Shown here: one piece after another, positions 1 through 64,000 of the stretch
How positions within the stretch are numbered: position 1 is the first letter of the stretch
How the letters are laid out: each line of letters opens with the position of its first letter
Source of the DNA: Candidatus Zixiibacteriota bacterium
GTDB taxonomy: Bacteria > Zixibacteria > MSB-5A5 > UBA10806 > 4484-95
Reading direction: 5' to 3'
Assembly (NCBI GenBank): GCA_021159005.1
Contig: JAGGSN010000078.1
Coordinates: 8,489-72,488 of the forward strand
Length of the DNA stretch: 64,000 nucleotides
Made by a program: the position numbers and the translations under genes
The notes under the pieces: generated by a model
What the model was told of the DNA's origin: nothing
The model's input: only the letters and a program-made list of their open reading frames with translations
The model's database searches: none

Positions 1-34
1 TAACATTAAGTACTCTTAAAAGAAATGGTGTCTT

Positions 35-517
35 ATGGAATTAATTGAAGCGAAAATTGGCGGATTAGCGCTTGATATAACTACTAATTCGCCTGTAATA
101 ACACTCAGCCCAACAGATTCGGGAAAAATTCTGCCGATATGGATTGGCCACTATGAGGCATGGGCTATCGGGATGGAGTTGTCCGGAGTGGTTTCCAAAA
201 GACCATTGACGCATGATCTGCTGTATGAGGTTATTAAAAGCATGTCAGGAGAAATCAATAAAATCGCTATAACCGAATTAAAAGACCAAACATTCTACGC
301 CAAAATTTTCATAAAATCCAATGGCGCTACAATTGAGATAGATGCTCGCCCCTCCGACTCGATTGCCTTAGCTCTTAAATCCAAATCGCCAATTTATGTT
401 AACAAAGAACTGTTTCACCTTAAAGATGAAAAAATCACGGGTATCCCCAACCAAGAGTCGCTGCGTGAAAGATTGCGGCGAATAAACCCCGAAGATTTTG
501 GAAAATATAAGCTATGA
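35..517 (+). CDS. Bifunctional-nuclease (BFN/DUF151) domain protein
   Basis: 160-aa ORF. The 'RPSDSIALAL' segment and overall size fit the DUF151/BFN family. A TAA at 1-3 probably ends the upstream gene. Confidence 0.55.
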   Translation: MELIEAKIGGLALDITTNSPVITLSPTDSGKILPIWIGHYEAWAIGMELSGVVSKRPLTHDLLYEVIKSMSGEINKIAITELKDQTFYAKIFIKSNGATIEIDARPSDSIALALKSKSPIYVNKELFHLKDEKITGIPNQESLRERLRRINPEDFGKYKL

Positions 518-602
518 TAATTATCTATCGGGAGAAATGACCGCAATTGTTAGTTAATGTTATTTTATAATAGGTAAAGAATCATTGTTGAGGGTATCAT
601 AA

Positions 603-2390
603 TTGAGAAAAATAATACTAATATTTCTGGTCATTGTCTCTGTTGCCTATTCACAGATACAGCCGGAATCTCCCTATGAGGGATTGAAACAGGCTCTTTA
701 TACTTACAGCCTGGGAAGATATAATGAATCATACAAGCAGTTTAAGGATTTAGCAGAATTTTATATTCTCGATGGTCATCATACGATATTTACCTTTATG
801 GCGGCAAAATCACTTTACAAAAACAGAGAATATGAAAAAGCCCGCCGTGAATTTCAGAGATTTATAAATGAATATCCATCCTCATCATATATTGGAGCCG
901 CCTACCTATATCTTGGGCATATCGCCTATCGAGAAAATAATTTGCTTTCAAGCGCTATAAAATATCTTAAGGCTAATGATATAAACCATAAATCGAAAGC
1001 CGGCATTATCGCCGCCAACAATCTTAAGCCGATGCTTGAAAAGGAGCTTAGCATAAGCGATATCGAATCGCTGGTCGATAATTATCCGCAGGCAGAACTG
1101 GCTGATGAGATAGTCTTTTATCTCGGTAAAAGGCATTGCGATGAGGCAAGATATAAACGAGCTGTTAGGGTTTTCAAAAAGTATATAGATAATTATCCCA
1201 AAGGCAGCTATATTGATAAGGTCAATAAGCTTTATACCGAAGCCGTTGACAAAGCAAACGCCAAAATTACAGTAGGAGTATTAGCACCGTTAACAGGTTC
1301 TTATGCCGATTACGGTTTAAACCTTGTGGAAGGCGTAAAACTTGTATTTGATAATGCGCTTAGTATAGGCAATAAAAAAATAGAATTAATGGTTATTGAC
1401 ACTTATGGTTCGCCGGTTTATGCAACTAAAGCCGTTAAAACATTAATACAGGAAGAACCGGTGGCAATAATTGGTCCTTTGCGGTCGGAATCAGCGGTTG
1501 GCGCCGCTATTGTAGCTGGTTATAGCGGCATTCCGCTTATTACTCCTACTGCCTCCGAAAAGGGAATAACCGAACTCGGCAATAATATCTATCAGATTTC
1601 ACCATCCGCAGAAATTATTGCTGCTGCTTTAGCTGAATATGCAATGAAGGATTTAGGCATCAAAAACTTTGGCATTATTGCACCCGGCGATTTTACCGGT
1701 CGTCAGGTTTCAAAAGCATTCTCGCAGAAAGTGTATCAACTCGGCGGGGAAGTTTTATCAAATACTTTTTATGAAATCGGCCAAACCGATTATTCCAATC
1801 AGATTAAGCCGCTGCGTGAAATATTATTGATGAAAACCGAAGAACAGCTTGCTATGGAAGAAATTGACTCAACCGAGTATTACGATCTCGATAAGGAAGA
1901 ATGGCTTGAACAGGATGACTGGCGGGTATATCTTGGCGGGTTGTTCCTACCGGGTTATGCCGAAGAACTCTCATTGCTGGTTCCTCAAATAAGGTATCAT
2001 GTTATCTCAACAAAATATTTTGGCCTCGATGGATGGGATTCAAAAGCACTTATGAATAAAATCGATCGCTACATCGAGGGCGCTGTTTTCGCCACTGATT
2101 ACCATCCGGGTTCGGAGGGAAGCGCTTGGGATAAGTTTTATATAATGTATTATCAGAAATATAATCGGGAACCAGGCCGAGTTTCCGCTCTTGCTTATGA
2201 TGCGGCTAATTTAATCAAACTTGCCATTCAGGGCGGAGCATATACTCCTGAAGGCGTTAATGATTTCCTAAGCTCGCTGAAAAATTATAATGGCGCCAGT
2301 TGCATCATCAATTTTAAATCATCGAACAACGCCAATAACGCAGTCAGCATCTATCAAATTATGGATGAGGATATTGTTCAGATTAAATGA
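603..2390 (+). CDS. Secreted TPR-repeat protein fused to a type-I periplasmic binding domain (LivK/LpoA-like)
   Basis: TTG start with an N-terminal signal peptide. The N-terminal half is TPR-like. The C-terminal half resembles branched-chain amino-acid-type periplasmic binding proteins ('GVLAPLTGSYADYG', 'IGPLRSESAV'). Architecture resembles LpoA. Confidence 0.5.
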   Translation: MRKIILIFLVIVSVAYSQIQPESPYEGLKQALYTYSLGRYNESYKQFKDLAEFYILDGHHTIFTFMAAKSLYKNREYEKARREFQRFINEYPSSSYIGAAYLYLGHIAYRENNLLSSAIKYLKANDINHKSKAGIIAANNLKPMLEKELSISDIESLVDNYPQAELADEIVFYLGKRHCDEARYKRAVRVFKKYIDNYPKGSYIDKVNKLYTEAVDKANAKITVGVLAPLTGSYADYGLNLVEGVKLVFDNALSIGNKKIELMVIDTYGSPVYATKAVKTLIQEEPVAIIGPLRSESAVGAAIVAGYSGIPLITPTASEKGITELGNNIYQISPSAEIIAAALAEYAMKDLGIKNFGIIAPGDFTGRQVSKAFSQKVYQLGGEVLSNTFYEIGQTDYSNQIKPLREILLMKTEEQLAMEEIDSTEYYDLDKEEWLEQDDWRVYLGGLFLPGYAEELSLLVPQIRYHVISTKYFGLDGWDSKALMNKIDRYIEGAVFATDYHPGSEGSAWDKFYIMYYQKYNREPGRVSALAYDAANLIKLAIQGGAYTPEGVNDFLSSLKNYNGASCIINFKSSNNANNAVSIYQIMDEDIVQIK

Positions 2391-3196
2391 ATAGTAAAAA
2401 AGAAAATAAGTTAACTGAGATTATTAAAGAATTAGACTCGGCAGTAATTGGATTATCCGGCGGAGTTGACTCAACGCTGATAACTAAATTTTGCATCGAT
2501 TGCCTTGGTCCCGAAAATGTTTGGGCGGCAACCGGCGATTCGAAATCGATACCGGCAGAAGAATTGGAATACTGCAGGAAAATAGCAGACGAGTTAAACC
2601 TGCCGGAAGGTCATTTTAAATTAATTGCAACGGATGAACTCGATAACCCGGACTATGCCGCTAATCCTGAAAACAGATGTTATTTCTGCAAGCAAGAACT
2701 ATTCGGCAAGCTGGCTGAATATGCCAAAGAAGTCGGCGCGAAACATATAGTCGATGGTTCAAACGCCTCCGATTTGAATGATTATCGTCCTGGAAGGCGC
2801 GCTGGAAAAGAGCTTCAAGTGCGGTCGCCATTTGCCGAAGCCGGCATAAATAAAGATGATATTCGTACACTGGCAAAGAAACTTGGCTTGCCAAACTGGG
2901 ATAAACCATCCATGCCATGCTTGTCATCAAGGATACCTTATAATTCGCCGGTAACGCCTGAAAAATTAGAGCAGATTGCCGCTGCCGAAAAGTATTTACG
3001 AGAACTCGGCTTCAAACAATTTCGGGTGCGCCATCACGGCCAAATCGCCCGGCTGGAGATTGATGATTTTAACTTGATATTAAAAAACGGCTTGAGGAAT
3101 AAAATTAACAGCGAATTGAAAAAACTTGGCTTCGATTATATTGCGATTGACCTTGGGGGATTTCGTTCCGGTAATTTAAATATTAATATAAGATGA
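2387..3196 (+). CDS. larE: PP-loop ATPase of the LarE / TIGR00268 family (ATP-dependent sulfur transferase)
   Basis: PP-loop motif 'SGGVDS' near the N-terminus, Cys-containing 'CYFCK', and about 270 aa in length. Start overlaps the upstream stop by 4 nt. Confidence 0.6.
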   Translation: MNSKKENKLTEIIKELDSAVIGLSGGVDSTLITKFCIDCLGPENVWAATGDSKSIPAEELEYCRKIADELNLPEGHFKLIATDELDNPDYAANPENRCYFCKQELFGKLAEYAKEVGAKHIVDGSNASDLNDYRPGRRAGKELQVRSPFAEAGINKDDIRTLAKKLGLPNWDKPSMPCLSSRIPYNSPVTPEKLEQIAAAEKYLRELGFKQFRVRHHGQIARLEIDDFNLILKNGLRNKINSELKKLGFDYIAIDLGGFRSGNLNINIR

Positions 3197-3206
3197 AAGG
3201 ATTAAA

Positions 3207-3575
3207 ATGGCTGATTCAGACAAACAAATTGCAATTACAGGTACTGTAAACAAAGAAAAAAGAGAACTGGCTCTAAATAAGAATATTCAGATTCCTGATG
3301 AGGCTATTCCTCCGGGATTAGCGGTTACGGCTACTGTTGAGGGTCATCATTTGCACCTATCTTTTAATGAGGACATAGCCTTAGTGGTAGTTTCCGGCGA
3401 GAAAAAACGGACAATTACTTTTAAGGAATTGACCCTGTCGAACAAATTTGCTTTAGAGGCATTGGTTATGCTTTTGGTGGAAAAGAAAGTTATCGATGCC
3501 AAAGAACTTGAAAAAACAATGGACAACGTGCGCAAATCTCATTTTCATGGCGCGCCGGAAGCTAAAAATGAATAA
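3207..3575 (+). CDS. Hypothetical protein
   Basis: 122-aa ORF immediately after larE. No recognisable motif. Confidence 0.35.
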   Translation: MADSDKQIAITGTVNKEKRELALNKNIQIPDEAIPPGLAVTATVEGHHLHLSFNEDIALVVVSGEKKRTITFKELTLSNKFALEALVMLLVEKKVIDAKELEKTMDNVRKSHFHGAPEAKNE

Positions 3576-3593
3576 ATAGCCTGCTGAGAGAAA

Positions 3594-4010
3594 ATGGAAA
3601 CGCTTACTTGGATATCGCATCCCGCTAAGAGAAGAAAAAAAGCAACGGTATTAACGCTTATATTTATGCATGCCGTGTTTGTGATGGTTTATGTTATAAC
3701 CAGTTCTATAGCAATGGTCGTATTGGCTGGCTTGATATTTATAGGAACTTTATCAACCTATTTCTTCCCTACCAGATATGAGATATCCAAAGACAAAGTG
3801 AAAGTGAAATATCTATTAACAAAAATTGAGAAAGACTTGAAGGTTTTTCGTTCATTTTATTCTGATAAAAACGGAGTGCTGTTATCACCCTTTCTTTCAC
3901 CATCGCGATTAGAGAATTTCCGTGGTTTATACGTGCGGTATCATAATAATAAAGAAGAAGTTGACTCATTTGTAAAAAAGATTTTTGAGGAAAGAGAAAA
4001 TGAGTCATAA
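3594..4010 (+). CDS. Hypothetical membrane protein (two TM segments, possible bacterial PH-like fold)
   Basis: Hydrophobic N-terminal helices followed by a soluble tail. Confidence 0.35.
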   Translation: METLTWISHPAKRRKKATVLTLIFMHAVFVMVYVITSSIAMVVLAGLIFIGTLSTYFFPTRYEISKDKVKVKYLLTKIEKDLKVFRSFYSDKNGVLLSPFLSPSRLENFRGLYVRYHNNKEEVDSFVKKIFEERENES

Positions 4011-4491
4011 GCAATTTTTTGATGCGCCGGGTGGAAAAAAACCGGACGATAACACTAAACCCACTCCCGATGAGCAGGAATTATTAAACAATTTTGCTGA
4101 ATGGATTGTCAAGAAAGGCTTGACCGTACCGGCAATCATGTTCTTTGAAATGTCTAAACCGCTAAACTGGATCGGTTCGCAGGCGATGTTAGTCGCTGAA
4201 CCGGCCGCTTGGGCGTTAGCTCCCTTTTTGCAGGCTTTTTTCGGGTTGAGACATGAAGATTATTTAAAGTTTCAAAAATTGATGGAAAAACGCCACAGTA
4301 TGGAAAGTTTTATCTTAACGATAGAAAATTATGATGCGGAAGCTAAAATAAAAGAAAAAGAGATAAAAAAGAAATACAAAGCTGAAAAGAAAGAATTAAA
4401 AGCTAAGAAGAAAGCAAAACGTAAGAAATTTTTCCGCAAGGTTCTCAATAAAAAAGATGCGGATGATTTTAATAATCTCTCAAACAATTAA
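3985..4491 (+). CDS. Hypothetical protein with a Lys-rich C-terminal tail
   Basis: 168-aa ORF with a central hydrophobic segment and a KKxK-rich C-terminus. Confidence 0.35.
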   Translation: MRKEKMSHKQFFDAPGGKKPDDNTKPTPDEQELLNNFAEWIVKKGLTVPAIMFFEMSKPLNWIGSQAMLVAEPAAWALAPFLQAFFGLRHEDYLKFQKLMEKRHSMESFILTIENYDAEAKIKEKEIKKKYKAEKKELKAKKKAKRKKFFRKVLNKKDADDFNNLSNN

Positions 4492-4535
4492 TTAATTGCA
4501 AAACGTAATTATTTTCAGTATACCATAATAATACT

Positions 4536-5465
4536 ATGATAAATGTTTTTTTAAACCTGCTGATAATAGCAGTTTGCGGTGTTGGTTTATGGTGGAGTGC
4601 CAATCTTGTTGTTGATGGCTCCACAAATATTGCTCGCAAGCTGGGCATTTCCAATCTGGCTATAGGATTGACAGTTATCGCTTTTGGCACCTCGGCACCG
4701 GAATTCGCGGTTACTGCAATAGCGGCAATCAAAGGTCAGGGGGATATATCAGTTAGCAATGTTGTCGGCTCAAATTTCTTAAATCTCGGCCTTGTGCTGG
4801 GGTCAGTTGCTTTATTTCGCGCTATCCCAACGACACAGGTAAAAGCTCGCCGCGAGGGAGCAATATTAATAGGCGGGACATTGCTTTTTATAATGCTGAT
4901 GGCCGATTTTAAAATGGCTCGCTGGGAGGGATTTTTATTTTTGGCCTTGTTGATTGCCTACATACTTTATATGTTTTTCAGTAGTTCGGCAAACCAGGAA
5001 AAGATACCGGAAGGTGAATTTAAATACTTGGATGTGATCAAACTTATCGGCGGTTTGGTCATTATTCTTGTCAGCAGCAATTATCTCGTTGAAGCCGCTG
5101 TTGTGCTTGCTCGTCAGATTGGCATATCCGAATGGATGATTGGCGAGACGATTGTCGCCTTGGGAACATCTCTTCCGGAACTGGCTACATCTTTGGCGGC
5201 TGTTATTCGCGGCAATTACGGCTTATCCATAGGCAATTTAATAGGCAGCAATCTATTCAATCTCTTTGGCGTACTTGGTCTGGCGGCGATTCTTCGTCCG
5301 ATGACTATAGACCAAGATGCTTTCAGCCATCTAATCTGGCTGCTGGCTTTTATGGTCTTAGTAGTTATATTTATTAGAACGAACAGAAAAATCAGTCGTC
5401 TTAAGGGCGCAGTGTTGATATTGATTAATGCGGCGGTTTGGGTCAAAGGGTTTTTAGAACACTAA
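4536..5465 (+). CDS. Ca2+/Na+ antiporter of the CaCA family (YrbG-like)
   Basis: Two alpha-repeat signature motifs, 'GTSAPEF' and 'GTSLPELATS'. About 10 TM segments. Confidence 0.8.
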   Translation: MINVFLNLLIIAVCGVGLWWSANLVVDGSTNIARKLGISNLAIGLTVIAFGTSAPEFAVTAIAAIKGQGDISVSNVVGSNFLNLGLVLGSVALFRAIPTTQVKARREGAILIGGTLLFIMLMADFKMARWEGFLFLALLIAYILYMFFSSSANQEKIPEGEFKYLDVIKLIGGLVIILVSSNYLVEAAVVLARQIGISEWMIGETIVALGTSLPELATSLAAVIRGNYGLSIGNLIGSNLFNLFGVLGLAAILRPMTIDQDAFSHLIWLLAFMVLVVIFIRTNRKISRLKGAVLILINAAVWVKGFLEH

Positions 5466-5534
5466 TACTGCTGTAATTATCAACGAATTAAAATCACTAC
5501 TGTCCGGAATTATGTGAACATATAGCGTTAAGAA

Positions 5535-5766
5535 CACACCCCTGACCCCCTCTCAAGAGGGGAATAAAAAATGTTGGCGTACGAGGACGTACTCCAACCA
5601 CTTTAATCTCTCTCAAGAGGGGAATAATATCTGCGTCAACACGATATATGATTATGCAATTTAAAAGTCCCCCGTAATTGGCGAGGGATTTAGGGTTCCA
5701 TGTCAACCCTCATTTGCGGGATGTTATCAAAGCCCCCCCTCTTGAGAGAGAATTTAGGGGTGTGTT
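5535..5766. repeat. MITE-like composite repeat with inverted ends (families A and B)
   Basis: Left end 'ACACACCCCTGACCCCCTCTCAAGAGGGGAATAA' (5535-5567). A second direct copy lies at 5607-5628. An inverted copy at 5733-5766 reads 'AACACACCCCTAAATTCTCTCTCAAGAGGGG' as its reverse complement. It encloses a family-B palindrome 'GTTGGCGTACGAGGACGTACTCCAAC' (5574-5600). Confidence 0.6.
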
Positions 5767-5895
5767 GACAGTTGTAAAAATAATAAAACAATTATCTTAT
5801 ATGTTTTTTTTCTGTGAGGTTATTTTTTACCAAAATGTGTAATGACATTGATTAATCACAATGCCTTAAATGATAATCACTGCTATTATAAAATT

Positions 5896-5930
5896 CCAAC
5901 CTGCCTGCCGGCGGGCATGGCTGCAAAATC
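5896..5930. repeat. Dispersed repeat family D (reverse orientation)
   Basis: Exact reverse complement of 'GATTTTGCAGCCATGCCCGCCGGCAGGCAGGTTGG' at 33141-33175. A third copy lies at 61257-61289. Confidence 0.7.
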
Positions 5931-6113
5931 TAAGTTTATATAACACCTTATATTTTATGCAGAATTCCTGCCATTATTTAATAGCAAAAATACAAAACAA
6001 TTCAATTGTTTTCAAAATGAAACCCTTAACCTTAATCAATATATTTTTTAGCCGAATAAATATATATTACAATTTAATCATCTTAAAAAAGAAATCCCAC
6101 CACAGGAGGATTA

Positions 6114-7388
6114 ATGCTATCATCAAACGTAGGAAGATTAACAACAACAAAGATATATGTAGGCACGCTTTTTATATCGATTCTTTCGTTTTTCACAACC
6201 TTTAAAGGCTTATGCATAATACTATCATGGGAATTAGCCTTGCTTGGTTCCTTGGGCATTCAAACAGCGATGTTGGGAATTGCTTGGAATCTGATAAAAA
6301 TCAAGGAAGACCGCAAAAATTATGTCATAGCTTTCTCGGTGGCGGCGATTTTTTCCATTTTCTTTTCCTATGCAAACTTCGATACAAATCTGAAAGCCAA
6401 CACCAGACCCCGTGAAGCCCGAAGCGCCTATTATGAAGCGGTCAGACCAGTATTATCAGAATATGCCTCAATTACTAAAAACGCCGCTATCAAAGCCCGC
6501 TATCAATGTAATCGCCTTAACAGCTTAATCAATATGGAAGAAGAAAAAGGTTGGTCAACAATCATTGATGAGGGCAGTCAGGATAAGTTTCTGCAGTCAA
6601 TCATTGATGGCGCCAGGTTGACAGTTGAATCATGGAAACAATCAACCGGCACAGATTATCGTCAAGGGAAAGGCCGGGGTATAATAATCAATTATCTCGA
6701 AAGCAGGCAAAGTCAATCAGAAACCAATCTTAAATACATCGAGAGCTATATCTATTTACTTGATTCTCTTACATTAAGCCTGACAACACATATGACAGTA
6801 ACCGATCAATATAATATCGTTAATAAGGCTTATGTAAATCTCCCCATAAGCGTTGTTAGCATTATAAATTATGACGAAGGGCTTCATGGAATTTCAACGC
6901 CGCCTTCAATCAGCGTTTATACCGAAAAGCCCGCTAATACTCAACAGGCTTTAATGCTGGTAATTAACGACTTGTTTCACATGGATAGACTGGCATTCTT
7001 ATCGCTTATGCTGGCAATAGCCATCGACTTTATTGTTATTCTTATAGCCTTTGCAGGCAGTCACATAATGGCTAAATCTGATTTTATGCTTGAGAAAATC
7101 AAAGGAGATACCGCTAAACGTCTAAAAAGTATTAAACTTGAGGATACTGAAAAATTCAACAAGGTACTTGAGAGCAATCTCGAAATTTATAAAAAAGCCG
7201 CCCAGTATGGCAAAGATATATCAACGATTACCGATTATTACCAGAATTCGAGAAATAGCGGCAATTCCGGTTCAAGAAATAAATCTGTCTCTATTAAATA
7301 TGCCGGTCCGGGCAGTAAGCCATTTATAGCAAAAGAAAAATCGAGATTGGAAAAATGGTTAAAATCATCCAAACAACATATAGAATAA
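6114..7388 (+). CDS. Hypothetical polytopic membrane protein (orphan)
   Basis: 424-aa ORF with a strong RBS (AGGAGGA). It has TM helices at the N-terminus and again mid-protein. The 250 bp upstream is extremely AT-rich. No recognisable domain. Confidence 0.5.
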   Translation: MLSSNVGRLTTTKIYVGTLFISILSFFTTFKGLCIILSWELALLGSLGIQTAMLGIAWNLIKIKEDRKNYVIAFSVAAIFSIFFSYANFDTNLKANTRPREARSAYYEAVRPVLSEYASITKNAAIKARYQCNRLNSLINMEEEKGWSTIIDEGSQDKFLQSIIDGARLTVESWKQSTGTDYRQGKGRGIIINYLESRQSQSETNLKYIESYIYLLDSLTLSLTTHMTVTDQYNIVNKAYVNLPISVVSIINYDEGLHGISTPPSISVYTEKPANTQQALMLVINDLFHMDRLAFLSLMLAIAIDFIVILIAFAGSHIMAKSDFMLEKIKGDTAKRLKSIKLEDTEKFNKVLESNLEIYKKAAQYGKDISTITDYYQNSRNSGNSGSRNKSVSIKYAGPGSKPFIAKEKSRLEKWLKSSKQHIE

Positions 7389-7619
7389 ATTCACAATGGA
7401 TTGATTTGCTGATTAGCGTATTATCTGATTTTCAAATTATAATAAGGATATTTTACTTAAGATTTCCTCTGAGTTTTTGGGTAATTAATTATGAAATTTA
7501 CTCTGACTAAATGTGTATTAAAACTGTGAAAAACCAGCATGAAATTTAAGCATTTTTTACTTCAAAGTATTAATTCATTCAAGTTCTTGTCGATAAAATA
7601 TTTAGTATAGGTTATAATT

Positions 7620-9248
7620 ATGAGCATAACAAAAATACAATTATTCAAACAAGTGCCGCTGTTTTCCGGAATTCCAAAGGAATTATTCAACCATCTGATA
7701 AAAGTAGTAAGCGAACGCACTCTTCCTGCCGGGGAAATATTGTTTTCTGAAGGCGATACAGGTAAAACATTTTATATCATTAAATCAGGTAAAATTGATA
7801 TCCTAAAAAACGACTCCGCTTCAAATAATGAGATTAAGCTGGCAACTCGCGGTGAAGGTGATTTTTTTGGAGAGATGGCGCTTCTGGAAAGTTCCCCAAG
7901 GTTTGCTACAGCCAAAGCAATCAAAAAAACTGTTGTTTTGGAACTATCGCGAAAAAATTTCAGAAAAATAATTGCCGAATATCCATCAATTGCCTTAGAA
8001 ATAATGAGCGAATTATCCTCACGGTTGCGTCAGGCCGACCTTCAATCGATTCGCGACCTTCAAAGGAAAAAAGAACAGCTTGAAAAGTCTAATAAAAAAT
8101 TACTACAAACTACTCAGGAACTGAAAAAATCAAACGAAAGCATACAATCAGCCAACAAATTTCTGGAAACGATTATTTCCGCCTCGCAATTTTTTATAGT
8201 TGTTACCGACAATCAAGGTAAAATATTTATATTTAACGATGCCGCTAAAAAAGTTTTCAACATCATTTTTAGTGATATTGCCTGGTCAAATATCGATTCT
8301 GTTCTTAAGCCGGTTGGGAATAGCAATCTGCTTTCGGAAATCGAGAAAAATCTCGCCGAGGGAAAAACCTGGTCGGGCGATGTTTTAAATTTGACTCAAG
8401 ATAATAAAAAACAATTTATTGAACTTGTTGGAGCCAGAGTATTCGATGAAAAAGGGGACACTTTCGCATCTCTTTATATGGGGCGGGATATTACCGAGGA
8501 AAAGAATGTTGAACGCCAGATGATATTCCTCGACCGGATGGCTAGCAGAGGCGAAATGGCTGGGGAAATAGCCCATGAGTTAAACAATTTCCTTGCGGTT
8601 GTAATGGGAAATCTTGAGCTGCTTCAAATGGAAATTCAAATGAGCAAAACCGATAAAGCTTTGAAAAAAATCAATTCCATGCAAGGCGGGCTCGATAAAA
8701 TAAGAAAATTCGCGGATAGTTTGATGATGTATTCAAGTCCGGATTTGAAAAAAGAGGAATTCGATATTCATTCGTTTTTTGAAAATGAGCTATTCTTCAT
8801 TAAAGCCCACAGTCGTTTTGATAATATCAAAATTGTCTTTGATTTTGCTAAAAGCATGCCTTTAATAACCGCTGATAAAAGCCAGATTCAACAGGTATTA
8901 ATAAATCTGCTAAACAACGCCGCTGATGCCGCTGAAAATTTGCCTGATAGAAAAAGCAAGATTGTAGTTAAAACACTTTACCAGCCGAATGATAATTCAA
9001 TAATTATTTCAGTTACCGATAACGGAGTAGGTTTTGTCGATGATAGCCTTGATAAAGTATTCAGGCAGCATTTTACAACTAAAGAAAGAGGACATGGATT
9101 TGGTCTTCTGGCGGTAAAGAGGGTCGTTAAGAACCATGCCGGCAAGGTCTGGGCTGAAAATAACCCCGAAGGCGGGGCTATATTTTATATTCAATTACCG
9201 ATAAACTCCGAAGAAGTAAAATCAGCTATTCCATCTAATGTAAGCTAA
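7620..9248 (+). CDS. Cyclic-nucleotide-binding domain / PAS / sensor histidine kinase
   Basis: N-terminal CAP-like cNMP-binding fold ('FGEMALLES..PRFATAKA'), a coiled coil, a PAS-like segment, H-box 'EIAHELNNFLAVV', N-box 'LINLLNNAADA', G1 'DNGVGF' and G2 'GHGFGL'. Confidence 0.8.
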   Translation: MSITKIQLFKQVPLFSGIPKELFNHLIKVVSERTLPAGEILFSEGDTGKTFYIIKSGKIDILKNDSASNNEIKLATRGEGDFFGEMALLESSPRFATAKAIKKTVVLELSRKNFRKIIAEYPSIALEIMSELSSRLRQADLQSIRDLQRKKEQLEKSNKKLLQTTQELKKSNESIQSANKFLETIISASQFFIVVTDNQGKIFIFNDAAKKVFNIIFSDIAWSNIDSVLKPVGNSNLLSEIEKNLAEGKTWSGDVLNLTQDNKKQFIELVGARVFDEKGDTFASLYMGRDITEEKNVERQMIFLDRMASRGEMAGEIAHELNNFLAVVMGNLELLQMEIQMSKTDKALKKINSMQGGLDKIRKFADSLMMYSSPDLKKEEFDIHSFFENELFFIKAHSRFDNIKIVFDFAKSMPLITADKSQIQQVLINLLNNAADAAENLPDRKSKIVVKTLYQPNDNSIIISVTDNGVGFVDDSLDKVFRQHFTTKERGHGFGLLAVKRVVKNHAGKVWAENNPEGGAIFYIQLPINSEEVKSAIPSNVS

Positions 9249-9251
9249 GTT

Positions 9252-9602
9252 ATGGATATACTGTTTTTCCTAATATTAGGACATTTCTGCGGCGATTACG
9301 CTTTTCAGTCTGACCGCATGGCTGAACGCAAAAAATCGTCTTTAATAATACTATCATATCATGTAATAGTATATACTATTTGTATCGGGGCATTTTTCGT
9401 GTTCTATTCGCTGTTATATTATCCGGGGTTGTTTTATCAAACTGCCACCTTATTATTTTTAGGAATATTATATATTGAGCACTGGGTACAGGATTTCATT
9501 AAGAACCGTAATGAAACCTGCTCGAAACAAAACTATTATATCGATCAGATGATACACATTGCTGTTTTATATTTTTATCGAATTTTTATATATTCTGGTT
9601 AA
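9252..9602 (+). CDS. Small integral membrane protein (DUF3307-like)
   Basis: 116 aa with three hydrophobic helices. Lies between the histidine kinase and the cyclase gene. Confidence 0.4.
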   Translation: MDILFFLILGHFCGDYAFQSDRMAERKKSSLIILSYHVIVYTICIGAFFVFYSLLYYPGLFYQTATLLFLGILYIEHWVQDFIKNRNETCSKQNYYIDQMIHIAVLYFYRIFIYSG

Positions 9603-9607
9603 TCAAG

Positions 9608-12600
9608 GTGAGCAATACCGAATTAAAATATCTAATCCCTTATTTGCCGGATATATTAATCAATACTGCTGATTGTGATATAAACAATACCGAAAATAGA
9701 ATTATAAACGGAACATTGCTGTTTGCCGACCTCTCGGGTTTTACCGCTATGTCCGAGAAATTGGCCATTATGGGCAGACTGGGCGCCGAAAAATTGGCTG
9801 GCATAATGAATAACTGTTTTAATCCGCTTCTGGGATTGGTTTTTGCTACTGATGGTGATGTTGTCAAATTTGGAGGGGACGCTTTTCTTGCCCTTTTCAC
9901 CGGTAAAGATAATGGTTTAAAAGCTTTCAATTGCGCCAATAATCTGATTAACTGGGTAAATGAGAACAGCAGAATTTCCACATCAGCAGGTGATTTCACG
10001 CTTGGCATTCATGCCGGTATAAGCAAGGGCGATATTTTCAATTTTACTATAGGCAGTAAACGGCGCGATCATCTCTTTTGCGGACAAATAGTCGAGAACG
10101 TTTATGCCGCCGCTGATGCCGCTGAACTTGGTCAACTGGCAATGACAAAAGAAGCCGCCCGGTTTTTTAATAACCTTGATTTCAATGAAACCGATGACGG
10201 GTTCTATATCTGCCAAAATTTAAGTAAAACCTGTAATTATAAACCGGCAATAAGATCTATCGCAGAAAAAACTGCCGCTAAACTATGTTTGGAAAAGTTT
10301 ATCATAACAGGCCTTCAAGACCAGCTTCATTTCAATAACGGTATAATCGAGGGTGAACATCGGGTTCTAACAAACCTTTTTATCGGTGTAAATTCATTAA
10401 GGAAAAACCTTGAGGCCAATATCGATGAATCCATTTCGGTTATAGATGAATATTTTACCATACTTAACGATATTATTATAAAATATGGCGGCGCCTTTGC
10501 TCGGCTTGACTCCAGCGGAACTTCTGAAAAGATGCTGATATTTTTCGGCGCGCCGGTGTGTTCCGGCCGTGATGCTCAAAACTGCTTGAAAGCTGTTTTG
10601 GAGATAGAGTCAGCGATGCAGGACATAAATAAAAAATTCGCTTACCCAATTAAGCATCGCTACGGCATCAATACCGGCCTTTGTTTTGTCGGCGATGTTG
10701 GCGGACAATGGCGGCGAGAATATACGGCTATGGGAGATGCTATCAATCTGGCAGCGCGTTTGATGTCTAAAGCTGATTACGGGGAAGCTTTAGTAGGTGA
10801 AGAAACAATAAAAATATGCGGCAATGATTTTATTACCTGTGATGGCGGTCATGTTAAGGTAAAAGGCAAACAAAAACCGGTTAAAGTATATTTCCTTGAA
10901 AAAGAATTTATTAAGGAAAGCTCAACTGAGCTTATTATCGGCCGGGAAAAGGAACTAGAACAGGTTCGCTTATTTATCGAAAAAATTGCAAATGATAAAA
11001 GGGCATTCTTGTTAGTTTCGGGAGAACCGGGTGCCGGAAAATCGCTTTTATGCGGCAGGATTAAAAATATCTCTATCGAAAAAGGACTGCTAAACATTGA
11101 GAGCGCCTGCTTCAAGCATACGGAAAAAACGCCTTACGTCCCTTTAAAGGCATTGCTAAGCGGTCTTTTGAAGTTATCGTCAAAATCATCGCAAAAACAA
11201 AAACGAGCAGCTCTTCAACAACAGATTAGAAATATAGGCGAAAGCGAATGGGAACCATTAATAGCGCCTTTGTTGGATTATTTTCCAGCAGTGCCGCCAG
11301 AGATAAAGAATTTACCGGATGATATTAAGAAGCAAAAAATCAACGATATCCTGAGTCGTCTAATTTGTGAAATCAATAGTAAAAACCGGTCTCTGCTAAT
11401 TATCGATGATATCCAGTGGATAGATGAGACATCGTTTAATATAATAAAAGCGTTAAAAGGATTAAATAATTCACCGGGGATTGTATTTATCAGCCGCCCC
11501 GGTAAAATTTATGATGAACTGACTAAATCGTCGGATGTGACGAACATTAATCTTGGCGGTTTGACATCCGAAAATTCCCGCAAGCTGTTTTTAACTATTC
11601 TGGAAGGTATATTGCCCTCTGAGGATATCATCCAACAAGTTATAGAAAAATCCGGCGGTAATCCTTTTTATTTGGAGGAGATGGCTCGAGCCTTTATAGA
11701 ATTAGGTTCTGAAAGATTTAACGCCGCTGATAATATACCATCAGGTATAGAATCGGTTATCACCGCCAGAATCGATAATCTTGGGGAAATGGTAAAAAAA
11801 ACCGTTCGCACTGCCAGCGTAATAGGCAGAGTATTCCCATATAATGCTTTAAAAAATATATTCCCTGATAGAAAAAGGGTTGGCAAATTGCGGGAATATA
11901 TCGAAAATCTGGCGCATCTTGATTTAACTCCGCTTGAAAGACAACAACCGGTGTTGGAATATATTTTCAAACATATTTTAACTCAAGAAGTTGCCTATAA
12001 CGGCTTGCCATTTTCATCTCGAAAAAGCCTTCATATTAAAACTGCCGAGTTTTATATTAGTAAAAAGCGGTTTTTGAAACGCAAGCCTGATGTTCCCGCT
12101 CATCATTACCTTTTAGCCGGCGAGGAGCTTAAGGCTTTACCTTATCTATTTATGGCAGGGCAAAAAGCGGTTTCCGAGTTTGCCAGCAGCGAAGCTTTCG
12201 GATTTTTTAATAGAGTTATTGAAATATCTGAAAAACATAACAACAAAGAATATCTCGCTAAAGCGTTACAGAACAGCGGCGAACTGGCAAAACACACAGG
12301 CAATTACAAACTGGCAGAGGAGAATTATTCGCGACTGAAAATGTGTATGGCGGGGAATATCACTATGACAGCGTTGGCGTTGCGTGAAATTTCACTGATT
12401 CACCGTCTGACAGCTGACTATGACAAAGCCGAAATAATTATCGATGAACTGGGAAAACTTCTGCCCGATGATATTCCCATTAAAATATTTAATCTCAATG
12501 GCAAGGCGGAAATCGCCCGCCGCCGGGGTAAACTTCAAGATTGTCGGGAATTATTACTAAAGGCTCTGAAGTTATGCAGGGAAAACGACCCTCCCCCGAA

Positions 12601-13672
12601 TTTGGAGGCAGTTGTTTACAATAATCTGGGTATTTGCCACTGGAGTATGGGTAAAATAAAAGAAGCTGCCGTTTACTATAAATCAGCCTTAGCCCTATAT
12701 CGTCGATTGAAAGATTTAAACGGACAGTCAAAGATTGTAAATAATCTAGGTATTATAAGCGATGAAATGGGCAAACTTCATCAGGCAGCCAATTCATATG
12801 AAAAAGCGGAGAAAATTTTCATACGTATCGGAGCTTCCCGCTCAGAGGCATTCGCCTGCGCTAATCTTGGTACAAATTTTTCAACCAGAGGCTATTTATT
12901 AAAGGCTGCTGATAAACTAAACCGGGCACACACAATATTCAAAAAAATCGGCGATCAACATAGTTTAGCATATACAATCGGCGACCTTGGGATAGTATAT
13001 TTGCGTGAAGGGGATATCGGGAAAGCTAAAAATTATTTAGCAGATGCGCTTGAAATGGCGCTTCAATTGAAAGACGAAGAGTTTATCTTAGAATCAAAAG
13101 TCAGATTAGCGCGGTTAAGACTTAACGAAGCCAAATTAACTATTTCTGAAGTTGAGAAGTTAATTGATAAAGCCAAAGAAGTCGGTTCGGCGGAATTGGA
13201 AATCAAATCCCATATACTTAAAGGACTATTACAATTAAGCACAGGCAATTACGATATTATTAATGGTACTATTGAAATGCTAAATAATATGGAAGAAATA
13301 AGGAATTACCCCGAACTCGAATTGGAATTATCGAAATTGAAAATCCTATTTCATTATATATTTAATGACAAAACAATCGCTATTAAGTTATTAAACACGG
13401 CATTCAAGAAAGCAATATCGGGCGATTTAGCCATAATGGTGTCTGACTTGATAGTAGTTGGCAATGGCTGCGGTTTGATGTTGGAAATTCCATCGAATAT
13501 ATCAGGTAAGATTAGCCAATATTTTGAGAGACTGAAAAATAACATGGAATCTGCCAAACATGAACAACTTATGGTTTTCATCAAAAGAAAGACTGAATAT
13601 TTAAAAAGTATGTTAGCCAATTGTCAAGATAAGCAAAATCAGTCAAAAGTATTGGATTTTACCAATAAATAG
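9608..13672 (+). CDS. Tandem class III nucleotidyl cyclase domains fused to a STAND (AAA_16/NB-ARC-like) NTPase and a TPR array
   Basis: First cyclase homology domain has 'FADLSGFT' and 'GDAFLALF'. Second has 'GDAINLAARL'. Walker A 'GEPGAGKS' at about aa 475. The C-terminal ~450 aa are TPR-like repeats. GTG start. Confidence 0.8.
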   Translation: MSNTELKYLIPYLPDILINTADCDINNTENRIINGTLLFADLSGFTAMSEKLAIMGRLGAEKLAGIMNNCFNPLLGLVFATDGDVVKFGGDAFLALFTGKDNGLKAFNCANNLINWVNENSRISTSAGDFTLGIHAGISKGDIFNFTIGSKRRDHLFCGQIVENVYAAADAAELGQLAMTKEAARFFNNLDFNETDDGFYICQNLSKTCNYKPAIRSIAEKTAAKLCLEKFIITGLQDQLHFNNGIIEGEHRVLTNLFIGVNSLRKNLEANIDESISVIDEYFTILNDIIIKYGGAFARLDSSGTSEKMLIFFGAPVCSGRDAQNCLKAVLEIESAMQDINKKFAYPIKHRYGINTGLCFVGDVGGQWRREYTAMGDAINLAARLMSKADYGEALVGEETIKICGNDFITCDGGHVKVKGKQKPVKVYFLEKEFIKESSTELIIGREKELEQVRLFIEKIANDKRAFLLVSGEPGAGKSLLCGRIKNISIEKGLLNIESACFKHTEKTPYVPLKALLSGLLKLSSKSSQKQKRAALQQQIRNIGESEWEPLIAPLLDYFPAVPPEIKNLPDDIKKQKINDILSRLICEINSKNRSLLIIDDIQWIDETSFNIIKALKGLNNSPGIVFISRPGKIYDELTKSSDVTNINLGGLTSENSRKLFLTILEGILPSEDIIQQVIEKSGGNPFYLEEMARAFIELGSERFNAADNIPSGIESVITARIDNLGEMVKKTVRTASVIGRVFPYNALKNIFPDRKRVGKLREYIENLAHLDLTPLERQQPVLEYIFKHILTQEVAYNGLPFSSRKSLHIKTAEFYISKKRFLKRKPDVPAHHYLLAGEELKALPYLFMAGQKAVSEFASSEAFGFFNRVIEISEKHNNKEYLAKALQNSGELAKHTGNYKLAEENYSRLKMCMAGNITMTALALREISLIHRLTADYDKAEIIIDELGKLLPDDIPIKIFNLNGKAEIARRRGKLQDCRELLLKALKLCRENDPPPNLEAVVYNNLGICHWSMGKIKEAAVYYKSALALYRRLKDLNGQSKIVNNLGIISDEMGKLHQAANSYEKAEKIFIRIGASRSEAFACANLGTNFSTRGYLLKAADKLNRAHTIFKKIGDQHSLAYTIGDLGIVYLREGDIGKAKNYLADALEMALQLKDEEFILESKVRLARLRLNEAKLTISEVEKLIDKAKEVGSAELEIKSHILKGLLQLSTGNYDIINGTIEMLNNMEEIRNYPELELELSKLKILFHYIFNDKTIAIKLLNTAFKKAISGDLAIMVSDLIVVGNGCGLMLEIPSNISGKISQYFERLKNNMESAKHEQLMVFIKRKTEYLKSMLANCQDKQNQSKVLDFTNK

Positions 13673-13866
13673 GGAATTTTCCCAATAATTCTTAGGCGTT
13701 TTATCCGCAATTAAATCATTGTCGTCTTTTCTATTATATTTAATAACAATAGGTTATAACATTCTGCAGAAAATCCCGTTTTTGGGATAATTATATGCTT
13801 ATTGAATATTTCAAAATAGCTAAAGAAATAATTAACAAAAAGGAAGTAATAAACAAGGAGAAAAAC

Positions 13867-14454
13867 ATGAACAAGATGGTGAGAAGCTGTACTTTATTAA
13901 GTATTATAGCAGTATTAGTTGTTGGTTTAGTATTCTCCGGTTGTTCAAATGACACCCCTCTCGGTCCTGATTCTAATGTCGAACAGACGTCATTAAATAG
14001 AATGATTCTGCCGTTGGGAGGAAGCACTACAACGCAAAGTAAGGGCGGTGGTGTTGGTGATCTAACTGTAGTTACGGCAGTTGAAGTTGATAAAGTAATA
14101 AAAGCTTCAAGTGGCGGAAAAATAGATATTGTTGATAATTCTTATGAACATCTTTTTACTATTCAAGAGAATGCCATTCCGACCGATACGCTGATTACTA
14201 TTGCAAAAACTCATGAAATGGTTAATGAAAATGAATCGGCTGTTTTTGAATTTGGTCCTGATGGTTTGGTATTTAGCAGTTCTTCTGTTCTCGAATTTGA
14301 AATGGCAGAATTAGACTCTTCTGCCGCTACTGCAAAACTGTACTATTATGACCCTTCTGATGAAACTTGGGATTTGCAGGATACTAAGTCGGTTGTTGAT
14401 GGCAAGGTTGCTTTCGATATCGATCATTTTAGCAGATATGCAATAAGCGATTAA
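13867..14454 (+). CDS. Hypothetical lipoprotein
   Basis: The likely true start is the ATG at 13867, preceded by AGGAG. The ORF track starts at 13795. Signal peptide ends in lipobox 'VFSGC'. Confidence 0.45.
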   Translation: MNKMVRSCTLLSIIAVLVVGLVFSGCSNDTPLGPDSNVEQTSLNRMILPLGGSTTTQSKGGGVGDLTVVTAVEVDKVIKASSGGKIDIVDNSYEHLFTIQENAIPTDTLITIAKTHEMVNENESAVFEFGPDGLVFSSSSVLEFEMAELDSSAATAKLYYYDPSDETWDLQDTKSVVDGKVAFDIDHFSRYAISD

Positions 14455-14481
14455 TAAAAAAGGGTGGAATATATTAAGTAA

Positions 14482-14509
14482 AGCCTGCCATTGGCGGGCT
14501 TTTTTATTT
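14482..14509 (+). terminator. Rho-independent terminator
   Basis: Hairpin AGCCUGCC-AUUG-GGCGGGCU followed by UUUUUUAUUU. Sits between convergent genes. Confidence 0.7.
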
Positions 14510-14604
14510 GCGCCAAAATGCAGAGTTATTGATTGCCAAGCGGTACTTGGCAACCAATATGTAGAATTTTCGTGTGGCAGGAGCTCTTTCCTGCCATTTT
14601 ACAA

Positions 14605-16746
14605 TCATGGCTTTTCAAAAGCGTTATCGGGTATATCCGGATTGATATTAAATTTCGTTATCTCTATCCGGCCGATTTTCTGGCCATTAAGTTTTCTGTG
14701 TGTTACAAACGGGATTTTTATACCTTCAGTCTCTATGAAATTATCATAAGTTTCCTCAATAGTGCCATCGCCCAATGGCGACGAGCCCCAATAGGATTTC
14801 GAGACTATAATATTATTCTCGGCATTAAATCCTATCCTGCAAACTCTTTCATCGTTTTTATCAAGCAATACAACAAATTCAACGCGAGTATCACCGACAA
14901 CATCCTTGCCGTCATATACGGCTTTGTAAGTGGGGTTATCCGACATCCGGCAAATACATATCGTATTTCTCGCTATATCTTGAATATCCTTTTTAATGTC
15001 CTCATCGGTTTTCGGCACAAGCTGGCCAGCTTGGTCGGCTTTCCAGCCTTTATTGCCGTTTCTGATATCAAACATCTCCCGACCCATCATATTAACAACC
15101 GTTCGATTTTTATCCGGGTAAACATCAAGGCTTTCGATTCCAATCGGGAATTCGCCCTGCGGGGTCATAATTGTAAAAGTTGCCTTTGTTGAAACAGAAT
15201 TTATTTTCTTGAAATTTTTCAACCCACCATGAGCGGCAACTGCCATATCTATTAATTTTTTTCCTTTTGCCAGGTTTTCCGGGGTTATTGAAAGCTCGCC
15301 GGCGGTCTCGCCCGATGGGATTGTAATATCGATTTCATTAATCGAACCCATATTTAGCTCCGTTAAAGGCAAATCGAAATCTTTGGCATCTCCCAAAACC
15401 AATATCTTAATCGCATCCGGCCTAAGATTTTTCCGGGCGGCTTCAATTACATCATTATCGGTTACTTTTTCTACGCCCTCTTTTTGCTTGAATATTAAAT
15501 CTTCCGGCAAGCTATAAAAATCGTAATTCATCAGCCTGCCAATAACCTCAGATTTGGAATCAAAATTAAATACAAATGAATTCAGATAGCCATCCTTGCC
15601 CAATTTCATCTCATTTTCGGTTGGCGGGTCTGTCTGCATACTTTTAATTTGCTCTAACATTAATTTTATCGCTTTAACAGTCGTTTGAGGTTTGGTGGAA
15701 GCATAAGCATAGAAAATGCCGGGATATTCTATATTGGCTGAATATCTGCCAAAAGCCACATAGGCTAAACCCTCTTTTGAACGAACATTGTCTGTCAAGC
15801 GGCTACCGAAACCTCCGCCAAGCACACTGTTCATTACTATCCGAGCCGGGTAGTCTTCATCTGCAACAAGTCCGCCGATATGTCCCATTAATATGTAAGT
15901 TTGAGGCAAATCCTGTTTGTAGATATAATTAACGGTGTTTTCAAATCTATAATCTACCTTAGGAGGAAGGGGAACTTCAATATTGCCTTTCTGCCAGTCG
16001 CCAAAATACTTTTTCACCTTTTTTATTACATCTTTTTTCTTAAAGTCGCCCCAAATCGCTATCTGGATATTTTCAGGGTGATAATATGTTTTATGGAAAT
16101 TAAGTAAGTCATCACGAGTAATAGAGTTAATGCTTGCATATTCAGCATGACGGGCATAAGGTGATTCGGAGCCATAGATAAGCTTTATATATTCTCTAAT
16201 GGCAATTGGAAACGGCTCATCGTTGCGGCGGGAGATTGCAGTTCTTGCTTGGACTTTAGCCAGTTCAATTTTGTCCTCATCGAATACCGGACGGCGCAGG
16301 ATTTCTGCCAGAACCTGCAAGCCAAGGTCGGTGTATTCGCTTAATACTCTCACTGAGGCATTCCCGGACAATCGACCGATGGATGTTTCCACGCTGGCGC
16401 CGATTCCCTCAAGCATCTCGTCGATATCATCGCCAGTCCATTTTTTCGTGCCGCCGGTACGCATCACAGTACCGCATAATGAAGCCAGACCAACCTTATC
16501 GGCAGGTTCGAGATAAGAACCGCAGTTTACTCTAACAGAAGCCTCAAATGTCGGCAGACTTTTATCCTCAACTAAGTAAAGCCTGATGCCATTATCGAGG
16601 GTGGTTTTATCTACTTTGGGAATCTCAAGCTTATTCAATGGAGGAAATTCAAGATTGTCAACTTCCTGGGCGCTTAGATTTATCGAGCTAAATATCAAAA
16701 CCAGCGCTATAAATACCGTTAATATCATTTTATTTTTAAGCATCAT
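14605..16746 (-). CDS. M16-family peptidase-like protein, probably the non-catalytic partner
   Basis: 713 aa with signal peptide and insulinase-like fold. No HxxEH motif. Immediately downstream of the active M16 gene. Confidence 0.65.
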   Translation of the reverse strand: MMLKNKMILTVFIALVLIFSSINLSAQEVDNLEFPPLNKLEIPKVDKTTLDNGIRLYLVEDKSLPTFEASVRVNCGSYLEPADKVGLASLCGTVMRTGGTKKWTGDDIDEMLEGIGASVETSIGRLSGNASVRVLSEYTDLGLQVLAEILRRPVFDEDKIELAKVQARTAISRRNDEPFPIAIREYIKLIYGSESPYARHAEYASINSITRDDLLNFHKTYYHPENIQIAIWGDFKKKDVIKKVKKYFGDWQKGNIEVPLPPKVDYRFENTVNYIYKQDLPQTYILMGHIGGLVADEDYPARIVMNSVLGGGFGSRLTDNVRSKEGLAYVAFGRYSANIEYPGIFYAYASTKPQTTVKAIKLMLEQIKSMQTDPPTENEMKLGKDGYLNSFVFNFDSKSEVIGRLMNYDFYSLPEDLIFKQKEGVEKVTDNDVIEAARKNLRPDAIKILVLGDAKDFDLPLTELNMGSINEIDITIPSGETAGELSITPENLAKGKKLIDMAVAAHGGLKNFKKINSVSTKATFTIMTPQGEFPIGIESLDVYPDKNRTVVNMMGREMFDIRNGNKGWKADQAGQLVPKTDEDIKKDIQDIARNTICICRMSDNPTYKAVYDGKDVVGDTRVEFVVLLDKNDERVCRIGFNAENNIIVSKSYWGSSPLGDGTIEETYDNFIETEGIKIPFVTHRKLNGQKIGRIEITKFNINPDIPDNAFEKP

Positions 16747-16758
16747 TTAAACCTCGCC

Positions 16759-18264
16759 TTAGTTTTCTATAGTATTCATAACACCAACCGTGCAATTATC
16801 ACGGTTAAGGTACTGTTTAGCTACCCGTTGAATATCCTCAGCAGTGATAGCGTTTATTTTATCTAATTCATTGAAAAGTTCGCGCCAATCACCAGAGTAT
16901 GTCTGATAAGCGGCTAATTGCGCAGCCAATCCCCCATTGCTATCGAGGTTAAAGATTAATTCGGCTTTAGCCCTGGCTTTTATTTTTTCAACTTCTGCCA
17001 AAGGTATTAATTCAGTTTTAAGCTTTTCGATTTCGGTCAATATCTGTTTCTCGCACTCTTCATTCGAGTGGTTTTGCGATGGTATAGCATAGACGAGAAA
17101 TAAACAGGGATATTTGCTGGCAGGATAACCGGGATACACGCCAACCTGAACCGCAATTTTTTTCTCTTTAACTAAGTTTTTATGTAACATTGATGTTCTG
17201 CCCTGACCAAAGTAATCAGCCAATGCTTCAATAGCCAGCCAGTCAGGATGAGTTGACTCGGGGATATGCCAGCCAGCCACTAATAATGGCTGAGAGGGGT
17301 CTTCCATATAGACCCGCCGTTCGCTTTTCTGTTCGGGTTCCACAGTAGTTACCGGTTCCGGAGGAGATTGATAGGGAATCGAGCCCCAGTATTTTTCAGC
17401 CAGCTTTATTATATCCTTAGTTTTAACATCTCCGACAACGGCAATGACCATATTTGAGGGAACATAATGCTCCTTATAAAAAGCCATAGCGGCTTCGCGG
17501 GTGTAATTATTGATGTCGCTGGTATGTCCTATAATTGCAATGCCATAGGGATGGGCTTTAAATGCGGCGGCTTTCATTTCATCAATCAATCGTCCGAATG
17601 GACTGGATTCAAGCGTCATTCTGCGCTCTTCCATAATAACATCACGCTCTTTAAACATCTCCCGCAACACCGGTTCTTTGAACCGCTGTGATTCCATAGC
17701 CATCCACAGTTCAACTTTATTGGATGGATAGCTTGATGTATACATAGTGAAATCCATTGAAGTGCCGGCATTCAGACCAACACCTCCTTCGCGTTCTACA
17801 ATTTGGCTGAATTCATTGGGAACTACCAGTTCATAGGAGGTTTCACGAGCGGTATCATACGCCTTGTTTAATATTGCCAGTCTTGTCGAGTCGGCATAAC
17901 GGCCTTTTAGCCGTTCTTTGCGCAATTCCATAAATATTGAGTCTTCTGCTGCAATCAGTTTTAGTTCTTCCTCGATATTTTTACTGCCGATATATTTAGT
18001 TCCCTTAAAAGCCATATGTTCAAACATATGAGCCAGACCAGTATATCCCTTGGGATCATCCGAGCCGCCAACATTTGCCCAGGTTACAAACGAAACTACC
18101 GGCGCGTCATGACGTTCCATGATAATAATCTTCAGACCATTATCCAGATTGTATTCTGTAATTTTCTTTTTGACTTTGGAAAAATCGAAACTTGATGCAG
18201 TAGTCGTCATCGTCAGGATAACACAGATTGTAATCCATATAATCCGGTTAACTGTCTTGTTCAT
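16759..18264 (-). CDS. M16-family zinc metallopeptidase (pitrilysin-like, active)
   Basis: HxxEH zinc motif 'HMFEH' in 'GLAHMFEHMAFKGT'. Signal peptide. Confidence 0.8.
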   Translation of the reverse strand: MNKTVNRIIWITICVILTMTTTASSFDFSKVKKKITEYNLDNGLKIIIMERHDAPVVSFVTWANVGGSDDPKGYTGLAHMFEHMAFKGTKYIGSKNIEEELKLIAAEDSIFMELRKERLKGRYADSTRLAILNKAYDTARETSYELVVPNEFSQIVEREGGVGLNAGTSMDFTMYTSSYPSNKVELWMAMESQRFKEPVLREMFKERDVIMEERRMTLESSPFGRLIDEMKAAAFKAHPYGIAIIGHTSDINNYTREAAMAFYKEHYVPSNMVIAVVGDVKTKDIIKLAEKYWGSIPYQSPPEPVTTVEPEQKSERRVYMEDPSQPLLVAGWHIPESTHPDWLAIEALADYFGQGRTSMLHKNLVKEKKIAVQVGVYPGYPASKYPCLFLVYAIPSQNHSNEECEKQILTEIEKLKTELIPLAEVEKIKARAKAELIFNLDSNGGLAAQLAAYQTYSGDWRELFNELDKINAITAEDIQRVAKQYLNRDNCTVGVMNTIEN

Positions 18265-18399
18265 TCAGACCTCCTTAAGGTTTACTTATAAGAACAGCTG
18301 ATAAATTAACATAAAAACCTATAAAAGTTAAGTGTTTTATAAAAATATGCAGGGATTTGATTATTAAGCCGTGCGATGCACATAAAATCTGATGTTGAG

Positions 18400-18516
18400 A
18401 CTACAATCTTGCCAATTCAATTTGCGGACCAGCAGTTGCTTTTGATAAAAGCAATAATCCTAAAACAATCATTGAGAAAACCATAATTGCTTTATGGCGT
18501 TGATTAATAGACAGCA
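18400..18516 (-). CDS. Candidate small membrane peptide (38 aa)
   Basis: Minus-strand ORF MLSINQRHKAIMVFSMIVLGLLLLSKATAGPQIELARL preceded by GAAGGAGAA. Too short for the ORF track. Confidence 0.25.
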
Positions 18517-18705
18517 TACTTATTTTCTCCTTCTCGCGATGGTTTAAAGCATACGTTTATTATACTTAATAAACTACGGAAATTTTCGTAGAAAGTTTTA
18601 ATAAAAAATGGGGAATGCTAATAAAATCCTATTAGCTCCATAATCAATAAACTGTTATGGATATTAGGACTGTTTCATTCAATAATTTTTGATTGGTTTT
18701 AAAAT

Positions 18706-19083
18706 CTACTCAAAATGCGCATAACCCTCATCAAATGAGGCATTAGAAAATGTGGATTCCTGTATCAAATGCTCTATAACTTCCACATTAGCCGGTGAAA
18801 TACTCACAAGCTGAAAGCCGGAATCATAGAGATCGGGATTAGACGCTTTTTTGCACCATTTGCTTTTTGCGCCGAAAGAAATGGATTTCTTCCCTTCTAT
18901 GCCAACAGGCAATACCATCCTTAGCTGAAATGTTCTATCCGTTTCAATAGGTTCATCGCTGATTAGCTTCATGCCATCGGTAGTAATATCTACTAAGCGT
19001 CCTTTAAGTTCATGAGTATCCTCATCGAATATTCGCGAGTAGTAAAATGTATGTCTTCTCGTGAACTGTCTTTTTTCTGTCAT
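18706..19083 (-). CDS. PilZ-domain protein (c-di-GMP-binding type)
   Basis: N-terminal 'RQFTRR' (RxxxR) and 'DITTDGMKL' (DxSxxG-like) motifs. 125 aa. Confidence 0.55.
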   Translation of the reverse strand: MTEKRQFTRRHTFYYSRIFDEDTHELKGRLVDITTDGMKLISDEPIETDRTFQLRMVLPVGIEGKKSISFGAKSKWCKKASNPDLYDSGFQLVSISPANVEVIEHLIQESTFSNASFDEGYAHFE

Positions 19084-19284
19084 AATTGCCGCTCCTTCAA
19101 CAATGTCTTTGATAAACTTGCTTAACGGTTAGCTTGTTAATTTTTGTAATGAACATTCATTTCTTTTCTTGCAATATCTGATTAAATTATCGGCTTTATG
19201 TCAATATAGCTTAACCCTTATCGAAATATTTGTTAAACGATGATATCCGCTTTAAGCTGCTGTATTATAAGCTTAGGTTTTTTT

Positions 19285-19405
19285 CACTACTGTCCGGGCT
19301 TTTGTCCGCCTTAAGCGGATGCAATAGTGATCATCATCGAATAAGAATCGACTTCTGAAATCTAATTCCTCCTGTCGGCGGACAGGCATGAGATATTATG
19401 CAAAG
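19285..19405. repeat. Repeat family F, copy 1 (about 121 nt; candidate structured ncRNA)
   Basis: 'CACTACTGTCCGGGCTTTTGTCCGCC...CCTGTCGGCGGACAGGCATGA'. The 5' 'TGTCCGCC' can pair with the 3' 'GGCGGACA'. Flanked by T7 and A7. Second copy at 57579-57740. Short fragment at 5494-5507. Confidence 0.5.
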
Positions 19406-19471
19406 CAAAAAAATAGAACTTGTTTGCCTATAAAGATATTCTAACGACCTATTATTTTAGTGAAAGGCTTT

Positions 19472-19543
19472 CTGAGTTTCCGTTTTCACGAGAATGACAT
19501 TACTGAGTTCCCGTTTTCACGAGAATGACAATACTGGATTCCC
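19472..19543. promoter_or_regulatory. Tandem 31-bp direct repeats (2.3 copies) in the divergent PilZ/HD intergenic region
   Basis: 'CTGAGTTTCCGTTTTCACGAGAATGACATTA' then 'CTGAGTTCCCGTTTTCACGAGAATGACAATA' then 'CTGGATTCCC'. Each unit contains 'GTGAAA..TTTTCAC' dyad symmetry. Confidence 0.45.
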
Positions 19544-19669
19544 AGCTGTGGCGCTATGATATTTTTTTGCGGTTCTTCAATTTCATCCAACCACAAATTG
19601 ACTTTCAGTTCTTAATCTGTTTTATTAGCGGAAAATTAAACTCGGTTTCTTAAAATAAAGGAGGCGATA

Positions 19670-20206
19670 ATGCCTGATGATGTTTATAAACTATGGCCGG
19701 AATTGAAGTGGATTAAAGATGACGGCCTTCGCGTCAAAACCGCCGAAACATGGGAACTGGCACTGCAGGAAAGCAAGCTGAATGCTGATGACTTAAACGA
19801 AATACCTTTCACTTTACTGGTTAAAGATTGCCCGGTAACATTCATGGAACATAAGCGGGCAGTCGTTCACATTGCTTACACAGCGGCAAAATCAATGCAG
19901 AATTTCTTTGGCGATAACCTGCCAATCGATATCGATATTGTCATCTCCGGCGCTATTTTAGCTGATGTTGGCAAGCTTTTGGAATATGACAAAGTTGATG
20001 GTAAAGCCGTGGTAAGCGCTTATGGCAAATACGTGCGGCATCCCTTTTCAGGCGTTGGCCTGGCTATGAAATGCGGCGTACCGGATAAAGTCTGTCATAT
20101 CATCGCCACGCATGCCGGCGAGGGCGATTTATTTAAGCGCACAACCGAGGCTTATATTGTGCATCATGCCGACTTTATGAGTTTCTTGCCCTTTAAGAAT
20201 CTGTAG
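19670..20206 (+). CDS. HD-domain protein (metal-dependent phosphohydrolase superfamily)
   Basis: 178 aa with GGAGG RBS. HD-like His/Asp pattern ('VVHIAY', 'HHADF'). No GYP motif. Confidence 0.5.
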   Translation: MPDDVYKLWPELKWIKDDGLRVKTAETWELALQESKLNADDLNEIPFTLLVKDCPVTFMEHKRAVVHIAYTAAKSMQNFFGDNLPIDIDIVISGAILADVGKLLEYDKVDGKAVVSAYGKYVRHPFSGVGLAMKCGVPDKVCHIIATHAGEGDLFKRTTEAYIVHHADFMSFLPFKNL

Positions 20207-20214
20207 ATACAATC

Positions 20215-20991
20215 ATGCTTATTGATGCCCATGCACATCTCGACAGATACGAGAGTCAGCTCGAATCGGCTCTCAATGAAATAAACCGGCATAAGATATT
20301 TACTATCAGCAACTCAATGGATTTGCATTCATACAGCCGCAATCTTGAGATAGCGAGAAAATGTCGCTTTGTCCTACCCGCTTTTGGAATTCATCCCTGG
20401 CATGCCGACAGTTACTGTGAACGGCTTGACGAGCTTGAGAAGCCAACGAGTGAAAGCATAATAATTGGAGAAATCGGCCTGGATTATCATTTTATTGACG
20501 ATGAAACCCGCTATCCGGCGCAATGGAAAGTGTTTGAATTTTTCCTCAAAAAAGCTAAGGAACGAAACAAGCTTATCAATGTTCGTACCAAGGAAGCTGA
20601 ACAGGACGTATTAAACCTTTTAGATATATATGGAATAGAAAAGGCGATTATTCACTGGTATTCCGGGCCTTTAGATATTCTTGGGGACATGGTGGATAAG
20701 GGATATTATTTTACTATCGGCGTTGATGTTCTTTTTTCAGACCATATCAAGGAAATAGCCCGCATACTGCCATCAGAGCAATTGCTGACAGAGACAGATA
20801 ATCCCGGTGGTTATAACTGGCTGGCAGGTAAGCCGGGTATGCCGGGGATACTCAATAACGTGATAAAGGAAGCTGCTGATATACGGGGAGCATCCGTTGA
20901 TAATATAATTAATGTTGTGGAAAGAAATTTCAAACGCTTAATAGCTGATAACAATAAACTAAAAGAGGTTTTTGAAAAAGCCTGTAAATAG
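20215..20991 (+). CDS. tatD: TatD-family metal-dependent hydrolase
   Basis: N-terminal 'LIDAHAHLD' and a TatD-like His/Glu pattern. 258 aa. Confidence 0.8.
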   Translation: MLIDAHAHLDRYESQLESALNEINRHKIFTISNSMDLHSYSRNLEIARKCRFVLPAFGIHPWHADSYCERLDELEKPTSESIIIGEIGLDYHFIDDETRYPAQWKVFEFFLKKAKERNKLINVRTKEAEQDVLNLLDIYGIEKAIIHWYSGPLDILGDMVDKGYYFTIGVDVLFSDHIKEIARILPSEQLLTETDNPGGYNWLAGKPGMPGILNNVIKEAADIRGASVDNIINVVERNFKRLIADNNKLKEVFEKACK

Positions 20992-20997
20992 CCATAG

Positions 20998-21033
20998 GCG
21001 GTCAGAAACTTTATCTGACCGCACTATTTTTTT
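20998..21033 (+). terminator. Rho-independent terminator after tatD
   Basis: 9-bp stem GCGGUCAGA/UCUGACCGC with 7-nt loop, followed by ACUAUUUUUUU. Confidence 0.75.
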
Positions 21034-21070
21034 AATTCGGATTATTTACGAATCTTAACATGTGATTCTT

Positions 21071-21105
21071 CTGCCGGAGCTGTGGGAAGTAACTTCCGAC
21101 AGCAC
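21071..21105. repeat. Dispersed palindromic repeat family C
   Basis: 'GCTGTGGGAAGTAACTTCCGACAGC'. Other copies at 45007-45032 (perfect palindrome) and 61452-61476. Confidence 0.6.
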
Positions 21106-21154
21106 AAAAATCCGTCTCAGGCGATGCCCTTATGCGCTGATGTTTTTTTATGTT

Positions 21155-21196
21155 GTGTCAGTTCGTAGTCCGCCTAAGGCGGATGAACTGACACAT
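21155..21196. repeat. 42-nt imperfect palindrome (family G, 'CCGCCTAAGGCGGA' core)
   Basis: 'GTGTCAGTTCGTAGTCCGCCTAAGGCGGATGAACTGACACAT'. Related cores at 24877-24893 and 45139-45156, and inside the family-F element. Confidence 0.5.
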
Positions 21197-21271
21197 TTTG
21201 CTTGATAAGAAATCAGCAGGTTACTCTATTTTACTACGATCTGACTAAACAGTTGGATTTAACGTTAAAAG

Positions 21272-21338
21272 CATACCCCTGACCCCTCTCGAGAGGGGAA
21301 TAATAAAAAGGCTGGTGCACGAGGACATGCACCAGCCA
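21272..21338. repeat. Composite repeat, family A hairpin plus family B palindrome
   Basis: 'CATACCCCTGACCCCTCTCGAGAGGGGAATAATAAAAAG' followed by the perfect 10-bp-stem palindrome 'GGCTGGTGCACGAGGACATGCACCAGCC'. Confidence 0.65.
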
Positions 21339-21360
21339 CATATAACTCGCGCTCACGAGT

Positions 21361-22059
21361 TTATGGTATCAGCCCCAGCCAATCGCTGTACAGGAAATCG
21401 AGCCTGCCGATTAATAGCGACATACGCGACATTACCGTATATCCGAACGAGGCGCCGAAAGTAACCATAAGGAAATAGATGCCTATTTTGGCGGCGCCGC
21501 CGGTTATGCCTTTATGCTCTTTCGAGAAATAAAAATATGTCAATCCCGTAACTACGCCGATTAATATCAACAAGCTGTTGAAATTTGCCCAGCTAATAAA
21601 GCCGGGTTGGCCGATAACGATAAAGTTTTTCAGAGTATTCTCAATCTGCACCATTGCATTTGAGGCTAAGTATCGGGTAAGCTTTAGTCCGGCAGTGGTG
21701 CCGATAATGAATGCCAGCGGCCAGCGGGAAATCCAGCCGATACGAGGCACAAGCCTCAATACCATCATAATAGAGAGAATGCCCGCTACAACATACCATA
21801 TTCTTTGGTCATATTGACCATGCGCAAAGATATTTTGAAGCGCGCCATCCTCGCCGCCAAAACCTAACAATTTTGTTACGCCGAGGTTATCAAAAAGCTT
21901 CGGTACAAGGTTTTGCCAGAAAAGCGAGATAAACCAGAAACCAGCTGAAACACCCAGAAAAATCGCCTCGGTGAGCTTATAGAAAGGGTTATCCTTATAC
22001 AGAAATGATAAAATACCAAGCGTCAACAACGCGCCAATCCAGACTCCAATAACGGTCAT
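21361..22059 (-). CDS. Hypothetical polytopic membrane protein (operon gene 4 of 4)
   Basis: 232 aa with 5-6 TM helices. Start overlaps the upstream stop. Confidence 0.45.
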   Translation of the reverse strand: MTVIGVWIGALLTLGILSFLYKDNPFYKLTEAIFLGVSAGFWFISLFWQNLVPKLFDNLGVTKLLGFGGEDGALQNIFAHGQYDQRIWYVVAGILSIMMVLRLVPRIGWISRWPLAFIIGTTAGLKLTRYLASNAMVQIENTLKNFIVIGQPGFISWANFNSLLILIGVVTGLTYFYFSKEHKGITGGAAKIGIYFLMVTFGASFGYTVMSRMSLLIGRLDFLYSDWLGLIP

Positions 22060-22949
22060 AGTACCCCTCCTTTCTTTTCTTTACGGGTTGCGAAATAGGC
22101 AATATTAGCTACAATAATAAACAGCACAATTACGGTGTGCGCGAATGTCTGTCCAACCATGTATTTAACAGCCCGTCCTTTAAGATTTGTCAATATCTCG
22201 AACTCCGCGCCGCCTTTCATACCGCCTGCCAATCCCTGAAGCTGTCGGCCAAGATAGGGATACATCTGAGGCGCCTGAACCGCTGTATTGCCAGCGCCGA
22301 CAGTAACACCAAAACGATCGGCCGCATACAGAACCCATTCCAGGGTTCCGGGATATCCTGCCGATAAGTTGAATACATAATCGATATTGGAGAAATTTTT
22401 CACACCGCGCATGATAGGAAATGTTCCTACAGCTTGACCGCGATAATCAAGCGGGAACATATCCGGTATTGAGGAGCCCATTCTCTGGATGACCATCTCA
22501 TTCCCTGCCTGGAAACCAAGATTGATATAGTTCTCGCCATAAACAAATTTTTCTCCCTCCTTATCCTCCGCGATAACTCTAGCTCTTTCAGCCTGCACTG
22601 GTCCTTGCGGCCAGAGGCCAATCACTATAACTTTAAAATCGCGCTGCAAGGCATAGGTCAAGAACGTTTCCGCCATCGGCTGAAGTTCTGGCTCGGAGCT
22701 GGGGTCAAAATCGAGCGATATTAGCACTTTTGAGCCATCAGGCAATTTCTGCATAGATTCGACAAGCGACTCGACCGCCTCTGATATTGAAATATTCATT
22801 TCCATTGAAATAAACATGGGAATCGATAAAGCCACGAATATAAACAGAAAGATTATTCGACGATCGATATTCATTAATTTCACAAAGAAGTTTCTCATGC
22901 TTTCAGAAGCCATCTTAATCACCTCCCAGATATGAGCGTTCAATGCCAA
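22056..22949 (-). CDS. Hypothetical membrane protein (operon gene 3 of 4)
   Basis: 297 aa with an N-terminal TM, a soluble domain and a C-terminal TM. Overlapping start/stop with neighbours. Confidence 0.45.
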   Translation of the reverse strand: MALNAHIWEVIKMASESMRNFFVKLMNIDRRIIFLFIFVALSIPMFISMEMNISISEAVESLVESMQKLPDGSKVLISLDFDPSSEPELQPMAETFLTYALQRDFKVIVIGLWPQGPVQAERARVIAEDKEGEKFVYGENYINLGFQAGNEMVIQRMGSSIPDMFPLDYRGQAVGTFPIMRGVKNFSNIDYVFNLSAGYPGTLEWVLYAADRFGVTVGAGNTAVQAPQMYPYLGRQLQGLAGGMKGGAEFEILTNLKGRAVKYMVGQTFAHTVIVLFIIVANIAYFATRKEKKGGVL

Positions 22950-23562
22950 GAATAAGACGCAATGATGTTGAGGCTATGCCCAGCGCAATGCCTATCATAA
23001 TCGCTCTCTGACCAGCCATATTCAAGATATTCATAATCCATTCGGAAATTGATGACATATGCAGGAAATTAGGCAGCCAGCCGGTTAAATAATCGCCAAG
23101 AGGCACCTGGCCAAGCATTACAAAAAATGCCGCTAATAGCAGTATTGTCGCCTCTTTATTGCGCGCCCTAAATGCTCGGTAAGAAGCCGAACCCACATAG
23201 AAAGCCAAAAGGGCAAACATCATCGCTGTTAGGGGCGTATAAATGGAATCATAAATAAATCTGAAATCCGAACCTTCCTCCAAAAAACCCCGTCCGCTAT
23301 ATAATCCAACAATTATCGTAACAATAAAAGTGATTATGATTACAATGGCAAACTGCCAATCTTTCTGGTGTTTATATACTTTATCACCGGATACCTTTAT
23401 GAGATTTAGAACTCCAAGCAGAATAGCAGCAGCCTCGATTACCGAAAACCAGTCGGCAAAAACCTCATTTAATGTGCCGAAAGGTTTATGGGGAATGAAA
23501 TACTGAATAACCAGCACTGCGCCGACGATTCCTGCAATCATCAAGGGAACTTCACGTTTCAT
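22915..23562 (-). CDS. Hypothetical polytopic membrane protein (operon gene 2 of 4)
   Basis: 215 aa with six predicted TM helices. Confidence 0.45.
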   Translation of the reverse strand: MKREVPLMIAGIVGAVLVIQYFIPHKPFGTLNEVFADWFSVIEAAAILLGVLNLIKVSGDKVYKHQKDWQFAIVIIITFIVTIIVGLYSGRGFLEEGSDFRFIYDSIYTPLTAMMFALLAFYVGSASYRAFRARNKEATILLLAAFFVMLGQVPLGDYLTGWLPNFLHMSSISEWIMNILNMAGQRAIMIGIALGIASTSLRLILGIERSYLGGD

Positions 23563-23565
23563 CGG

Positions 23566-24780
23566 CTAACCTCCTGTTACATTAAAAAGTGATGCAAAAT
23601 TGCATATACCCAGAACCTGAATCACAAAACCGATAATCAGGGATAGTATAATCAACATTTTTCCAAAGTCTTGTCCCTTAAGAGAACCCAATTGCTTTGG
23701 CTCATGAGACAAGTAAGCGCTGGCGGCAAACAGCTCCTCCCCGATAAGAGTGTAATCGCAGGAAGCTACGAAGAATGGCAATTGGGAGGGCATAGCTGTT
23801 CCGGCAATCTGAATTGCGCCTATCGAATTTCCGGTTTCGGCTAAGATTAATGATTCGGCATAGAAAGCGCCCTGATAGAATATCGTGGCTGGTTTTTGGC
23901 GGACAATCAAACCATCGATACCGGCGGCATAGCCGAACTGGTCGTCGGTCAGGTAATACACCATATCATCCGAGTAGGTCTCGGGACGGCCGGCATTTAT
24001 ATAAGCCTCCTTAACTACCTCGCGCGCAGTAACCATAACCAGCGACCGCGAAACCGGCACATCTATACTTGCCTCATATTCAGCGGTCAGTTTCGCTACA
24101 CGGCTAAGGATAGTCAAGCCGGCGATAGTCTGCACTTCGTTCATATCCTGAGTGCCGGGAATGAAGAATATCTTTCTCCCCATTTCGGTGGCTCTGCCAA
24201 CAGCCTCATCGACAGCCTCCAAGCCGGCGATTTTTCTGATATACAGCTTCTTGCCGGCTTTAGCATGAGATATATAGTATAAGATTGCGCCTATTACTAT
24301 AACCGTGAGGATGAACATATTAATCAAGTTGGTATTAAACCACTGCTGGCTGGAGACAACGCTGTCGGTTGCTGCCGTGCGAGCTAAAGCGCCCCCAGCT
24401 TTCGATTCTATTGTATAATAATAATCCGCGCCGTCAATAACCTTGTAATCGATATATGTCATCCATTCCAGTTCATTACCAACCTTAACGGGGACTTCAT
24501 CGATTTTTTCGAATGGTCCATCCGGCGATGTGCCCCTTAGGATGTTATACCCTATGAATTCCGAAGTGCCGGCAAGGTCATCGACAGAGCGTTTCCACTT
24601 AACAGTAATCGATGAGCCGGCATCGTTGGGCGTATCTTTGGCAATCACCTCCTGAGGTGGAGCAACTGTCGGCGGCGGTATTGTATCGGGCTCCGGTATA
24701 GCCTCATCCTGAGCGAACGATACCGCCATTAACATTAGCGCTAAGAACACGCCGATAAGAAAAATTTGTTTCATCAACAC
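23566..24780 (-). CDS. Hypothetical membrane protein with a secreted N-terminal domain (operon gene 1 of 4)
   Basis: Signal peptide, a Pro-rich linker, a beta-rich domain of about 120 aa, a TM helix, a cytoplasmic domain of about 200 aa and a C-terminal TM. Confidence 0.45.
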   Translation of the reverse strand: MLMKQIFLIGVFLALMLMAVSFAQDEAIPEPDTIPPPTVAPPQEVIAKDTPNDAGSSITVKWKRSVDDLAGTSEFIGYNILRGTSPDGPFEKIDEVPVKVGNELEWMTYIDYKVIDGADYYYTIESKAGGALARTAATDSVVSSQQWFNTNLINMFILTVIVIGAILYYISHAKAGKKLYIRKIAGLEAVDEAVGRATEMGRKIFFIPGTQDMNEVQTIAGLTILSRVAKLTAEYEASIDVPVSRSLVMVTAREVVKEAYINAGRPETYSDDMVYYLTDDQFGYAAGIDGLIVRQKPATIFYQGAFYAESLILAETGNSIGAIQIAGTAMPSQLPFFVASCDYTLIGEELFAASAYLSHEPKQLGSLKGQDFGKMLIILSLIIGFVIQVLGICNFASLFNVTGG

Positions 24781-24876
24781 CTCTCTTTGGTTTGATATTG
24801 AAGCATTAGTTAAGAATGATTATTAATACGCTTTCGTTGCTGTTTACATTTGTCCATAGGTGAACTTGTCTGTAAT

Positions 24877-24914
24877 CTGCCTTAGGCGGACTGGCGCGCA
24901 AGGACGCACACCAG
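24877..24914. repeat. Family G-like and B-like degenerate palindromes
   Basis: 'TCTGCCTTAGGCGGACTGGCGCGCAAGGACGCACACCAG'. Confidence 0.4.
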
Positions 24915-25079
24915 TCGCTAATCCAAACATATAACATAACTATAATTTTATCTCAATTGCATGATATGAGTCAAGCGAAATAGATACGAGAGCTGGTTTA
25001 CAAAAGCTACAATTTTTATTATATGGCATCTTGACAATTAGAGCATTTTTAGTTATTATATGTAATACAAGAAGGCAAC

Positions 25080-26488
25080 ATGACTGATTACAAAAAAGAA
25101 ATGATAGCTTTTATAGTTGTTTTTATTGTAATGGGTTTTCAGCCTATATTGGCGACTATTATCGAGGTGCCGGAAGACTATTCGACTATACAAGCAGGTA
25201 TAGATGCCAGTTTGGATGGTGATACTGTGCTGGTAGAACCTTACACCTATTTTGAGAATATCAAATTCAATGGGCATAATCTTATGCTGGGGTCGTTGTT
25301 TTTAACTACGGGGGATACAAGCTATATTTCGCAGACGATTATTGATGGGAATTCGTCGGGTTCGGTTATAACATGCGATAGTAGTGAAAATATTACTGTT
25401 ACTATTACTGGTTTCAAAATACAAAATGGCGTGGGCAACATTTCTGGCGGTGGAATATTTTGTTATTGTTCTGATCCTACAATTACCCATAATATTATAA
25501 GTGAAAATGGCGCTGTGTATGGAGGCGGGATTTGTTGTGTTTGTTCTAACCCTAAGATTTTCAACAATATAATAAGCGGAAATTCCTCTTTCTATGGTGG
25601 CGGAATATTTTGTTATGATTCCGACCCTTTGATTTAAATAATACTATAAATGGAAATTCTGGAGAAGGCGGCGGAATTCGCTGCGAATTCGCTTCTCCAA
25701 CTCTTAAAAATAATACAATAAGTAATAATGGCATAAGCGCTATTTTATTGTTAGGTTCATCTTCGACAATATACAACAACATTATAATTAACAATTTTGC
25801 TACTAATGGTGGTGGAATCCATTGCATTGGTTCATCTTTATCAATTATCAATAGCACAATAAGCAGAAATAGTGCTTCTTGGGGAGGCGGTATTTTTAGC
25901 GATGCCAGTTCTCATATAATTGTTGCTAATACGATACTTTGGGAAGATACTGAGTATTGCGGACCGGAAGAGATTTACTCTAATTGCAGTACAACAGTAG
26001 CTATTTATAGCAACATCCAAGGCGGTTGGCCGGGTGAAGGCAACATGGATGCCGACCCGCTATTTGATGATCCCGACAATGGTAACTTTCGTCTTCTTGT
26101 CGGTTCACCATGTATAGACGCTGGTAACCCTAATTCTCCGTTTGACCCCGACAGCACCAGAGCGGATATAGGCGCATTCTATTTTGACCAATCAACAAGC
26201 ATTGAAGAAACCTATCCGCTGCCTTTGCAATTCTCTTTATCCCAAAACTATCCCAATCCTTTTAACCCAACAACCACAATCTCATTCATGTTAACGCATC
26301 CGCAGCACGCAACACTCAAAATCTATGACCTGCTTGGCAGGGAAATTCATACGCTTATTGATGAGCATAGACAAGCAGGGCAATATACCGCTGTTTTTGA
26401 TGCCTCCGATTTAGTTAGTGGTTTCTATTTCTACTGTCTGCAGGTGGACGATTATACCGAATCTAAGAGTATGATACTGTTGAAATAA
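25080..26488 (+). pseudogene. Frameshifted T9SS-cargo beta-helix protein (ORFs 25080-25637 and 25748-26488 are one gene)
   Basis: The parallel beta-helix repeat pattern 'S[DN]P.I..N.I.[SG][NE]...YGGGI' continues across the stop at 25635 in frame +2 ('NNTINGNSGEGGGIRCEF'). A single T missing in 'GATTT-AAATAAT' restores the repeat. The C-terminus is a T9SS sorting domain ('NYPNPFNP...VYFYCLQVDDYTESKSMILLK'). Confidence 0.6.
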
Positions 26489-26512
26489 AAAAAGGGCGGC
26501 TAAAGACCGCCC
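26486..26512 (-). terminator. Bidirectional rho-independent terminator, strongest on the minus strand
   Basis: Hairpin GGGCGG-CUAAAGA-CCGCCC. The minus-strand transcript has a U7 tail. The plus-strand tail is 'UUAAAAU'. Confidence 0.7.
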
Positions 26513-26533
26513 TTAAAATCACAATTTCAATTT

Positions 26534-29218
26534 CTATTTACTAACTCCAATCGGAATAACTTGCCCTGTAGCTGGCGGTGTTTCGCAATTAGGCCAACCA
26601 GCTGGGGGATCATCGGGAATAGGAGGAAAGGCAGGTACATAATTAACACAATACTTAATATCGGCAGTGCCTTTGAAGTAGCCAACCAACCGCGTAACAT
26701 CACTTCCCATCACTATGCAGTCGCCGTTCGCATCCGCCGAACACCAGAAACCATCAATTAAACAAGGTTGACTTGCTGGCAAACCTTTAAAATAGTTTAC
26801 CAGATAGGTAACATCCGCGCCAATGACTTGCGGCGGCCAAAGACCATTGGCCATGTTGATATCGCCTGGCAGGTATAAATAGCCAACAAAATACAATGCT
26901 CCCATATCGGCAGGTGTCCCGTCCGGGTCTAACGGCGATGAAGGATCGCCTGTATCCATACAAGGTGAACCGGAAGTGAGGCGGTAATCATTAAGAGATG
27001 GATCAATAAATAACGGATCCACAAGAATGTTTCCCGCTTCCGGAACAATATTGTTGTAAGGACCGCTTGCATTGCCGTAAAAACAATTATATAAAAGATG
27101 AAGATTACTGCCGCTGAGTACATTAAACCCATAATGTGAGTTGCCATAGAATATATTATTTCTAATATATGTATCAGTCGAGTAACCCTCGCAGAAAATA
27201 CCGCCGGCAACCGAAGCTGCCGTGTTGCCGCAAATCGTATTGTTCTCGATTATCCCGCCTCTTGCATCTATCCGCATAGCGCCGCCAGCTAAGCCAGCAT
27301 CGTTGTCGTAAACAACATTGCGCTTGAATATAAATGAGCAATTAAAAGCATGGAAACCTGCGCCGTTGTTGGAAACGGAATTATCGTAAATATAATTCGA
27401 ATATATCAAAGCCTGATGGCTCTCATCACAATCTATCGCGCTCAAAGCGCCGCCATGAACTCCGTAGTTATTGCGCAGAATATTATTTCTTATTGTTGGA
27501 GCGGCATTATCTCTAAAAAGAATTCCTCCGCCGCACAAATTTGGTGAAGTACTGTAGTTGATGTTGCTTTCAACAATGCAGTTCTCAATCACCGGCGATG
27601 AGCCAATGCATGTTATTCCAGCTCTGTCGGATGAATTTCTCACAGTAAAACCGCATAAGATTGAGTTTTCATCTTCGCTATTGATAAAACTCACAATACT
27701 TAGACTGTTAACCGCTTTTTCGATAATCGTTGAGCCGGCTCCATTTTCACTGGCAACTAAAATAGCCTTGCCGAGAAAATCGATATGTTCCGGATATATC
27801 CCATCGGCTACTAATACCGTGTCGCCATTAATAGATATATCGATAGCTGCCTGTATCGTAGGAAAATCCCCTGGGACATGAATTGTTTCATAGTTTGGAA
27901 TTAACATATTCAGTTCAATTATTTCATCTGTAAATACCCAAATATCAGCAATAGATGTGTCGTCGTAATCTATATGAGAAAAAGATATTTCATAAACTGC
28001 CGGAGTCGGTAAATCGGCTAAAATATATTCGCCATACTCATTAGTAATATCAGTATAAACTTCACCAACCACACTAACCTCAACTCCCTCTATAAGAATG
28101 CCATATTTATTTGTTGCTACACCAACAATATCGCCAAAACCCACGAGCGAGTTAAAATACAATGCTCCCATATCGGCAGGTGTCCCGTCCGGGTCTAACG
28201 GCGATGAAGGATCGCCTGTATCCATACAAGGTGAACCGGAAGTGAGGCGGTAATCATTAAGAGATGGATCAATAAATAACGGATCCACAAGAATGTTTCC
28301 CGCTTCCGGAACAATATTGTTGTAAGGACCGCTTGCATTGCCGTAAAAACAATTATATAAAAGATGAAGATTACTGCCGCTGAGTACATTAAACCCATAA
28401 TGTGAGTTGCCATAGAATATATTATTTCTAATATATGTATCAGTCGAGTAACCCTCGCAGAAAATACCGCCGGCAACCGAAGCTGCCGTGTTGCCGCAAA
28501 TCGTATTGTTCTCGATTATCCCGCCTCTTGCATCTATCCGCATAGCGCCGCCAGCTAAGCCAGCATCGTTGTCGTAAACAACATTGCGCTTGAATATAAA
28601 TGAGCAATTAAAAGCATGGAAACCTGCGCCGTTGTTGGAAACGGAATTATCGTAAATATAATTCGAATATATCAAAGCCTGATGGCTCTCATCACAATCT
28701 ATCGCGCTCAAAGCGCCGCCATGAACTCCGTAGTTATTGCGCAGAATATTATTTCTTATTGTTGGAGCGGCATTATCTCTAAAAAGAATTCCTCCGCCGC
28801 ACAAATTTGGTGAAGTACTGTAGTTGATGTTGCTTTCAACAATGCAGTTCTCAATCACCGGCGATGAGCCAATGCATGTTATTCCAGCTCTGTCGGATGA
28901 ATTTCTCACAGTAAAACCGCATAAGATTGAGTTTTCATCTTCGCTATTGATAAAACTCACAATACTTAGACTGTTAACCGCTTTTTCGATAATCGTTGAG
29001 CCGGCTCCATTTTCACTGGCAACTAAAATAGCCTTGCCGAGAAAATCGATATGTTCCGGATATATCCCATCGGCTACTAATACCGTGTCGCCGTTAATAG
29101 ATATATCGATAGCTGCCTGTATTGATGCTGAATCAGCAGGAACGTGAATTGTAGCAGCTAATGAAGAAGCCGTTAACAACACAAAAATGGTCCATGTTAA
29201 TGAAATTAATCCTTTCAT
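26534..29218 (-). CDS. Secreted protein with two right-handed beta-helix (pectin-lyase-fold) modules and a C-terminal dockerin-like domain
   Basis: Signal peptide. Two approximately 350-aa beta-helix modules ('NNI..NN...GGA' repeats, 'CGGGI') separated by a beta-sandwich linker. C-terminal 'DANGDCIVMGSDVTRLVGYFKG' and 'GADVTYLVNYFKG' resemble dockerin repeats. Confidence 0.7.
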   Translation of the reverse strand: MKGLISLTWTIFVLLTASSLAATIHVPADSASIQAAIDISINGDTVLVADGIYPEHIDFLGKAILVASENGAGSTIIEKAVNSLSIVSFINSEDENSILCGFTVRNSSDRAGITCIGSSPVIENCIVESNINYSTSPNLCGGGILFRDNAAPTIRNNILRNNYGVHGGALSAIDCDESHQALIYSNYIYDNSVSNNGAGFHAFNCSFIFKRNVVYDNDAGLAGGAMRIDARGGIIENNTICGNTAASVAGGIFCEGYSTDTYIRNNIFYGNSHYGFNVLSGSNLHLLYNCFYGNASGPYNNIVPEAGNILVDPLFIDPSLNDYRLTSGSPCMDTGDPSSPLDPDGTPADMGALYFNSLVGFGDIVGVATNKYGILIEGVEVSVVGEVYTDITNEYGEYILADLPTPAVYEISFSHIDYDDTSIADIWVFTDEIIELNMLIPNYETIHVPGDFPTIQAAIDISINGDTVLVADGIYPEHIDFLGKAILVASENGAGSTIIEKAVNSLSIVSFINSEDENSILCGFTVRNSSDRAGITCIGSSPVIENCIVESNINYSTSPNLCGGGILFRDNAAPTIRNNILRNNYGVHGGALSAIDCDESHQALIYSNYIYDNSVSNNGAGFHAFNCSFIFKRNVVYDNDAGLAGGAMRIDARGGIIENNTICGNTAASVAGGIFCEGYSTDTYIRNNIFYGNSHYGFNVLSGSNLHLLYNCFYGNASGPYNNIVPEAGNILVDPLFIDPSLNDYRLTSGSPCMDTGDPSSPLDPDGTPADMGALYFVGYLYLPGDINMANGLWPPQVIGADVTYLVNYFKGLPASQPCLIDGFWCSADANGDCIVMGSDVTRLVGYFKGTADIKYCVNYVPAFPPIPDDPPAGWPNCETPPATGQVIPIGVSK
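26895..27845. repeat. Intragenic tandem duplication, copy 1 (about 950 bp, >99% identical to 28153-29111)
   Basis: Shadow ORFs 26929-27210 and 28195-28476 are identical over 93 aa. ORFs 27350-27547 and 28616-28813 are identical. I saw one SNP (27837 A versus 29097 G). Confidence 0.85.
28153..29111. repeat. Intragenic tandem duplication, copy 2
   Basis: See copy 1. The period is 1266 bp (422 aa). Confidence 0.85.
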
Positions 29219-29408
29219 AACAACCTCCTGCGTAAAGTAAAAATTTTAGATTTACGTTAAATAGAGCTGCGTACTTAATTTACTAAAGAAATATACATGG
29301 CCTACCAGAGAACGCAAGTGATTTTCAGGAGTTTTTAACTTATTTTGGGACAAGGTGAGGTTTTTTCCGTTTTGGATTGTTAATGGGGATTTAGATGATG
29401 CTATTGAA

Positions 29409-29436
29409 ATAAAAATAAGGGCTGCCGAAACAGCCC
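29409..29436 (-). terminator. Rho-independent terminator for the minus-strand gene 29470-30369
   Basis: Hairpin GGGCUG-UUUCGG-CAGCCC followed by UUAUUUUUAUUU on the minus strand. Confidence 0.65.
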
Positions 29437-29469
29437 TTTAATGCTTATACTAATTCACAGATTGGAAGG

Positions 29470-30369
29470 TTATTTCAATAAAACCATCCTCTTGGTCTCG
29501 GCATGTTTTCCCGCCTGTATCTTATAGAAATACACTCCGGATGATTTGTCATTGGCATGCCAGACAACCCGATATTGACCTGCCGGCTGTTGTTGATTAA
29601 CCAATGTCTCGACCTTCTGGCCAAGCACATCATAAATATCTATAACAGCCACAGCCTCCTCAGGCAGGCTATAGCTTATTGTCGTTTCCATATTAAAGGG
29701 ATTGGGATAATTCTGCATTAAGGCAAAACTTTCAGGTTTAACAACAGCATCATCAACAGAACTGCTGCCATTAAAATGAACCAGGCAAAAAGATTCAGCT
29801 ACTGTATAGCCAGCATCGCCAGCCGTATCGCCGGCATTTGCCGGTCCCTGGAATCGGTCTAAACCGGGACCATAGGCCTCCACTGTATTACCCGGCAAGG
29901 AGGGATCATTTACCGATTTTGTAGCTAATTTCAATACCTGAGTCGGCTCATCAAGATTCAGCCAAGGGTTTGGCTGACCGCCAAGGTCTGCGAAACCGAG
30001 AAATGTTAAGCTGTTCCATCCCGGCTGAAATTCATCATTGAATGTATAAAAATTAGCCTCATCCCACTCAGTAAGAGGATAATATATCTCACAGGAATCT
30101 TTAAACATCGTATCGATATAAGATTTATTAAATCCTGTCGGCAGGCAAATATTGGCAACATAGGCATTGTCGGTTGTTTTAATATAAACATAAAGGTCGA
30201 TTACGCTGTCGATATTCCCTTCTATTGGGGAATCATTAAGGTTGCCGTACCAAACATACATAGAATCATCCAGGCTTTGTGCCATAATTTGCGCAGGATT
30301 TACACAAATGAACACTGTCGATACCAGCCCGAAAGCCATAATAATTAATGTATTTTTTAATTTATTCAT
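29470..30369 (-). CDS. Secreted hypothetical protein with T9SS C-terminal sorting domain
   Basis: Signal peptide. C-terminal 'NYPNPFN...VYFYKIQAGKHAETKRMVLLK'. Confidence 0.65.
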   Translation of the reverse strand: MNKLKNTLIIMAFGLVSTVFICVNPAQIMAQSLDDSMYVWYGNLNDSPIEGNIDSVIDLYVYIKTTDNAYVANICLPTGFNKSYIDTMFKDSCEIYYPLTEWDEANFYTFNDEFQPGWNSLTFLGFADLGGQPNPWLNLDEPTQVLKLATKSVNDPSLPGNTVEAYGPGLDRFQGPANAGDTAGDAGYTVAESFCLVHFNGSSSVDDAVVKPESFALMQNYPNPFNMETTISYSLPEEAVAVIDIYDVLGQKVETLVNQQQPAGQYRVVWHANDKSSGVYFYKIQAGKHAETKRMVLLK

Positions 30370-30761
30370 TTCATTTTATCCTTTGCTTCCCTTAAGGTTA
30401 AGGTATTTTATTTATTGTATTTATCATATTATACAATAAATTTTCAGAATGTCAATATATCTATACTAAGCAAAATTTGTGCCTTGCAATATAACAATAT
30501 TTTAATACTAATATCTCCTTTTGTTGGTTACTGTATAATGCATCGTCTTGATATATTATAATTTTATTTCTGCCAATATCATAGGCGATTCTGATTGAAA
30601 AAGATCATTCCACTATACTATCAAATATTATATATGCCGGAGAATATTAAAAGTTCCTTAAAATTCTTGTCAGGGTTGTCATTGTGAGCACAGCCTGTTT
30701 TCGTCTATTTACATGCCGGCACACGAGTACATACACCAGCTACTTAAATTTCTTATCAGGA

Positions 30762-32585
30762 TTAATCCTCAGCATTTTTCATAACCTTCTCCATCTTTAT
30801 GCCAAGCATATAATATCTATCAGCCTCTTCAAAATATTCCAAAGATCGGCAAAATCGTTCTCTTGTTATAACAGCCCTATAAAAATAAGAAAACGCTGTT
30901 TTGGTTCTTCTGTCGATATACACAAAAGATGTTTCCCAGCTTGAGATATCAATTTTATCGATATCAAATTCTATGTAATCGATATTTTCCTCAAGTTTGT
31001 AAAACACGCCAACAGGAATTCTGATAAGATTTGGAACCACATCAGGGTCATTCAGGATATTTGTATAGATTGGCCTGTTAATTCTATTGGAATTTACAAT
31101 TGATGAAATCATTTCCCGAAAGGCTTGAGTTAATGTCCGAGAATCATATTTTTTTCTCTCCTCAAATGGTTTAACCAGTTCGATAAAACGGTTGATCTGT
31201 TTTTCCGATTGCCCGACGATATTCGGATGATACCGTTTCAGAAAATCCAGATACCAGGAACGCCGCAGCAGCTCTTTATCAATAATAACCGCATCCGGCC
31301 GGATGTTTTGAGTATAGCGATAATAAAGCCAGGGCGAATAGAAATCCCAGTTTTCGATTATGGCTATGCCGTTTTCTGCCATTGATGCCAGCATATTTTC
31401 GACACCTGCCGCGGCAAAAGTTTTCCGGCTTTTATCCTGCTTGAAATAGTTATCTATAAGATTTGATAACGGCAGGACAATCAAGGCGAATATTATGAAG
31501 GCTTTGATAATTTTTTGATGGCTTTTTACCGTACTGATAATAGCTATTTTATTGATTAGATAAAACAATCCGGCACCGGTAAAAATCGCCATAACCGCAA
31601 AACCCAGCAAATAATACGATTCAATATCGATAATATCATAATTTGAACTGTAAAAAATATCAGCCAATACAATTATTATCAGGAATACAGATATTTTTAG
31701 CTGTTTTTTTATCAGATATATCATTCCTGTCACAGTTAGAAACAATCCGACAATTCCGAATTGAACATAAAGGAGCTTGAAAAAATAGCCGATTCCCTCA
31801 GCCATCTGTGCCGGCGACTTGAACATCCAGACCCGATACTGCCAACCACTGATATGGTTTATCAGCCCCTCAAAGCTGGCTGGATTGCTCCAGTTCAGAA
31901 AAGGCTCGAATGTGCTTCGTATCGGCAAGTAGATATAGGCGGAAAGCGCCATTAAAAGGAAAAATATTGCGAATAAGCAGCGCGATGTAAACAGCCCCTT
32001 GATGCCATCAGTGGTATAAATCATATAGATTATAGCCGGCAATAAAAATACCGTGCCCATATGCGAGCCGAAAGACAAACCCCAGATATAGAATCCGGCA
32101 ATGAGATACCTGTTTTTCCGCTTATTTAGATAACCTATAAAAAATAGTATCGCTAATAAATCAGCCAGAAGCGTTGCGCAGTAAACCTCGTTAGCTGTTC
32201 CCTGAGACCACCAAACAGGAGTAAACGCCATAAAAAGCGAGATTGAAGCGGCTGTCGGCTTTTTTAATAATGAATTTGGCAAAACCTTCATTATTAACAT
32301 ATACAAAAGGCAAACTGAAATAGAAGTAATTATTAACGACAACAAATTGCAGCGAAGTATCACCTCACCCGGCAATAATATTACCGCTAATCTTCCCAGA
32401 AGAGTATAAAGCGGGTAGCCTGTCGGATGAGGAATGCCCAACAGCGCGCAGTTTACAGCCAGTTCGCCGGAATCAATAAACTCCACTGTAGGGCAAATGG
32501 TTTTCAGGTATATTAAACCGGAAAAAACTAATACACCGGCAAGCCAGATATTATTTATTGCGAATTTTTTGGCGTTTCGAATCAA
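30762..32585 (-). CDS. Polytopic membrane protein, DUF2723-like (putative glycosyltransferase-fold)
   Basis: 607 aa with more than 10 TM helices. N-terminal 'GIPHPTGYPLYTLLG' motif, then a large C-terminal soluble domain. Confidence 0.4.
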   Translation of the reverse strand: MIRNAKKFAINNIWLAGVLVFSGLIYLKTICPTVEFIDSGELAVNCALLGIPHPTGYPLYTLLGRLAVILLPGEVILRCNLLSLIITSISVCLLYMLIMKVLPNSLLKKPTAASISLFMAFTPVWWSQGTANEVYCATLLADLLAILFFIGYLNKRKNRYLIAGFYIWGLSFGSHMGTVFLLPAIIYMIYTTDGIKGLFTSRCLFAIFFLLMALSAYIYLPIRSTFEPFLNWSNPASFEGLINHISGWQYRVWMFKSPAQMAEGIGYFFKLLYVQFGIVGLFLTVTGMIYLIKKQLKISVFLIIIVLADIFYSSNYDIIDIESYYLLGFAVMAIFTGAGLFYLINKIAIISTVKSHQKIIKAFIIFALIVLPLSNLIDNYFKQDKSRKTFAAAGVENMLASMAENGIAIIENWDFYSPWLYYRYTQNIRPDAVIIDKELLRRSWYLDFLKRYHPNIVGQSEKQINRFIELVKPFEERKKYDSRTLTQAFREMISSIVNSNRINRPIYTNILNDPDVVPNLIRIPVGVFYKLEENIDYIEFDIDKIDISSWETSFVYIDRRTKTAFSYFYRAVITRERFCRSLEYFEEADRYYMLGIKMEKVMKNAED

Positions 32586-32638
32586 GGTAATAATAGCTAA
32601 TGCCTTGCCAGCCTGCCTGCCGCAGGCACGGCGTTTAT

Positions 32639-33061
32639 TTAGAACGGCAGGTCGTCATCATCAGTAGAAACATCAGCCGGCGGTTCCGGCGGCGTACCCG
32701 ATGGCGGCTGTGATGGCCCTGATTGGTCATCCCGCCCGCCTAAAAACTGAAAATTCCGAACAACAACCTCAGATATATATTTCTTGACGCCGTCTTTATC
32801 TTCATAACTGCGATTATCTATCCTGCCATCAATATATACTGGCCTGCCTTTTCTTAAGTATTCATTAGCTATTTCAGCCTGCCTACCCCAGCAAACTATA
32901 TTATGCCAAGTTGTCTGTTCCTGAGATTGACCATCCTTATCCCGCCATTTACGAGTAGTAGCTAAAGAGAACTTTGCTACTGCCTGACCGGATGGCGTGT
33001 ATCTGAGTTCGGGGTCTTTTCCCAGATTTCCAATTAATATCGCTTTGTTTACTGATGCCAT
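32639..33061 (-). CDS. ssb: Single-stranded DNA-binding protein
   Basis: OB-fold N-terminus 'KAILIGNLGKDPELRYT', a Gly/Pro-rich linker and an acidic tail '...DDDLPF'. Confidence 0.9.
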   Translation of the reverse strand: MASVNKAILIGNLGKDPELRYTPSGQAVAKFSLATTRKWRDKDGQSQEQTTWHNIVCWGRQAEIANEYLRKGRPVYIDGRIDNRSYEDKDGVKKYISEVVVRNFQFLGGRDDQSGPSQPPSGTPPEPPADVSTDDDDLPF

Positions 33062-33140
33062 TTTACCTCCATGAGCTAAGTTTTAGTTAAAATAAAAATT
33101 TAGCCGTATATTGTCAATTTAATTATGATTTTAATGCTCG

Positions 33141-33177
33141 GATTTTGCAGCCATGCCCGCCGGCAGGCAGGTTGGGA
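33141..33177. repeat. Dispersed repeat family D
   Basis: 'GATTTTGCAGCCATGCCCGCCGGCAGGCAGGTTGGGA'. Exact 35-nt copies at 5896-5930 (rc) and 61257-61289. Confidence 0.7.
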
Positions 33178-33207
33178 TTTTAGCAACAACCCTAAGCTTT
33201 ATAAACA

Positions 33208-33265
33208 TCAGCGCGTAGGGGCGTATTGCATACGTCCTCTTGTTACCAAGCAGCTCTTGGTAAAA
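33208..33265. repeat. Dispersed repeat family E (reverse orientation)
   Basis: Reverse complement reads '...GCTGCTTGGTAACAAGAGGACGTATGCAATACGCCCCTACGCGCTG'. Homologous to 41553-41606. Related copies at 61395-61425 and 59595-59640. Confidence 0.6.
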
Positions 33266-33385
33266 AGAGGAGGATATTATTTCACTCTTGAAAGGGGTCG
33301 GGGGTGTGTTTGTAGCGCTAAATGTTCAATATAATTTAGCTCTGACTATTTTAGATAAGTTTTCCATGAAAATATTTCAGCAGGA

Positions 33386-34015
33386 TTATAACAATTTCTC
33401 GATTGCGGTAATAAAGCTGTTGATTTTGGTTTTTAATTTTTGACGGCTGGCATTATTTTCAATCACATAATCAGATAGACTAATCTTTTGCCTCTGTGGA
33501 ATCTGCGAAGCTATCCGTTTTTTTGCCTTATCTATACTTAGACCAAAACTGCAAATTCGGTTCAGCCGGATATTTCTTAAAGCGTTAATTGTTAATATAA
33601 TATCAAACCAGTCGGCGATTCTCCATTCGAAAATCAGGGCGGCATCGATTACAATCATCTTATGGCGTTTATTGCCGCTGTATCTTAACAGTTCGGCTTT
33701 AAGCTGTTTTAGCAATACCGGATGGATTAGCCTGTTAAATGCCAGCATCATTTCAGTATCGCTAAATACAATTGCGCCGATTTTACGTCGGTCAAATTCG
33801 CTCTTATTGTCTAATACATCCCTGCCAAGCAGTTTTATAACCTTATTCCTGACAGATTTATTATGGCGAAGGATATCATGTCCTATCGCATCCGCGCTGA
33901 TAATTTTTGCGCCTTTTTCTGACAACATCTTTGCCGCCTCAGATTTGCCTACACCAGGTCCGCCAGTTAAGCCGATTAACACGGGTCTCTTTAAACGAAT
34001 TATTCCAGCCGTCAT
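33386..34015 (-). CDS. coaE: Dephospho-CoA kinase
   Basis: P-loop 'GLTGGPGVGKS' at the N-terminus. About 200 aa. Directly downstream of polA, the classic arrangement. Confidence 0.75.
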   Translation of the reverse strand: MTAGIIRLKRPVLIGLTGGPGVGKSEAAKMLSEKGAKIISADAIGHDILRHNKSVRNKVIKLLGRDVLDNKSEFDRRKIGAIVFSDTEMMLAFNRLIHPVLLKQLKAELLRYSGNKRHKMIVIDAALIFEWRIADWFDIILTINALRNIRLNRICSFGLSIDKAKKRIASQIPQRQKISLSDYVIENNASRQKLKTKINSFITAIEKLL

Positions 34016-36702
34016 TAATGCGCCTCCAGCCAGTTTTCGCCCTCGCCAATATCGACAACGAGCGGAACTTTTAATTTCAGGGCGTTTTCCATCTGTTCTT
34101 TTACCATTCCCCGAAGGTAATCTTTTTCTTCCAAATATTGTTCATATACAAGCTCATCATGCACCTGAAGAATCATTCGCGATTTTTTATTCTTCAGCTT
34201 ATCATTAATCTTGATCATAGCCGCTTTGATTAAATCAGCCGCTGTTCCCTGAATAGGCGTATTGATAGCGGTTCTTTCGGCAAATTGACGCGCCTGCCGC
34301 GACCGCGCGTTTATATCCGGCAGATAGCGGCGGCGGTTAAGCAGGGTTTCCACATAACCGTGTTCTTTTGCGAAAGTTATCATATCATCCATATATTTCT
34401 TGACGCCGGGGTAGCGATTAAAATAAGCGTCTATATAATCTTTTGATTCCTTAACAGAAAGCCCGGCTTGCTGAGATAACCCATAGGCAGAAACGCCGTA
34501 AATAATCGAGAAATTGGCGGTTTTAGCGGCGCGCCGATGGTCGGCTGTTACATCCTTTATATCAATACCGAACACCTCGGCGGCAGTCCTTTTATGAATA
34601 TCTTCGCCTCGATTAAATGCCTCGATTAGAGCCTCATCGCCGGCATAATGAGCCATAAGCCTCAACTCGACCTGAGAATAATCCGCCGATAAAATATTGT
34701 ATCCAGCCCGAGCTGTAAAGGCTTTGCGTATTTCTCTGCCCTCTTCTGTTCTTATAGGGATATTTTGCAGGTTTGGGTCGGATGAGGATAACCGTCCGGT
34801 TGCGGCTACTGTCTGATTAAAACTCGTATGGACTCTGCCGGTTTTCGGATTAATTAGCCTTGGGATAGCATCGATATAAGTGGATTTTAATTTCATAAAC
34901 TGACGGTATTCCAAAATCAAACGCGGCAGAGAGTGAATCAAAGAGAGGTCATTAAGAACGTCAACATCGGTGGATTTTTCGCCCTTAGGTGTTTTTCTCG
35001 ATGAGGGCAGCATCAGCTTATCAAACAAAATTACCCGCAATTGGGCTGGCGAATTGATATTGAATTCCTGCCCCGCCTCTTGATATATTTCATTCTCAAT
35101 TGCCGCCATCTTAGGAACATAGGAGTCTGAAAGCTTCTTCAAGAAATAAATGTCAACAGCAACTCCTGCTTTTTCCATATCGCCGAGAACCGAAAGCAAA
35201 GGCATCTCAAGTTCGAAAAAGAGCGTCTCAAGCTTAAGTTCCTTTATCTTGGGATATAGATGGTTTTTCAACCTCAATGTAAAATCAGCATCCTCGGCGG
35301 CATAAAAGGAGGCTTTATCAACCGGCACAACTGAGAATGGCAATTGCTTTGAACCGGTTCCCATAAGCTCGGTAATCGGCTGCATCTTATAATTGAAATG
35401 CTCAGCTATTAATGAATCAAGCTTATGCGACCTTTTTCCGGGATTAATCAGATAAGAAGCAATCATCGTGTCGAAATATATCTTCTGCAAGTTGAGACTG
35501 CAATTATCAAATACCTGACGGTCGTATTTCATATTATGGCCAATCAACTTCACCTGTGAATCAAAAAATTTTCTGAACCGGTCAAGGGCCTCATCAAAAG
35601 GCAGGTTTGCGTTTTTATCATCATGCCTTAAGGGCATATAAAAAGCCTCGCCTTCTTTGATTGCAAGAGATATGCCGACTAATTCCGAATTTAAAGCGTT
35701 TATTGAGGTTGTTTCGGTATCGATAGCGGCTTCGCCATTTTTCTCTGCGGCAGAAAGTATCTCATCGAGACGGTCAATCGATTTAACGGTTTCATAATCT
35801 GCTTTTACATCGATAAGCAAATCCTTCTGAACAGCATTATCAAGCGGCATTGCATATTTATTATATAATGCGGATAGTTCAAACCGCTTGAAAAGCTCAG
35901 CCAGTTTCTGCTTGTTGGATTTTTCTAATAACAGAACGCTATCATCAAGCTCTATATCAATATCACAATCGATAGTTACAAGCTTGTATGACAGGCGAGC
36001 TAAATCGGCATGCTCTTTAAGCAAGTTTGATATTCTTTTGCCGCTAACTTTATCGGCTGATTGCAACACATTTTCGAGATTGTCGAATTGTTCAAGCAGT
36101 TTCAGGGCTGTTTTCTGTCCTATTCCCGGCACGCCTGGCACATTGTCGGAGCTGTCGCCCATCAGTGCCAGCATATCAATGATTCTTTCTGGCGGCACTC
36201 CCATTTTCGTTTTTACCTGATTGCGGTCAAACCATTCGAACGTTTTTGGGTGAAGCAATTTTATTTTATCATCCACGAGTTGGTAAAAATCCTTATCGCC
36301 GGTAAACATGCCGACCTCAAAGCCTCTTTGAGCGGCTTTTTTCGAGAGAGCACCAATTATATCATCCGCCTCATAGCCCTCCATTTCAATCACGGGAATA
36401 TTGAATCCCTCCAAAGCTTCCTTTATCCAGGGGAATGAATCAGCTAAGCCGTCAGGCATTTTAGCTCGCGTGGACTTGTACTCTTTGTACATTTTATGAC
36501 GGAAAGTCGGCGCCGGCGTATCGAATACGCAGGCTATATGGGTAGGCGAAACTTGGTCGATTAGCTTAATAAGCGAGTTAATAAAGCCAAACAAAGCGCT
36601 GGTATTTTCACCATGCGAATTTATCAGCGGATTCCTGATAAAAGCGAAATAGCTTCGATAGGCAATCGCCGAGCCATCTATTAATATTAATAATTTCGAC
36701 AT
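34015..36702 (-). CDS. polA: DNA polymerase I
   Basis: 895 aa. N-terminal 5'-3' exonuclease domain, 3'-5' exonuclease domain, and polymerase motifs 'DYSQVELR', 'RRAAKTANFSIIYG' and 'QVHDELV'. Confidence 0.95.
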   Translation of the reverse strand: MSKLLILIDGSAIAYRSYFAFIRNPLINSHGENTSALFGFINSLIKLIDQVSPTHIACVFDTPAPTFRHKMYKEYKSTRAKMPDGLADSFPWIKEALEGFNIPVIEMEGYEADDIIGALSKKAAQRGFEVGMFTGDKDFYQLVDDKIKLLHPKTFEWFDRNQVKTKMGVPPERIIDMLALMGDSSDNVPGVPGIGQKTALKLLEQFDNLENVLQSADKVSGKRISNLLKEHADLARLSYKLVTIDCDIDIELDDSVLLLEKSNKQKLAELFKRFELSALYNKYAMPLDNAVQKDLLIDVKADYETVKSIDRLDEILSAAEKNGEAAIDTETTSINALNSELVGISLAIKEGEAFYMPLRHDDKNANLPFDEALDRFRKFFDSQVKLIGHNMKYDRQVFDNCSLNLQKIYFDTMIASYLINPGKRSHKLDSLIAEHFNYKMQPITELMGTGSKQLPFSVVPVDKASFYAAEDADFTLRLKNHLYPKIKELKLETLFFELEMPLLSVLGDMEKAGVAVDIYFLKKLSDSYVPKMAAIENEIYQEAGQEFNINSPAQLRVILFDKLMLPSSRKTPKGEKSTDVDVLNDLSLIHSLPRLILEYRQFMKLKSTYIDAIPRLINPKTGRVHTSFNQTVAATGRLSSSDPNLQNIPIRTEEGREIRKAFTARAGYNILSADYSQVELRLMAHYAGDEALIEAFNRGEDIHKRTAAEVFGIDIKDVTADHRRAAKTANFSIIYGVSAYGLSQQAGLSVKESKDYIDAYFNRYPGVKKYMDDMITFAKEHGYVETLLNRRRYLPDINARSRQARQFAERTAINTPIQGTAADLIKAAMIKINDKLKNKKSRMILQVHDELVYEQYLEEKDYLRGMVKEQMENALKLKVPLVVDIGEGENWLEAH

Positions 36703-37274
36703 TATAAATAAAGCTGATGCTTTTTAATATATTTCTCAATTTCAACAGGAACAAGGTACGAAATTGATTTCCCCTCTTTAACCAGCCGGCGAATCATGGT
36801 AGACGAAACATCAATCTGAGGCATATCGAAAAGAGCAATCCTGCTGCTGTAAATACCCTCAGGATGACTATCAGGCCTTTTCGCCGCAACTACTTCAACG
36901 GTAGAAAATATCTCCTCGGGGTCTTTCCATGTTTCCATATCAGAGATATTATCGCCGCCGATTATCAGATACAGTTTCGCTTCAGGATATAAGGATTTTA
37001 GCTCAGTTAAAGTGTCGCATGTATATGACAATCCAGGACGTTTAATCTCAATATCTGATATTTCGAATCGATTATCTTTCTCGATAGCTAATTGCATCAT
37101 CCGGAAACGTGATTCGACAGAAATGATATCTCTATTTTGTTTATGCGGCTGTTTGGCAGCGGGGATAAATAGTATTTTTTCAAGCTGATAATGTTCTAAT
37201 GCCGATTGAGCCAGTATCAAATGACCGATATGCGGCGGGTTGAAAGTGCCGCCCAATACCCCAAGTTTAGTCAT
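36702..37274 (-). CDS. nadD: Nicotinate-nucleotide adenylyltransferase
   Basis: 'GVLGGTFNPPHIGHL' (HxGH nucleotidyltransferase motif). 190 aa. Confidence 0.9.
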   Translation of the reverse strand: MTKLGVLGGTFNPPHIGHLILAQSALEHYQLEKILFIPAAKQPHKQNRDIISVESRFRMMQLAIEKDNRFEISDIEIKRPGLSYTCDTLTELKSLYPEAKLYLIIGGDNISDMETWKDPEEIFSTVEVVAAKRPDSHPEGIYSSRIALFDMPQIDVSSTMIRRLVKEGKSISYLVPVEIEKYIKKHQLYL

Positions 37275-37275
37275 T

Positions 37276-38034
37276 TTAGTTTTCGCTGCTTTTATTTTTT
37301 TCTGTTATCTGCTCAATTTTCTTTTTAGCTTTCGAGGCAAATTCATGATCCGAAAAACCGATGAGGAAATTATCAAATGTTGTCAGCGCTTCCTCATAGC
37401 GCCCTAATTTCATCTGGGCTTCTCCGGTATAATAAAACGCCTGTATCGCCCAGTCGGTGGCGGAATAATTGTCTCGTACATACTTAAAATAGGTTAAAGC
37501 CGATTCATAGTTGCCCATCTTTAAATAAAGTATGCCGGCTTTAAATTTCTTTTTTGCCAGTTTGTTCTCAAGCTCTTTGATTTTGGCTGCTGCCAGCTCT
37601 CGATAAGGACTGCCGGGATAATTGACTATTAAATACCTGAACTCATCTAATGCCAGATACGTTTCCTGCTGATCAAGTTGATATTTCGGCGACATTTTAT
37701 AATGACACATTCCCACCTGAAACTGAGCATCATCTGTAAATTCCGATTGCGGATATGCCGAAAGCAAACGTTTAAACTCGCCGGCGGCTATTCCATACTC
37801 TTTCTGATTGAAATAACACATCCCCAAATAATATTGGGCAGTGTCAATTGCAGAATTCCCCGGATAAGTATATATTAAGTTTTCAAAAGCTACTTGAGCT
37901 TTAAATGATTTGTTTTTATCGTACAACTGTTTTGCATATTTAAATTGTTCTGAAGCGGATGTTATCGGCTGTGGTTTATTTCCACAACCTGCTGCTATCA
38001 ATAAAAGTAATACAAAACCTGTAATGTATCTCAC
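37276..38034 (-). CDS. bamD: Outer-membrane protein assembly factor BamD-like TPR lipoprotein
   Basis: Lipobox 'IAAGC', five TPR-like repeats, about 250 aa. Confidence 0.6.
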   Translation of the reverse strand: MRYITGFVLLLLIAAGCGNKPQPITSASEQFKYAKQLYDKNKSFKAQVAFENLIYTYPGNSAIDTAQYYLGMCYFNQKEYGIAAGEFKRLLSAYPQSEFTDDAQFQVGMCHYKMSPKYQLDQQETYLALDEFRYLIVNYPGSPYRELAAAKIKELENKLAKKKFKAGILYLKMGNYESALTYFKYVRDNYSATDWAIQAFYYTGEAQMKLGRYEEALTTFDNFLIGFSDHEFASKAKKKIEQITEKNKSSEN

Positions 38035-38046
38035 AACTTAATCCTC

Positions 38047-38688
38047 CTACCTATTAATAAAGAACAAGTAAATCAATCCGCCGATTGCCGCAGTAACTGC
38101 CAGTGGTTCTAAATATCTTTCCGCGCCTCCAATTGAAGCAGTCGGCGACAGCTCTTTATACCTAACGCTGGCGATATAGTTCTTATACTGAGGCAATACT
38201 TCATCAGAACCGGAAAACTCTTTGAAATCAACATAGCTGTAATCAGGTCCCGATATATCAATTATAATTTGGCCTGAAAGCTCGCGGCGAATATAAGGTT
38301 TGTTGAAAAAGCCTCTTGATTTGCCCTTAATATATTTGAAATCAAAGGCGCTTAAGGTTGTTATAAGCCTGTAATATTGCCCCTCTACTTTATTTGTGTC
38401 GCTTATAATAAACCATCCGGAGCTAACCAGCGCTGATTTTACAGCCCTAACAACAAGCATATTCAATCCGCTTGTCGGCACTATCTCAATCTGTGAGGGG
38501 ACAAGCTTTAAGCTGTCGAATAGCTCAACGGCAGATTCGGCAATAGCTTTAGCTGCAAATTGCTCGTTAGTTGACGGCAGTTCCGCCATAGCACTCGACA
38601 CAATAAACAAAACAAGCATTCCTGCAAGCAAATTGATTATGCCATATTTGCCAGTGTATGGGGTATATTGCCGCTTGCTGTTTATCAA
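38047..38688 (-). CDS. Hypothetical exported protein
   Basis: 213 aa with an N-terminal hydrophobic anchor. Lies between bamD and rimO. Confidence 0.4.
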   Translation of the reverse strand: MINSKRQYTPYTGKYGIINLLAGMLVLFIVSSAMAELPSTNEQFAAKAIAESAVELFDSLKLVPSQIEIVPTSGLNMLVVRAVKSALVSSGWFIISDTNKVEGQYYRLITTLSAFDFKYIKGKSRGFFNKPYIRRELSGQIIIDISGPDYSYVDFKEFSGSDEVLPQYKNYIASVRYKELSPTASIGGAERYLEPLAVTAAIGGLIYLFFINR

Positions 38689-38690
38689 CT

Positions 38691-39980
38691 TTATATTCCC
38701 TTAATAATGTTTGCGCTATCAATATCCATAATTTCAGCTTCAACGAATTGCCCCGGCGTTATATCATGCCTTGCCGGGATGTTATAAAACCCATCGATTT
38801 CCGGCGCCTGACGGCAAGACCTTGCCTCATAAAATCCTGAGTTCTCAGCTGATTGTGATTCTATCAACAGTTTTTGCTTTTTTCCTATCTGTATTATAGC
38901 TCTATCCTCCGAAATCTCCTCGGCGATATTATAAAGCATCTCAAGTTTTTCCTCAGCCATTTGCGGGTCGAATTTTTCCTCAAGCGATATTGCCGCCGTA
39001 TTTTCCTCGGGACTGTAGCAAAAAATACCGAGATAGTCAAACTTTATCTCCTCAATGAAATCAACCAGCTCCTTGAAATCATCATCGGTCTCGCCCGGAA
39101 ATCCGACCATTAATGTTGTACGTAAAGATATATTTTTATCGACATTTCGCAATTGTTTTATTATATGTTTGATTTTTTCTGTTCCGCAATGACGATTCAT
39201 CAAACTGAGAATCTTGTCGGAGATATGCTGAATCGGAAGGTCGATATAACGGCAAACCTTTTCAATCTCGAATAGCCTGCTTATAAGATTATCATCGAGA
39301 TGAGCCGGATGAGCATACATAATTCTTATCCATTCGATGCCGTCAATATCTGAAACCATCCGGCACAAATCAGCCAAATCCAAACCACCTTTAAGGTCTT
39401 TACCATAGAGTGTCGTATCCTGAGCAACAAATATTATTTCCTTGATGCCCTTGTTTGCCAGCAATTCAACCTCATCAATGATTAACTTGTGAGGGATACT
39501 TCTATATGACCCTCTGATAAGCGGGATGGTACAGTAGCTGCAGCGATTATTACAGCCATCCGAGATTTTCACATAGGCATAGGGAGTATTCTCAACAACC
39601 CTGTTAAAAATCAGGTTATTACAGCATACATTCCTTTTGCCAGTAACGAATTTCAGCAGTTTATCAACCTGATTTAAACCAAATGCCGCATCGATACTCG
39701 GGCTAACGCGTTTAATATCATAAATAGAGGGGTAACAGCCGACTGCAATGAGCTTGACGCCATTTTTTTTATATGGCACCAATTCATTAATTTCGCCTAA
39801 TGTTTCCTGACGGGCTTGCTCTATGAAAGCGCAAGTGTTGACAATCAGATAATCGGCTAAATCGGGATATGGATTTTCGGTAAATCCCAAGCTGTTTAAA
39901 GCGCCGCGAATATAGTTGCCATCAACCTGATTTTTAGGGCAGCCGAGATTTAAAAAATAATAGCTATTACCTGTCCTCAT
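38691..39980 (-). CDS. rimO: Ribosomal protein S12 methylthiotransferase
   Basis: MTTase N-domain 'LGCPKNQVD', radical-SAM 'CNNRCSYC', C-terminal TRAM domain. 429 aa. Confidence 0.8.
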   Translation of the reverse strand: MRTGNSYYFLNLGCPKNQVDGNYIRGALNSLGFTENPYPDLADYLIVNTCAFIEQARQETLGEINELVPYKKNGVKLIAVGCYPSIYDIKRVSPSIDAAFGLNQVDKLLKFVTGKRNVCCNNLIFNRVVENTPYAYVKISDGCNNRCSYCTIPLIRGSYRSIPHKLIIDEVELLANKGIKEIIFVAQDTTLYGKDLKGGLDLADLCRMVSDIDGIEWIRIMYAHPAHLDDNLISRLFEIEKVCRYIDLPIQHISDKILSLMNRHCGTEKIKHIIKQLRNVDKNISLRTTLMVGFPGETDDDFKELVDFIEEIKFDYLGIFCYSPEENTAAISLEEKFDPQMAEEKLEMLYNIAEEISEDRAIIQIGKKQKLLIESQSAENSGFYEARSCRQAPEIDGFYNIPARHDITPGQFVEAEIMDIDSANIIKGI

Positions 39981-40818
39981 CCAACTCGATTTCTATTTTA
40001 GATTGAATATTTACCGGAATATCATTGCCTATCCCCTCCGGAAAACCAAAAGCGGACAGGCTTAAAAAAGCATCAATGTCGAAATCCCCCGAGTTCTTAA
40101 TTATCCGTTTGTTGGCATTATCAGTATAGAATTCACCACCGCCATTAAGGCTAATAAGTTTATCGGTTGATAAACCATCAATGGTAAAACTGAAATGATA
40201 ATAATTATCGTATTCGCCAATCCCTTTACTATTATACAGATACTCAAATTGAGATTGAATCTCTGTGAGTTTATTCTTTTGCATCTCGAATTTAAAACTT
40301 AGCGAATCATCCCAATTATATCCTTCATTTATGGCATCATCCGGGTAGGTTGGAAAAAACAGCTTGGTTGTCAGTGCGCCCTGCTGTGCCGCAGTAGTAT
40401 CTTTCCCGAAAAAATCTACTATTTCACCTCTTGGGGTAATGATAAAAACATACTCGGAACCAGGTTTTGCCGCTCCCCAATTTGAACCATCATCGACAAA
40501 CACGCTGTCGCCAGCAATCATGACTGCGGAAATTTTCCTGAAAACAGCTTTTATCTTGGCGTTTTTATCAGGCATAACAGATTCAGTTATAAGCTCGATT
40601 TTTATAATAATGTTATGGGTTATATTATCTATATTAAAAAGCTGAGCGAGACTCTTGTGTTCCGTGAATTCAATCCGGCTATCAATCTTTATTGTGTAAT
40701 TAGAAGTATCATTTTCGGTAAAATTATAACGAAACTTTTCATCTGCATCGCTGATTTGAAAAAGAAACAAGACTGCCAATAAGATAATAATTATATATTT
40801 GATATTATTTGCTTTCAT
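39967..40818 (-). CDS. Hypothetical secreted protein
   Basis: 283 aa with signal peptide. No recognised domain. Confidence 0.4.
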   Translation of the reverse strand: MKANNIKYIIIILLAVLFLFQISDADEKFRYNFTENDTSNYTIKIDSRIEFTEHKSLAQLFNIDNITHNIIIKIELITESVMPDKNAKIKAVFRKISAVMIAGDSVFVDDGSNWGAAKPGSEYVFIITPRGEIVDFFGKDTTAAQQGALTTKLFFPTYPDDAINEGYNWDDSLSFKFEMQKNKLTEIQSQFEYLYNSKGIGEYDNYYHFSFTIDGLSTDKLISLNGGGEFYTDNANKRIIKNSGDFDIDAFLSLSAFGFPEGIGNDIPVNIQSKIEIELDEDR

Positions 40819-40826
40819 GGTTACAC

Positions 40827-41471
40827 CTATTCGTTAAGATCGATAATTTCAATATTTTCAGGCGTGTTAGTTAGAAAATTATCCGCCGGAATCTGCCGTG
40901 TAAATGATTCATCTAAAATTTCATAAATAACAAGGTTTTCATTTAGATCAGGATATTCAACCCGCTTAACTTCACCGTTTTCATTAAAACTAATCGACAA
41001 GCTGTCAGGTTCAATAGATTGATCTACTCGTTTTAAATCAAGCCTGCCATTGTCAATAGCGACAACCTGATAAAAGGTCTGAGCGCTGTCAATAAAGTCA
41101 AACGGATTGAATACGCGTCCGCCGATATTTTTTTGAATCTGCTTATGCTTTGGCCGATATGTCCATAAGGTATCCTCGATAGCATATACTTCCTGATTGG
41201 CGGTTTTGATAAACAGGCTATGAGGTTTATTAAAATAGAATTTCACTAATGTTGTTTCCGGCTCATCAAAAATAGGCGAGATTGTAACTTGGCGAATTTC
41301 CCAATATATGGATTGCCTGTTATAGTAATGCTTTTGCAGTGCATCAGGAAATTCTGCAGTATATAGCATTACAGCAGGTAAAAATATCATAGCCGTTATG
41401 CTTAAAACCATAAGGGCAGCTCTTCTTTTCAGGTGGTACTTGCGGGTATGATTAATTGTGTTGTCTTTCAT
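40827..41471 (-). CDS. LolA-like periplasmic lipoprotein-carrier fold protein (putative)
   Basis: About 210 aa with an N-terminal signal/anchor. Position immediately after ftsK matches the conserved ftsK-lolA synteny. Confidence 0.35.
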   Translation of the reverse strand: MKDNTINHTRKYHLKRRAALMVLSITAMIFLPAVMLYTAEFPDALQKHYYNRQSIYWEIRQVTISPIFDEPETTLVKFYFNKPHSLFIKTANQEVYAIEDTLWTYRPKHKQIQKNIGGRVFNPFDFIDSAQTFYQVVAIDNGRLDLKRVDQSIEPDSLSISFNENGEVKRVEYPDLNENLVIYEILDESFTRQIPADNFLTNTPENIEIIDLNE

Positions 41472-41552
41472 AGTTTTCCCAGTTGGTTCATCGTGTTTTA
41501 AACCCCCATTAGCTTATTTTGTTCTATTCAAACCCTATTCATTTTGGTTTTC

Positions 41553-41606
41553 AATCGCTGCTTGGCAACCAGAGGGCATATGCAATACGCCCCTACACGC
41601 TGTTTG
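41553..41606. repeat. Dispersed repeat family E
   Basis: 'CGCTGCTTGGCAACCAGAGGGCATATGCAATACGCCCCTACACGCTG'. Confidence 0.6.
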
Positions 41607-41716
41607 CTGTCAAATCTCAAGTCTTTGTGCGGCGGCATCCTCCATAGTTCGGATGCCACCCGCGAAAACTGCTGCAATTGGAATGTTATTTTAAGAATCA
41701 CTCTATTCAAACTCTA

Positions 41717-44011
41717 TTAGGCAACATGATTATCATAATCATCGAAATTATCTTTCAGGAATTGCTCATCCACCAAAACCTCTCGTGCCTTAGAGCCATC
41801 ATACGGACCGACAATACCCGCTTCTTCAAGCTGGTCAATTAACCGCGCTGCGCGCTGATAGCCAATTCCCAGCTTTCTCTGCAGAAGCGATACCGAACCC
41901 TGCTTATGCTTAATTACCGTTGCTATCGCTTCCTTGAATACTGCATCGGCAATAGGGTCATACTGGCTGATTTTACTGCTGTTCATCTCAAAGTTTTTAA
42001 TTCGAGTGGGTTCATATTCCTGGTCGCTAATCGACTTGCAGATAGCTTTGGTTTCGGCGCCTGAGATAAAAGCTCCGTGCACGCGTTTAGGTTCGGGATA
42101 GGCAGGATTCATATAGAGCAAGTCGCCGTTGCCCAAAAGTTTTTCGGCGCCGTTTATATCGAGGATTGTCCGCGAGTCGACTTTCGTAGCTACTTGAAAG
42201 GCTATACGCGTGCTGAAATTGGCTTTAATCAAACCGGTAATAACATCAACCGATGGGCGCTGAGTAGCTAAAATCAGATGAATTCCCACGGCTCGCGCCA
42301 TCTGCGCCAGACGAGTAATAAGCATCTCAATTCGCGCCGAACCGATCATCATTAAATCAGCCAGTTCATCGACTATTATTAGTACATAAGGAAGCGGTTC
42401 ATCTGATGTTATATTGTAATCCTTAATATTGCGCACGCCGATTTTAGCCAGCTTGCGATAGCGTTCTTCCATTTCGACAACCGCCTCGGCTAACACTTTT
42501 TCGGCATATTTCATCTCTGTTACAACCGGCTTTTCAAGGTGTTGAAGGTCGTTATATATCGATAATTCAAGCATCTTTGGATCAATAAGGATAAATCGCA
42601 GTTTGTCGGGTGAAATCTGGTACAGAAGGCTGGTTATAATGCAGTTTAAGCATACAGACTTGCCCGACCCGGTTGCGCCGGCAATCAAAAGATGCGGCAT
42701 TGTTGACAAGTCTACTACAAAGGCTTTACCGGCTGTAGTCTTACCCAAAGCCAAAGGCAGCACATAATCTGAATTCCGGAACTCATTAGAGGTTATAATA
42801 TCCTTAAGGTAAACAGTCTGGCCAATCCTATTGGGGATTTCAACGCCAATCGCCGATTTGCCGGGGATTGGGGCAATAATGCGAATGCGCTTGGCTTTCA
42901 TTGCCAATGCCAAATCATCAGCGAGATTTACAACCTGCGCTATTTTAACACCCGGCGCGGGTTTAAATTCAAATCTCGTTATTATAGGCCCAGGATAAAT
43001 CTCGACCTCATCTTTTGCCAGCTCTACTTTGAAAGTGCTGAGAGTGTTTTTTAATATCTCTGCTGTCTGATGCAATTCCTGTTCACTGACCACAGGCTCT
43101 TCGTCCGGTGATTCGTGAAGTAAATCCACCTCCGGGAATCTATACCCATTCTTGGATGATAATACTTTTTCATTTGGCGTTCCGGTATGATTATCTTGAG
43201 CTGTTTCATTTACAGCGTTATGTCCTTCGAGATTGCTCTCAGCTTCAGATTCAATAGGCAAAGCAAGCTGTTTTCCGGCAACAGTTTTCTTCTTCGGTTT
43301 TTTGATTCTTATAATTCTTTTTATCAATCCCGGCGATTGCGCATCATGGGATACGGATACATCTACTTTTTTGTCTGAACGCTTAAATGATTTTATCAGC
43401 TTAGGCAATCTGGCAAGCTGTTCTTTTATTGAGATGACTGCTCTTACTAAAAGCTTATTATGCCTGCTCAAGCTTGACGGCAAAATCAAGATAATACAGC
43501 CAAGAATCAATGATATTATTATCGTATATGAAAAAACCGTACCGGTAAGATAAATTAAAGCCTTAGCCGAAAAGCAGCCAATTGCGCCGCCCAGACCGGG
43601 TTCGCTTGTTATAAAAGGCTGATTAGCAGAGCTTAAGGAAAATAACGCGCCAACAAGATACAAAAAAAACGATATAAAACCAATCTTGCGAAAAATCGGC
43701 ATAAGGTCTCTGGAAAATATATATGCATAGCCAACAGCCCAAATTCCAAGCGGAAGACAAAATGCGATATAGCCAAATACCATCAGTAAGAAATAAGCAA
43801 TGAATACGCCCAGAATACCGCCTTTATTTTGGATTGGCGAGGTTAACAGGTCGTTTAGTTCGCCATTAGAAAATGCTTTTATAAGCAGTGTCGTATCATT
43901 GGCTTGGTTGTGAGTAACTAAGCTTATAGCGATTAGCAAACCGCATAACAATAATAATAGACCCAGAATACGGTTCCGTTTCACTAAATCAATCTTTTTC
44001 TTTTTTGCCAT
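41717..44011 (-). CDS. ftsK: DNA translocase FtsK
   Basis: N-terminal TM helices, Walker A 'AGATGSGKS', and a C-terminal gamma winged-helix domain '...SVSLLQRKLGIGYQRAARLIDQLEEAGIVGP'. Confidence 0.95.
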   Translation of the reverse strand: MAKKKKIDLVKRNRILGLLLLLCGLLIAISLVTHNQANDTTLLIKAFSNGELNDLLTSPIQNKGGILGVFIAYFLLMVFGYIAFCLPLGIWAVGYAYIFSRDLMPIFRKIGFISFFLYLVGALFSLSSANQPFITSEPGLGGAIGCFSAKALIYLTGTVFSYTIIISLILGCIILILPSSLSRHNKLLVRAVISIKEQLARLPKLIKSFKRSDKKVDVSVSHDAQSPGLIKRIIRIKKPKKKTVAGKQLALPIESEAESNLEGHNAVNETAQDNHTGTPNEKVLSSKNGYRFPEVDLLHESPDEEPVVSEQELHQTAEILKNTLSTFKVELAKDEVEIYPGPIITRFEFKPAPGVKIAQVVNLADDLALAMKAKRIRIIAPIPGKSAIGVEIPNRIGQTVYLKDIITSNEFRNSDYVLPLALGKTTAGKAFVVDLSTMPHLLIAGATGSGKSVCLNCIITSLLYQISPDKLRFILIDPKMLELSIYNDLQHLEKPVVTEMKYAEKVLAEAVVEMEERYRKLAKIGVRNIKDYNITSDEPLPYVLIIVDELADLMMIGSARIEMLITRLAQMARAVGIHLILATQRPSVDVITGLIKANFSTRIAFQVATKVDSRTILDINGAEKLLGNGDLLYMNPAYPEPKRVHGAFISGAETKAICKSISDQEYEPTRIKNFEMNSSKISQYDPIADAVFKEAIATVIKHKQGSVSLLQRKLGIGYQRAARLIDQLEEAGIVGPYDGSKAREVLVDEQFLKDNFDDYDNHVA

Positions 44012-44044
44012 AGAGTAATATACTAATATGCTTTTACTGATGTG

Positions 44045-44926
44045 TCAATTTTTATTTCCCAGTCTCCTCGATGGCAGAGCAGAAATAACCAATGCCAAAA
44101 ATATTAAAAATCCGCCGATGGCTTTTGATGTTTCATAATATTCCCTGCCAAGAGTCCAGGCAAATATTACGGCGAATACCGGCTCGAATGCCAGTATCAG
44201 CGACACTGTAATTGGCGCGGTAAATCTTTGCGCCGCAAGCTGAATAACAAACGCCGACAGGGTCGGAAAAAGGGCAAGGAATAGAATCACCCAAATAACA
44301 TTAATATCAGCTACAGTAAACGGCAGTTTAAAAATAAGTCCGGTCAGTAAACTGGCTAAGCCTACAAATAAAAACTGCTGAAAATTCAGAATATAAGGAT
44401 CAAGACCGTTTTTAACATATCTATCAGCAAATAAGATATGAATAGCATAAGCCATCGCAGATAACAAAGTGATTATATCACCGGTATTAACATTTTTAAG
44501 ACCGCCTGTTAATACCAATAAACCGGTTAGCGATACTATCGTGGCGATTATTCCTGTCAGGGCAGGCTTTTTCTTGAAAAACAGTATCGAAAATAGCGGT
44601 ACAAAAGCGACAAAAAAACCGGTTATCAAGCCGGAGTTGGCGGCGGTGGTAATTTTTAGACCGAGTGTCTGGGCGATATACAACACCCAGATGAAAAAAC
44701 CCAGAATCAAACCTTCCTTTAGATGTTTAAACAGCGTTTTTTTTTGATATATAAGAACTCCGGCTAAGATAATAGCGGCAATAATAAACCGATAAGCAAC
44801 AAGAACAACCGGATTAATACTAATAAGGCTTTGCTTGACAAGGAAAAATGTTGAGCCCCATACAGCGGCTGTATAGAATAAGCCGATATTAGCCAATGGT
44901 GATTTGTATCTTGCCCTTTTTATCAT
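44045..44926 (-). CDS. EamA/DMT-family transporter
   Basis: 293 aa with 10 TM helices. Duplicated EamA-like halves. Confidence 0.7.
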   Translation of the reverse strand: MIKRARYKSPLANIGLFYTAAVWGSTFFLVKQSLISINPVVLVAYRFIIAAIILAGVLIYQKKTLFKHLKEGLILGFFIWVLYIAQTLGLKITTAANSGLITGFFVAFVPLFSILFFKKKPALTGIIATIVSLTGLLVLTGGLKNVNTGDIITLLSAMAYAIHILFADRYVKNGLDPYILNFQQFLFVGLASLLTGLIFKLPFTVADINVIWVILFLALFPTLSAFVIQLAAQRFTAPITVSLILAFEPVFAVIFAWTLGREYYETSKAIGGFLIFLALVISALPSRRLGNKN

Positions 44927-45006
44927 GGTATTTATTAATATTGCTTTGACGCAAATTATTCAATGAAAATATTGCCGGGGTTTCCCCGACAGATGTCATT
45001 CCTTTT

Positions 45007-45032
45007 GCTGTCGGAAGTTACTTCCGACAGCA
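45007..45032. repeat. Repeat family C (perfect palindrome GCTGTCGGAAGTTACTTCCGACAGC)
   Basis: See 21071-21105. Confidence 0.65.
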
Positions 45033-45138
45033 ATGCCATTGCAATAGTTTTATTAAACCACATTATTTATAAAAAATGTTAACCCGCATTATTCATAAAC
45101 TCTTTAGGGCAATGCAACAGTATGCCAATATGTCATTG

Positions 45139-45218
45139 CTCCGCCTATGGCGGACGCCAAACGGACAACATCCTGAGGGGCGCCTGCACACGCAAGTCTC
45201 AGCGTCAGGATGTTGTCC
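45139..45218. repeat. Family G-like core plus a 14-bp perfect inverted repeat
   Basis: 'CTCCGCCTATGGCGGACG', then GGACAACATCCTGA (45163-45176) paired with TCAGGATGTTGTCC (45205-45218) across a 28-nt loop. Confidence 0.5.
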
Positions 45219-45376
45219 CTTCCATCCTGACGCATGAATTAGTCAGTTTGTAGATCAAAACCCTCCTTGTGGTTTTGACTATCGATGTATCGAATCCGGT
45301 AGGTCAATTCATCTCAAGCGGACTTGAGGCTTGACCGAATGCAACCGATGCTTCAGTTTGTTGACAAAACAGCTTC

Positions 45377-47551
45377 TTAATCTTTGAAAAACTCCAGTTC
45401 CGGTATTCGACCTTCCTCAACATCCATGCCAACTCCGTAATTATTGGCGCCATAGTGTTCATCATCCTTGGCAGGGGAAAACCAGATTGAATTATTAAGG
45501 CATTTTTTACTGATTACTTTCTTTTTGTTGTCTTCTATCCAATCGAAATACTTGTCCTCGCCGCCTATATCTAAAAGCAGACCGAATGATTTCGCATAGG
45601 CGTCAAAAGGCGAGAACTGGTTAGGGTGGTCATAGCTGTCCCTATAGGCGGCGGCGCCGAAACCCTGCTGGTCTTGCTGAAGCTGATAATAATCATCGCC
45701 GCCGATATCGAACAGCATGGCATTGGAACGAATCTGAGCGCAGCCCAAGGAAATTATTTTAGCGATATAGCGGTCATTGCCGCCGGTATCAAATAGCAGA
45801 GCGTTAGTATAATCCCAGCCAAAAGCTATTCCGGCACCGGCGGTTTCCCATAATTCGTGTGTATCGTTGCCGCTTTCATCAAGTATAGCTCCGATACAAT
45901 AATGTGCTCCGGAGGCTTGAGTAAAATATACGGACTTGTACAGATCATCCCCCGCGCCCTCATATACCAATCCCATCCCAAACCAGTAGCCGCAGCCGAG
46001 AGTCCAGTTGCCGGAATAGTATTCATCATTGCCCTTTATATCAATCAATGCTCCCAGTCCGCCAGCCCAGCTATGACCATCGGAACCATCCCCGCGGCGC
46101 CCCATACCGGCACCCTGCGCGGCATTGACATTTATTTTATGCTTGGAGTGATAATCGCCGCGGTCAACTACATCCGCAGAAGGTTCGGCGGTATATTTGT
46201 CATCCCCTCTGTAGTCAGCAATAACACCGATGCCGCCGACACCGCCGAATCCCTGGCCATCACCATAGATATACCAATTGTCATCCCCTTCGATATCAAG
46301 CGCAAAACCAAGCCCAAAATAGCCGCAGCCCTGTCCGCTTGTTTCGAGTTTGTAGTCGTCATTGCCGTCAATATCGAGAAGCAAACCCAGTCCAAACATA
46401 CCGCAGCCCTGAGACATTCTTTTTGATATATAATTATCCTTGCCGCCGCCATCGATTAATATCCCCGCGCCAAGGATAGCTGCGCCCTGTGAAAGCATAT
46501 CAGGGTCGTTATTTACATAGGTGTCTTTGCCGGACATATCAACAGCTATGCTTATGGGAACATCCAGCGACGGAGTAGCGCCTATTATGCCGCTATGGTG
46601 ATCATTGCCGCCCAAATCGATTAATATAGCGGCGTCCCGATAATCAGTTTCATCATCATCAGTGCCCAAAATTATTACTTTGCCATAAGGGCAATCATAC
46701 TCGAAATTGATTTTCGAGAGCTTGTCATCTGTTATACTCAGATACTTTTTGAGATCTTGGTAGCATGTCTGAGCGGCTTGAACGGCTTTCATACAGCTAT
46801 AATAAAGTGAATGCTCATCCAATCTTGAGGCGATATCATCTATTTGAGGATAATAAACCTGCCCGTCGCCGATAGTCTCAGCTAAATCCTTTATTGCAAA
46901 AAGTGATGCCATGTCTTCATAGTCGAGATTGCGAACCGCAATCTGCCGCCATTTGTAGGCATCATACAGGTTAAGCATCAACGCCGCGATTATCTTTTGA
47001 AGCTCAATAGGCAAAGGCTCAAGTTTTTCTGCCAATTCTTTGCTAATATCAGGTCCGCCATATTTATCGCCAAACGAAATGAAGTTGGCCTGTTTGCATT
47101 CCGAGTAATGTATCCGGGTAAATGCCTCCAGCATCGGCGCCATAGAGTCCGGTTTTGGGTCGAGGTTTACACTGTAGTTTCTGAATCCGGTAATTTTCCT
47201 ATCGACTCCCAGCATATAGACAATCCGGTGAAGGCTGGTGCCCGCAGTGTCGAAATACTCCGGCTCCATATAGAACGCGATAGTATTGCCCATTGTTTTG
47301 GCATAATCATAAGTGCGCATAGGTTCGGCAAACAGGTCCTCGAAAAATGGCAGTATGTGCGGGATTAGTTTTGGATTAGGAAAACGGTTCCAATAGCCCT
47401 TAGGCTGATAGCCAAGGTCGGAACGGTTAAATCCCACTTCCTCAAGAGCCTGCCCCAGACGGTCTGCACTTGATGAATCTTGTATTTCCTGAGCAATACA
47501 AGTTGATGCAATTGAAATTAACAATGCCACTATAATCATTCTTTTTGTCAT
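45377..47551 (-). CDS. Secreted beta-solenoid-like repeat protein (about 11 'D-x-G-G-x-D-x-Y' repeats); function unknown
   Basis: Signal peptide, a non-repetitive N-terminal domain of about 300 aa, then repeats of about 23 aa ('IDLGGNDHH', 'IDGGGKDNY', 'LDIDGNDDY', 'LDIEGDDNW', 'IDIKGNDEY', 'FDTGGNDRY', 'FDIGGDDYY', 'LDIGGEDKY'). Confidence 0.6.
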   Translation of the reverse strand: MTKRMIIVALLISIASTCIAQEIQDSSSADRLGQALEEVGFNRSDLGYQPKGYWNRFPNPKLIPHILPFFEDLFAEPMRTYDYAKTMGNTIAFYMEPEYFDTAGTSLHRIVYMLGVDRKITGFRNYSVNLDPKPDSMAPMLEAFTRIHYSECKQANFISFGDKYGGPDISKELAEKLEPLPIELQKIIAALMLNLYDAYKWRQIAVRNLDYEDMASLFAIKDLAETIGDGQVYYPQIDDIASRLDEHSLYYSCMKAVQAAQTCYQDLKKYLSITDDKLSKINFEYDCPYGKVIILGTDDDETDYRDAAILIDLGGNDHHSGIIGATPSLDVPISIAVDMSGKDTYVNNDPDMLSQGAAILGAGILIDGGGKDNYISKRMSQGCGMFGLGLLLDIDGNDDYKLETSGQGCGYFGLGFALDIEGDDNWYIYGDGQGFGGVGGIGVIADYRGDDKYTAEPSADVVDRGDYHSKHKINVNAAQGAGMGRRGDGSDGHSWAGGLGALIDIKGNDEYYSGNWTLGCGYWFGMGLVYEGAGDDLYKSVYFTQASGAHYCIGAILDESGNDTHELWETAGAGIAFGWDYTNALLFDTGGNDRYIAKIISLGCAQIRSNAMLFDIGGDDYYQLQQDQQGFGAAAYRDSYDHPNQFSPFDAYAKSFGLLLDIGGEDKYFDWIEDNKKKVISKKCLNNSIWFSPAKDDEHYGANNYGVGMDVEEGRIPELEFFKD

Positions 47552-47601
47552 AAATTCCTCCTTAACAGTTTTATATTTTAATTATGAATACATTACTCGT
47601 G

Positions 47602-47655
47602 GTTGGTGGACGTCCCCGTCTACCAACAAACTGGCGCACGAGAACGTACGCCAGC
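47602..47655. repeat. Two adjacent family-B palindromes (one reversed) upstream of the nitroreductase gene
   Basis: 'GTTGGTGGACGTCCCCGTCTACCAAC' and 'CTGGCGCACGAGAACGTACGCCAGCC'. Confidence 0.6.
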
Positions 47656-47715
47656 CACAATAACAGTTTTATATTTTAATTTGATTTAAAAGTCAAAAGA
47701 GAATATATTTTAATT

Positions 47716-48501
47716 ATGAATGAAATATTAAAAACTATGGCATCGCACAAATCTGTGCGAAAGTATAAACAGCAGGCTATACCGGACAACCTGCTTGATT
47801 CCATTCTTCAAGCCGCCCGTCAAGCGTCAACATCATCAAACCTGCAGGCTTATTCGATTATCATCGTAAAAGACTCCGCCAAAAAAGAAAAGCTGGCGGA
47901 ACTCTGCGGCAATCAACCCTGGGTTAAAAGCTGTCCGGTGTTTTTGGTTATATGTCCCGACTTGTTAAGACTTCAGAAAGTTTGCGACAGGCAGGGCTGC
48001 GAGTTTCAGGACAGCTATATCGAGATGTTTATCACAGCCACTGTCGATGCCGCTTTAGCCGCCCAGAATATCCTTACCGGCGCCGAGTCATGCGGACTTG
48101 GCGGCGTGATGATAGGCGGAATACGCAATAACCCGGCAGAGGTATCCGAGCTTCTTGGTTTGCCTGAAAAAGTGTATCCTTTGATGGGGATTTGTCTCGG
48201 TTATCCTGACCATAGCCCGATGATTAAGCCGCGGTTTGGCCGGGATATTATTGTTCATGCCGAGCAATATGACGACAGCAATCTGCAAACGCAGCTCGAT
48301 GAATACGATGAGGTTATTCGCCTGACTGGCCTATATGATGGACCGCGTCGAAAAGTATCATCACCGACCGGCAAAGAGATTCCCGATGATGAATACTCAT
48401 GGTGCGAACATACCGCCCGAAGGCTGGCTTCGACAGCACCGGAGGCATTGCGGTCTCATATGCGGGAGTTTTTGCTAAGCAAAAAGTTTGGGCTGGAATA
48501 G
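47716..48501 (+). CDS. Nitroreductase-family flavoprotein (NfsA-like)
   Basis: N-terminal 'HKSVRKYK' and a nitroreductase fold. 261 aa. Confidence 0.7.
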   Translation: MNEILKTMASHKSVRKYKQQAIPDNLLDSILQAARQASTSSNLQAYSIIIVKDSAKKEKLAELCGNQPWVKSCPVFLVICPDLLRLQKVCDRQGCEFQDSYIEMFITATVDAALAAQNILTGAESCGLGGVMIGGIRNNPAEVSELLGLPEKVYPLMGICLGYPDHSPMIKPRFGRDIIVHAEQYDDSNLQTQLDEYDEVIRLTGLYDGPRRKVSSPTGKEIPDDEYSWCEHTARRLASTAPEALRSHMREFLLSKKFGLE

Positions 48502-48529
48502 TAAAGTAGTAATTTATTGCTATTGTTAT

Positions 48530-48601
48530 GTTGGCGCGCGAGGATGTACGCCAGCCGCTTAATAACGCGTAGGAGCGTCCACCTCGACGGATGCCCCTAC
48601 G
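48530..48601. repeat. Family-B palindrome plus an E-like hairpin downstream of the nitroreductase gene
   Basis: 'GTTGGCGCGCGAGGATGTACGCCAGCC' then 'GCGTAGGAGCGTCCACCTCGACGGATGCCCCTACG'. Confidence 0.55.
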
Positions 48602-48656
48602 AATTACGTATTTGAAAAATTACTATTATCAATCTTTTTATTAACAGCCTGTTTTT

Positions 48657-50219
48657 CTATTTCAGTAAAACCAACCGCTTTGTTTGGGTAAATTCATCGC
48701 TTTGCAAGCTGTAAAAATATACTCCCGATGGTTTATCCGAGGCGTTCCAGACTATCGCATGTTTGCCGGTCGTAAACCTGCCCTCAGATAGAATGTCAAC
48801 TAAGCGGCCGGTGATATCATATACAGACAATTTGATATAGGAATCATTAGCAAGCGTAAATAATATTTTCGTCTGAGCATTAAACGGATTTGGATAGCAA
48901 TTAATGGAGCTGATTTTCAAAGGCAATGGCATTTTATCAATATTTGTGCTGCCGAACCGAAAGCTTGCTCTCGACTCATCGGTTGGCGATGAATAACTGC
49001 CATCATTTTTGCGGGCGAATAAGGTGTAATAGACCGTAGTGTTTAGCGGGATAAACATTTCCTTAAATTGCCGGTCTGTTCCCAAATAAAGAACTTCGCC
49101 GTCATTATAGTTTACAGGAAAGCGATCGGTTCTTTTTACAAGCACCGACAATTCAAAGTCATCATCCCAAAGAGGATTTGTCCAGCTAATTCTAACTTCG
49201 CTGCTCCCGATGGAGTCAGCGTGGGTGTTGATTACAACAAAGCCGGGGCAATCATAGCGGTTTGGCGCGCCGGGTGTCGGGAAACCATTTTCAAAAGTAG
49301 AAGATGTCGCATCATTATAACCCTTGAAATCATTGAAAAACCACATAAAACCAGTGTCGGCTTCAGCGTCTCCATCGGGAAATCTCATAAAAGCAACATC
49401 TTCGCCATGGTCGGATGACCAACCAACTTGATCAACAAGTGAATCATATCGCACTAAATAGATATTATCTCTGTGATAATCCATATCGAACAGGTCAGGA
49501 AAAGTATTTTCCTCCAGGACATAAAACCCATGTGCAGGTATTAAGGCATCGTTTGGCAAATCATATACTGCATCGCAAACAAGCCGCCAGCCCGAAAGAG
49601 ATAACTCCGAATCTGTCTTATTATATAATTCGATGAAGTTTGAAACATTGTTCTTAGTATTGTGGGTATTGATTTCATTAAGAACAATTTCATCATGCCA
49701 TCCCCAGCTTGGAAAAGCATCGCTGTAAGAGTGAAATATCTGGGTCATCGGTTCATAGGGAGAGTTAAACACATAAAGCTCGATAGGATGTCCCGCTATT
49801 GGGGCTGGAAATAAACCAGGTTGTCCAAAATAAACCGGCTCGATATAATAATTGACTTCGGGAAATATGGAAATGAAATCCCCTTCGGAATTAATAATAA
49901 ATCCGCTGGTGTTGCTTGAGTTTAAAATAAACGGTTCATCTAATGGTTCCATATTCCAATTAGATGGAACAATAACTTCTGAATTTACAGTTGCCGTATC
50001 GCTGGCTGTGATTATCAATGCGCCGGAAATATCAAATTCATCAAGCGAATAAATGCCTATTTCAGGCGGATCAACATTTATATAGCCTATATACTTATCC
50101 GGAATCGGATTAGCCAGACACAACTGGCAAGCTACAAAAACCACAACAAAGCAGACAAAAACCTTTGCTTTCAACATAACCATACCTCCTTTTAAGTTTT
50201 CAAAAATCCCACCTTGCAC
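48657..50219 (-). CDS. Secreted lamin-tail-domain (LTD) protein with T9SS C-terminal sorting domain
   Basis: LTD signature 'LNEINTHNTKNNVSNFIELYNKTDSELSLSGWRL'. C-terminal 'CYPNPFN...VYFYSLQSDEFTQTKRLVLLK'. Confidence 0.6.
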   Translation of the reverse strand: MQGGIFENLKGGMVMLKAKVFVCFVVVFVACQLCLANPIPDKYIGYINVDPPEIGIYSLDEFDISGALIITASDTATVNSEVIVPSNWNMEPLDEPFILNSSNTSGFIINSEGDFISIFPEVNYYIEPVYFGQPGLFPAPIAGHPIELYVFNSPYEPMTQIFHSYSDAFPSWGWHDEIVLNEINTHNTKNNVSNFIELYNKTDSELSLSGWRLVCDAVYDLPNDALIPAHGFYVLEENTFPDLFDMDYHRDNIYLVRYDSLVDQVGWSSDHGEDVAFMRFPDGDAEADTGFMWFFNDFKGYNDATSSTFENGFPTPGAPNRYDCPGFVVINTHADSIGSSEVRISWTNPLWDDDFELSVLVKRTDRFPVNYNDGEVLYLGTDRQFKEMFIPLNTTVYYTLFARKNDGSYSSPTDESRASFRFGSTNIDKMPLPLKISSINCYPNPFNAQTKILFTLANDSYIKLSVYDITGRLVDILSEGRFTTGKHAIVWNASDKPSGVYFYSLQSDEFTQTKRLVLLK

Positions 50220-50238
50220 TAAAGCTTAAAAGTTAACA

Positions 50239-50865
50239 CTATTTCCAGCTGATTTTCATATCCTGCCGGGGCATGAAATCCAGTCGAACGCTTTTATACA
50301 CTTTCGCGCCGTTTTCGTGGTAAACGGTATCCGGTTCCGGCCAGACCGCAATATCAGTGAAAGTCTCAGGAACGACAAAATAATATGCTGCCTGCTCCAA
50401 AGGTTTTTGCCAAGCGGCGGTCGAGGTTATTATATATACAGCCTGTTTAGCTTTGATTTTCTGCTGATAATCAAGCCTCCAGACAGAAACATCATTTGCT
50501 TTAAGCGGTATTTTCATGCTGATGCCGTTAAAGTTTGCTCTATTCTCGTAGGGCAGTTCCTTTTCAATTCCATCATCAAAATAATGTGCCTCTATTTGAT
50601 GCGGAAACAACGAAAGACTGTCAATGTAAAATGGGAAAAGCACAGGCATATCGAAATCCCTTGAGGTATTATTGCGGAAATAATAAACTCCCTTGACAGA
50701 AGCGATGCTATCAGATACGCTTAAAGTGATTTCTTCCTGAAAAAAATCGACCGGCAGTTTTGAGATTTCGGCTGACTTGGATTTTTCTTTTTCGGAATTT
50801 GAGCAGCCTTGCACAGCAAATGCAATTATCAAAATGATTAGTATAAAGTGTCTCAAAATCAGATA
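50239..50865 (-). CDS. Hypothetical lipoprotein (start probably the TTG at about 50865; the ORF-track start at 50988 is over-extended)
   Basis: '(M)RHFILIILIIAFAVQGC' is a signal peptide plus lipobox, preceded by GAGG. The extended N-terminal 40 aa is not signal-like. Confidence 0.4.
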   Translation of the reverse strand, partial: YLILRHFILIILIIAFAVQGCSNSEKEKSKSAEISKLPVDFFQEEITLSVSDSIASVKGVYYFRNNTSRDFDMPVLFPFYIDSLSLFPHQIEAHYFDDGIEKELPYENRANFNGISMKIPLKANDVSVWRLDYQQKIKAKQAVYIITSTAAWQKPLEQAAYYFVVPETFTDIAVWPEPDTVYHENGAKVYKSVRLDFMPRQDMKISWK

Positions 50866-51182
50866 ACCTCTATTACGTTTACAGTAGTAACAAAATAACT
50901 GTTTGCTTTGATATATGTCAAGCAAAATAGGGTTCTCCGCCTCAGGCGAACCGAAGGCAGCGCGCGGCGGGGACAGAATAGTATCCACTCGGTAAAATAT
51001 TTTGTGGAAGTTCCTGCAAAGAAACCAGTTGACTTTAAAATTCTTATCGCTATAATGCCCCCATGATTTACTGGTCGAAAAAGCTGTTTGATCACTAAGC
51101 TGTGATATTAATCAGCTGCAAATTAAAATCAAATTGCGAACTTATTTATATTTTTGTGTAAGAAAGGAGCTTTACTAATATC

Positions 51183-52550
51183 ATGAAAGCGAAAAAAATC
51201 ATCATTATGGGCGCGGCAGGCCGTGATTTCCATAATTTCAATTGCGTATTCCGCGATAACAAACAATACGATGTAGTAGCCTTTACCGCTACCCAGATTC
51301 CCGATATCGATGGCAGAAAATATCCGGCTAAACTGGCCGGCAAACTTTATCCCAAAGGTATTCCAATCGTGGCTGAGGAAGAACTTCCGGTTCTTATTGA
51401 TCAGCATGATGTCGATGAAGTAGTTTTTGCCTATTCCGATGTTCCCTATGAATATGTAATGTCAATGGCGGCAGTTGTGAATGCCTGCGGCGCTGATTTC
51501 AAACTGATGGGCACAAATGAAACTATGATTAAATCCAAGAAGCCGGTTATTTCTATTTGCGCGATTCGTACCGGCTGCGGCAAATCTCAAACAACCCGCC
51601 GGGTATGTCAGGTCCTTCAGGGGCTCGGCAAGAAAGTAGTCGCTATCCGTCATCCGATGCCCTATGGCGACCTTGCCAAGCAAGCCTGCCAGCGTTTCGC
51701 GAAACTGTCCGACCTTAAAAAGCATAAATGCACTATCGAGGAGATAGAGGAATACGAACCTCATATCATGAGCGGCGTTGTGGTTTATGCCGGCGTTGAT
51801 TATGAAATGATTCTCCGTGAAGCCGAGAAAGAGGCGGATGTTATAATTTGGGATGGCGGCAATAACGATATGTCGTTTTATCAGCCGGATATCCAGATTA
51901 CAATAGTAGACCCTCACCGCGCCGGACACGAACTCTCATATTATCCGGGCGAAACCAACCTTCTGCTTGCCGATATTATCGTCATCAACAAAATTGATAC
52001 GGCATCACTTGAGGACATTGAAGAGGTTAGAGAATCTATTGCGATGCTGAATCCGGAAGCAGTAGTTATCGATGCAGCCTCACCGATATTTGTTGAAAAT
52101 TCCTCGGTGATTACCGGCAAAAAAGTGCTGGTTATTGAGGATGGCCCGACCTTAACACACGGCGAAATGGCATATGGCGCCGGCACGGTTGCCGCCAATA
52201 AATTTGGCGCTGCCGAATTGATTGACCCAAGACCGTACACAGTCGGTTCCATAACAAAAACTTTTAAAAAATATCCCGATATTGGCATTCTTCTGCCGGC
52301 GATGGGCTATGGCGACAAGCAGGTTAAAGACCTCGAAAGAACAATCGCTAGAGTTAAAGCCGATTCGGTCGTAATTGGCACTCCAATAGACTTGCGCCGC
52401 ATACTGAAAATAAAGAAGCCTTCCACTCGCGTCAAATATGAACTTCAGGAAATCGGTTTGCCGAATTTTGAATCCATACTGGGTGAATTTTTTGATGATT
52501 CCAAAAGGAAAACCGCAAAAAAGAAAGCCAAAAGCAGAAAGCGTAAATAA
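51183..52550 (+). CDS. P-loop protein resembling cyclic 2,3-diphosphoglycerate synthetase (cPGS)-like family
   Basis: N-terminal 'IIIMGAAGRDFHNFN', Walker A 'GCGKSQTT' at about aa 120, 455 aa, basic C-terminal tail. RBS AAAGGAG. Confidence 0.4.
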   Translation: MKAKKIIIMGAAGRDFHNFNCVFRDNKQYDVVAFTATQIPDIDGRKYPAKLAGKLYPKGIPIVAEEELPVLIDQHDVDEVVFAYSDVPYEYVMSMAAVVNACGADFKLMGTNETMIKSKKPVISICAIRTGCGKSQTTRRVCQVLQGLGKKVVAIRHPMPYGDLAKQACQRFAKLSDLKKHKCTIEEIEEYEPHIMSGVVVYAGVDYEMILREAEKEADVIIWDGGNNDMSFYQPDIQITIVDPHRAGHELSYYPGETNLLLADIIVINKIDTASLEDIEEVRESIAMLNPEAVVIDAASPIFVENSSVITGKKVLVIEDGPTLTHGEMAYGAGTVAANKFGAAELIDPRPYTVGSITKTFKKYPDIGILLPAMGYGDKQVKDLERTIARVKADSVVIGTPIDLRRILKIKKPSTRVKYELQEIGLPNFESILGEFFDDSKRKTAKKKAKSRKRK

Positions 52551-52578
52551 TAGCTTTTAACGCAAATTGTAATTAAAC

Positions 52579-52617
52579 AGGCGAGTCTATTATGTAGGCT
52601 CGCCTTATTATTTTTTA
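52579..52617 (+). terminator. Rho-independent terminator
   Basis: 7-bp stem AGGCGAG/CUCGCCU with a 13-nt loop, followed by UAUUAUUUUUUA. Confidence 0.6.
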
Positions 52618-52729
52618 TAGTATCGCCTCGTCGTCCGCATCAGGCGGATACACCCTCTGGTTATTAAACAGCATTTATCAGCCAGAGTTATTCCGAAAGC
52701 ATGTAAAAAATATTATAACCCCTTATAAT

Positions 52730-54706
52730 TTATTTACTGGCAGTATCCTTTTCATCTTGATTATCTTTCTTGTCATCTTTTTCAGCCTTAAAAAGCAGAG
52801 TAATATTTTTCTTCGAGCTTTCAGATAGAAGAAGTTGGCGCAGTTTAGGCCAATCGCCGGATGTAAATGAGGATTGTTTCAATCTAAGCGACCGGCTTAT
52901 TATAACCTTGTCATCATGCTGAGATGTCTCAACCGAGAAACTGCCAACACCATTATTTAAAAAGTAATCAGCCGGTGTATGGATTATATCCAAACCTTTC
53001 TTATCCAACCGAAATTCAACTTTTTGGGACATCAAGCATGGAAGAACAATTTCCGATGCTCGCTCCTGATGGTATAAATGAACATCATTGGGCAAATTAG
53101 CAATAATGCCGCCCGAGGGATTGCCTATCTCAAAGGAAAGCCTTTCAAAATCATCCGGCGCCGGTTTTTTCAATTCCAATTCGAATCCCATTGCTGTCAT
53201 AAAGCGGCTGAATTTTACCGGATTGCAAGCCGTTATTTTGGCGCCCTTAATAAGTCCTGAGACTACAGAATTCAGATAGTTTTTCGATTCATTGGATAAG
53301 CCTTCCATTTTATGATAGGGGCTTAGATAATTATCAGCGTATAAAAAACCTTTGCCGGTAAATATCTCTTTCTTGCTGTTATAAACCAAATTTATACTAA
53401 TATCAATTTGACTTACTTTGTCTGTTCGGTCAAAGGCAACAGCCGGTATATCGTTATTATCAGCAATCCATACGGTGCGGCCATAAATGTTTTTAGAGCC
53501 ATTTTCAACAGTTCCGCTTTGAGGGTTATAATAAGCATCAAGATATTGTCCTGTTAACCATAAAACGACATTATTCATCCGTGATAATGAAGGTATTCCA
53601 TCATTGATATTGCCATATCCTCTGCTGATATATACCGGGTGTATGGTGATTCCCGCATTTTTGAAAAGAGCTGCAGATAGTATTGCCCTATCAAGATTAT
53701 GGCCATAGGCAGTGTTGAAAACGCGGGAAGCATCACGCGGGAAAGACTGCCAGAAATGCTCCGGATAGTTAATAATTCTGGTTTTCTGGTTTATATAATC
53801 CACTATTAAATCAGCTTTTTCTGCTTCCGTTCGAGCGTCATATAAAAGTGAATCAAGTGATTTTTTTACAGGCTTATTGATTGCTATGTTTTTTGTAAAA
53901 CAATCAGTCAAGTGTTTGCCATACTCAGGCCAGCTATCCCAGGTTGACCAGACAATATACGGAACACCCGCCGCCGGGTCATTTACCAAAGGACGAGGTT
54001 TGCTTTCAACAGTCCCCATTTTCCACCAATAGGTATCAAGACCCAACTCCTGATTAGCGATTTTCTCAGGCGCCGGCACTCCTTCCGATGTGAATACTTT
54101 AAGCTTTTGCCCTGTTGGCAATCCATAACAAAACCATGACTGCACTGCCGGTTCATTGCGGGCAAATGTCCATAAGCCGTCAGCTCCCTTGCGGAATGGT
54201 TCCTTATCCTCAATAGAATAAGCCACCTCGAGTATGCAGGGCAGTTCGATGCCGTTATGCAAAAGCATCATCTCGCGCATGTTTGAATAATCATAGGCTT
54301 TCTCAAGAGCAAAAGGAGTAGTTTCAACAAAACCGGTTTTGCCCGTTGTCCACCATTGATTATCGCGCCAGGTGCGAACCGTTTCAACATTAAATGCTGT
54401 ATGAGCATCATCATAGGGAATACGATGGTCGCCATAATGTTCCAAGGCGTAATCGGTTTGTATCCATATTATGCGATGGATGTGATTAACTAAACGGCCA
54501 TCCGGAAGCCAGTTGACTCTCTGCTCATCGAACAATAAAACCGCGTCTTCCTGTGATAAATCGAATCTGTTTTCGGCAATGGTGTAAAGCTCGGCAATAT
54601 CCTGCATCCCCGTGATAGATTTTTGCGCCCAAACATCAGAAACTGATAATGCCAGACAAATCGAAATCATAAATGCGGCAAGTATGCTATTATAAAAAGT
54701 CTTCAT
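52730..54706 (-). CDS. DUF3857-like secreted protein with a degenerate (Cys-less) transglutaminase-like domain
   Basis: Signal peptide. The transglutaminase-like core 'AYGHNLDRAILSAALFKNAGITIHPVYI' has Leu where the catalytic Cys is expected. Paralogous to the downstream-encoded partner. Start overlaps the partner's stop. Confidence 0.55.
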   Translation of the reverse strand: MKTFYNSILAAFMISICLALSVSDVWAQKSITGMQDIAELYTIAENRFDLSQEDAVLLFDEQRVNWLPDGRLVNHIHRIIWIQTDYALEHYGDHRIPYDDAHTAFNVETVRTWRDNQWWTTGKTGFVETTPFALEKAYDYSNMREMMLLHNGIELPCILEVAYSIEDKEPFRKGADGLWTFARNEPAVQSWFCYGLPTGQKLKVFTSEGVPAPEKIANQELGLDTYWWKMGTVESKPRPLVNDPAAGVPYIVWSTWDSWPEYGKHLTDCFTKNIAINKPVKKSLDSLLYDARTEAEKADLIVDYINQKTRIINYPEHFWQSFPRDASRVFNTAYGHNLDRAILSAALFKNAGITIHPVYISRGYGNINDGIPSLSRMNNVVLWLTGQYLDAYYNPQSGTVENGSKNIYGRTVWIADNNDIPAVAFDRTDKVSQIDISINLVYNSKKEIFTGKGFLYADNYLSPYHKMEGLSNESKNYLNSVVSGLIKGAKITACNPVKFSRFMTAMGFELELKKPAPDDFERLSFEIGNPSGGIIANLPNDVHLYHQERASEIVLPCLMSQKVEFRLDKKGLDIIHTPADYFLNNGVGSFSVETSQHDDKVIISRSLRLKQSSFTSGDWPKLRQLLLSESSKKNITLLFKAEKDDKKDNQDEKDTASK

Positions 54707-56715
54707 TTCTTGCCTCCTTTCTCAGCTCGAAAAACAGTCTTGCTAAACTTTTTAGCTTCCTTCATAGCCCTGCAAAAATCAGCATAGCCTTCTGATGGAA
54801 CCTGACGGCGATTTATTTTTGCGGTAAATTTTGTAATTAGCTTATCCTTCGACATCTTGCTTTCACCTTTGAAATAGGCATAAGTATCATCGATTTTCTT
54901 GCTGTTCTTAGGCTTTTCAACTTTAAATCCTTTTGGTAATTTAATAGTTTCATTACCGTCGATAAGCCTGGTCGAATAGAAAAATAAATCATCGCGCCGC
55001 TCTTTCGGCCAATCGATTGTCCCATAATACAACTGAACTTCATTGGCGTATTCTACTAAGGGGCTTTTAAACTCATAGCCATTATCAGTCAAGAGAGCAT
55101 ATTCGGGAATTCTATATTTTATTTTCCACCACATATTTTTATGAAAATCGAGCAAATCGCCATGCTCATAGCTGATTATTTCAATCCTATCGCTAACGTA
55201 ATGAAGATGCCCGGCTAAGTAATTGTTCAAATCGGCAAGACGGCCGCGATTAAGCATACCGCGCAGACGGGAATCTCTGGTGCCGTTTCCGCTCAATTCG
55301 AGCGTGCCCTCCAAAGAGCAGTCTTTGAATATCCTGGCTGTATTTGTTATTCTCATAGACGATTCCTCGGGAGGGCTGTACCGTATTCGGTTTAACGATT
55401 CGCCCTCAGGGTTGCCTATTAAATAATGCTGTTCTGATTCATACTTGCTCCAGACATCTTTTTGAAACGGCACCCAGGTCGGGTCATACATCTCGAAACT
55501 GCCGTCGTTTTTCTTAAGAGCAACTACGCAATGATTGAACTGGTCGGCGGGAATCTCCTCGATGCGGCTGCCGGCCATAGTCATAGCGCCATAAGAATCC
55601 AAACCGGCTGCTCTCATCATGGTGATTAGCATACCGGCAATATCTTTACATACGCCGCTCCGCTGTTCGAATATCATGGCGCCGGAATGCAAGGTATAAC
55701 CCTCGCCTTTGCCCATTGTTTGACCGCTGTAGCGGATATTCTGAGCAACCCAGTGCACCAACTCGAATGCCTTTTCCTCCTCCGTTCCCTTAGCAACGCC
55801 GGCTTTGGCGAAAATCTCATCGACTTTAGCTTTAATAGCATCGGTATATTCAAATTGCGGCTCGTTAACATCAAAGAACCAACGGCTCTTAGCCTCCCAG
55901 CTTTCAACAGTGGCCAATACAACCTTGGTGATAATGTCGGTATCATCGGGACGATACTGCTGAGGTTCCCAAGCAGGCATATCCTTTGTCCACCAGGAGT
56001 AAGTCGTTGTATCTGCATTATAGCTGGTGCTGGTATACATTGGTCCATTATATACCTGCGAGTGGAGACGCTTATCGGCAGGCAGTTTCAAGATATATTT
56101 TTTCTCCACAATCGGCACGGTTGCCTCGAAAAGCACAATATCGAAATACTGTCCGCGCATCGGCGGAATATAATTTTCATCATCCGGCTCGGGTGTTTTG
56201 GGATCGAGCAAGGCATACGAATAACCTTTGCGGTATGTTTTAATTTCGATACCATCACCTGCCAAAAGTCTGGGAAGCTGGAGCGATTTATTCCTATCGC
56301 CCCAGAATATCCCGCGCTGCGGAGCTGGCAAATCGATAATTTCGTCAACCGATACCGGAATTGACTTTTCACCTCGGATGATATTGACCTCATGTATTTC
56401 AACATAATTGGTTAGCGGCTCATAATGCCAGGTTTGAACAGCCAACTTTTTACAGCCGTCATCAGTAAGCGCTTTATACAGGATGTAGCTATCCGTATAT
56501 GTTATTCCTAAGTCATTTACCCTATTGACTGATGAGTCAACAACAATAGCGTAAGCGGCGCTATCGAAATCGGCGGCATTACCGGCGTTCTTAATCCGGT
56601 CGAATACGGTCGGCGGCGGGTTGTCGCCGGGAGGCAGTGATTGCGGGCTGCCTATTTGAGCCTCAACACATGCTGTCATCAATAATATCAAAACAATTAA
56701 AACGGCTCTTTTCAC
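54703..56715 (-). CDS. DUF3857 / transglutaminase-like cysteine protease domain protein (catalytic triad intact)
   Basis: Signal peptide. 'RSGVCKDIAGMLITMMRAAGLDSYGAMTMAG' (Cys), '...FNHCVVAL' (His), 'YDPT' (Asp). Confidence 0.65.
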   Translation of the reverse strand: MKRAVLIVLILLMTACVEAQIGSPQSLPPGDNPPPTVFDRIKNAGNAADFDSAAYAIVVDSSVNRVNDLGITYTDSYILYKALTDDGCKKLAVQTWHYEPLTNYVEIHEVNIIRGEKSIPVSVDEIIDLPAPQRGIFWGDRNKSLQLPRLLAGDGIEIKTYRKGYSYALLDPKTPEPDDENYIPPMRGQYFDIVLFEATVPIVEKKYILKLPADKRLHSQVYNGPMYTSTSYNADTTTYSWWTKDMPAWEPQQYRPDDTDIITKVVLATVESWEAKSRWFFDVNEPQFEYTDAIKAKVDEIFAKAGVAKGTEEEKAFELVHWVAQNIRYSGQTMGKGEGYTLHSGAMIFEQRSGVCKDIAGMLITMMRAAGLDSYGAMTMAGSRIEEIPADQFNHCVVALKKNDGSFEMYDPTWVPFQKDVWSKYESEQHYLIGNPEGESLNRIRYSPPEESSMRITNTARIFKDCSLEGTLELSGNGTRDSRLRGMLNRGRLADLNNYLAGHLHYVSDRIEIISYEHGDLLDFHKNMWWKIKYRIPEYALLTDNGYEFKSPLVEYANEVQLYYGTIDWPKERRDDLFFYSTRLIDGNETIKLPKGFKVEKPKNSKKIDDTYAYFKGESKMSKDKLITKFTAKINRRQVPSEGYADFCRAMKEAKKFSKTVFRAEKGGKK

Positions 56716-56955
56716 TAAAGTTCTCCTTGTGATAACGTTGTTTTACAAATTCTACGATTAATTTCTTGTATTTCAGGGTATTCTATTTTAAACATCAGAC
56801 ATATCTCCGAAAATTATTTCAAAGGCTAACCTATATATTGAAATGTTAAACTAAAGAATTTATGTTGATTTTACAAGGTCTTTATCAGGCAAGCTTAGAT
56901 TTAGTAACACATATTAAATAGACTTTGATATTAGTATCTGCCTGAATTCCTCGTG

Positions 56956-57017
56956 GTTGGCGTACGTCCCCGTGCGCCAACTTGAAATGTGGTTGGCTGT
57001 ATGTCCCCGTGCGCCAA
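56956..57017. repeat. Two tandem family-B palindromes
   Basis: 'GTTGGCGTACGTCCCCGTGCGCCAAC' and 'GTTGGCTGTATGTCCCCGTGCGCCAAC'. Confidence 0.6.
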
Positions 57018-57092
57018 CTTGCGACACGTCCGGATAAAACTATATTCAAACCCAGCCCAAATACGCCGATAATAATATGAAAAGGAGAAATT

Positions 57093-57539
57093 ATGCGCCA
57101 AAAATTCTTAGCCCTATGTGTATTAATTTTTTTAATGTTTTTTGTATCCGGCTATGCTGATATGGTTTATATAGCCAAAAAGCCGCCACAGCCAAAAGCC
57201 GAGATAATAACCAAATCGCCCGGCAAGGAGGCTGTCTGGATTGGCGGACACTGGAAATGGGATAGCGAGGAATTTGTCTGGGTATCCGGGCATTGGGTGA
57301 AAAAACCGCAAGGGCGCTGGGTTAAAGGGCACTGGAAGAAGAACAAAAAAGGTTATATTCGGATACCCGGTCACTGGAAAAAGAAATCGACCAAACCGGT
57401 TGATGTAAAAAAAAGGAAAGTCAGTCATAGGCTTGCAAAACCGGCTAAAGACAAACCGGGGCATGTCTGGGTACCCGGGCATTGGAATAAAACCAAGCAT
57501 GGCAAGATTTGGATAAAGGGGAATTGGAAAAAGAAATAG
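57093..57539 (+). CDS. Exported Lys-rich WXXGXW/'GHW'-repeat protein (BcpO-related family)
   Basis: Signal peptide, then six repeats ('WIGGHWKW', 'WVSGHWVK', 'WVKGHWKK', 'RIPGHWKK', 'WVPGHWNK', 'WIKGNWKK'). Confidence 0.55.
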   Translation: MRQKFLALCVLIFLMFFVSGYADMVYIAKKPPQPKAEIITKSPGKEAVWIGGHWKWDSEEFVWVSGHWVKKPQGRWVKGHWKKNKKGYIRIPGHWKKKSTKPVDVKKRKVSHRLAKPAKDKPGHVWVPGHWNKTKHGKIWIKGNWKKK

Positions 57540-57578
57540 GTGTTATGCCGGTAGGCTTACTTGATGTATAATTTCTAT

Positions 57579-57740
57579 CATTACTGTCCGGGCTTTTGTC
57601 CGCTTTGGGCAGATGCAATAGTGATGTCATTCCCCCGCCGCGGCGGGGGAATGATGTAAATGGATAATCATCGAATAAGAATAGACTTCTGAAATCTAAT
57701 TCCTCCTGTCGGCGGACAGGCATGAAATATCATGCAAAGT
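57579..57740. repeat. Repeat family F, copy 2 (about 162 nt, with a 41-nt hairpin insertion)
   Basis: Same ends as 19285-19405. The insert 'GTCATTCCCCCGCCGCGGCGGGGGAATGATG...' (57627-57668) is a perfect 13-bp-stem palindrome. Confidence 0.5.
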
Positions 57741-58030
57741 AAAAAGTGAAATATTGATGTTTGCCAGAGTCGTTCAACGTCTTGTTGCTCTTTAGATTGT
57801 GATTTAAGCATGATTCACTTATTATGTCTCGCCAAGTAATTTTATTGAAAAAGCCGGATAGTAGTGTAATACAATATTTTCTTACCCCAATCCTTGACTT
57901 GCAGCCGTTATTAATATAGTTTCAAAAAGTGTTAGAAGAGAATATTAATCGGGATAAATCCAAGATTTTCCCAAATCCGAAACCTCTCATGATAATCGGT
58001 AGTTTATAATAATCATGAAAGGCGGCAAAT

Positions 58031-58576
58031 ATGGCTGAAAAGCAGAAAAAGACAGGTCTAATCATAGTATATACCGGCGACGGCAAAGGTAAAACAACCG
58101 CCGCTTTAGGAATATGCCTCAGGGCTGCCGGCTATGATATGAAAGCGGCTATTGTCCAGTTTGTTAAGGGAAGCTGGCATTGCGGCGAACTTGATGGGAT
58201 TAAAAAACTTTCGCCCAATGTGGAAATTTTCACTGGAGGTAAGGGCTTTGTTGGCATCTCCGACGATAATCTTCCCCATGAGGAACATGTAAAAGCCGCC
58301 CAAGATACGCTTAAGTTTGCAGAAGAGCTGATTGCCAGCGGCAAATATGATATTATAATTCTCGATGAGCTAAATGTGGCGGTTTCGCTTAGGCTTATCG
58401 ATATCGGGGACGTTCTGACCTTGCTCGATAAAAAACCCGATAATATGGATATAGTGATAACAGGCAGGGATGCTCATCGGGATTTAATAGAGAGAGCCGA
58501 TTTGGTTACGGAGATGAAGGAAATTAAGCATCCGTTTAATAAGGGTGTCATTGCCCAAAAAGGTATAGATTATTAG
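58031..58576 (+). CDS. cobO: Cob(I)yrinic acid a,c-diamide / corrinoid adenosyltransferase (CobO/BtuR family)
   Basis: 'GLIIVYTGDGKGKTTAALG' P-loop and 'DIIILDELNVA'. 181 aa. Confidence 0.8.
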   Translation: MAEKQKKTGLIIVYTGDGKGKTTAALGICLRAAGYDMKAAIVQFVKGSWHCGELDGIKKLSPNVEIFTGGKGFVGISDDNLPHEEHVKAAQDTLKFAEELIASGKYDIIILDELNVAVSLRLIDIGDVLTLLDKKPDNMDIVITGRDAHRDLIERADLVTEMKEIKHPFNKGVIAQKGIDY

Positions 58577-58591
58577 ATACTGGAGGAATAA

Positions 58592-59512
58592 ATGAAGGAA
58601 TTGGACATTGTTATAGTTGGCGCCGGGCCAGGCGGATTAACATCGGGCATGTATTCGGCGAGAGCGGAGTATAATACAATTAGCATCGAGAAGATGATGC
58701 CGGGCGGTCAGATTGCCAATACCGAGCTGGTTGAGGATTACCCCGGATTTGAGTCGATTTCCGGCCGTGAACTGGCTAAGAAATTCAAAGACCATGCTGT
58801 TAAGTTCGGTTTGCAAATAGTCTTCGATACGGTTAATAAAATTAAGCTTGATGGCCGCTACAGAATTGTTGAGTGCGATAATGAGACATACAGAGCCAAA
58901 GTGGTTATTTTTAGTACCGGCGGACAGCCCCGCAAACTTGGCGTGGCGGGCGAGGCGGAATATACCGGCAAAGGCGTATCATACTGCGCAATCTGCGACG
59001 GGGCGTTTTTCAAAGATCAGGTGATTGCGGTTGCCGGCGGCGGCGATGCCGCAGTAGAGGAAGGTATCTACCTGACCAAATTCGGCTCCAAGGTGTATAT
59101 AATCCATCGCCGCGACCAGTTAAGAGCGCAGAAGATTATCCAGAAGCATGCCTTTGATAATCCTAAAATTGAATTTATCTGGGACTCCGTTGTCGATAAA
59201 GTAAACGGCGGAGATTTAGTTGAATCTATTGATATCAAGAATGTCAAAACCGGCAAAGTAACAAATCTGAAAATCGGCGCTATTTTCCCTTTCATAGGTT
59301 TTACTCCTAATTCCGATTTTTTTGATTTTGAGATAAAGAAAGACCCTAATGGTTATATAATCACCGATGAAAATATGCAGACATCAGTGGAGGGAATTTT
59401 CGCGATTGGCGATGTCAGAAAGCAGTTATGCAAACAGATAACCAACGCTATCGGAGATGGCACTACTGCGGCTGTGGCAGCAGATAAATATATCGAAGCT
59501 TGGAACGATTGA
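58592..59512 (+). CDS. trxB: Thioredoxin-disulfide reductase
   Basis: FAD motif 'IVGAGPGG', redox-active 'CAICDG', NADPH motif 'VAGGGDAAVEE'. 306 aa. Confidence 0.9.
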   Translation: MKELDIVIVGAGPGGLTSGMYSARAEYNTISIEKMMPGGQIANTELVEDYPGFESISGRELAKKFKDHAVKFGLQIVFDTVNKIKLDGRYRIVECDNETYRAKVVIFSTGGQPRKLGVAGEAEYTGKGVSYCAICDGAFFKDQVIAVAGGGDAAVEEGIYLTKFGSKVYIIHRRDQLRAQKIIQKHAFDNPKIEFIWDSVVDKVNGGDLVESIDIKNVKTGKVTNLKIGAIFPFIGFTPNSDFFDFEIKKDPNGYIITDENMQTSVEGIFAIGDVRKQLCKQITNAIGDGTTAAVAADKYIEAWND

Positions 59513-59723
59513 GGAATATACAGTGAAATAGTCGGGCTTCTTCTCCCCCGTTGCAGCGGAGAACCCGACCTGCAATATTTGATATAAAAATAAAAGAAGG
59601 TGTATACAATATACCCCTACGCGCGATAGCTCATGTTGTTTTCAATTTAATGAAGCTGCTTTATCAACAAACTGAGGGCGTCCGCCTGGAGTAAACGCTT
59701 CCTACGGTACAATTCTATATTAA

Positions 59724-60596
59724 ATGAATAATAATAATCAATACAAACGCAAACCGCCATGGCTGAAAATCAAGCCGAATTTTGGGACGGTTTACGGCGA
59801 AGTTAAAAGCCTGTTAGAAGAACTTAACCTTCACACTGTCTGCCAAGAGGCGAACTGTCCTAATATGGGAGAGTGCTTTTCGGCGGGGACTGCGACTTTT
59901 ATAATCCTTGGCGACAGATGTACCCGCAACTGCCGTTTTTGTGATGTTAAACCGGGAAAACCGGCGCCTCCTGATGCCGATGAACCGAACAGAATAGCCG
60001 ATGCCGTTAGAAGGCTAAAGCTTAAATTTGCGGTTATAACCATGGTAACCCGCGATGATTTGCCGGATGGCGGCGCGGAGATATTCGCCGAGACTATCAG
60101 GCAGATAAGGCATCTTTCGCCTGACTGCAAAGTTGAGGCGCTTATATCGGATTTGGGCGGAAATGCTGATTCGCTTGATATTATTATCGATTCCGCTCCT
60201 GATGTTTTGGCTCATAATATTGAAACAGCACCCGAGCTTTATCCGGCTGTAAGGCCTCAGGCTGATTACAACAGGTCTTTGGAGGTTCTAAATCATGCGT
60301 TTAGAAAGGCGGAGAATACTCTTATAAAATCGGGAATTATGGTTGGACTGGGGGAAAATTTCGAGCAGATTGAAAGCGTTTTAAGCGATGCGGTTAGAGT
60401 TGGCTGCAGGATTTTCACTGTTGGGCAATACTTATCTCCTTCCAAAAAGCATCTGCCTATAACAAAGTATTACACTCCTGAAGAGTTTGAGGAAATCAAA
60501 GTTATTGGTGAAAAACTGGGTATTAAACATGTGGAATCGGGACCTTTGGTTAGAAGTTCCTATATGGCTCACCGTCAAGCCGAAAGCGCTTATTAG
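59724..60596 (+). CDS. lipA: Lipoyl synthase
   Basis: 'KPPWLK', auxiliary cluster 'CQEANCPNMGEC', radical-SAM 'CTRNCRFC'. Confidence 0.9.
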   Translation: MNNNNQYKRKPPWLKIKPNFGTVYGEVKSLLEELNLHTVCQEANCPNMGECFSAGTATFIILGDRCTRNCRFCDVKPGKPAPPDADEPNRIADAVRRLKLKFAVITMVTRDDLPDGGAEIFAETIRQIRHLSPDCKVEALISDLGGNADSLDIIIDSAPDVLAHNIETAPELYPAVRPQADYNRSLEVLNHAFRKAENTLIKSGIMVGLGENFEQIESVLSDAVRVGCRIFTVGQYLSPSKKHLPITKYYTPEEFEEIKVIGEKLGIKHVESGPLVRSSYMAHRQAESAY

Positions 60597-61007
60597 TTTA
60601 TTAATCCAATTTATAACCAAGCGCTGCGGTTCATGTGCTGTTGACAAAGCAACAATATCGCTGCGTATACCAATCACCACTGACAGCATCACTGTTTAGT
60701 AATCAGTTAATTTTTAATTGAATAACTAAAATTTTTATTTGACAACTTCGATTAAAAAGTTTTTATTGCCCGAACTGAATATTGGACTGAAAAGGAAACG
60801 ACTAAGCTTTCAGCAGCTTCAGCTTTTGTTCTTTGAAAATTGATTTTTTAAGCCTGTTAAGTAACCGGCGTTTTGTTCGATATATTTAAGGTTGGCAGTG
60901 AAAATTTTGGCTGTTTACAGCAATGGCAATTGATATTGTGTCTTAATTAGAACAATTGGCGGTATTAGCCGTTTTTCACCGCTTAAAATGTAATTGTTGA
61001 AAAGCAA

Positions 61008-61080
61008 GCCGGAGTAGCTCAGTTGGTAGAGCAGCTGATTTGTAATCAGCCGGTCGGCGGTTCGAGTCCGTTCTCCGGCT
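61008..61080 (+). tRNA. tRNA-Thr (anticodon UGU)
   Basis: Acceptor stem GCCGGAG/CTCCGGC, D-arm GCTC..GAGC, anticodon loop TTTGTAA, T-loop GGTTCGAGTCC. No encoded CCA. Confidence 0.85.
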
Positions 61081-61149
61081 TTAATAAAGGCATTAGCGCC
61101 GTTTGACAGCAATTAATATCTTGCAAAAAGCAGGCTTACTTAAGTATTT

Positions 61150-61231
61150 GGTGGGGTTCCCGAGTGGCCAAAGGGAACAGACTGTAAATCTGTCGGCGAA
61201 GCCTTCGAAGGTTCGAATCCTTCCCCCACCA
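61150..61231 (+). tRNA. tRNA-Tyr (anticodon GUA), type II with a long variable arm
   Basis: Acceptor GGTGGGG/CCCCACC, anticodon loop CTGTAAA, variable arm 'CGGCGAAGCCTTCG', T-loop GGTTCGAATCC. Confidence 0.85.
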
Positions 61232-61256
61232 GCTTTTATTATATTTTAAATCCTAT

Positions 61257-61289
61257 ATTTTGCAGCCATGCCCGCCGGCAGGCAGGTTG
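61257..61289. repeat. Dispersed repeat family D
   Basis: 'TTTTGCAGCCATGCCCGCCGGCAGGCAGGTTG', directly downstream of tRNA-Tyr. Confidence 0.7.
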
Positions 61290-61394
61290 AAATTATATTA
61301 TATAAGAAATTATCACATAAGACATTTCTATAAATCGTTTTCACTATACTATTTATTATGAATAATCGTTGATTTCACCGAAAAATAACAAAGA

Positions 61395-61425
61395 GGGCAC
61401 ATGCAATAAACCCCTACGCGCTGAT
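61395..61425. repeat. Dispersed repeat family E
   Basis: 'GGGCACATGCAATAAACCCCTACGCGCTGATG'. Confidence 0.55.
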
Positions 61426-61451
61426 GTATATCAATTTGGATTTATTATTGT

Positions 61452-61476
61452 GCTGCCGGAAGTTATTTCCGACAGT
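61452..61476. repeat. Dispersed repeat family C
   Basis: 'GCTGCCGGAAGTTATTTCCGACAGT'. Confidence 0.55.
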
Positions 61477-61596
61477 TCTGGCAGAGGAGTTCGCTTATGG
61501 CGGATTAAGATTTGTCAGTAATGCGGGATATTAACCTTGGTTTTACTGTTGAATTATTATTGCGTGTTATATCGCTATGCCCGACAACTGTTTTCA

Positions 61597-62337
61597 TCAA
61601 ACCGCAAATGCCGCCAGAATATCCTGCAGTGCATGCGCAATTATACAAGGTATCAGCGAGCCGCGCGCCAAATATAACAGACAAAACATAAACCCATAGA
61701 TACTAATCAGCACAACTCCCGACAATCCCTGGTAAAGATGCCCAAAGCCAAAACTTATCGAACCCAGCAAAACGCCCGGCCAGATATTACCGGTTAGCCT
61801 TGCCATACGGCTGATAACATATCCCCGAAAACAGATTTCTTCAGCGATACCGGCAGCAATAGATATAATTATCCAGAAAACTTTCTCGCCTGACGTTCGG
61901 GGCAAAAGGTAGGCGATATCCTCAGCCTGAAAAATATTGTAATAGTTGATTATGTTTGAGATAATATTTAATACGATAACTGCGGCAAATAAAAAGACAA
62001 TCCCCGCAGCTAAATTAATTATACTGAAATCGGATTTTTTTATACCCAGGCTGGTTAAGCTTTTGGAAAGTCCCCATCTATCCGCATTTGCCGCAACAGG
62101 CGTTTTAAGGATTGTAAATACGATGCCAAATATTATCATCATCTGAAAAAATAAGGCTGGCACATAAACCTGAATAATCCGGGATTCAATGAGTCTTTCC
62201 GATGGTGGGTTTATATAATACATCAATGTTGAAAACAATGGATAACCAAGCAGGATTACAGCCAGTATAACTTTTTGCGCCAATGGTATTTTTTGGCTGT
62301 CGATGTTATTATCATTAAGAGTATTATTGTTTTCCAT
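61597..62337 (-). CDS. CPBP-family (CAAX/Abi) intramembrane metalloprotease
   Basis: Motifs 'EEICFRGY' (EExxxR), 'FGFGHL' and 'HALQD'. Multiple TM helices. Confidence 0.75.
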   Translation of the reverse strand: MENNNTLNDNNIDSQKIPLAQKVILAVILLGYPLFSTLMYYINPPSERLIESRIIQVYVPALFFQMMIIFGIVFTILKTPVAANADRWGLSKSLTSLGIKKSDFSIINLAAGIVFLFAAVIVLNIISNIINYYNIFQAEDIAYLLPRTSGEKVFWIIISIAAGIAEEICFRGYVISRMARLTGNIWPGVLLGSISFGFGHLYQGLSGVVLISIYGFMFCLLYLARGSLIPCIIAHALQDILAAFAV

Positions 62338-62426
62338 AATAGCTAATGTTAACCAATATTTCGCAATGGAGCTACAAATAAATTAATAAATTATTCGGAA
62401 TGATATTGAACACTTAGCGTTAGAAA

Positions 62427-62550
62427 CATACCCCTAATCCCTCTCAAGAGGGGAATAATACGTCTTTAACAAATAAAACATAAGGGCATTGAACCCTAAT
62501 ATCTCAAGAAGGGAATAATAAAACGTTGGTGCACGAGGACGTACGCCAAC
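62427..62550. repeat. Composite repeat cluster A, A' and B
   Basis: 'ACATACCCCTAATCCCTCTCAAGAGGGGAATAATA' (62427-62460), 'CCCTAATATCTCAAGAAGGGAATAATAA' (62494-62522) and 'GTTGGTGCACGAGGACGTACGCCAAC' (62525-62550). Same module order as at 5535-5630 and 21272-21338. Confidence 0.65.
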
Positions 62551-62636
62551 TATTTTATAATCTAACCATGCAAATAAAAAGCCGCCAGATTTTTATCCGG
62601 CGGCTATGATAATGTCTGATATTTTACTTGTTCCGG

Positions 62637-63941
62637 CTATTTACCAATCATTTGCTTTACTTTTTGCCATTCGGAATCCGAATCGAATTTACTTTTGGTG
62701 GATGCATTCGCATTCTTGTTGAATTTTTTATAATTCTTTTTTGTGTTCTTCTTGTCGTCCATCCTCATATAACACTGGGCTATGTAAGCATAAGGTTTGG
62801 CATCGGCAAAATTTAGTTTCTGAACATCCTCGTATGCCTCCAGCGCGGCGGGATAATTTTTCGACTTGTAATAAGCCTCACCGAGTTTATAGTAGGCGTT
62901 CAAATGACGTTTATCGATTTCGATTACCTTGCTGAAATCCTGAGCCGCGCGGTAGTTTTCTCCCTGATTTAGATAAATCAATCCCCTGTTGTATCTGGCG
63001 GTAAGGTAATTCGAGTTTATCTCCAGAACGCCTGTCAAGGCGCTTAGCTGAGCGGCGTCATCGTTCTGAGCCTTGGCGATTTTACTTGCTTTCAGGTAGG
63101 ATGATAATGATTTCTTGGAGTCACCCTTGGCCTTATAACACCGCGCCTGCCCCATCAACGCCTCAATATTACTCTCATCGGAGGAAATGACCTTGTTGTA
63201 GTATGTGAGGGCTTCGCTATATTTGCCTTTTTCTTCAAGCTCTGTCGCAATATCTTCATTGCTTTTCTTGGTTTGTTTTTTTGAGCTTTTGGCTTTTTTT
63301 AATTTAAAAGTATATGATTTAATCTGGTTAGTGGGAATATTGATACTATAATTATAATCTTTATATTTGGAGTTTTTAACTGTAACCTTATGTTTTCCTG
63401 TGGGTATTTTATATGTCTGCGAACCTTTGCCGATATATTTGCCGTCTAAATATACTTTTGAATTTTTTGGAGGCACAATTTTTAATTTTAGGAAACAATA
63501 ATTATTTGATAGTTGACTCGCCGGTTTATTGGCAGTTTTCCCAATAGTATTAGATGCGCTTATCGGCTCAATTAGTTCTTGCTCATCTGATGGAAGAGCA
63601 AAACTTAGCGTGGTGGTGCTATCACCAATAACATAAGTTCCCTCCTGCTTCAAAATGGCTACTCCCTCGCTCATAACCTCGACCGTATAATTCCCGGTCG
63701 GTACCAAATTGAATGTGAAAAAGCCTGCATAGCTTGTCTGGGTTGTTTTACCCAGTTCCTTAACAGTAACCATTGCATTAGGTACTGGTTTACCGGTAAG
63801 CGGATCCTGCAGAATACCTACTATTTGGCCTTTCCCTGATGAATTGCCGCCAAAGAGTATTATAAGCATAACAAACAGAAAAAGAACGCCTCCGCCGATA
63901 CCGGCATATAGCTGCAATTTATTAGTTTGTTTCTCTTTCAA
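62637..63941 (-). CDS. Membrane-anchored TPR-repeat protein with PEGA and carboxypeptidase-regulatory-like domains
   Basis: N-terminal TM, PEGA-like 'KVYLDGKYIGKGSQTYKIPTGKHKVTVKN', then about six TPR repeats. The annotated start is a TTG. The frame stays open to the window edge, so the true start may lie beyond position 64000. Confidence 0.6.
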   Translation of the reverse strand: MKEKQTNKLQLYAGIGGGVLFLFVMLIILFGGNSSGKGQIVGILQDPLTGKPVPNAMVTVKELGKTTQTSYAGFFTFNLVPTGNYTVEVMSEGVAILKQEGTYVIGDSTTTLSFALPSDEQELIEPISASNTIGKTANKPASQLSNNYCFLKLKIVPPKNSKVYLDGKYIGKGSQTYKIPTGKHKVTVKNSKYKDYNYSINIPTNQIKSYTFKLKKAKSSKKQTKKSNEDIATELEEKGKYSEALTYYNKVISSDESNIEALMGQARCYKAKGDSKKSLSSYLKASKIAKAQNDDAAQLSALTGVLEINSNYLTARYNRGLIYLNQGENYRAAQDFSKVIEIDKRHLNAYYKLGEAYYKSKNYPAALEAYEDVQKLNFADAKPYAYIAQCYMRMDDKKNTKKNYKKFNKNANASTKSKFDSDSEWQKVKQMIGK

Positions 63942-64000
63942 CTTAAAAGACTTATTGCCAACATTAACAATTTCGCCGGATGAGGGTTTAAAACCGCCGG

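Follow-up and report, generated by a model that had tools for sequence, protein, structure and literature searches.

Three adjacent genes on the forward strand, at positions 7620-13672 of the 64-kb window (the whole stretch of DNA analysed here), encode a histidine kinase with a cyclic-nucleotide-binding (CNB) domain, a DUF3307 membrane protein and a cyclase-STAND-TPR protein. Together they probably constitute a dedicated, chromosomally inherited second-messenger relay of Zixibacteria-type genomes, in which a cyclic nucleotide (cNMP), probably cAMP, would act on the histidine kinase and through it on what is probably an NtrC-type regulator. The cassette appears to serve housekeeping signalling rather than defence against phages. 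The open reading frames (7620-9248, 9252-9602 and 9608-13672) lie exactly within the coordinates given in the original prediction for this DNA, and the gene junctions leave 3 nt between the kinase stop and DUF3307 and 5 nt between the DUF3307 end and the cyclase start. The features of the locus are as follows:

7620-9248, forward: open reading frame of 542 aa, soluble sensor histidine kinase with CNB, coiled-coil, PAS, HisKA and HATPase regions (translation, Pfam)
7716-7982, forward: CAP/PKA-type cyclic-nucleotide-binding domain, residues 33-121 (Pfam cNMP_binding, E 6e-23; PDB alignment)
7866-7922, forward: phosphate-binding cassette FGEMALLESSPRFATAKA, residues 83-101 (homologue alignment)
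8034-8039, forward: A139-D140 of the C-helix, in a putative register (MAFFT alignment with E. coli CRP)
8160-8504, forward: PAS domain, residues 181-295 (Pfam PAS_9, PAS, PAS_4)
8547-9203, forward: kinase core, HisKA with His319 in EIAHELNN, then HATPase_c with N, G1 and G2 boxes (Pfam, motif invariance)
9252-9602, forward: open reading frame of 116 aa, four-helix DUF3307 membrane protein (Pfam, PHROG, AF2 model)
9608-13672, forward: open reading frame of 1354 aa with GTG start, sAC-like cyclase with tandem CHD1-CHD2, STAND NTPase and TPR (Pfam, PDB sequence matches, AF2 and Foldseek, 32-orthologue alignment)
9695-10147, forward: CHD1, C1-like, residues ~30-180, with metal Asp D41 and D91, and K87 (PDB match, 32-orthologue alignment)
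10346-10900, forward: CHD2, C2-like, residues ~247-431, with R299, T373, N380 and R384 and no metal Asp (PDB matches, 32-orthologue alignment)
10937-11707, forward: STAND-type P-loop NTPase, Walker A GEPGAGKS at 472-479, Walker B IIDD at ~598-601 (Pfam)
12215-13207, forward: TPR sensor/scaffold region (Pfam TPR_12, E 1.4e-27; TPR_MalT, E 1.5e-14)
13867-14454, forward: small lipoprotein, possible fourth gene, with a likely ATG start at 13867 behind AAGGAG and the lipobox LVFSGC (translation and sequence)
14480-14502, forward: terminator-like hairpin, a 10-bp stem followed by a T-run (consensus match only)

The adjacency of kinase and cyclase is not due to chance. Of 39 informative genome loci, 36 show the order kinase, DUF3307, cyclase, even where kinase identity is as low as 28%, the three exceptions being second paralogues in MAGs that carry a cassette as well, and an independent scan seeded with DUF3307 finds the trio in all 23 metagenome loci of the subfamily. 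The pairing predicted from a single locus is thereby sustained across genomes. Genes flanking the trio differ between clades, and kinase identity is correlated with that of the cyclase (r = 0.97) and of DUF3307 (r = 0.94), the pattern of a unit that is transmitted vertically and whose members diverge in step, and not that of a mobile island scattered patchily. DUF3307 lies between kinase and cyclase wherever the trio is found and is an obligate third partner of the cassette; the original prediction had rightly placed a DUF3307-like membrane protein there, but had described this constant member as inserted between the two genes.

The kinase comprises cNMP_binding (33-121), PAS_9 (193-293), HisKA (310-365) and HATPase_c (419-528) matches in Pfam, and a search for transmembrane segments in it found none. 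Its catalytic motifs are intact: in 21 homologues of 29-83% identity, His319 of the H-box (EIAHELNN, residues 316-323), N429 and N433 of the N-box, D467, G469 and G471 of the G1 box, and G491, G493 and G495 of the G2 box are all invariant. These data bear out the predicted combination of a CAP-type CNB domain, a PAS domain and a complete histidine kinase, as well as the view that the receiver is a kinase, with neither a TIR nor a TM killing domain. The protein is 100% identical to one from a candidate division Zixibacteria MAG, and its best NCBIfam match, AtoS-like, falls under the family cut-off.

The CNB domain aligns with ligand-binding CNB domains of PKG, PKA, CRP, SthK and MloK1 in the PDB, where its matches also include a degenerate site, the third one of Plasmodium PKG. 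The cassette quoted in the original prediction (FGEMAL...PRFATAKA) is found at residues 83-101, of which G84, E85, M86, R94, F95, A96 and A98 are invariant in the family; G84, E85 and R94, which contact ribose and phosphate, are unchanged in homologues down to 29% identity. The RFA motif is a family signature, present in ~99 of 103 members with a CNB domain. Across 149 diverse CNB proteins, which supply 463 cassette-like motifs, the residue after the cassette Arg is Ala in 146 motifs, Thr in 114 and Ser in 67, with bulky Met, Leu, Ile or Tyr in ~3%, and genuine Phe in none, the single regex match not being a real cassette. Phe is thus rare at this position, but the supposed Ser/Thr-only canon does not hold, Ala being the commonest residue. 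Nor is Phe a sign of a pyrimidine cNMP, as had been considered possible, since PsPycTIR, a structurally characterised cUMP receptor, has a canonical Arg97-Ser98 and owes its base specificity to a C-helix Asn (PMC11224242). This C-helix position has a known base-specifying role in CRP, PycTIR (N143) and the cGMP receptor XC_0249 (E146) (PMC11224242), and kinase A139-D140, with D140 invariant, would align with base-contacting T127-S128 of CRP.

The producer would be a large soluble protein, the prokaryotic counterpart of full-length soluble adenylyl cyclase (sAC). Pfam detects Guanylate_cyc in two stretches, AAA_16 at 444-628, a weak NB-ARC, and TPR_12/TPR_MalT at ~960-1200. The best PDB sequence match of CHD1 is the C1 domain of human ADCY10 (E 5e-13), and the alignment to that match, separate from the 32-orthologue tabulation, shows no transition-state Asn/Arg in CHD1. 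CHD2 matches CyaB (3r5g, E 3e-21) and ADCY10 C2; relative to CyaB, it has a 4-residue insertion after the substrate-specifying position, which we take to be the one present in sAC C2. A Foldseek search with the AF2 model of the cyclase (pLDDT 89, pTM 0.89) returns human sAC in all of the top 24 PDB matches (E ~1e-25, TM 0.73-0.80 over both domains, the best of them at TM 0.77-0.80), at a sequence identity of ~20%. Sequence and model therefore both predict a tandem C1-C2 pseudo-heterodimer of sAC type, in which the two CHDs would fold onto each other to form a single active site, with both metal-binding Asp given by CHD1, and base-contacting Arg299 and Thr373 and transition-state Asn380 and Arg384 given by CHD2. 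All 32 aligned orthologues retain D41, D91, K87, R299, N380 and R384, and 31 of them also have T373. R299, aligned with the CyaB Lys at high posterior probability, replaces the substrate-specifying Lys in all 32. Because the enzyme is class IIIb-like, its most likely product is cAMP; with Arg299 in place of the adenine-specifying Lys and Phe95 in place of a small Ala, Ser or Thr, both invariant, cAMP is an assumption and binding could be altered. The position equivalent to bicarbonate-site Arg176 of sAC holds Tyr or varies in the motif block of the orthologue alignment, and this lack of conservation makes bicarbonate control in the sAC manner unlikely. The STAND module (AAA_16, E 2.5e-20; NB-ARC, E 7.5e-6) and the TPR region presumably gate the cyclase by sensing an intracellular ligand or partner. 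Walker A and B are kept in most orthologues and degenerate in one clade which still has the cassette, so that NTP-driven switching cannot be a universal requirement.

The DUF3307 protein (Pfam DUF3307, E 7e-15; phrog_2470 'membrane protein', E 1e-18) is modelled with a pLDDT of 91 and has no fold match in the PDB (best E 2.3). Its invariant residues are H11, D15, Q19, D21, K27, H37, H77, Q80, D81, K84, R86, Q93, D98, Q99 and H102; it may serve as an anchor or scaffold at the membrane, or provide a metal-dependent activity through the invariant His/Asp cluster. The wider DUF3307 family is found in phages too, and distant copies occur in phage-like contigs beside metallophosphoesterase genes, one of them with a Tad3 anti-Thoeris gene a few kb away. 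Downstream of the cyclase, the small lipoprotein matches nothing in Pfam, PADLOC or PHROG and has homologues at the same side of the cyclase in many, though not all, related loci; the hairpin behind it is, by consensus match, the first terminator-like element 3' of the cassette. The window contains a single CNB gene and a single CHD gene. The neighbours of the cassette are housekeeping genes, for example PolA, FtsK and M16 peptidases (Pfam), and searches of 19 window ORFs with Pfam and of 5 with PADLOC turned up neither defence nor mobile genes.

In the proposed relay, the cyclase product would be captured by the CAP-type domain at the N-terminus of the soluble, co-transcribed kinase; the signal would pass along the long C-helix/coiled-coil and via the PAS domain, and would alter autophosphorylation or phosphatase activity at His319. 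The phosphoryl group would then pass to a response regulator encoded elsewhere in the genome. Consistent with the earlier remark that none is encoded nearby, a profile search finds no receiver domain in the 64-kb window, and the same profile recovered known receivers in other loci. The best candidate regulator would be an NtrC-type sigma-54 activator: in one clade (L018-L020, L047), and confined to it, a REC-Sigma54_activat-HTH_8 gene lies directly 3' of the cyclase in convergent orientation.

The same circuit might run on another messenger, the cyclase making and the kinase sensing cCMP, cGMP or another 3',5'-cNMP for housekeeping, which we consider unlikely if still a serious alternative. 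Producer and receiver alike carry lineage-invariant non-canonical residues near the nucleotide: Arg299 stands at a position that is K, A, T, G, E or Y, never Arg, in the related tandem CHD-STAND cyclases of Chloroflexota and Actinomycetota; Phe95 is rare outside the family; and Asp140 aligns with CRP S128, PycTIR N143 and XC_0249 E146. In the CTP-specific cyclase EaPycC, specificity resides in F100, R142 and Q144, with D102 and D146 as metal ligands (PMC11224242), and R142, four residues before the second metal Asp, would occupy the canonical Lys position. However, an exchange of Lys for Arg is conservative and may still allow pairing with adenine N1, while Thr373 is a class IIIb adenylyl-cyclase marker common to sAC and CyaB. 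On the receiver side, Phe has no documented pyrimidine link, other bulky residues also follow the Arg in a few cassettes elsewhere, and the C-helix register is read from sequence. It is quite improbable that the CNB fold binds no cyclic nucleotide at all, Phe95 occluding or re-purposing the pocket, or the domain being a dimerisation or regulatory module, in a membrane-tethered complex that uses no diffusible messenger. The near-absence of Phe after the Arg in other CNB domains would fit this, as would the obligate DUF3307 partner, which suggests a membrane complex, and the ability of CRP/FNR-family CNB folds to take non-nucleotide ligands. In NtcA, which binds 2-oxoglutarate, Arg-Phe stands at the corresponding position, but the Glu is missing. 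In the present family, by contrast, the Gly-Glu that contacts the ribose 2'-OH and the Arg that binds phosphate never vary; CNB homologues that have ceased to bind usually lack these residues, an example being the degenerate third Plasmodium PKG site. The simplest explanation for so strict a linkage to a cyclase with an intact active site is that the cyclase product is the ligand.

We give very little credence to a Pycsar- or Avs-like anti-phage system in which the STAND-TPR part would recognise a phage protein, the cyclase would be the effector or signal generator, and the cNMP would reach an executor via the CNB protein. Antiviral STAND proteins generally consist of an N-terminal enzymatic domain, a STAND NTPase and C-terminal TPR, the layout also seen here; PADLOC matches PycC (best E 1e-16) and PycTIR (E 3e-19), and the phage-associated DUF3307 copies point the same way. 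Yet the PADLOC matches are limited to shared domains, the fusion partner of the CNB domain is a conserved histidine kinase with intact motifs and not a killing effector, defence and mobile genes are absent from the scanned window ORFs, the cassette is vertically inherited, and the sAC-type tandem CHD core differs from homodimeric PycC and PucC. A Pycsar identity is rejected for want of a killer effector and in view of the cyclase type, the vertical inheritance, the housekeeping neighbourhood and the Arg-Ser of the cUMP receptor. The original alternative of a relay or a Pycsar-like pair thus narrows to the relay, which is favoured by co-occurrence, co-divergence of kinase and cyclase and invariant G84, E85 and R94.

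Among known systems, the cyclase resembles mammalian ADCY10/sACfl in its tandem C1-C2 intramolecular pseudo-heterodimer, with metal Asp in C1 and Thr and Asn/Arg in C2, and in the predicted STAND P-loop module and helical repeat region that follow this core (PMC12802110). Unlike sAC, it has Arg instead of Lys334, does not conserve the bicarbonate-site Arg, and is a bacterial enzyme of low identity to sAC whose operon also encodes a dedicated CNB receptor and DUF3307. Class III cyclases of Chloroflexota and Actinomycetota share the CHD(-CHD)-AAA_16-TPR architecture and 27-32% identity over both CHDs; neither a CNB kinase nor DUF3307 lies beside such tandem-CHD cyclases in the 3 loci inspected. 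The Rv0386 type of Mycobacterium is an example of a bacterial multidomain class III cyclase with a STAND/AAA-TPR tail.

With CRP, PKA and XC_0249-type receptors, the kinase shares the CNB fold, the cassette Gly-Glu and Arg, and a C-helix leading into an output module. It differs in that this output is a PAS-HisKA-HATPase kinase, in Phe after the Arg and in Asp at the position equivalent to CRP S128; no description of a cAMP- or cGMP-regulated histidine kinase was found in the literature searched. As in Pycsar and Pucsar, a class III-type cyclase gene adjoins the gene of a CAP-type CNB protein, with HMM similarity at the domain level. However, those systems pair a stand-alone homodimeric cyclase with an effector that kills the cell via TIR or TM domains, and the Pycsar cUMP receptor cassette has Arg-Ser, whereas the Zixibacteria cassette pairs a tandem sAC-type enzyme bearing STAND-TPR with an intact histidine kinase whose CNB cassette has Arg-Phe, and adds a third conserved gene, vertical inheritance and a housekeeping neighbourhood.

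The kinase, DUF3307 and cyclase genes follow one another with spacers of 3 nt (kinase/DUF3307) and 5 nt (DUF3307/cyclase):

7620-9248, + strand: CNB-PAS-HisKA-HATPase_c kinase, 542 aa (open reading frame and Pfam)
9252-9602, + strand: DUF3307 protein, 116 aa (open reading frame and Pfam, E 7e-15)
9608-13672, + strand: cyclase-STAND-TPR protein, 1354 aa, GTG start (open reading frame and Pfam)

The open reading frames coincide exactly with the gene positions of the original prediction, and the motifs that it quoted are found in their translation. The GTG codon of the cyclase gene is the earliest possible start behind an in-frame stop. Neither the kinase nor the cyclase contains a transmembrane (TM) segment, which makes the DUF3307 protein the only membrane component of the cassette. 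The 64-kb window holds a single gene for a cNMP-binding (CNB) protein and a single cyclase gene.

Comparison of related loci reveals a strongly conserved arrangement. In a scan of one genome per species, 45 loci encode the full-length CNB kinase and 39 of them extend at least 1.5 kb downstream; the order kinase, DUF3307, cyclase is kept on the same strand at 36 of these 39 informative loci, down to a kinase identity of 28%. The three exceptions (L034, L044 and L045; L numbers denote the related genome or metagenome loci compared) are second paralogues, whose metagenome-assembled genomes also hold a copy of the cassette (L041, L037 and L042). Across loci, identity to the window's proteins co-varies between kinase and cyclase (r = 0.97) and between kinase and DUF3307 (r = 0.94). 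An independent metagenome scan seeded with DUF3307 alone retrieved 23 loci of the cassette's DUF3307 subfamily (35-67% identity), all of them flanked within contig reach by the kinase gene on the 5' side, the cyclase gene on the 3' side, or both. The conserved order, the co-divergence and the agreement of the DUF3307-seeded scan show that the trio is a unit under selection. The DUF3307 gene, regarded previously as inserted between two partners, is thus a constant member of it. Three inspected Chloroflexota/Actinomycetota loci with tandem-CHD/STAND cyclases (CHD, cyclase-homology domain) have neither a CNB kinase nor a DUF3307 neighbour. All distribution figures refer to sampled loci, word-index searches with DUF3307 and the cyclase having yielded mainly close or short relatives.

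Many source records of the cassette are titled Zixibacteria, others 'uncultured Ignavibacteria' or 'uncultured bacterium', and in view of these mixed titles a strict restriction to one phylum is not claimed. Proteins from 'uncultured Ignavibacteria bacterium' records (L001, L003, L008, L018-L020, L024 and others) group with those from Zixibacteria-titled records; the taxon names under which these assemblies were deposited may be placeholders.

Flanking genes vary by clade. The window's M16 peptidases, its Na/Ca exchanger and the 424-aa open reading frame directly upstream of the kinase are syntenic in no related locus, for which reason the latter two are rejected as cassette members. The surroundings are those of an ordinary chromosome, encoding PolA, FtsK, the M16 peptidases, the exchanger and two tRNAs, and the Rfam scan gave no match in or near the cassette. 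A promoter scan returned 37 consensus matches, compared with 25±5 in shuffled sequences; the best of them ends 2 nt 5' of the kinase ATG and is therefore uninformative. Further features of the window are as follows:

6114-7388: 424-aa open reading frame with several hydrophobic stretches and a tail rich in Ser, Asn and Lys; without match in Pfam, PADLOC and PHROG
13795-14454 (likely start 13867), 3' of the cyclase gene: small lipoprotein with lipobox LVFSGC, no family match
14480-14502: terminator-like hairpin, the first strong one, behind the lipoprotein gene
45377-47551, minus strand: 724-aa open reading frame near the DUF3857 genes, no Pfam match at all
52730-56715, minus strand: a pair of large neighbouring DUF3857 proteins, the one containing DUF3858 and the other a transglutaminase core
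61008-61080 and 61150-61231, + strand: two tRNA genes, the window's only Rfam matches

Many, not all, related loci have a homologue of the lipoprotein 3' of the cassette, in some cases on the opposite strand (L032, L041). The gene may be a loosely associated fourth member of the cassette.

The cyclase comprises two Guanylate_cyc stretches, a STAND module (AAA_16, residues 444-628, E 2.5e-20; weak NB-ARC match, E 7.5e-6) and a long TPR_12/TPR_MalT region. Among solved structures, the closest in sequence to its C1-like domain (CHD1) is C1 of the human soluble adenylyl cyclase (sAC, ADCY10; E 5e-13); its C2-like domain (CHD2) hits both P. aeruginosa CyaB (E 3e-21) and sAC C2. An AF2 model of residues 1-441 (pLDDT 89, pTM 0.89) was compared with the PDB using Foldseek. 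The top 24 matches are all human sAC (E about 1e-25, TM 0.73-0.80) and span both domains over about 470 aligned columns; they are followed by AC9 and AC8, which are membrane cyclases, and bacterial cyclases with a single domain align to no more than half of the model.

The catalytic residues are divided between the two domains. In CHD1, the metal-binding D41 and D91 are invariant among 32 orthologues, as is K87, and the transition-state Asn/Arg pair is missing as read from the alignment to sAC C1. CHD2 has no metal Asp and retains N380 and R384 in all 32 orthologues and T373 in 31 of them. With the metal Asp residues in CHD1 and the Asn/Arg in CHD2, the roles are shared out as in a C1-C2 pseudo-heterodimer that has a single predicted active site, which is what the cyclase core is on the joint reading of alignment and model, and the enzyme looks active. 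The position of the substrate-specifying Lys, which aligns with a Lys of CyaB ('DKFVGD'), is occupied by Arg299 in 32/32 orthologues; relatives outside the cassette have K, A, T, G, E or Y. In sAC, this Lys is K334 and its paired Thr is T405; a Thr at the T373 position is reportedly a marker of class IIIb adenylyl cyclases (Cann et al. 2003, cited in PMC1183210). Regulation by bicarbonate in the manner of sAC is unlikely: the sAC site consists of Lys95 and Arg176, and in our reading of the alignment the equivalent of the former is the invariant K87, whereas that of the latter is a Tyr, variable in orthologues. The Walker A motif of the STAND module reads GEPGAGKS, and most clades conserve both Walker A and Walker B. 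The two are degenerate in a single clade (L029-L031, L035, L038, L040, L041), with for instance 'AEPEADVR' replacing 'GEPGAGKS', and this clade retains the cyclase catalytic residues and the three-gene cassette. A pseudo-NTPase STAND module is apparently tolerated. For full-length mammalian sAC, too, a P-loop-bearing STAND domain is predicted, one with no known regulator (PMC12802110).

The kinase shows Pfam matches to cNMP_binding (residues 33-121, E 6e-23), PAS (about 181-295), HisKA (310-365) and HATPase_c (419-528). Its CNB domain has 164 PDB sequence matches at E <= 1e-5, those listed being CNB-domain proteins, and aligns with the ligand-binding domains of PKG, PKA, CRP, SthK and MloK1. 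In an alignment of 21 homologues (29-83% identity), the phosphate-binding cassette residues G84, E85, M86, R94, F95, A96 and A98 are invariant, and so are the kinase boxes (H319; N429/N433; D467/G469/G471; G491/G493/G495). Retention of the Gly-Glu pair (ribose 2'-OH) and of the Arg (phosphate) argues for the CNB domain being a nucleotide binder; both elements are lost in the degenerate third site of Plasmodium PKG, as seen in the PDB alignment.

The Phe that follows the Arg is a distinctive trait of the family, 'RFA' being carried by about 99 of the 103 members that have a CNB domain. A background sample of 463 cassette-like motifs in 149 diverse CNB proteins was drawn from a representative-library CNB-domain search, which served only as a background for this position; its ranking is dominated by multi-CNB proteins and so does not reveal other 'RFA' architectures. 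In this sample, the residue after the Arg is Ala in 146, Thr in 114 and Ser in 67 motifs (327/463 together), whereas Met, Leu, Ile, Tyr and Trp amount to about 3% and a real Phe to 0/463, the sole Phe match not being a true cassette. The original prediction that Phe might signal a pyrimidine ligand is without precedent, since the cUMP receptor PsPycTIR keeps the canonical Arg97-Ser98 (PMC11224242). A further invariant residue, Asp140, aligns with the S128 position of E. coli CRP, with the helix register inferred; in CRP the residue at this position contacts the base, and it corresponds to N143 in PsPycTIR and to E146 in the cGMP receptor XC_0249 (PMC11224242).

A paralogous CNB-PAS kinase that likewise carries 'RFA' is accompanied by neither DUF3307 nor cyclase in L034, L044 and L045 (and L030 1-939). 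Its gene comes shortly 3' of one for an acetyl-CoA hydrolase/transferase, with esterase, FadL-type porin and UvrA genes near; in L030 the same CoA-transferase gene precedes the full cassette too.

The AF2 model of the DUF3307 protein (pLDDT 91) shows four long helices and finds no fold match in the PDB. Fifteen polar residues are invariant, including the H-x3-D pairs H11/D15 and H77/D81, as well as H37 and D98/H102, a His/Asp set that looks like a metal site. Phage DUF3307 proteins adopt the same fold (TM 0.7-0.75), the PHROGs annotation of the family is 'membrane protein', and our literature search found 'DUF3307' only in one phage genome table. Distant DUF3307 genes (28-33% identity) lie within phage-like strings of small co-directional open reading frames:

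L107, 2395-4868: DUF3307 directly followed by a calcineurin-like metallophosphoesterase gene, a second such gene close
L108, 5983-8423: same arrangement
L112, 3462-6252: Tad3 (Thoeris inhibitor) gene a few kb upstream of DUF3307

These neighbours may hint at a role of the wider family related to nucleotide signals, or may be a coincidence. Within the cassette, the protein may serve as a scaffold or anchor, or may have a metal-dependent activity, for example hydrolysis of the messenger.

No receiver domain is encoded in the 64-kb window, the same profile having detected receivers elsewhere as a positive control. This confirms the earlier statement that no response regulator lies nearby, and a cognate regulator in this genome would have to be encoded outside the window. 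The kinase core is nearest to AtoS-type kinases, below the family cut-off. In one clade, a REC-Sigma54_activat-HTH_8 (NtrC-type) regulator gene lies immediately downstream of, and convergent to, the cyclase gene:

L018, 11916-13499, minus strand
L019, 16263-17915, minus strand
L020, 8026-9495, minus strand
L047, 5412-6917, minus strand

No other response regulator immediately adjoins the cassette, one further receiver gene being found several kb off in L028. On the strength of this convergent gene, an NtrC-type protein is our best guess for the cognate regulator, and only a guess.

The most far-reaching reading, to which we give little credence, would make the cassette a housekeeping pathway for a cyclic mononucleotide other than cAMP, one candidate being a cyclic pyrimidine such as cCMP. 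The lineage-invariant substitutions Arg299 in the producer and, matching it, Phe95 (cassette) and Asp140 (C-helix) in the receiver would set specificity, and DUF3307 would complete the circuit as a membrane-embedded metal-dependent enzyme or gate. The CTP-specific EaPycC offers a parallel in R142, an Arg at the base-specifying Lys position, as Arg299 here. If true, this would be the first non-immune bacterial role for such a messenger and the first cNMP-gated histidine kinase.

The relay reading as such, if right, would provide the first defined instance of a two-component histidine kinase that a cyclic mononucleotide gates directly and that has a cyclase dedicated to it, joining two major bacterial signalling currencies in one operon; our search of an incomplete literature collection found no paper on a cAMP-, cGMP- or cNMP-regulated histidine kinase. 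It would also give DUF3307, a family common in phages too, a first functional context. The cassette would further be a tractable bacterial model of full-length sAC, whose STAND/P-loop tail has no known role in mammals (PMC12802110), and its fixed genetic partners could be examined jointly. The invariant Arg299, Phe95 and Asp140 are simple mutational handles on nucleotide specificity.

The original prediction had offered either a self-contained second-messenger relay or a Pycsar-like pair. Comparative evidence strongly supports the former as the putative arrangement, whereas the latter is rejected. The circuit logic of the cassette is that of any producer-receiver cNMP pair, and PADLOC does match both proteins, but at the level of domains only: PycTIR matches residues 20-146 of the kinase, and PycC matches to the cyclase are partial (best E 1e-16, residues 22-162). 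Membership of Pycsar or Pucsar is further contradicted by the cyclase type, the lack of a TIR or TM effector, the third conserved gene, vertical inheritance and the housekeeping context. PycC is a stand-alone homodimer with both metal Asp residues and the base-specifying residues in one domain, whereas two divergent CHDs share the roles here; Pycsar effectors join a CNB domain to a TIR or TM killing domain, in place of which the present receptor has PAS-HisKA-HATPase_c and no TM segment. The patchy, horizontally mobile, defence-island-like distribution expected of Pycsar systems contrasts with the near-constant, co-diverging trio and its housekeeping neighbours.

The most fitting description of the cyclase is that of a bacterial class IIIb enzyme of the sAC-like kind, tailed by STAND and TPR modules. 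In common with sAC are the tandem C1-C2 arrangement, the two metal Asp residues in C1, the transition-state Asn/Arg in C2 and, towards the C-terminus, a STAND P-loop NTPase with helical repeats behind it. The enzyme misses two sAC features, the adenine-specifying Lys (Arg299 here, with the Thr kept) and the bicarbonate-site Arg. The receptor keeps the fold, Gly-Glu and Arg of canonical CNB domains; where these have a small residue behind the Arg (Ala, Ser, Thr), it has Phe95.

Follow-up and report, generated by a model that had tools for sequence, protein, structure and literature searches.

A bacterial soluble adenylyl cyclase-like protein with a STAND NTPase and TPR region, encoded beside a cyclic nucleotide-binding histidine kinase in Zixibacteria

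Results

A cyclase gene of the soluble adenylyl cyclase type

A gene in a 64,000-nucleotide stretch of Candidatus Zixiibacteriota DNA (the window) probably encodes a bacterial member of the class IIIb cyclases that resemble soluble adenylyl cyclase (sAC, ADCY10), and we regard this identity, together with the mechanism proposed below, as the best explanation of our data. Proteins of this kind have already been described. Two catalytic domains and a STAND P-loop NTPase define sAC, and bacterial sAC too contains this NTPase domain (PMC6660944, PMC12802110); the shared ancestry of the C-terminal half of our protein with the NOD/TPR half of eukaryotic sAC is taken from the literature. In bacteria, sAC-like cyclases that combine two catalytic domains with a P-loop domain have been known since 2004 (Kobayashi et al. 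2004, PMID 15322879), the first being those reported from Chloroflexus aurantiacus by Kobayashi, Buck and Levin, as that work is cited in PMC6660944, PMC12802110, PMC11006738 and PMC2613629. What is unusual here is the replacement of sAC Arg176 by Tyr and of Lys334 by Arg, along with a kinase-cyclase gene linkage that has not been described previously. The relevant features of the window are as follows.

7620..9248, + strand: cytoplasmic sensor histidine kinase, 542 aa, upstream partner (Pfam cNMP_binding, PAS, HisKA, HATPase_c)
9252..9602, + strand: DUF3307 small membrane protein, 116 aa, middle gene of the cassette (Pfam DUF3307, 7e-15)
9608..13672, + strand: sAC-like cyclase gene, C1-C2-STAND-TPR, 1354 aa, GTG start
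9695..10162, + strand: cyclase domain C1, about aa 30-185 (PDB sequence match, profile alignment to sAC 15-198, conservation)
10352..10906, + strand: cyclase domain C2, about aa 249-433 (profile alignment to sAC 262-455, conservation)
10937..11977, + strand: STAND nucleotide-binding oligomerisation module, about aa 444-790 (Pfam AAA_16 and NB-ARC, motifs, AF2 fold)
12125..13627, + strand: TPR-like helical repeat sensor region, about aa 840-1340, about 13 helix pairs (Pfam, AF2 secondary structure, profile matches)

The ORF corresponds exactly to the 1354-aa product given in the initial annotation, and all six motifs quoted there were located in it: FADLSGFT (aa 39-46), GDAFLALF (90-97), VENVYAAADAAE (162-173), NLFIGVNSL (256-264), GDAINLAARL (376-385) and GEPGAGKS (472-479). 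Pfam matched Guanylate_cyc in two stretches (83.7 bits, E 1.6e-23), as expected for the tandem class III cyclase domains proposed initially, followed by AAA_16 at aa 444-628 (E 2.5e-20), NB-ARC at aa 570-692 (25.8 bits, cut-off 23.5), and TPR_12 (1.4e-27) and TPR_MalT (1.5e-14) at about aa 960-1200. The N-terminal module is thus the cyclase, and Pfam detected no HTH, protein kinase, nuclease, protease, SIR2 or TIR domain in the protein. The model for TOMM system kinase/cyclase fusions (TIGR03903) was rejected: it scored 178 bits against a cut-off of 705.75, was matched at model positions 282-933 only, and the protein has no kinase domain. Homologues are present in at least 535 species genomes, and those of Chloroflexus and other Chloroflexota were recovered within the same family as the Zixibacteria cyclase.

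Two complementary catalytic domains

A search of the PDB with the family profile A1 (hmmsearch) placed human sAC at the top (E 4e-56), with C1 (15-198) and C2 (262-455) collinear, followed by CyaB at 9e-40. With single sequences, the best PDB match of C1 was human sAC C1 (residues 36-190, E 6e-13) and that of C2 was CyaB (3r5g, 3e-21). The AF2 model of aa 1-440 (pLDDT 89.6, pTM 0.89) contains two CHD folds and no membrane segment. Its 24 best Foldseek matches were all human sAC (E 2e-28, TM 0.81/0.77, about 475 columns); next in the list came the C1-C2 pair of AC9, and single-domain cyclases span just half of the model. Profile alignment, AF2 model and Foldseek all support the single-chain C1/C2 pseudo-heterodimer with one composite site that had been predicted. 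As for kinship, the C1/C2 arrangement holds, and the closest relative is ADCY10 rather than the transmembrane mammalian cyclases or mycobacterial AC-ATPase proteins named initially.

The catalytic residues align one-to-one with those of sAC. C1 supplies the metal-binding D41 and D91 (sAC D47 and D99), which are invariant among 119 homologues, as well as K87 (sAC K95), while its Asn/Arg positions are occupied by E163 and Y166 and never by Arg in the same set. In C2, the first metal-Asp position is G260 (never Asp), and T373, N380 and R384 (sAC T405, N412 and R416) are kept (n=119). Hence the two domains neither both keep nor both lack the full catalytic set, and the complementary degeneracy noticed at the outset is conserved in more than 100 homologues, with the refinement that the second metal Asp, too, is missing from C2, where E307 takes its place (Cys342 in human sAC). 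Moreover, R299 of C2 is equivalent to sAC K334 and is followed by an sAC-type insertion; it is invariant across the Zixibacteria/Ignavibacteria clade, whereas Chloroflexota relatives keep Lys. D301 is invariant in all bacterial members, and sAC has Phe336 there. The roles of the sAC catalytic residues have been established, and sAC, with the same residue split, is an active enzyme (PMC12250328).

In mammalian sAC the bicarbonate site has a regulatory role, and it lies outside the definition of PMC6660944. It is only half kept in our protein: K87 is present, and the position of sAC Arg176 is Tyr166 in the profile alignment and never Arg in 83 bacterial loci, so bicarbonate activation of the sAC type cannot be assumed. 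Non-mammalian sAC has been reported as not bicarbonate-controlled (PMC12867704). The absence of this switch Arg from all bacterial members bears on claims of ancient bicarbonate sensing in the sAC family.

The STAND NTPase and the TPR region

The central region carries Walker A (G472xPGxGKS479), Walker B (L596-D601, with W604/D606), the sensor R630, and GGNPFYLEE at 683-691, which includes the GxP motif G684-N-P686. All of these are invariant among 107 full-length homologues. NBD, helical and winged-helix elements are visible in the AF2 model of this module, which also has weak sequence matches to the NB-ARC of the plant NLRs Sr35 and MLA13. For the whole STAND/TPR half (pLDDT 86.8), the closest fold is PH0952 (6mfv; E 2.4e-12, 734 columns), a match that spans the NOD plus the sensor, and in profile searches the TPR region by itself matches the PH0952 sensor as well as TPR proteins. 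The conserved motifs and this nearest fold identify the central region as a STAND NTPase, as initially annotated. The C-terminal TPR sensor described with it is also present, although its length is about 500 aa (about 840 to 1340) and not about 450 aa.

A conserved three-gene cassette

The cyclase gene is preceded by genes for a cNMP-binding/PAS histidine kinase and a DUF3307 protein in all 13 Zixibacteria and Ignavibacteria loci examined. Within the window, 3 nt separate the kinase stop from the DUF3307 gene and 5 nt separate the latter from the cyclase start, and this spacing suggests that the three genes would be co-transcribed as an operon with the cyclase last. The kinase has Pfam matches to cNMP_binding (6e-23), PAS_9, HisKA and HATPase_c (2e-22); its phosphate-binding cassette (GEM..L..PRFA), H-box (E.AHE.NN) and N/G boxes are invariant in 11 orthologues, and this kinase likely serves as receptor for what the cyclase makes. 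The DUF3307 gene has the same position in all cassette loci, where its product keeps the polar residues GH..GD..Q.D, H, H..QD..K and Q..Y.DQ..H invariant. Across homologues whose identity ranges from 83% to as little as 33%, both the cassette and the cyclase length are maintained; the flanking genes change and are of the housekeeping kind (RecBCD, transporters, M16 peptidases, tRNA synthetase). No defence genes lie beside the cassette in these 13 loci, at variance with the defence-island setting raised initially, and no response regulator is linked to it in any locus.

Discussion

Proposed mechanism

We infer that C1 and C2 of the same chain would pack together, as they do in sAC, so as to form a single catalytic site to which C1 would contribute the metal-binding D41 and D91, and C2 the base-contacting R299 and T373 and the transition-state N380 and R384; the symmetry-related second site would be dead. 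Since the conserved partner keeps an intact cNMP phosphate-binding cassette, a cyclic nucleotide is presumably made. The product is most probably cAMP, without this being certain, because the adenine-contacting K334 of sAC is R299 throughout the Zixibacteria/Ignavibacteria clade. The STAND NTPase and TPR sensor most likely keep the cyclase less active at rest, by analogy with the C-terminal region of full-length sAC, which cuts specific activity about 3-fold (PMC12802110); autoinhibition via NOD-sensor contacts is the expected control logic for STAND proteins of the MalT/PH0952 type (PMC6468293). Binding of a ligand or protein to the TPR region, with exchange of ADP for ATP by the NOD, would release or stimulate the cyclase. 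The activation relay may differ from that of MalT-type STANDs, because the cyclase active site forms without oligomerisation. In both Zixibacteria and Ignavibacteria, the cNMP-binding domain of the kinase probably reads the cyclase product, and the kinase would pass the signal to an unlinked response regulator.

Alternative explanations

Replacement of the base-recognising Lys by R299 also led us to consider an active enzyme that makes cGMP or a pyrimidine cyclic nucleotide instead of cAMP, which we think unlikely. The invariance of this Arg in a clade whose Chloroflexota relatives have Lys would fit such a product, as would the unusual PRFA motif of the partner cNMP domain, whose nearest PADLOC matches are Pycsar effector domains. 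However, like Lys, Arg is positively charged and able to donate hydrogen bonds, the enzyme has no Glu/Cys-type pair such as guanylyl cyclases possess, and T373 provides the Thr at the second specificity position that is a signature of class IIIb adenylyl cyclases (PMC2613629) and whose sAC equivalent, Thr405, contacts adenine (PMC12250328). Still less probable, in our estimate, is a catalytically silent tandem-cyclase fold whose sole task would be to bind a nucleotide, as a scaffold or a sensor, in the manner of Pseudomonas aeruginosa's class III cyclase-like ATP-binding protein. The aa 1-440 model does match the tandem class III AC-like ATP-binding protein 6yii moderately (TMq 0.59), the canonical substrate Lys is replaced, and one of two sites is clearly dead; but the match to the sAC fold is much better, D41, D91, N380, R384 and T373 of the composite site are all invariant across the clade, sAC is active with the identical split (PMC12250328), and the conserved partner has a cNMP domain with an intact phosphate-binding cassette.

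The protein had initially been labelled Avs-like, with the choice between regulator and immune sensor left open. In an antiviral STAND sensor, recognition of a phage protein by the TPR region would be followed by oligomerisation of the NOD and by synthesis of an alarm nucleotide in the cyclase, which would set off a defence response, by analogy with Pycsar or CBASS; we consider this highly improbable. The order of effector, STAND and TPR is that of Avs proteins, the sensors of most Avs proteins resemble TPRs, and STAND clades with and without a defence role are intermingled (preprint 10.64898/2026.01.04.697583), although the word "cyclase" is absent from the main text of that 2026 survey of STAND defence. 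Avs3 is among the fold matches of the STAND/TPR half, as a remote one (TMq 0.18, E 1.2e-7), whereas among STAND folds the MalT-type regulator PH0952 comes nearest. In PADLOC, the full cyclase protein has no Avs match and no stretch of it passes an Avs family model, the best being Avs1b (9.3 bits, E 0.037). The cyclase domains match PycC models (59 bits) and the kinase cNMP domain resembles that of PycTIR (67 bits), but these similarities are limited to the generic cyclase and cNMP domains, and the cNMP-binding partner bears a histidine kinase instead of a TIR, pore or other killing domain. The constant length and cassette over 83% to 33% identity, among housekeeping flanks, likewise speak against defence. 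The Avs-like label is therefore not retained, since no Avs model matches, the 13 loci show no defence-island or mobile-element context, and the cassette is inherited with a cNMP-binding histidine kinase. Because of this conserved operon, a role as an ordinary signalling enzyme is most likely, rather than one in antiviral sensing, and the evidence thus favours the regulator.

Implications

For annotation, such proteins should be named sAC-like adenylyl cyclases rather than "tetratricopeptide repeat protein" or antiviral STAND. The compact bacterial relative and its cyclic-nucleotide-receptor operon partner offer a tractable system for asking how a cyclase that already forms its active site in one chain comes under the control of a STAND module, and whether cyclic nucleotides can gate a histidine kinase directly. 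A more ambitious proposal, which we hold to be rather doubtful, is that the cassette constitutes a hitherto undescribed second-messenger-to-two-component pathway in which a STAND/TPR-gated cyclase of the sAC type directly switches the kinase, itself gated by the cyclic nucleotide, with DUF3307 as an obligatory third partner and, because Arg replaces the adenine-binding Lys, possibly with a product other than cAMP. If true, the bacterial operon could show what the animal sAC enzyme senses with its STAND/TPR tail; in a 2025 study of purified full-length sAC, no regulator acting through this tail was found (PMC12802110).

Comparison with known systems

Avs proteins share with the Zixibacteria protein the STAND superfamily and the succession of N-terminal effector, STAND NTPase and C-terminal TPR-like sensor; they differ in that the effector here is not a killing domain, the synteny is with signalling genes and the nearest STAND is MalT-type. 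As in Pycsar, a class III cyclase gene adjoins a gene for a cNMP-binding protein. PycC enzymes are single-domain cyclases, and in Pycsar effectors the cNMP domain is joined to a TIR or a membrane-disrupting module, whereas here it is fused to PAS-HisKA-HATPase_c. Pycsar membership was rejected on this output of the partner and on the confinement of its PADLOC similarity to the cNMP domain. In the mycobacterial AC-ATPase-HTH proteins (Rv0386, Rv1358 and Rv2488c), a class III cyclase domain likewise precedes a STAND ATPase of the AAA_16 type, but theirs is a single domain that must homodimerise and they end in a LuxR-type helix-turn-helix, in contrast to the two complementary domains and lack of a Pfam HTH here. 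STAND regulators of the MalT/PH0952 type (MalT, PH0952, AfsR, GutR) likewise run from NOD through arm to TPR sensor and share the GGNP(F/L) motif along with the AAA_16 and TPR_MalT signatures, with a DNA-binding effector in place of the tandem cyclase enzyme.

The Chloroflexota sAC-like relatives are without the operon linkage to a cNMP-binding histidine kinase and DUF3307 seen here. From sAC itself, the protein differs in the bicarbonate-switch Arg176 (Tyr), the adenine Lys334 (Arg), Phe336 (D301) and size, 1354 aa against a full-length sAC of 187 kDa (PMC12802110). Like sAC as defined in PMC6660944, it is a soluble single chain with two class III catalytic domains, and the whole succession of parts is also shared: an N-terminal leader comes first, then C1, which has both metal Asp and the equivalent of Lys95, then a linker and C2, which bears the sAC-type insertion along with its Thr, Asn and Arg, and lastly a P-loop STAND NTPase and helical repeats.

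Domain composition of the cyclase gene

In the window, the cyclase gene is preceded by a kinase gene and a DUF3307 gene, with intervals of 3 nt between the first two genes and 5 nt before the third:

7620..9248, + strand, kinase of 542 aa with cNMP_binding, PAS, HisKA and HATPase_c domains
9252..9602, + strand, DUF3307 membrane protein of 116 aa
9608..13672, + strand, cyclase of 1354 aa with a GTG start

Pfam searches of the cyclase matched Guanylate_cyc in two stretches (E 1.6e-23), AAA_16 at aa 444-628 (E 2.5e-20), NB-ARC at aa 570-692 (slightly over the curated cut-off), and TPR_12, TPR_MalT and other TPR families at approximately aa 960-1200, and chance is by far excluded for these matches. 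The ORF and quoted motifs of the initial annotation were each found in place, and the feature it described is real and correctly described. The ORFs 9640..10008 and 11668..11970 on the minus strand fall within the gene and are shadow ORFs of its long frame. Zixibacteria orthologues share 46-83% identity with the cyclase and have almost the same length (~1351-1367 aa), which identifies the source organism as a Zixibacterium. In two of them (L004 8001 and L005 8001; P0036 and P0043), the public gene calls begin with 'MFADLSGFT' or 'MYADLSGFT', inside the first strand of domain 1 (C1); since tblastn homology to the window protein starts ~80-90 nt upstream (at 7920 and 7911, respectively), the deposited gene models are probably truncated at the start.

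Catalytic residues split between two domains

Catalytic positions were examined in two alignments of the N-terminal part, one of 440-560 aa from 119 homologues drawn from a search of 5.8 billion proteins, and the other from 83 loci obtained by a scan with one genome per species. In both, the metal-binding residues D41 and D91 of domain 1 show no variation, and K87 is almost invariant. The transition-state Asn/Arg positions of domain 1 are occupied by E163 and Y166, and Arg was never found there in these alignments. In domain 2 (C2), the first metal position, where Asp never occurs, is G260 and the second is E307; T373, N380 and R384 are retained in all members of the clade formed by the Zixibacteria and Ignavibacteria homologues. 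This invariant pattern confirms the complementary degeneracy that had been noticed in the window sequence, with one amendment: domain 2 lacks the first metal Asp, as described, but has lost the second as well. As judged from the alignments, complementary residue loss is a trait of the whole family and no oddity of the window sequence.

When domain 1 alone was compared with all solved structures, the top match was C1 of human soluble adenylyl cyclase (sAC, ADCY10; E 6e-13). A family profile built from 16 N-terminal sequences matched human sAC with an E-value of 4e-56, followed by the next family at 9e-40. The match consists of two collinear stretches covering C1 (sAC 15-198) and C2 (sAC 262-455), and takes in the N-terminal leader (YLPDILI vs HLPDLIV) as well as the C2 insertion that distinguishes sAC.

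Corresponding residues of this protein and human sAC (sAC roles of D47, K95, D99, R176 and T405 from PMC12250328)
D41, D47
K87, K95
D91, D99
Y166, R176
R299, K334
T373, T405
N380, N412
R384, R416

Residues 1-440 were modelled by AlphaFold2 with high confidence (pLDDT 89.6, pTM 0.89). When this model was searched against PDB with Foldseek, human sAC catalytic cores took all of the top 24 places (~475 columns, E 2e-28, TM 0.81/0.77), ahead of the C1-C2 pair of transmembrane AC9. Single-domain homodimeric cyclases span just half of the model (TMq 0.38). Given this sAC-wide fold match, with single-domain cyclases matching half only, a C1/C2-like pseudo-heterodimer formed within one chain around a single composite active site, as originally proposed, is well supported at the level of the predicted structure.

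Several positions depart from sAC. In sAC, a salt bridge ties Asp99 to Arg176 until bicarbonate releases it (PMC12250328). The position of the switch residue Arg176 is Tyr166 in the clade, and Ala, Val or another non-basic residue occupies it across all 83 bacterial loci, Chloroflexus included. Since the Arg176 equivalent is absent, the sAC bicarbonate mechanism, in that form, cannot operate in the window cyclase; according to a 2026 paper (PMC12867704), even animal sAC from outside the mammals is not under bicarbonate control. At the position of the adenine-binding Lys334 of sAC, every Zixibacteria and Ignavibacteria member has Arg (Arg299), as do a few Planctomycetota and Anaerolineae; most Chloroflexota have Lys. 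Two residues past R299, Phe336 of sAC corresponds to D301 (window 10508..10510), which is invariant in all bacterial homologues examined and sits in the sAC-specific insertion near the pseudo-site.

A STAND module of the MalT/PH0952 kind

The nucleotide-binding module (NOD) that follows the cyclase pair retains, in 107 full-length homologues, GR..E (aa 445-450), Walker A (G472xPGxGKS479), Walker B (L596-D601) with W604 and D606, R630, and GGNPFYLEE (aa 683-691). Its sequence profile gave weak matches in PDB (P-loop proteins, Clp and plant NB-ARC, the last from the NLRs Sr35 and MLA13 at E ~1e-4), which are uninformative beyond "STAND-like". The closest fold to a model of aa 436-1354 (pLDDT 86.8) is PH0952 (6mfv; E 2.4e-12, 734 aligned columns), a MalT-related STAND protein carrying a TPR sensor; CED-4, Apaf-1 and Avs3 come next at ~1e-7, Avs3 with a TMq of only 0.18. 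With PH0952 as the closest fold and no PADLOC Avs family matched, we assign the central module, on the basis of motifs, Pfam and the predicted fold, to genuine STAND NTPases of the MalT/PH0952 kind, in keeping with the STAND NTPase and TPR sensor first reported for this protein.

A conserved cassette with a cyclic-nucleotide-binding kinase

The three-gene order is kept in 13 of the 13 related loci having upstream sequence, which comprise Zixibacteria at 61, 56, 54, 46 and 37% identity, further Zixibacteria, and two Ignavibacteria (33-35%); among the loci compared, the cassette is absent beside Chloroflexota, Actinomycetota and other homologues. Its flanks vary by genome and are of a housekeeping nature (RecBCD, MFS/SSF transporters, TonB-dependent receptor, aspartyl-tRNA synthetase and ClpXP); in the window they encode a Na/Ca exchanger, M16 peptidases, TatD and a PilZ protein. 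No defence system was found beside the cyclase gene in the flanks examined in the window and the related loci. In 11 kinase orthologues, the phosphate-binding cassette GEM..L..PRFA, the H-box E.AHE.NN, and the N and G boxes are invariant, and the kinase looks functional from these motifs. Since the cyclase gene adjoins an intact cyclic-nucleotide receptor domain with a kinase output, the two are most simply read as the producer-receiver pair of a regulatory pathway. The initial annotation had left undecided whether the protein is a regulator or an immune sensor, and had named a consistently regulatory setting in homologous genomes as an argument against defence; a conserved regulatory cassette is what these genomes contain, and this context evidence resolves the question in favour of a regulatory role.

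Comparison of the DUF3307 protein between the window and L001, L003-L005, L007, L009-L012 and L083 (homologous loci of other genomes) revealed invariant polar residues (GH..GD..Q.D, H37, H77..QD..K and Q..Y.DQ..H). Their location within predicted membrane helices suggests a metal- or ligand-binding membrane protein. A lipoprotein-like ORF of 219 aa (13795..14454, + strand; signal …LVFSGCSND; no Pfam match) begins 123 nt 3' of the cyclase gene and may be a fourth cassette member; homologues with 32-40% identity lie just 3' of the cyclase in the Zixibacteria loci L001, L002, L004, L007, L008 and L009, and weaker ones lie farther from it in the Ignavibacteria loci. A terminator-like hairpin (14480..14502) follows this ORF. 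The scan for consensus promoters and terminators gave nothing decisive, and terminator-like sites were rarer than in shuffles.

Other neighbouring genes were also recorded:

14605..16746, - strand, M16 (insulinase-type) peptidase
16759..18264, - strand, M16 (insulinase-type) peptidase
18706..19083, - strand, stand-alone PilZ-domain protein

The adjoining M16 genes each encode one domain of the active type and one of the inactive type; they resemble a typical heterodimeric pair and have no relation to the cyclase finding. The PilZ protein, of a c-di-GMP receptor family and 5 kb off the cassette, is a further second-messenger component of the neighbourhood. A RecBCD-type operon (RecD, RecB-like UvrD helicase and RecC) lies directly 3' of the cassette on the opposite strand in L001 (13096..20065) and L002 (13274..20065), and is absent from that place in the window. 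In three Actinomycetota loci, a cNMP-binding-domain gene with 27-31% identity to the N-terminus of the window kinase is located within a few kb of an sAC-like cyclase (L065, 4116..4511; L067, 6478..6846; L069, 5548..5964), a hint that, in the sAC-like family, cyclase and receptor genes became linked on more than one occasion.

Proposed mechanism and alternative explanations

One chain carries two complementary cyclase domains, modelled as an sAC-like pair with the catalytic set intact but split, followed by a STAND NOD with intact ATP-binding motifs and a long TPR sensor, and its gene is conservedly linked to a cNMP-binding kinase. We propose that the single composite site would make a 3',5'-cyclic nucleotide. 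The likeliest product is cAMP, given that Thr373 represents the signature residue of class IIIb adenylyl cyclases (PMC2613629) and matches the residue with which sAC contacts adenine (PMC12250328). The NOD-TPR part may hold the cyclase in a resting state of lower activity and respond to some ligand; precedents for this are the autoinhibition of the MalT/PH0952 type (PMC6468293) and the specific activity of full-length sAC, ~3-fold below that of truncated sAC (PMC12802110). The nucleotide would then bind the N-terminal domain of the kinase and alter its autophosphorylation, and a response regulator encoded elsewhere could receive the signal. STAND oligomerisation would be unnecessary for creating the active site, since the site is already complete in one chain; single-domain cyclase-ATPase fusions differ in needing it.

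The Arg299 substitution at the base-binding position leaves some doubt over the product, and a nucleotide other than cAMP is conceivable on this account, albeit unlikely. That the tandem domains form a silent nucleotide-binding fold, as in 6yii, is very unlikely in view of the invariant catalytic residues and a partner protein predicted to bind cNMP. Least probable by our estimate, and close to dismissed, is the "Avs-like" immune sensor of the initial annotation: the generic resemblance in domain order is all that speaks for it, and the family-model, effector and context tests all failed. Neither the full protein nor the NOD alone matched an Avs family in PADLOC (best Avs1b, 9.3 bits, E 0.037), and Avs membership was accordingly rejected, as the poor Avs3 fold match and the lack of an adjoining defence system also indicate.

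Two other assignments were rejected, a TOMM kinase/cyclase fusion, for which the best NCBIfam match was partial and far under the cut-off, and Pycsar, to which the resemblance in PADLOC is confined to generic cyclase and cNMP domains. Mycobacterial AC-ATPase-HTH proteins are akin to the window cyclase in NOD type; however, these have a single cyclase domain and a DNA-binding tail, and no such tail was found here by Pfam.

Relationship to known cyclases

The window cyclase belongs to a family that has been known for two decades and is widespread in bacteria. In 2004, Kobayashi reportedly described sAC-like cyclases from Chloroflexus that carry two catalytic domains and whose resemblance to mammalian sAC extends through the C-terminal region. 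At least 535 relatives with both cyclase domains matched were found in the species-level genome scan, including Chloroflexota (Chloroflexus and Herpetosiphon among them), Actinomycetota, Planctomycetota, Ignavibacteria, WOR-3, Cloacimonadota, Fischerbacteria and Zixibacteria, and nearly all have the same NOD after the cyclase domains. The Chloroflexus aurantiacus enzyme has been cited as a bacterial sAC relative responsive to bicarbonate (PMC11006738, PMC2613629). The architecture of a cyclase pair and a STAND module is already described: sAC is defined as soluble, with two catalytic domains and a STAND-class P-loop NTPase (PMC6660944), and in the full-length protein an autoinhibitory region comes after C1-C2, along with a P-loop-containing domain predicted to be STAND (PMC12802110). 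Modestly interesting and new are the conserved linkage, in a putative operon, to DUF3307 and a cNMP-binding histidine kinase, the Arg in place of Lys at the base-binding position, and the fact that no bacterial family member examined has the bicarbonate Arg. The nearest known relative of the window cyclase is sAC, and not the G-protein-regulated cyclases.
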